The notes under the pieces are model-generated. The model did not search any database. It was not told the DNA's origin and saw only the letters and a program-made list of their open reading frames with translations. A program made the translations under genes and the position numbers. A stretch of 63,493 nt of DNA, the filler included, from Octopus bimaculoides (lineage: Eukaryota), in NCBI RefSeq assembly GCF_001194135.2. It is 9 parts of 8 records of this genome, joined end to end, with 100 filler letters (N's around TTAATTAATTAA, not from the genome) between each part and the next. Parts side by side here need not be neighbours in the genome. Positions count along the whole stretch, not along the records: positions 7,033 to 22,535 come from NC_068996.1; 8 more parts are not named here. One strand, written 5' to 3'. Below, piece after piece: positions 1 through 63,493 of this stretch. The number at the start of each line of letters is the position of its first letter. Positions within the stretch are counted from its first letter, which is position 1.

Positions 1-13138: not shown

Positions 13139-13848
13139 TGTCTTTTTTTTCTTCTTTCTTCAAATTTTCTTCCATTTCTCGCCGAGTGTTTTCCGTACAC
13201 CTAGGGCAGAGAAACTCGTTGTATGCATTCCCAGTTTACACGTGCAAATTCACAGGTAAAACATGTATTTAAGAAAACAAAAAAAAAATTCATGAATGGA
13301 TGTTGTTTTCACAGCGATAATGCTCTTCTCAGTACATGAGTCGTTCCAGTTAGCACGATTTTTTTGCATTTCCTGTAGGGATGGTANNNNNNNNNNNNNN
13401 NNNNNNNNNNNNNNNNNNNNNNNNNNNNNNNNNNNNNNNNNNNNNNNNNNNNNNNNNNNNNNNNNNNNNNNNNNNNNNNNNNNNNNNNNNNNNNNNNNNN
13501 NNNNNNNNNNNNNNNNNNNNNNNNNNNNNNNNNNNNNNNNNNNNNNNNNNNNNNNNNNNNNNNNNNNNNNNNNNNNNNNNNNNNNNNNNNNNNNNNNNNN
13601 NNNNNNNNNNNNNNNNNNNNNNNNNNNNNNNNNNNNNNNNNNNNNNNNNNNNNNNNNNNNNNNNNNNNNNNNNNNNNNNNNNNNNNNNNNNNNNNNNNNN
13701 NNNNNNNNNNNNNNNNNNNNNNNNNNNNNNNNNNNNNNNNNNNNNNNNNNNNNNNNNNNNNNNNNNNNNNNNNNNNNNNNNNNNNNNNNNNNNNNNNNNN
13801 NNNNNNNNNNNNNNNNNNNTTATACCATTTGTCAGCAGTTTTGAGAAG
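13139..13848 (-). mobile_element. R4/Dong-clade LINE 3' fragment (RLE domain end and 3' UTR), spanning an N gap
   Basis: LLKTADKWY before the gap and KIVLTGTTHVLRRALSL* after it (stop at 13309-13311), then a 3' UTR ending in (TAA)n. Confidence 0.75.
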
Positions 13849-14131
13849 CCCAACGCCGAATCTCGTCGGCCGCGCCGGTCGTCGAGAGCTGTGGCGCAAG
13901 GGTCGTACACGGTCGATCGTTTCGCCCGGCTAGGTTCGGAGTCCCCTCGATCGGGGCTGCCCAGAGCGGGTGCCAGGCCCATTCGGAGCCGGCGGCGATT
14001 GGCGGTGTTTCTTTTCGGCCCGAGAGTCGGGTTGCTTGGGAACGCAACCCAAAGCGGGTGGTAAGCTCCATCCAAGGCTAAATACGGGGACGAGTCCGAT
14101 AGCCGACAAGTACCGCGAGGGAAAGTTGAAA
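13845..14131 (+). rRNA. Dispersed 28S rRNA 5' (D1-region) fragment, about 290 bp, non-functional
   Basis: Contains conserved LSU core sequence AGCCCAACGCCGAATC...GAGTCGGGTTGCTTGGGAACGCAACCCAAAGCGGGTGGTAAGCTCCATCCAAGGCTAAATAC...CCGATAGCCGACAAGTACCGCGAGGGAAAGTTGAAA. Both ends are abrupt and there is no ITS2 or other rDNA context. Confidence 0.9.
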
Positions 14132-14165
14132 CAACACACAGCTCATCACAGCCCATAACACCACA
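14130..14165 (-). mobile_element. 36-bp terminus of the same LTR family as 12311-12599, inverted
   Basis: Reverse complement tgtggtgttatgggctgtgatgagctgtgtgttgtt versus 12320-12355 tgtggtgttatgggctgtgatgaactatgtggtgtt: 33/36 identical. Confidence 0.7.
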
Positions 14166-14354
14166 CTTATTTTGAAGGGAATTTTAAATACTCACAGGAT
14201 ATTGTATATATTCCAGTCTTTTAGAGTTATTATTTTTTTTTTGTTCGCCGTTGTCCAGCTGGGTCATATTAGTGTTTCTATGGCTTTCAGCTACTGAATG
14301 GTCAGAGCAGCGAGGAACACGTCCATATTATTATTATTATTATCATCATCATCA

Positions 14355-14390
<36 letters not shown>

Positions 14391-14567
14391 NNNNNNNNNN
14401 NNNNNNNNNNNNNNNNNNNNNNNNNNNNNNNNNNNNNNNNNNNNNNNNNNNNNNNNNNNNNNNNNNNNNNNNNNNNNNNNNNNNNNNNNNNNNNNNNNNN
14501 NNNNNNNNNNNNNNNNNNNNNNNNNNNNNNNNNNNNNNNNNNNNNNNNNNNNNNNNNNNNNNNNNNT

Positions 14568-15905
<1,338 letters not shown>

Positions 15906-15935
15906 TTAACATACACGACATGTTGGGACGCTACC

Positions 15936-15964
<29 letters not shown>

Positions 15965-15967
<3 letters not shown>

Positions 15968-16324
15968 GTTATTTTATGTTTGACTTTTGTTTTGCATTTG
16001 TACAAGTTGGATCCAAGTCTCACCCAGAGACCTCAAGAGACAAGTTAGAAGTTCATGTAGGTGTTATGCCTAGGGTACCATATATTTGGATTTGTACATT
16101 TGGATTTGTACTAGAGAATGTTTAAGAAACCATAAGAAAATTGTGTTTGTTTTAAAATTTGAGATCACATAGACAGTATTTTACGTAGGATATGGGCAGT
16201 TCCTATGAGCACTATCTTTTGAACTTCAGCCATTTTGGGGTTTTCTGGTATCTGAGCTAGGTAGTAATCAGCCCGTTTCGCTGTCATTCCCAGGGCACCT
16301 ATGACAATAGGTATTGTTTTAGTC

Positions 16325-16325
<1 letters not shown>
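15965..16325 (-). mobile_element. R4/Dong-clade LINE, short 3' fragment
   Basis: Same 3' UTR as 15167 (ccaagtctcacccagagacctc) and ORF end EVQKIVLIGTAHILRK. (TTA)n on both sides. Confidence 0.85.
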
Positions 16326-16390
<65 letters not shown>

Positions 16391-16639
16391 GTAGTAGTAG
16401 TAGTAGTATTAGTAGTAGTAGTATTAGTAGTAATATTAGTAGTAGTAGTAGTATTAGTAGTAGTAGTAGTAGTTGCAGCAGCAGCAGCGGCAGCAATTCT
16501 ATATTAAATGACGTGAATTCAATGAGATTTTAGTTCGAATTCTGCCAATTTTCCTTCTATATCCTGTTTATCGAAATTCGATCAAAGATATAAATCATTA
16601 AATGGAATAATTTATTACTTCACTATGATATAGAGGAAT

Positions 16640-17900
16640 AGGCTTAGCCCGACCACGGTCTTTGTAATCTGATGCAGATTCAGAGGGAATTAACTTTCTT
16701 CCTGAACGTCTGAAAATTTGGTGGTGGTAGAAAAAGACATCCTGCGAGGCAACAGTAGATGTGCAATGAAAATAGCAAGTAGAAACTGGCATAGGGGTCA
16801 TTGCGGAACCTATGGATTAAACACAATATGGATGATGGGTCAAGAAATAGCGTGTGAATTTGGAATTACCTAAATGGAGGTGTCCACCAAAAGGTCCAGT
16901 CCTTTCTGCAGTCTTGTGGCTTGTATGCATCATCGATCTTGCAAGGAGCTATGCCAACAGAGTTCGAAGCTTCTGATAAGACCTCTTATACTTGGTATGT
17001 CAAAGGGCAGAGAGCAAACTAATACGGATCACTTCTTCCTGGCGTTAAGAAGGGGTTTCTTAGGGTTAATAGTTGTATTTAAACAAAAGAGAAAAGTTAG
17101 AGAAGCATCGATGTTACTCCCAAAGCAACAAGACGTGGGAGTGAAAGGTTTTCTCTGAGGGAGAAATATGACAGGGTGGAGCAAAATCCGAAAAAGGCGG
17201 AGCTGAAAAAAGCAGGTAACCAACTGGAGAAAAGCACAAAAGGCAGGCCAGTGTTGAAAACAGTGGAATAAAGTCGTCAGAGAATTATGTTCCACAGGGA
17301 GCGAAAGGCTTAAGTAAACAAAAGAAGAGGATCGGTTAACCCCCCCCCCAAAAAAAAAACAAAAAAAACTGACAGCTGTAGTAGAATAAAGAAAGCCAAA
17401 AGGACGAGGCATCATGTTTGGCTAGATATGCGTTTTGGTCAGTGACTTCGTAAAAATCAATCCAGTTACATTTAGTTATTATTTTGTTGAGGAAAAATGG
17501 TGGTGGATATATTCAAAATGTCACTGAGTACAGTAACAGCCCTGTCACAATTGTGAGTGTCGTATTTCACCATGGCACTTACCAAAGTGGTTCTGAAGTG
17601 GAGAAGTAATTTTGGGATTGCTTAGGAATTCCCCTCTCCTTGACAATGGACACTGGTATATGTAATAATTGGGTAGAGGAAGGAAGGAAAGAAGGTGAGT
17701 GCTTAAACTGGAGTGTGGTGTCATTTACGAATAACTGACTGTTGATGGAGGTGAAGATAAAAGGATAGTCGATATTTACGATGGAATTGATGGTGTGTAT
17801 AAAGTGAGGAGCCGCCGGAGAACATCAGAGAGAACAGAGTACCGGTGATAATGGGCTCCATAAGAACATGCCACAATTGCGTTATTTGACAAGAAGACGT
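16640..17900 (-). mobile_element. Highly degenerate CR1/Jockey-group LINE RT remnant (tentative)
   Basis: Weak translated motifs only: VEHNSLTTLFHCF (cf. VWH..L..KL), GSNIDASLTFLFCLN (cf. GS.L.P.LF..FIN), LFVNDTTL (cf. FADDTTL), FQTFRKKVNSL*. Confidence 0.4.
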
Positions 17901-17924
17901 AGATCCAAGAGATGAAAGAGAGAG

Positions 17925-17957
<33 letters not shown>

Positions 17958-17993
17958 TCTAGCTGATAGACAAGCAGTTTTGTTTTATATATG

Positions 17994-18047
<54 letters not shown>

Positions 18048-18218
18048 CACACTAAAAAATNNNNNNNNNNATATATATATATATATACACACTAAAAAAT
18101 GTATGTATAAATCCACAAACACAGTCACACATCTATGCATATAGATGACTATACATATACATATATATATATACATACACTTACACACACTCACACATAT
18201 ATACATATAGATGACTAT

Positions 18219-18277
<59 letters not shown>

Positions 18278-19023
18278 NNNNNNNNNNNNNNNNNNNNNNN
18301 NNNNNNNNNNNNNNNNNNNNNNNNNNNNNNNNNNNNNNNNNNNNNNNNNNNNNNNNNNNNNNNNNNNNNNNNNNNNNNNNNNNNNNNNNNNNNNNNNNNN
18401 NNNNNNNNNNNNNNNNNNNNNNNNNNNNNNNNNNNNNNNNNNNNNNNNGTGAAATAGATACATATATACAAACATGCATACATGCACTTATACTTATTCA
18501 CTTATATTTTTTTCGGTTGTTTTTGTTTTTCTTATTTGAATTTTGATTTACTTCGAATTAGAAAAAATATTTATCTACTTGTGATCTTCTTAAGTTTCGT
18601 ATGTAAAAATAATAGTCAAACAAATTGACAATTTTCTTTTTATTTTCTTAACTTTATTTGGAAACATGAGATACAAGTGAAAATGTTTTCAATTAATTAA
18701 CAAGTTCATAATTTAGCCATAGGTGTATAGAAGACAAGATATCTTTTATTCAGGAACTATCTGGAATGGTATTTGAGGAGATAAATCAATGTTTAGCTTA
18801 GTTACATTATCAACCGCCGACACCTTCCATTGTTTATATTTTCATTTCTTTAATGGATCTGGTTATTTCAAAAGCTTGGCTCACTTCAAAATATTCAACT
18901 ATTATTTAATACAAACAAGGGAAAATCAACTCAGACATACGAACTTGTACACAGTCACTAGCCTCCCTCAAACAATCGAATGTAAAGAAATACACACACT
19001 GACACAAATACTCAGCACACACG

Positions 19024-19060
<37 letters not shown>

Positions 19061-19061
19061 C

Positions 19062-19408
19062 ACAAGGATATCCAGAGGTAATGCAGTACGATCGTTTCAT
19101 GCAACTCCATTTAATTGAACAATGCAATCATTACATCAATTTAAAATGCAGAGCAATCTTTAGCTGCACAAAGACATATAATTTAAATTAAATTAGAACA
19201 GATGGACACATTAGTATAAATATATCTAAAATCTCCAAGAAGTTAAGGAGATAAACAAAGAACATGTTGTCTCACTCCAGTTTAGAAGTTACTCTAAACT
19301 GTGCAGCTGAAGATTGCTCTGCATTTTAAATTGATGTAATGATTACATTGTTCAATAAAATGGAGTTGCATGAAACGATCGTACTGCATTACCTCTGGAT
19401 ATCCTTGT
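19062..19408. mobile_element. Fold-back/MITE element with 109-bp terminal inverted repeats
   Basis: 19062-19170 versus the reverse complement of 19300-19408: 106/109 identical, with a 129-bp spacer. Confidence 0.9.
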
Positions 19409-19540
19409 TGCTTATTTTGATTTTAATCACCTTACTTTGAAATTGTATGGATAATACCGTACTAAATTCTGGTGCCTCAACTTAAGTACCATATTCATCT
19501 GAATCTAAATTTTTGCTGAACTCATCTACTATACCCAAAG

Positions 19541-19574
<34 letters not shown>

Positions 19575-19926
19575 TGTATGTATGTATGTATGTATGTATG
19601 TATNNNNNNNNNNNNNNNNNNNNNNNNNNNNNNNNNNNNNNNNNNNNNNNNNNNNNNNNNNNNNNNNNNNNNNNNNNNNNNNNNNNNNNNNNNNNNNNNN
19701 NNNNNNNNNNNNNNNNNNNNNNNNNNNNNNNNNNNNNNNNNNNNNNNNNNNNNNNNNNNNNNNNNNNNNNNNNNNNNNNNNNNNNNNNNNNNNNNNNNNN
19801 NNNNNNNNNNNNNNNNNNNNNNNNNNNNNNNNNNNNNNNNNNNNNNNNNNNNNNNNNNNNNNNNNNNNNNNNNNNNNNNNNNNNNNNNNNNNNNNNNNNN
19901 NNNNCACACACACGCACACACACACA

Positions 19927-19957
<31 letters not shown>

Positions 19958-20041
19958 GTATGTGTACTTCGAGACATTTTTCGCAGAGGCAGTTATAATT
20001 GTCCCTCGTTATTGTAATTTTAGTATATCATAACTAAACAG

Positions 20042-20185
20042 GGTGGCGAGCCGGCAGAATCACTAGGACTTTGCCTTTCATCCTTTCAGGGTCGCTAGAT
20101 TAAGTACCAGTTGCGTACTGGGTCGATCTAATCGACTGGCTCCTCCCTCAAAATTTCGGGCTTTGTGCCTAGAGGAGAAACGAGT
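20042..20185 (+). mobile_element. SINE family B, internally deleted
   Basis: Head ggcgagccggcagaatc and body actttgcctttcatcctttc..taagtaccagttgcgtactgg, shared with copies at 27483, 41913 and 53657. Confidence 0.75.
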
Positions 20186-20259
20186 ATATCATTACTAATC
20201 ATCTGATAAGCTGACTTGCCAACGTTTTTATATTTTGTCATTCCAGATTGAAGTAATAA

Positions 20260-21380
20260 CACTTTGAACACACCTGATGAAGCTCTGCTTGTCGCAGCTC
20301 ACTGGTTTGCAGAATACAGCCAGGACGTTTGCAAGTTCGATAGACAATGAAGTTTTGTGTTAAACTGGGTAAAACAGTTACAAAATCTTATGAAATGCTT
20401 GAGAGGACTTACGGATTAAGATGTACGAGCCGAGCATCTGTTCTTCGTTGGTCCAAGTGCTTCAAGGACAATGAAGAGAAAGTAAGAGACGATGTGAGAG
20501 ATGGAAAGGGGTGGAGAGAGAGTTGGTTGAGAAGATTCGTTTGAGAAAATACTGGATGATGACCTTTGTGTTTATACAAAGAGAATGCAGGAGTGCCTGT
20601 GTGGTAAGAAGCTTGCTTCCCAATCACATGGTTCCGGGTTCCGTCCCACTGCGTGTCACCTTACCCAAGTGTCTTCTATTATCGGCTCGGGCCGACCAAA
20701 CACTTGTGAGTGGATTTGGTAGGCGGAAACTGAAAGAAGCCCGTCGTATCACTTGACAACCGATGTTGGTGTGTTTACCACCCCCTTAATTTAGCGGTTC
20801 GGCATAAGTGACCGATGGTATAAGTACCAGGCTTACAAAGAATAAGTCCTTGGGTCTATTTTATTCGAGTAAAAGATGATGCCTCAGCATGGCCGCAGTC
20901 AAATGACTGAAACGATTAAAAGAACAAAAGAATAAAAGAATATACTTTGGAATTAGTGTTACAACTGAACATAGAATTATTCATAAAGATCTGAACATGC
21001 ACAAAATTTGTGCAACCAGGGTGCTCGGGTACAAGCATCCTGATAACCGACTACTTCACAGAGATGAGCATCAAAAAAGTCCTTCACCCTCCCTACAATC
21101 CAGACCTTACTCCCTTTGGCTTTTGGTCGTTCCCTAAATGGAAGGAGAACTTCAGGGACAGCAGTTTTGAACATTAAGGAGGCCATGACGAGGGCCCCGA
21201 ACATCTTCACTTTGAAGGATTTCCATGGGGGTTTTCATGAAGTGGCTGGGGGCGCTACAACAAATACATTTATGTCAGCGCATCCTACTTTGAAGTAGGA
21301 AATTAGAGTTTTGTACTTCTTTGAAATTAATAAATGTCACACCTGAAAATGTCTCAAAACTTCAAGAATGCACCTTGTAT
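20260..21380 (+). mobile_element. Mariner fossil, internally deleted and interrupted by a SINE
   Basis: KFCVKLGKTVTKSYEML..SRASVLRWSKCFK (HTH), then after the SINE HKDLNMHKICATRV and HPPYNPDLTP (YSPDLAP motif). TIR-like end aatgcaccttgta. Confidence 0.8.
20586..20940 (+). mobile_element. tRNA-derived SINE family A, near full length
   Basis: Head gcaggagtg.ctgtgtggtaag..ggttccgggttccgtcccactgc and tail catggccgcagtcaaatgactgaaac. At least 8 copies in the window. Confidence 0.85.
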
Positions 21381-21530
21381 ATATGCGTGTATATATACAC
21401 GCTACACACATACGATGATTACGTCATCTTGTCAGATGTTAGCCGTCTCACATCTAACCTGATTGTTATGATTTACTTCCATACATGCATGTGCGCGGAC
21501 ATGACTTTACAGGCCGGCTAATGACATACA

Positions 21531-21750
21531 TACGAGGGGTCCTGAAAAGTTCCTGGCTTTAAGGGTGTCGCGAAAAGCATTGCTGAAGGCCCAACCTTCC
21601 GAGTTCTTTTACAGGGCTTAGAAAAATTGAAGTACCGCTGCAATAAGTGTGTGAGTCTCAGAGGAGAATATGTTGAATAAAATCATAATTAACTTATCGT
21701 CCCTTATTTTGTTTTAACTAAAGCCAGGAACTTTCCAGTACCCCGTCGTA
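21531..21750 (+). mobile_element. Mariner-derived MITE, 220 bp
   Basis: About 30-bp TIRs (tacgaggggtcctgaaaagttcctggcttta / taaagccaggaactttccagtaccccgtcgta) with TA ends. Retains the transposase tail LEKLKYRCNKCVSLRGEYVE*. Confidence 0.85.
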
Positions 21751-21764
21751 GTATCAAGCAGAAA

Positions 21765-22250
21765 TGACATCTGTTATTTTGTGCCTGCACAGAATTAATT
21801 TCATGTGTTAGTGGTAGTTGTTGTTGATGATGAACCTGGAGGTGGCGTTTTAGACCAGGATTGGTCTTGCATGTCTTGTTGCACAGCGGACATGTAGTAG
21901 GGCCTGGAGGTGCCGGCAGTGCTGTCACACGATCTATCTATGCCCTCTGATTCTTATGAAACTTCAGGTGGTTCACATACCCTCATTTGCCGAGAAGAAC
22001 ACGTCAAATATTAAAGTTCTAGTTATCTGTCTTACAAGTGAGTCCTAATTCTTCTTTCCATTCATCCAACATTTTACATACTGACATAATTGTTGTTCCC
22101 CAATTTGAGAGATCCAGTTCTTCCTCCCTCAAATGATTTTCATACCCTCCAGGTTCTCCATGATGCTGTCTTAAAACCTTGTGGCCTTTTTCCTTGAACA
22201 TATTTACCAATTCACCCAAGAAAATTTTCTTTCGGAGCCTCTCAACATTT
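21765..22250 (-). mobile_element. RTE-type LINE 3' remnant (post-RT region and terminal C2H2-like finger)
   Basis: ERLRKKIFLGEL (cf. RLPKKI.YGEL) followed downstream by CPLCNKTCKTNPGLKRHLQVH. RTE ORFs often end in such a finger. Confidence 0.55.
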
Positions 22251-22497
22251 ATGTACACCCCCACCACACATATGTATATGTATATGTTTATATACATATA
22301 TATGTATATGTATATGCATATATATATATATATATTCAAATGTTTTTTACCGAAAAAGGTTTTTTCATACCGAGCTACCCGGCAAAATTGTTAATTATTA
22401 ATTTTATTACTAATTGACGATTCCCTGCCCTGCATATCTATATATATATATATTCATATAAATATATATGCATATATATATGTATATATATACATAC

Positions 22498-22535
<38 letters not shown>

Positions 22536-22650
22536 NNNNNNNNNNNNNNNNNNNNNNNNNNNNNNNNNNNNNNNNNNNNTTAATTAATTAANNNNNNNNN
22601 NNNNNNNNNNNNNNNNNNNNNNNNNNNNNNNNNNNATATATATATATATA

Positions 22651-22958
22651 GGCGCAGGAGTGACCACATTGTTCCAGGTTCAGCCCCACTGTGTGGCACT
22701 TTGGGCCGACCAAAGCCTTGTGAGTGGATTTGGTAGACGGAAACTCTGTGTGTGTGTGTGTGTGCCTGTGTTTTCCCCCTCACCATCGCTTGCCAACCGA
22801 TGCTGGTGTGTTTACGTCTCCGTAACCTAGCGGTTGGGCAATAAGTGACCGATAGAATAAGTACTAGGCTTAGAAAGAATAAGTCCGGGAGTCGATTTGC
22901 TTGACTGAAGGCGCTGCTTCAGCATGGCCGCAGTCAAATGCCTGAAACGTGTAAAAGA
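22651..22958 (+). mobile_element. SINE family A with internal deletions
   Basis: ggcgcaggagtg head, ccgaccaaagccttgtgagtggatttggtagacggaaac body and the same tail as 20586. Confidence 0.85.
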
Positions 22959-23214
22959 GTACATCTATGTATGTATGTATGTATGTATATGTAAATGTGT
23001 GTATCTATCTATCTGCCTGTCTGCCTGTCCATCCGTCTGTCTATCAATCTATCTATCTATGCCTGTCTGTTGTTCTGTTTGTCTGTCTGCCTGACTGTCT
23101 GTCTGTTGGTCTGTCCGTCTGTCTATATATATATATATATAGACAGACAGATATATATACATACACCTATACACACACGTCTCCCAAAGTTCTTATCACG
23201 TAGCCACACCTTTT

Positions 23215-23692
23215 ATCTTTCACTTGTTTCAGTCATTAGACTACGGCCATGCTGGAGCACTGACTTGAAACAGTTTTCAGTCGACCAAATCGGTTCCAGT
23301 ACTTACATTTCTTTTTAAAGTCGGCTACCATTTATATCGGTATCTTTTGCCGATCCACAAAGTTATAGGGATGTAAACTCACCAATACCTGTGGTTAAGC
23401 GGTGGTGAGAGACTAACACACACACATACACACAGACACACACCCACAAACACACACTCACACACACATACACACACAGACATACACACACAGACATACA
23501 CACACAAATATATATATATATATATATATAAATATATATGACGGGCTTCTTTTAGTTTCCATCTAGCATGTCCACTCCCAAGGCTTCGGTCGGTTAGAGG
23601 CTATATGATAGAAGACATTTGCCAAGGTACCACGCAATGGGACAGAACCCGAAGCCATATGGTTGGGAAGTAAGCGTCTTACCACACAGGCA
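23215..23692 (-). mobile_element. SINE family A
   Basis: Reverse-complement similarity to 20586-20940, with an expanded internal (CA)n/(TA)n. Confidence 0.8.
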
Positions 23693-23726
<34 letters not shown>

Positions 23727-23795
23727 TGTGGATGTGTAAGGAAACTTGGATAGCGAAAATGCGTATATATTTGTATAACTTATAGTGTGTGCATG

Positions 23796-23826
<31 letters not shown>

Positions 23827-25489
23827 ATAAATTTGTGTTTACTTTTGTGCTTCTGTGCGCCAGAGGATGTGCACGTATATGTAGGTGTGTGTATGTGTAT
23901 GTGCCGTCGCGCGCGCGTGTGTGTGAGTGTGTGTGTCTGCGCGCGAGGGTTCGATGATGTGACGTGAGAATGCTGTGTGTGACAGGCAGCCATTTCCAAC
24001 NNNNNNNNNNNNNNNNNNNNNNNNNNNNNNNNNNNNNNNNNNNNTTAATTAATTAANNNNNNNNNNNNNNNNNNNNNNNNNNNNNNNNNNNNNNNNNNNN
24101 TATATATATATATATGTATGTATGTGTGTGTGTGTGTGTGTGTTTGTGTGTGTGTTTGTGTGTGTGTATGTGTGTGCGTGTGTGTGTACTATATATCTTT
24201 ATGTATTCATATGTATGTTCTGTGTTTAAAGAGCCTATGTCTTTCACTAACCTTTCTTAATTGCTCAAAATGTTTTTTCCTCTTCTCTTATATTTTCCAG
24301 ACTTAAAATAACGCTTGTTGCTCCCGACAGATATTTATTTCCTAAAGCTTGTCTTACATTTGTGGCAAAGTTCGAAACAAAAGCGCTTGAGGATTTGTGC
24401 AACGAATGCAGTTAGAAAGATCCACTACTACTAGTGTCACTCGGTTATGTATGATGGGAATCTGAAACTTACAAATTTAATGCGTATTAATTCTAATCCT
24501 AAATCAAATTATTTTTATATTTTTATAAAATTTCAACTAACCTCTCTGACTATTGTATTAAATATGTAAGCAAAACTTACAATGAAATCAAAATATATTC
24601 TTCAACAAAGATCTCTATAGGGTTCGAAAATATTAAATTATATGAATTTATCCTGACTTTTTAAACGATGTTAACACTTCAAAATTTACACGTATTTCGC
24701 ATAAAAGTAAGATTCTGATTAGCACTGAAACTAAGTGAATGAACATATTTATTACAAGAACTAAGGTTTATTTGAAAGAATTCATGTATGTCTAGATACT
24801 ACACAGCGTGCACTCTTAGTTGGTGGAACAAACTGGATTTAGTTTAGTTACAATAGTTTGGAAAGCTGGATATATTTCGCTGTTTATAAAAAGCGCTCGT
24901 TTGATTTTATATCGAACATGCTTACTTCAAATACATTTTATGAAATCCTGGTGCATGACTATTATACATAGGAAGGTTTGACAGCAACCTGACTTTTCTG
25001 AACCATTTGAAGATTCGAATAATCACAAAAAACACATAATTTCGATGTACACTACGCAGTTTCGGTATATGAATGCATTCGAGATTTCTTTTATACATTT
25101 ATTAGTTTCATAGACATATTTGGTGATAACTCCGACTGAATTCTGATAAGTTGTTGCTCAATATTAGAGCATACGATCCTCAACAATACCAGATTAGATG
25201 TACCATATCAGCTTTGAAGTTTTGTCTTTTTCTACCGTTACTCAAACTACTACAGTCATCTGAAATAATCCGTACTATTTTTTACTTAATCTCCAACAAC
25301 ATGACTACTAAAAGCATAGAATATTAATTCAAATCTGGAGCTATTATATTTTGAACATTAGTATTATGGTATTGAAGGTAAGAGAATCTAATGATGAAAG
25401 TGTATACCTCTATTCTAGTTATAAGGTCTGCTAATCTAACGGAGGCCTCAAAAGACATTTTAAGATCCACATAGATCAGAACTTAACTG

Positions 25490-26800
25490 CATGTTTGTTA
25501 CAATAACTTACCGAAACACACCCAGTGCCCAAGGGCGAGCGAGGGATAAGAGATGTTACAGTATGACAGAAAGCTTGAAGAGGGAAAGTGTCAGGGGCAG
25601 TAGCGAAATATCTTCATGTGATACAACACAGATATGTAATTTGATCAGGTTTTTCCAAGGGTGTGGGTAGTACTTGTCAACACAATCTTTTGGATTTTTC
25701 TGAAACATGCTTCTCCTGGGATGTTGTCTACATATTTCTGACATACCTTTTTATCATACCTAGGTCCCCTACAGTAACAGGAAAATTTGTTGCTTTTAAA
25801 AGACACATCTTTTGGATTTCAATTTCCAGGTCGTTATAATTACTTAATTTGTCAAATACCTTTACAGAACACATATACCTATGAGTCTATAAGTATTTTT
25901 CCCCTGTCTTTAATAAGTATGTCTGCTTGATTAGCCTGGATCGTTCCTTCGGCAGATAGTGACATTTTCAGTTTCAATGACTGGCTCGGGAATGCCAATT
26001 TTGTAGTGTTTACATATTTTCCAATGTAAATACTGTCCTACCCTATCGTGACTATTTTTGTATTTGTTTACCGAAACGAGATGGTCTATTGTTTCATCAA
26101 AACTGTCGCAGAATCTGCATTCATAGTCAAACCCGTTTCGGAGAAGGTTAACCTCGTAATTTTTGGTAAGCAGGTTTTGATCTTTTACCGCCAATATAAA
26201 ACCTTCAAACTCTGCTTTCAGTCCTGAAATTCTCAGCTACCGATGGGTTGTTGCTTGGTCAACATCAGTATTTCGACTTCGAAGTATATACTGTCCATGC
26301 AGAGGCTTCTCACTCCACCGCTCCTCACTTGCTTCTGCCAGCTTTTTTTTTATGCAGTCTGCTCGATCCGTTTTGCTTCTGTGGTGGCAGTGGTTTCAGG
26401 TTATTCATCTAATTGGGAATTAATGTCAAGTTCCTTAGCAAATTTACAAGTTTCCTTGACAATTGAATGTGATTTTTGCTGATTTCATGTTTTCACACAA
26501 TCCGCAGCATTCAGTACTCTGTACTAGATAAATACCTGTTCGTTGCTATTCATGAGGTCTTATAGCACAGTTTTAACACCAATATTCCTCTTCTCCCATT
26601 ACTTCTCGGTAGGTACAGACGAACAACTTCTGCTTTTGGGTGGTGCATGTTCTTAGATGTTAATAGTTTTCTTGTCCTGGTGTTGCCTTGGCGTTGAAGA
26701 TCCGTATGATTCTACTTAATGTTGTTAAAACTGTATTGGGCTACTGGAAGTGCCATGGTGTTAATGGCAAACATGCGATTTTTCGAGTTGAGTTCAATTT
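25490..26800 (-). mobile_element. R4/Dong-clade LINE, longest fragment in the window (about 1.3 kb, degenerate)
   Basis: HPKAEVVRLYLPRSNGRRG (cf. HP.ADV.RLYLPR..GGRGL), LKAEFEGFILA/KDQNLLTKNY, CRFC...ETIDHLVS, HDRVGQYLHWKICKHY. Confidence 0.85.
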
Positions 26801-26908
26801 TCAGTATAAGCCTTATTCACCTATAGTGCTCCTTCCTTATTCCTCCTTGATAGCAGGATTTTGTATACTGTCTTCGTTTATTCCCGGGTATTTATAACCT
26901 CCTCCTCC

Positions 26909-26980
<72 letters not shown>

Positions 26981-26981
<1 letters not shown>

Positions 26982-27448
26982 GAGTGAGAGAGAAGTGACA
27001 CTGGGGTAAAATATACGAAGCCCATTATACCCATCATGACTACCCATCTGATAAGGGTATACCAGGCACATGCATCACAACCATATGTGCGCAACAGGGT
27101 GATCTCATATCAATATAAACAGCGCATGACCTCGCAGGTGGGGCCCAGTTAGAACTTTCTTCAGGTCGAGTAGCCCTTCCCGCTCAAAAGGTCCCTGAAT
27201 AAGGTCTGTTTAAGGATGTTGATCACAACACCCATGTTTCCAAAGGTGAATTCCGCTCCTTACATGGCTATGATGCTCCCCCACTACTTCTGCTCATGAT
27301 CAGAGATACATATATCATCAGCCACTAAGAGAAATGCTCCACTGGTAAAGGTCAAACAACTGGCAAGCAAATCTGTGGTATTAAGCAGAATATTTGCTGT
27401 AGCCCATCTTTTATACCAAGACAAAACAATGTACATAATAACACTTCC
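26981..27448. mobile_element. Unclassified ~470-bp interspersed-type element bounded by (TTA)n arrays
   Basis: Non-coding, moderately GC-rich block with TTA arrays on both sides, within the Dong cluster. Repeat status is inferred, since there is only one copy here. Confidence 0.45.
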
Positions 27449-27482
27449 AATTATTATTATTATTACTTTTATTATTATTACG

Positions 27483-27612
27483 AAGGCGGTGAGCTGGCAG
27501 AATCGTTAGCGCGGCGGGAGAAATGCTTAGCGGTATTTCGCCTGTCGCTACGTACTGGGGTCAATGTAATCGACTTAATTCCCTCCAAAAAGCTGCTCTT
27601 GTGGAAAAAATT
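27483..27612 (+). mobile_element. SINE family B, internally deleted
   Basis: aaggcggtgagctggcagaatcgttagc..aaatgcttagcggtatttcg head. Confidence 0.75.
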
Positions 27613-27635
27613 GGAAATCATTATTATCTCTATTT

Positions 27636-27694
<59 letters not shown>

Positions 27695-27843
27695 TAGTTT
27701 TATTTTTATAACGTGCTTTCACTTCACTACCGAGCGCAGCTCTGTGCGCCTTGGGTATGTGCTGTGGTTTTCTGTGGTGCTCTTATGTTTACTGTATTGA
27801 AAGTGTTTTGCGTAGAATGTGTGCAGTACCCAGTAGTGCAATT
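27695..27843 (-). mobile_element. R4/Dong-clade LINE 3' end (distinct 3' UTR subfamily)
   Basis: IALLGTAHILRKTLSIQ* followed by a short UTR and (TAA)n. Confidence 0.75.
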
Positions 27844-28029
27844 NNNNNNNNNNNNNNNNNNNNNNNNNNNNNNNNNNNNNNNNNNNNNNNNNNNNNNNNN
27901 NNNNNNNNNNNNNNNNNNNNNNNNNNNNNNNNNNNNNNNNNNNNNNNNNNNNNNNNNNNNNNNNNNNNNNNNNNNNNNNNNNNNNNNNNNNNNNNNNNNN
28001 NNNNNNNNNNNNNNNNNNNNNNNNNNNNN

Positions 28030-28085
<56 letters not shown>

Positions 28086-28129
28086 GTTGTTGTTGTTGTT
28101 GTTGTTTTTGTTGTTTTCTTATTATCATA

Positions 28130-28369
28130 ATTACATTTTTGACTTTTGCGTTGTATTTATACAAGTTGACTCCAAGTCTCACCCAGAGACCTCAAGAGAC
28201 AAGTTAGAAGTTCATGCTGGTGTTATGCCTAGGGTGTCATATATTTGTTTTTGCACATAATATTTTTATAGAGAATGTTTAAAAAACATAAGAAAATTAT
28301 AAGTTTGTTTTAAAGTTTGAGATTACATAGACATTATTTTACGTTGAATATGGGCAGTTCCCATGAGCA

Positions 28370-28370
<1 letters not shown>
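28130..28370 (-). mobile_element. R4/Dong-clade LINE 3' end (same UTR as 15167 and 15965)
   Basis: LMGTAHIQRKIMSM* plus the ccaagtctcacccagagacctc UTR. TTA arrays on both sides. Confidence 0.85.
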
Positions 28371-28427
<57 letters not shown>

Positions 28428-28459
28428 AATAATAATAATAATATTATTTATTTATTTAT

Positions 28460-29225
28460 TTACTTTTGATCTGCATGTTAGAATCACTTGCCGAGACACA
28501 CCCAGCGTTGAGCGAAGGATATGAGATGTTGAGCGAAGGGTGAGTGAAGGATAAGTGATGTTAGAGTATGACTGAAGACTTGGGGAAGGGAAGTGGCAGG
28601 GCAGTAACAAAATATCTTCATGTTTTACAGCATAGACGTTTCAAGTGATAAGGTTTTTCTAAGGATGTGGGCAGTACTTTTAAGCACAGTCTTTTGGATT
28701 TCTCTGAGACATGCTTCTCCTAGTATATTATCTAGATATTTCTGACATCCCTTTTTTATCATACCTAGGGCACCTACAATAACAGAAACACATCTTCTCA
28801 GGTCCTTATATTTGCTTAATTTGTCAGGTTCCTTTACAGATATGATTTTATCAGTGAGAACACTTACAGCTATTAATCTATAAGTATTTTCCTCCCAGAC
28901 TTTAATAATTAAGTCTGGTCGATTAGCCTGGATTGTTCTATTAGTCTTGACTGGAAAGTCTCAGAGGACGGTGACATTTTTACTTTCAATCACTGGCTCA
29001 GGATGATGTTCATACCAGTAAGCAGAAGTGTTGACTTTGTAGTGTTTACATATTTTCCAATGTAAATACTGTCCTACTCTATTGTATTCGTTTGGTGTCA
29101 GCACAGGGCATCCCGAAACAAGATGATCTATTGTTTTATCAAATGTGTCGCAGAATTTGCATTTAGGGTTAGAACCATGTTGAAGAACGTTAGCCTGGTA
29201 GTTTGTTTTTGTAAGCAAGCTTTGA
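28460..29225 (-). mobile_element. R4/Dong-clade LINE 3' fragment (same UTR type as 25490)
   Basis: CKFCDTFDKTIDHLVSGCPVL..VGQYLHWKICKHY..WYEHHPEPVIE and EIQKTVLKSTAHILRKTLSL. Confidence 0.9.
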
Positions 29226-29288
29226 TATAATTGTTGGCCTATTTATCGCAGTCAATGCACGGTGGTCGCTTATAAGCTTTAAGGTTAT

Positions 29289-29334
<46 letters not shown>

Positions 29335-30861
29335 TATTTTACTCTAGTGAACTGGTAACAACGTCTGCAACTCGTGGCATAATATATCTGGTCCATAACA
29401 TAGGTATAATATCTTCGAACTGATGGAGTCTGAGTGTTTCTTGCTAACAACACAGTCACTTAAGGAAACCTTGTAAATATTTTATATGCGGTTAATGGGC
29501 TGCAAAAGCTATACTACCTCATGGAATACTGTCGAGGCAGTGGTGACAGATCTTACCCAGATGTTTTAACACGAAAATGCACAGGAATTCACTATATTTT
29601 GGATAAATTTCTTTCAGAATATACTGTACATCTTCAGTTCGGCCAAGAATATCGATTCTTTTAGAACTGTTATATACGACCAGTTCGGAAGTTAATTTGA
29701 GTCTCATACAAATGCGCAAAAATAATAAACAAACACTTGTCGAGTTCAAAACTTTGATATTTTTTTCTTTTCAGGGTAAACATGTTATTCAAAATACTCT
29801 CCAAATTTACATAATTACGCTAGATAAATTAGTTTTCCAATCAGTAAATTATATCCTTTATTATTAATGAATTTAAGTATTTTTTAAAATCAAAATATAA
29901 ATGTTCTTATTTAAAGTATTTTAGAAAAAAGTTGAATCGATATGAATGTATTTGTGTGGGTGTCTAATTGCTTGTTTGTGTGTGTGCATGTGTGTTCATA
30001 TATATATGAACACACATATGCATGTGTGTGCATATATATATATCCAAAATATATATANNNNNNNNNNNNNNNNNNNNNNNNNNNNNNNNNNNNNNNNNNN
30101 NNNNNNNNNNNNNNNNNNNNNNNNNNNNNNNNNNNNNNNNNNNNNNNNNNNNNNNNNNNNNNNNNNNNNNNNNNNNNNNNNNNNNNNNNNNNNNNNNNNN
30201 NNNNNNNNNNNNNNNNNNNNNNNNNNNNNNNNNNNNNNNNNNNNNNNNNNNNNNNNNNNNNNNNNNNNNNNNNNNNNNNNNNNNNNNNNNNNNNNNNNNN
30301 NNNNNNNNNNNNNNNNNNNNNNNNNNNNNNNNNNNNNNNNNNNNNNNNNNNNNNNNNNNNNNNNNNNNNNNNNNNNNNNNNNNNNNNNNNNNNNNNNNNN
30401 NNNNNNNNNNNNNNNNNNNNNNNNNNNNNNNNNNNNNNNNNNNNNNNNNNNNNNNNNNNNNNNNNNNNNNNNNNNNNNNNNNNNNNNNNNNNNNNNNNNN
30501 NNNNNNNNNNNNNNNNNNNNNNNNNNNNNNNNNNNNNNNNNNNNNNNNNNNNNNNNNNNNNNNNNNNNNNNNNNNNNNNNNNNNNNNNNNNNNNNNNNNN
30601 NNNAGGGTGCCTCAATTACTAATTTCAGAATTTCATATGAATTTCCGTTCATCTCTGCCACAGAGGATAATTATAAAAGAAAACAAAGCATGACTTTTTT
30701 TAAAAATAGGAATTCTAATCACACCATCTAATTAAACATCATATAAATAGTCTCTCATTTTTCTTTTCTTTTCTTTCTTTCTCTCTCCCTCTCTCTCACT
30801 CTAAATATATGTGTGGGTGTAGACGTATGTATGTACATATATACATACATACACACATATT

Positions 30862-31060
30862 TTTATTTTACTTGTTTCAGTCATTAGCCTGTGGCCATGT
30901 TAGAGCAACGCCTTCAAATTTTAGTCGAAAAATCGAACCCAGTACTTATTTTTTAAGCCCGGTACTCATTCTATCTTTTATTTGCCGAACCACTAATTTT
31001 CGCGGGCGCAAACACACCAATTGTCAAGTGGTTGTAGTAGTGGGAACAAACACAGCCACA
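30862..31060 (-). mobile_element. SINE family A, 3' half
   Basis: ttgtttcagtcatt..tggccatg.tagagca..tttgccgaaccactaa is the reverse complement of the family A tail. Confidence 0.7.
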
Positions 31061-31496
31061 GATAGATATATGTACACACACAAACACGAAACGTTAAGCT
31101 GGATGAAACTGCTACATAAAAGTGTGGCTTGTATTAAAGAGCCTAAAGTAGCAAAGTGACGTGGAGGTACAATTTTGTTAGTTATCACTAGTTGATGTGT
31201 CCACCCTGTTGTCAGTGAATTGTCCGTCTGAAGTGAATTGGTCACGTAGTAAGTGAGGAAGTAAACCTTTAGAGCCCAAATTAGTCAAGAAAGCCATGTA
31301 TAATCACTTATATCATATCACTGTGTGTGCGCATGTGTGGATACCAGAATCCCCATCTTATCAAATATATATATATATATATATATATATGTTCAGTTCT
31401 ATATTTAAGAGATGAGGAATTATGTACATTATTTACATTTGATGGATATTTGTCCTCATCTTGTTTGTTGTTTAAGCTTACATCTTATTTGTTGTT

Positions 31497-31537
31497 AACA
31501 CAACGTTTCGGCTGATATAACTTCCAGCCTTCATCTT
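31497..31537 (-). ncRNA. Minimal hammerhead-ribozyme-like motif with a defective 5' core
   Basis: Minus strand aa-GAUGA-A-GGCUG-gaaguuauau-CAGCC-GAAACGUU-guguu: 5-bp stem II and a GAAACGUH palindromic stem III. CUGAUGA is present only as AAGAUGA. Confidence 0.6.
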
Positions 31538-31571
31538 GGGGAAATTTCGAACCTGGGTTATTATTATTATT

Positions 31572-31645
31572 CAGGTCACAACCTGGAATTGAACTCGGAA
31601 TCTTGGGGTTATTATCCCGCGCTCTTAACTACTAAGCTATATGCC
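31572..31645 (-). mobile_element. tRNA-like Pol III head (SINE-type) followed by short (AAT)n
   Basis: ggcatatagcttagtagttaagagcgcggg..gagttcaattccagg has an A box (TAGCTTAGTAG) and a B box (GAGTTCAATTCC). Confidence 0.7.
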
Positions 31646-31819
31646 ATATGCCCGAGGGCAATTCTGGAGTGAATTTTAGGGCTTATAAATTAAATATATT
31701 CCTATCCTTTCTTAATACCGGTTCCCATATGCTATTCATATCTGCACTCGATGTGCATAGGAGGTTGTTGTGTCCTAGCATATGCGGTACTTCTTTCATT
31801 TTTCGTATATATACAAACT

Positions 31820-31853
<34 letters not shown>

Positions 31854-32051
31854 NNNNNNNNNNNNNNNNNNNNNNNNNNNNNNNNNNNNNNNNNNNNTTA
31901 ATTAATTAANNNNNNNNNNNNNNNNNNNNNNNNNNNNNNNNNNNNNNNNNNNNCTCATCACCTCTTATCCTCCTCCCCCTCCTCCTCCTCCTTTCTTTCT
32001 TCCTTATTGCATACCTTGTTGTCAGCTGGGCACTCTATATCTATAATCCAG

Positions 32052-32093
<42 letters not shown>

Positions 32094-32518
32094 CATTGTT
32101 GTTGTTTTCGTTATATATTATAGTTTGTAGAGTGAGAACTCAAGGATTTGTGAATGTAACTTTCAATGTTGTCAGCAAAGATATCAAAAAACTTGGTTAC
32201 ATCAATCAAGTCAGCCAACCCCAAGCGGCGGCATCAACAGAAACTATTGCAGCAGTGAAATCCTGAACCTTCTGAGATTCTGTCAAAACATTTTACAATT
32301 GTCATTTTGTATTCTTAAGTATTTATTCCATCGACTGTTCAAAGAAATTTATTCCATCATTTCTATGATGTAACACTTACCATCTATAGTATACAGACTA
32401 TTTTTTTAATGTTTATACATCATGTACCATAATATATCATATGTAGATGTTAGTTTTTAATCAATAAACGAATAAAATGTTTTTCAAATGTTATTTCTGT
32501 TTTGATTATTTAAGTCTA

Positions 32519-32970
32519 CAGCTGTGTGGTTAAGAAGCCTGCTTTGCAGCCTTGTGGTTTTCAGTTCAGTTCCACTGTGTGGCAGCATTTTGATGAGCAT
32601 GTGTCTTTTACTGTCCTTGGGTTGACTAATGCTTTGTGAGTGAATTTGATATATGGAAACCTCATGTGTTTTGGGGTTTCAGTACCACTTTGCAGCACTT
32701 TTGGTAAAATATCTTCGACTATCTCCCTGGGCCAATGTGAATTTGGTAGATGGAAACTGAAAGAAGCCCATCATGTGTTTGTGTGTGTTTGTGTGTTTTG
32801 TGCTTGTGACCCCTCCCCACCACTTGATAATCAGTGCTGGTTTGTTTATGTCCCTGTAACTTAGTTGTCTGACAAAAAGCTCTGATAGAATATGTACTAG
32901 GCTTTAAAAAACATGTATTGGAGTTGATTTGTTCAACTAAACCTTTAACACAATGCCCCAGTATGGCTAA
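32519..32970 (+). mobile_element. SINE family A, diverged and CpG-depleted
   Basis: gctgtgtggttaagaagc head, ggtagatggaaactgaaagaagccc body and ccagtatggc tail. Confidence 0.75.
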
Positions 32971-32984
32971 CAGAATGAAAGATT

Positions 32985-33125
32985 CTTCACCATTGGGATC
33001 CAAGCACTGCAACACCGATGGACGATGTGTGTGAACCACACAGGGCACTTTGTTGAAAAATAAACCTAATTTGGTTGCATTCCATGAGAGTATCTTGGTC
33101 AGCCTATGAACTTTTCAGCCTCATA
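32985..33125 (+). mobile_element. Mariner 3' end
   Basis: GIQALQHRWTMCVNHTGHFVEK* (cf. LQHRW.KCV...GDYVEK*), followed by TIR-like cagcctatgaacttttcagc. Confidence 0.55.
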
Positions 33126-33599
33126 TGATTCAGGATGTCTATGAGAATGGCAACAGAACTCTCTTTGATGTACGAACAGTACTCCATCGAGGGCCTCTAT
33201 TGATCCTTGTAGTCATCAACTGCTAGGTGCAGAAATATTTGCATAAACATGTGGAAGATAACAGTAGAAGAGCCACCATTGCTTAATCAGATAGTTTTCG
33301 GAAATTCTGATTTTATATCAACCAGAAATCTGTTCAAATTTGTTTCTAAAAATTTCAGTTTAATACTTGAATCTCATGACAGCTCTGTAACATTTTGAAC
33401 TTTCATTCAAAGAAACATATTTCCCATGTCCTTTTGCTAAAATGAATGAGATTTGCACAAAATCTAATTTAACATTTTCTACATTTGCTAGAAAATATTT
33501 GCACAACTTCTTTAATGTACATACCAAATGCTCAATTATAATTAATAAAAAATTGAATTATTTTCAGAGACAAAAATCATCTGTCTATTTCATCTTGTT

Positions 33600-33985
33600 A
33601 TCTTTTACTGGTTTCAGTTGTTGGACTGTGGCCATGCTGGGGCATTGCCTTGAATGATGTAGTCAAACAAATCGATCATGGTACTTGTATTTTAAAGTGT
33701 GGTACTTATTCTATTGGTCTCTTTGCTGAAACTACTAGGTTATGGGGACATAAACAAACCAACAGAGGTTGTCAAGGGGTGATGAGGGTGGAATATAAAA
33801 CAAACTCACACATACACACACGTTTATACAACAGGCTTCCACACAATTTACATCTACCAAATTCTCTCTCAAGGCATTGCTTGATCCAAGACTTTTGTAG
33901 ATGATATTTGCACAAGCCCCCATACTATGAAACTGAAATCTAAAACTATCTGGTCACCAAGTGAGCTTCTAAACTACATAGGCAT
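33600..33985 (-). mobile_element. SINE family A, diverged and CpG-depleted
   Basis: Collinear with the reverse complement of 20586-20940, with many CG-to-TG/CA changes. Confidence 0.75.
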
Positions 33986-34501
33986 GTCTAAAACATTTCA
34001 AATTTATATCTTGTACTGCTTGTTTCCATAGGTTTAAATGTTTTCCCAATTATTTCATTTCTTTTTTATCTTTCAAATTGAAATGTTTGCTTTCTTCTTA
34101 TGCAGAAACATGTTAAGTGTTTCATTAAATTTTATAAACATATCTGACAATAGATTAGGATAAGCCAATCTTTATAATTGTAGGATCCTGTAAGATTTTA
34201 GTTATTTTCAGGTAAACCCCATTCTTTTTTTTTTTGTTGCTTTTAGTCTATTAGTTCTTTCAAAGTTTATTCCTTGGGGAAACTTAACATTTCTGTCTGC
34301 AGGGAAAGTTTACTGAATTTGAGTCCCATGTCTTCTAATATTGTATTATCTAGGATACAAATTGAATTTTCCAGAAGAAAATTTACAATAAAAAAATACC
34401 AGGTCGACTTATACACCAAGACGTCTTTGGGGGACCAAAGCGTCCTTGTGAAATGCAGCAGAATTTGGAAAGATAATGACAATGTTTGAATGTTTAGACT
34501 A

Positions 34502-34532
<31 letters not shown>

Positions 34533-34615
34533 GTTTAACGTCCGCTTTCCATGTTAGCATGGGTTGGACGATTTGACTGAGGACTTGTGAACCAGATGGC
34601 TACACCAGGCTCTAC
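34502..34615 (-). mobile_element. Short (CAT)n-tailed retroposon 3' end (unclassified)
   Basis: (CAT)n abuts cgtttaacgtccgctttccatgttagcatgggttggacg, a CpG-rich block in AT-rich surroundings. Confidence 0.4.
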
Positions 34616-34779
34616 ATGTTTATCCTAAATACTACATCGACTTGTATGCCAGAAATATGGTAGATGGCTTTTCTATCGATTTGTGATAGTGTTTATTATT
34701 TTAATCTATGACCATACTGAGATTTGAATAAATTTTTTGCCAGTGCTTACTGTTTGAGGAATCTGGTGAATCAGGCTCA

Positions 34780-35230
34780 ATGCTTTGCAAATTTATTTTT
34801 AGTTTGAAATCTTGCATTTTTCCTACCATTGATACTCTGCCATTGCCACGACACCTATCCACGACACCTATCTCTTTATAAAAATATGGTTTACTGACTA
34901 AAACAACTTCATGTCTTGTATGTCCGTCTAATGATTATCAAATAGCAAGTTCTTTGCTCACTGTTTGCCTTATGAATATCTGACAAATGCCGATAATTGC
35001 GTAGTATTTGCATTGTTGGTTGATTTTTATCCAATTGAATTACAAATTTAGTACTTTAACTCTGTCAATAATTTGCACAAATTAGTTATTGCAAATTTTT
35101 GCAATTTTATATACTGTATTTCAAATTGCATTATATTTCACAGATGAATTTTCTTTTATTGCATCTGCTTTGTTTGTTTCAAAAATATTTTTCTTGTGAT
35201 TCTACTCATTGTTGATAGCCCAAACTTCTT
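34780..35230 (-). mobile_element. hAT (Charlie/Buster-type) transposase fossil
   Basis: KFVIQLDK/STNNANTTQLSAFVRY (cf. FAIQLDESTD..N.AQL..FVRY), followed by ELLFDNH/LDGHTR. Confidence 0.65.
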
Positions 35231-35246
35231 TCTCAATCATCTCGGG

Positions 35247-35499
35247 CAATGTGTCTCAACCATTTTTGATCTATAGGCCCTTTTGATACCTGTTGTACTC
35301 AGATGGGCCCTTATAGCCATTCTATGTTTAAAAAATCATATTGTGTTTTTATAATTAAATATTATTAGGAATTGTATTAAATATTGTTAAAATATGTTGT
35401 GAATAGCAGAAGTACAACAAATTTATTGCAGATGAATTTTAACAACAAAATCTTATATGGCTCTCTGAGGGCCATATGGACCCCAATCGAGAACCAATG
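35247..35499. mobile_element. hAT-Charlie-type MITE
   Basis: Ends caatgtgtctcaacc and cgagaaccaatg (cf. CAGTG.TTCTCAA TIR). The 8-bp flanks atctcggg and gtctaggg match at 6/8. Confidence 0.55.
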
Positions 35500-35529
35500 G
35501 TCTAGGGTTTCGTTCTTTCTTTCTTGCTT

Positions 35530-35850
35530 TTAATCCTCCAATACGGAGTATAGGCCACTTATAATTGAATTCCATGTCGCATAATTTCTCGCTTCTGTAC
35601 TTATACTCTGCCATGTATGTCCCCCTTTCTCTAGTTCCTTTTGTGTTGATCTACGCCACAAGTTCTTAGGCCTACCCATCTTTCTATATTCATCTGGATT
35701 CCACTGTAAAGCGCTTTTCACTGCATTTGGTGTGTCCCTTCTAATTGTGCTACCAATCCACTTCCACTTTTTCTTAAATATTTGCTCTCTAATCGGAACT
35801 TGGGTTTCTTAGCTTCTAAATTTACGTAAGATTGATGCTTTTGGTAGTTT
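35530..35850 (-). mobile_element. RTE-clade LINE 3' end
   Basis: KWKWIGSTIRR..ALQWNP..RKMGRPKNLWRRS..EL..G.TW...W..IISGLYS (cf. RW.WIGH.LR..AL.WNP.G.R.RGRP..TWRR). Confidence 0.8.
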
Positions 35851-36382
35851 CCTTGAATCAGTGTATTTAAAAAAAAAAAAAAATCACTATTGTGTTTTGA
35901 AGATTTCAGCAGTCTTTAAAAAACAAGATTTGCTTGCAGCAGAAGTAAGTATTGTATTAAGATGTCTTTCCTGATTTAGCAGTTTCCATTCTTTCATTTA
36001 CTAAATATTTCTTACATGGTTCCTTCCTCTTTGGTACTGAATGACCTCAGGATACATTCCACCATTCTTTTATGCATGGTGTATTGTATTCAGGAAAAGT
36101 TGTAGAATGCCTCATATTTATTCCCAGGGCATGTACTGACAGTGACTCTAGAATTACAATTCTGTTCCCCGTCAGGTTCCGTGCATCTTGGTTGTGGAGT
36201 GTTTGCGGGCTGATAGCAAAAAGCTTGGAATTACCTAGCATTAAATTGCATATTATCATTCTTCAGCCTAGAGAGAAAGAGAGGGGGAGGGAGAGAAAAT
36301 GGGAGAGGGCGAAGGTGGAATGGGGGATCCCTGTGCATGTGTGTGTACATGTCTATGTTGATATTTAGTTGATTTAATGGAA

Positions 36383-36790
36383 TCAGTGTTTGGTCTTGAT
36401 AATCTTTTGGAACTGTCTCAGCAAGTTGGCATAGTACTCTCCATCGATAATGTTGCCCTTTTGAAGATGGTCAATAAACAGAACACCTTTTGCGTCTTCC
36501 AAAAATGAGACCATCACTTTCCGTGCAGATAAAACACCCTTGGCCTTCTTTGAAGCAGGTGAGGTGGGGTGTTTCCACTGCATGAATTGTCTCTTTGTCT
36601 CCGGCTCAAAGTGGTGAAGCCAACACTCACCCTGGCTTGGGAAAAGTTCAAGGAAACCAGCTGGATCTACCTCAAACAATGTCAGATTTTCTTGTGATGT
36701 GATCAGCCTTGTGCACTTTTGATCAGGTGTCAGAGGACATGGCGCTCACCAAGCAGAAACCTTCGTCATGGATATTTGATTTAGAGTCAA
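36383..36790 (-). mobile_element. Mariner transposase catalytic-domain fragment
   Basis: LLTPDQKCTRL..WLHHFEPETKRQFMQWKHPTSPASKKAK..SARKVMVSF.EDAKGVLFIDHLQKG..IDGEYYANLL. Confidence 0.9.
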
Positions 36791-37254
36791 TCGCCTGTTA
36801 TTTTATGACATGCATAACCAAAGAGGTGCATTTGTATCTATTTACCTTTCTATAAATAATACATATATGTATGTGCATGTATGGGTGCATTTGTACACGC
36901 ACTCACACATACACACTGTTTCACACATAACGGACTCTAACTTTCGACTAAGAAAATGAAGTGTATTCACTTACGTACATGCACTTTTTACCCGGTTTTG
37001 ACCAACATCGACATATTTCGTTCAACTTTCACGCATGCACATCCAGAAGCCATGATGGAAAACTATGTTTTTACTTTTGCATACAGAATATCTCATATGG
37101 TACACAATTTATTTTTAACGTACAAGATCGTGGGCGTTCGGCCATGCCTTTTCCAATCCTACCTACGTTTGCAATTTGTTACATTATTATGAGGTACCCT
37201 GTATAAAATTGATGTGTGTGTCTATAATATATAAAACACTCCTCTCTCCCTCTC

Positions 37255-37291
<37 letters not shown>

Positions 37292-63493: not shown

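What the first reader, a model, noticed from the sequence alone, without database searches (positions are those of the whole stretch)
13139..14325. Three-part chimera: LTR terminus + antisense 28S rRNA + Dong LINE 3' end, bracketed by (TAA)n
Seen: the minus strand reads (TAA)n, about 160 bp of unique sequence, 36 bp of LTR terminus (14165-14130), about 290 bp of antisense 28S D1 (14131-13845), Dong RLE coding end (LLKTADKWY...LRRALSL*), 3' UTR, then (TAA)n. The three sources abut with no filler. Known: LINE reverse transcriptases can switch templates to cellular RNAs, but such chimeras usually carry the cellular RNA in the same sense as the LINE. Inference: this is either a one-off multi-template capture or a non-autonomous Dong derivative carrying an antisense-rRNA cassette. 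If transcribed it would give RNA complementary to the 28S 5' end.
Basis: partly seen in the sequence, partly recalled or inferred. Interest (0 to 1): 0.7.

Follow-up and report, generated by a model that had tools for sequence, protein, structure and literature searches.

The report
Truncated Dong LINE with inverted 28S patch
A broken copy of a Dong-type jumping gene, sitting in a long (TAA)n microsatellite of what looks like a cephalopod genome, appears to carry a 289-base piece of 28S ribosomal RNA in reverse orientation at its front end; this is a known kind of by-product of LINE insertion, and here it rests on a 571-base contig between two assembly gaps.

Summary
Partly confirmed, and ordinary in kind.

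**What holds**
- 13843-14131 is 28S rRNA, sense on the + strand (Rfam E 3e-35; 80% identity to cuttlefish 28S).
- 13139-13386 (minus strand) is a real Dong-type ORF end plus 3' UTR, abutting (TAA)n.
- (TAA)n lies on both sides.

**What does not hold**
- The chimera sits on a 571-bp contig between two N gaps.
- Only 23 nt (13820-13842, KTADKWY) link the 28S piece to Dong. They fit the expected place in the ORF, but not significantly (P about 0.07).
- The "LTR terminus" is a 36-nt inverted copy (33/36) of window 12320-12355, 1.77 kb away. I found no LTR pair, target-site duplication, primer-binding site or gag-pol.

**The gap**
One collinear Dong copy needs about 13-16 nt here, not 433.

**Setting**
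13040-16500 is one (TAA)n tract holding four 5'-truncated Dong-like copies. 13843-14325 is its only identified foreign DNA.

**Best reading (0.5)**
A one-off patchwork made while copy A's 5' end was joined. Sense 28S rRNA was copied from the second DNA end, as in twin priming. 28S/LINE-1 chimeras and antisense ncRNA/LINE-1 chimeras are already described.

**Rivals**
Assembly artefact, two separate events, or a mobilised family. None of my searches found a second copy, but no collection holding this host's genome DNA was available.

The parts
13052..13139 (-). (TAA)n microsatellite, written (TTA)29 on +, with some TTG units. It is the target and tail at the 3' end of Dong copy A.
   Evidence: TRF; sequence
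13140..13311 (-). 3' UTR of Dong-like copy A. Its end shares the motif CT(C/G)GG(C/T)GAGA..TGGA...AAAAG(A/T)CA with copies C and D.
13312..13386 (-). C-terminal 25 codons of the Dong-like ORF (YHPYRKCKKIVLTGTTHVLRRALSL) plus the stop codon; the contig ends at 13386.
   Evidence: tblastn E 2e-4; HMM 24 bits
13387..13819 (.). Assembly gap of 433 N. A single collinear Dong copy needs only about 13-16 nt here (1 mod 3).
   Evidence: gap arithmetic
13820..13842 (-). 23 unassigned nt reading KTADKWY plus AA on the minus strand. Compatible with the Dong ORF (family GLIKKGTEKY; copy C KGADCY) but not significant.
   Evidence: P about 0.07; for the boundary
13843..14131 (+). 289-nt fragment of 28S rRNA (D1 region plus conserved core, Rfam LSU positions about 102-370). 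Sense on +, antisense to Dong. Core helices and CpGs are intact.
14130..14165 (-). 36-nt block TGTGGTGTTATGGGCTGTGATGAGCTGTGTGTTGTT (minus strand), an inverted copy of window 12320-12355 (33/36). It overlaps the end of the 28S fragment by 2 nt (AA on the + strand).
12320..12355 (+). Nearby twin of the 36-nt block, and its possible template. It is bounded by the 9-nt repeat TGTGGTGTT at 12311, 12320 and 12347.
14166..14325 (-). 160 nt with no match anywhere. On the minus strand: 83 nt, then A10, TAATAA, then 61 nt. It may be a mosaic of further captured pieces.
14326..14390 (-). (TAA)n/(TGA)n microsatellite running into the next gap (14391-14566). It is probably the tail of the upstream Dong copy B.
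14567..14969 (-). Dong-like copy B: 5'-truncated, carrying the CCHC zf-RVT region. Its 5' end is three tandem 22-nt copies of its own KLEQ-coding segment. Its 3' part is lost in the gap.
15172..15936 (-). Dong-like copy C: CCHC, RHD, PD..D..K endonuclease region and ORF end, with frameshifts and stops, plus a 3' UTR; (TAA)n on both sides.
15975..16324 (-). Dong-like copy D: the last 48 codons plus the 3' UTR, with (TAA)n on both sides.

Best explanation
This is a real, single-locus patchwork at the 5' end of a 5'-truncated Dong-type (R2/R4-like, TAA-specific) LINE insertion. Dong copy A started target-primed reverse transcription in a (TAA)n tract at 13139 and was copied only as far as the last ~45 codons of its ORF. 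While that truncated end was being joined to the other side of the break, extra DNA was synthesised from other templates. These were 289 nt of the cell's most abundant RNA, sense 28S rRNA, copied from position ~370 back to ~102; a 34-36-nt stretch copied from DNA 1.8 kb away; and possibly more, the 160 nt. The inverted orientation is what priming from the second DNA end predicts (twin priming with a foreign RNA, followed by a jump onto the Dong first-strand cDNA), so no antisense rRNA is needed. What is shown: the identity, limits and orientation of the 28S piece; the Dong 3' end; the (TAA)n setting; and the local twin of the 36-mer. What is inferred: that the 23 nt at 13820-13842 are Dong, that all parts arrived in one event, and the order of template use. 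No function is implied; it is most likely inert.
For: (1) 13040-16500 is one expanded (TAA)n tract holding four 5'-truncated Dong-like copies, all on the minus strand and each followed by (TAA)n. The only identified DNA in it that is neither Dong-like nor (TAA)n is 13843-14325, lying directly 5' of copy A; the adjacent 23 nt (13820-13842) are unassigned. That argues this block came in with copy A rather than being old flank. (2) The 23 nt between the 28S piece and the gap are placed best at the family position 12-13 residues upstream of where the left contig stops. They are on the right strand and in phase. The nominal gaps sum to 609 N, against about 650 nt needed if copies A and B are both collinear. 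(3) The microsatellite on the contig has the same polarity as the rest of the array, which supports the drawn orientation. (4) Orientation fits twin priming: 28S position ~370 faces the upstream target side and position ~102 faces the Dong 5' break. (5) Precedent exists. There are 18 28S/L1 chimeras with a median 28S segment of 269 nt (range 50-482), 17% of them antisense. 5S, tRNA and U5 chimeras are mostly antisense and attributed to twin priming (10.1101/2025.02.02.635956). Tripartite chimeras arise from double template jumps (PMC2104539). (6) Messy 5' ends recur in this array: copy B begins with three tandem 22-nt copies of its own sequence. (7) No junction shares more than 2-4 nt of sequence between its two sides, so none is a k-mer-overlap misjoin. 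(8) The family is Dong-like: a full-length relative (L002) has RVT_1, zf-RVT and a restriction-like C-terminus and lies between (TAA)n on both sides. Dong elements, including one from a snail, target TAA microsatellites (PMC3812793).
Against: The Dong identity of the 23 nt is not significant (P about 0.07). The chimera lies on a 571-bp contig bounded by two N gaps whose drawn lengths cannot both be right. No reads, no second assembly and no empty site could be examined. The 28S piece could equally have been captured as DNA. The 36-mer differs from its neighbour at 3 of 36 positions, all in the last 13 nt. The 160 nt has no identified source. One-event origin cannot be tested by target-site duplications inside a microsatellite.
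Confidence: 0.5

Rival explanations
1. Assembly or scaffolding artefact. The 571-bp contig is either chimeric (rDNA reads joined to repeat sequence) or is a real sequence placed in the wrong locus, so no Dong/28S chimera exists at this site.
For: The contig lies between two gaps. Both of its ends are repeats: (TAA)n on one side and a possible Dong segment on the other. The two gap lengths are each inconsistent with the elements they interrupt. The 28S piece shows no decay: core helices are paired and many CpGs remain, as expected if it came from true rDNA reads. None of my searches found the junctions elsewhere.
Against: The junctions share at most 2-4 nt, far below any assembler's k. Three independent misjoins in 571 bp would be unusual. 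Microsatellite polarity, strand, phase and the summed gap length all fit the drawn placement. The 36-mer's twin lies 1.77 kb away in the same scaffold, which is hard to explain if the contig belonged elsewhere.
Confidence: 0.25
2. Two or more separate events. An orphan 28S fragment, with the 36-mer and the 160 nt as filler, was first captured at a double-strand break in the fragile (TAA)n tract by end joining, in random orientation. Dong copy A later inserted next to it, and its truncated 5' end happened to be joined at the 28S edge.
For: Isolated 28S fragments of about 300 nt occur elsewhere in cephalopod DNA. Cuttlefish locus L004 7446-7751 is a 306-nt 28S piece next to (GT)n with no Dong, 96% identical to another copy. 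Short templated insertions copied from nearby sequence, direct or inverted, are typical of polymerase-theta end joining (general knowledge). A possible 4-nt TGAA microhomology exists at the 28S/36-mer junction (and sequence). The tract has taken at least four Dong hits.
Against: It requires the later Dong 5' end to land exactly on the 28S boundary with no (TAA)n left between them, whereas copies C and D have (TAA)n directly at their 5' ends and copy B only tandem copies of its own sequence.
Confidence: 0.17
3. A non-autonomous, Dong-mobilised element about 770 nt long: a 194-nt head, an antisense 28S cassette and a Dong 3' tail. It would exist in several copies and could give RNA antisense to the 28S 5' region.
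For: The block is bracketed by (TAA)n like every Dong insertion in the tract and ends in a Dong-family 3' UTR whose terminal motif is shared with copies C and D. rRNA-derived SINE modules are known (SINE28 and 5S-derived SINEs are cited in 10.1101/2025.02.02.635956).
Against: There is no second copy in the 15.5-kb piece. No junction-spanning protein or DNA turned up in any collection I could search. The head has no tRNA, 5S or 7SL-like promoter module. The 36-mer has a local twin, which suggests a locus-specific origin. Bracketing by (TAA)n is trivial inside a 3.4-kb (TAA)n tract.
Confidence: 0.05

Closest known systems
28S rRNA/LINE-1 and other ncRNA/LINE-1 chimeric insertions (U6, U5, 5S, tRNA), formed by template switching or twin priming
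   Same: A 5'-truncated LINE carries a fragment of an abundant non-coding RNA fused at its 5' end. The 28S segment is 289 nt, against a reported median of 269 nt (range 50-482). Antisense orientation is documented (17% of 28S/L1; most 5S, tRNA and U5 chimeras) and explained by priming from the second DNA end.
   Different: The LINE here is a restriction-like-endonuclease, microsatellite-specific element (Dong/R4-like), not the APE-type L1. The host is an invertebrate, probably a cephalopod. A different 28S region is involved (5' D1 rather than the ~3636-4115 region common in primates). There are further pieces upstream, the 36-mer and the 160 nt. No target-site duplication can be read inside (TAA)n.
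Tripartite chimeric retro-pseudogenes from double template jumps (Magnaporthe MGL LINE; human examples), PMC2104539
   Same: Three or more unrelated sequences are fused head to tail with no filler at the 5' side of a LINE 3' part.
   Different: In those cases all parts are in the same sense and are flanked by direct repeats that prove a single event. Here the rRNA part is inverted, one part has a DNA twin 1.8 kb away, and a single event cannot be proven.
Dong (Bombyx mori), DongAg, DongBg: TAA-microsatellite-specific non-LTR retrotransposons of the R4 clade
   Same: The 3' end abuts (TAA)n. The ORF is single, with RT followed by a CCHC knuckle and a restriction-like endonuclease in full-length relatives. 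Several truncated copies are stacked in one (TAA)n tract (PMC3812793).
   Different: Clade membership was not tested by RT phylogeny against named Dong sequences. Copy A keeps only about 32 codons plus its 3' UTR.
Templated filler insertions at end-joining junctions (polymerase-theta type) and L1 5' inversions by twin priming
   Same: A short stretch (34-36 nt) is copied in inverted orientation from sequence about 1.8 kb away on the same molecule, with junctions of 0-4 nt microhomology.
   Different: The copy is 33/36 rather than exact. The enzyme responsible, whether host polymerase or the LINE reverse transcriptase jumping onto DNA, cannot be told from sequence.

Membership tests
Dong / R4-clade TAA-specific non-LTR retrotransposon | The 3' end of the element abuts a (TAA)n microsatellite on the sense strand | tested here: met
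   Copy A's 3' UTR ends at 13140, directly on (TAA)29 at 13139-13052. The same holds for copies C and D and for the full-length relative L002, which has (TAA)n on both sides.
Dong / R4-clade TAA-specific non-LTR retrotransposon | ORF C-terminus homologous to the CCHC plus restriction-like endonuclease region of a single-ORF RT element | tested here: met
   13386-13312 scores 24 bits against the tail HMM of 96 relatives. Relatives carry RVT_1 and zf-RVT and match the CCHC/RLE region of R2 structures weakly (E 0.04-0.14).
Dong / R4-clade TAA-specific non-LTR retrotransposon | The RT domain groups with Bombyx Dong/R4 in a phylogeny | not tested
   No named Dong or R4 reference sequence was available in the tools, and copy A has no RT left.
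LINE / cellular-RNA chimeric retro-insertion | The cellular RNA copy is fused directly to the truncated 5' end of the LINE | tested here: inconclusive
   The 28S piece abuts 23 nt that fit the Dong ORF at the expected place, but only with P about 0.07, and then an N gap follows.
LINE / cellular-RNA chimeric retro-insertion | The whole chimera is flanked by one target-site duplication or one target, showing a single event | not testable with these tools
   The target is a microsatellite, so duplications are unreadable. No empty site or orthologous locus was available.
LINE / cellular-RNA chimeric retro-insertion | The captured segment corresponds to mature RNA, with a size in the known range | tested here: met
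   The 289 nt lie wholly inside mature 28S (model ~102-370) with no ITS. The reported range is 50-482 nt. An RNA origin rather than a DNA origin is not proven.
   The only match is 36 nt at 12320-12355, inverted. There are no long direct repeats and no TSD or PBS by inspection. No retroviral-type Pfam domains occur among the ten ORFs scanned, most of them 77 aa or longer. A TG start is present, but the 9-mer TGTGGTGTT is tandemly repeated across the supposed end.
Non-autonomous LINE-dependent element (SINE-like) | Several dispersed copies sharing the same internal junctions | tested here: inconclusive
   None was found in the piece, in 5.8 billion predicted proteins, by exact ORF look-ups or in metagenome and prokaryote contigs. 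The host genome itself could not be searched.
Non-autonomous LINE-dependent element (SINE-like) | A 5' head with an internal pol III promoter (tRNA, 5S or 7SL derived) | tested here: not met
   Apart from the 28S match there is no credible Rfam match in 13000-14400 at E<=1; the one other hit is a microsatellite-driven false match (CrcZ, 21 bits against a 95-bit threshold). ARAGORN finds no tRNA.

The most novel reading that the evidence does not exclude
The block 14325-13139 is one copy of a Dong-mobilised, non-autonomous element family that carries an antisense 28S D1 cassette. Its transcripts would be complementary to the 5' end of 28S rRNA and could feed small-RNA or rRNA-surveillance pathways in a cephalopod.
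Probability: 0.04. Interest if true: 0.6.

Novelty: new member of a known kind. Interest (0 to 1): 0.25.

Why it matters
If real, it would show that restriction-like-endonuclease, microsatellite-targeting LINEs in molluscs make the same inverted ncRNA chimeras described for mammalian L1. That would extend second-end priming and template jumping to another LINE clade, using a clean example with three or more templates. It has no evident consequence for the host. Its practical value is as a caution: a 571-bp contig between gaps, with 23 nt as the only link, is not enough to claim a chimera. The idea of an antisense-rRNA cassette should not be carried forward without read-level support and a genome-wide copy count.

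Tried and rejected
1. I searched 5.8 billion predicted proteins with the junction-spanning antisense ORF and with a six-frame concatenate of 13820-14330. Only spurious rDNA gene models from the cuttlefish Acanthosepion pharaonis came back (65-79% identity); none crossed a junction.

2. Exact look-ups of three junction-spanning ORFs and two other window ORFs found nothing on record. The source assembly and species could not be identified this way. The octopod/cephalopod guess rests on P0068 (Octopus bimaculoides, near-identical to the copy C/D C-terminus) and on cephalopod-type 28S substitutions.

3. Exact DNA scans of JGI metagenome contigs and GTDB genome contigs gave 0 hits, both for the two junctions and for a cephalopod-type 28S core. 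These collections are not expected to hold host DNA, so this says little.

4. The cuttlefish protein P0001 seemed to show a 28S fragment ending at nearly the same 3' boundary. I rejected this: the gene model is spliced (its range is 16.5 kb), and the underlying 28S piece runs about 70 nt further.

5. I considered reading 12320-12355 and 14130-14165 as the terminal inverted repeats of a DNA transposon. I rejected it: there is no target-site duplication, the 'interior' is unique DNA plus a microsatellite plus Dong, and the (TAA)n/Dong array continues outside the right arm.

6. The LTR reading found no support (see the membership test).

7. I looked for an HDV-like ribozyme or any other structured RNA in the 194-nt head. 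Rfam shows nothing there. The whole-piece Rfam scan gave only microsatellite-driven miRNA false hits, plus one sub-threshold snoRNA match in the CA-repeat region.

8. I scored the join with 0-11 X residues against the tail HMM to fix the gap length. The HMM aligns only the right-hand fragment, so it cannot discriminate between gap lengths. The estimate of 13-16 nt comes from residue spacing in relatives.
Full report
**1. What is in the sequence**

The piece 7033-22535 is rich in microsatellites and broken by five N runs. The finding lies on a 571-bp contig, 13820-14390, bounded by gaps at 13387-13819 (433 N) and 14391-14566 (176 N).

On the + strand this contig reads as follows:
- 23 unassigned nt (13820-13842);
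- 289 nt of 28S rRNA in sense (13843-14131);
- a 34-36-nt block (14130/14132-14165);
- 160 nt with no match anywhere (14166-14325);
- (TAT)n (14326-14390).

The 28S call is solid. The Rfam LSU_rRNA_eukarya model matches at about positions 104-370, with 139.7 bits and E 3.2e-35. BLASTN against a cuttlefish 28S locus gives 80% identity over 290 nt, E 1.5e-71. The fragment carries cephalopod-type substitutions in the conserved core, and the core helices still pair.

The three-way alignment with two cuttlefish copies fixes the limits. On the 5' side, cuttlefish reads ..GAACCGG|GAGAAGCCCAACGCC and the window reads ..CAGTTTT|GAGAAGCCCAACGCC. On the 3' side, GGGAAAGTTGAAA is followed by AGAACTTTGG in 28S and by CAACACACAG in the window.

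**2. The setting: a stack of Dong-like copies in one (TAA)n tract**

Reading the minus strand from 16500 down to 13040 gives (TAC/TAA)n and then four copies in turn. Copy D is 16324-15975, copy C is 15936-15172 and copy B is 14969-14567, running into the gap. Each of copies D and C is followed by (TAA)n. After the gap come (TAA)n, the chimera, and copy A's ORF end and 3' UTR (13386-13140). The tract closes with (TAA)29.

A composite of these fragments finds 537 relatives in marine invertebrates. An Octopus bimaculoides protein (P0068) is 86-88% identical to copies C and D. This, together with the 28S substitutions, suggests a cephalopod host.

A near-full-length relative (L002) has a single ORF with RVT_1 and zf-RVT. 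Its C-terminal region aligns weakly to the CCHC/endonuclease part of solved R2 proteins. It lies between (TAA)14 and (TAA)11.

Dong elements, including one from a snail, are the known TAA-microsatellite-specific non-LTR elements (PMC3812793). 'Dong-like' is therefore justified by target and architecture. Clade placement by RT phylogeny was not done.

**3. The gap, tested first**

Left of the gap, the minus strand reads YHPYRKCKKIVLTGTTHVLRRALSL*. This is a clear family C-terminus at 24 bits.

The two L codons (and the preceding G) are the 28S bases GAGAAGCCC, which leaves KTADKWY plus two bases. The family profile places this peptide best at the expected spot (GLIKKGTEKY; copy C has KGADCY). 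The score is not significant, though: -0.6 bits by HMM and P about 0.07 by a position-restricted PSSM test.

In relatives, 12-13 residues separate this spot from (Q)KIVL, and 8 of them are present here. One collinear copy would therefore need about 13-16 nt in the gap. That is 1 mod 3, as is 433, which has a 1-in-3 chance of happening anyway.

The other gap errs the opposite way. Copy B stops at residue 282 of 432 of its relative and needs about 636 nt to reach its (TAA)n, but only 176 N are drawn. The two gaps sum to 609 N against about 650 nt needed. The simplest reading is that the contig is in the right interval and orientation but sits about 420 nt further left than drawn. Microsatellite polarity agrees with the orientation.

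Continuity across the gap is plausible but not demonstrated. The alternative is that the gap hides the rest of one copy, a (TAA)n run, and a second truncated copy.

**4. The 'LTR terminus'**

The block 14165-14130 (minus strand) matches window 12320-12355 (+ strand) at 33/36. The first 23 nt are exact, E 3e-9. It is thus an inverted copy of sequence only 1.77 kb away in the same piece.

Nothing else supports an LTR. There is no second long copy, no TSD or PBS, and no retroelement domain outside the Dong fragments. At 12311-12355 the 9-mer TGTGGTGTT occurs three times and brackets the block, so 12320 is not a clean element end.

A dispersed repeat with a twin this close by chance is unlikely unless the repeat is extremely abundant. 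Local templating is the more economical idea. This could be fold-back or jump synthesis during repair, with a possible TGAA microhomology at the 28S side. It remains unproven.

**5. Mechanism**

The DNA at 13843-14325 is the only identified sequence in the 3.4-kb tract that is neither Dong-like nor (TAA)n, and it sits exactly 5' of copy A. I therefore favour a single messy 5'-end resolution of copy A (confidence 0.5).

The orientation is informative. 28S position ~370 faces the upstream target side and position ~102 faces the Dong break. That is what results if the second DNA end primes reverse transcription on sense 28S rRNA and the product is then joined to the Dong first-strand cDNA. This is twin priming with a foreign RNA.

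A recent survey found 18 28S/L1 chimeras (median 269 nt, 83% sense). It also found that 5S, tRNA and U5 chimeras are mostly antisense, and attributed this to twin priming (10.1101/2025.02.02.635956). Multi-part chimeras from double template jumps are also known (PMC2104539). Copy B's 5' end, three tandem 22-nt copies of its own coding segment, shows that untidy 5' junctions recur in this array.

**6. Rivals**

- *Assembly artefact (0.25).* The contig's isolation, its repeat ends, the wrong gap lengths and the undecayed 28S all allow it. Against it: the junctions share only 2-4 nt, the placement is consistent in strand, phase, polarity and summed gap length, and the 36-mer's twin lies in the same scaffold.
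- *Separate events (0.17).* An orphan 28S piece could have been captured at a break in the microsatellite, followed by a later Dong hit. An isolated 306-nt 28S fragment next to (GT)n in cuttlefish (L004) shows such orphans exist without Dong. However, this reading needs the later Dong end to land exactly on the 28S edge.
- *Mobilised family (0.05).* No second copy was found anywhere I could search, there is no SINE-type head, and the 36-mer looks locus-specific. Genome-wide copy number was not testable here.

**7. Verdict**

In kind, this is a new example of a known phenomenon, a LINE/rRNA chimeric 5' patchwork, in a different LINE clade and phylum. There is a substantial chance that it is an assembly problem. 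I found no evidence for transcription or function. Interest is low to moderate (0.25). Read-level validation and a genome-wide junction count would settle it.

Noticed in passing
window 13040-16500: One expanded (TAA)n/(TAC)n tract holds four 5'-truncated Dong-like copies, all on the minus strand and each followed by (TAA)n. Copies C and D are about 90-94% alike over their shared ORF end and 3' UTR (repeat families D9, D11, D12).
   Followed up: yes
window 14901-14969: Copy B's 5' end consists of three tandem 22-nt units (caaactaaaactagaacagca) that encode the element's own KLEQ segment. This is a 5'-terminal triplication suggestive of repeated template slippage or jumping.
   Followed up: partly
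window 13387-13819 and 14391-14566: The two gap lengths are individually inconsistent with the elements they interrupt (433 N where about 13-16 nt would do; 176 N where about 636 nt is needed). Their sum (609) is close to the sum needed (about 650). The 571-bp contig is probably misplaced by about 420 nt within the correct interval.
   Followed up: yes
window 12311-12355 vs 14130-14165: A 36-nt inverted repeat pair (33/36) lies 1.77 kb apart. The left copy is bracketed by the 9-mer TGTGGTGTT (three occurrences). Whether it is a local templated copy, a dispersed repeat end or a TIR remnant is unresolved.
   Followed up: partly
window 11325-11710: The sequence looks by eye like a tRNA-derived SINE (GGCTCAGTGGTTAGGGCAGCGGACTCGCGGTCATACGATCGCGGTTTCGATTCCCAGACC...), ending in (CAA)n. 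ARAGORN reports no tRNA here.
   Followed up: partly
window 20347-21300: Degenerate mariner/Mos1-type transposase remnants: an HTH_48 hit (E 5e-6) and, by eye, a ..HPPYNPDLTPFGFW.. DDE-tail-like ORF.
   Followed up: partly
window 21704-21928 (-): A short ORF with a C2H2-type zinc finger (CPLCNKTCKTNPGLKRHLQVH), possibly the N-terminal remnant of another retroelement. The Pfam hits are weak, and all but zf-met (21.3 vs 21.2 bits) fall below their cut-offs.
   Followed up: no
window 19062-19170 and 19300-19408: A 109-nt inverted repeat, 97% complementary, with arms 129 nt apart. It is a fold-back or MITE-like structure next to a gap.
   Followed up: no
L004 7446-7751 (Acanthosepion pharaonis, CAHIKZ030000190.1): An isolated 306-nt 28S fragment (roughly Rfam positions 135-440) sits in non-rDNA context, directly followed by (GT)n. 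It is 96% identical to the 28S-like copy in L003. Two 5S rRNA genes lie in the same 22-kb locus. At least five cuttlefish contigs carry gene models built over 28S-like sequence.
   Followed up: partly
L002 1-4848 (ENA metagenome scaffold ERZ23491290): A near-full-length Dong-like element (RVT_1, zf-RVT, endonuclease-like C-terminus, about 380-nt 3' UTR) lies between (TAA)14 and (TAA)11. Its 5' end is GC-rich and looks structured (ATCCGCCCAGGGGTTACCTCTTCGGAGG...). I did not check it for an HDV-like ribozyme.
   Followed up: partly
window 7033-22535: The Rfam scan at the E-value threshold gives many below-threshold mir-297, mir-466, mir-3149 and mir-1277 matches on TA/CA microsatellites, plus one below-threshold snoRNA match (sno_ZL1, 7172-7359). 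These are compositional false positives.
   Followed up: yes
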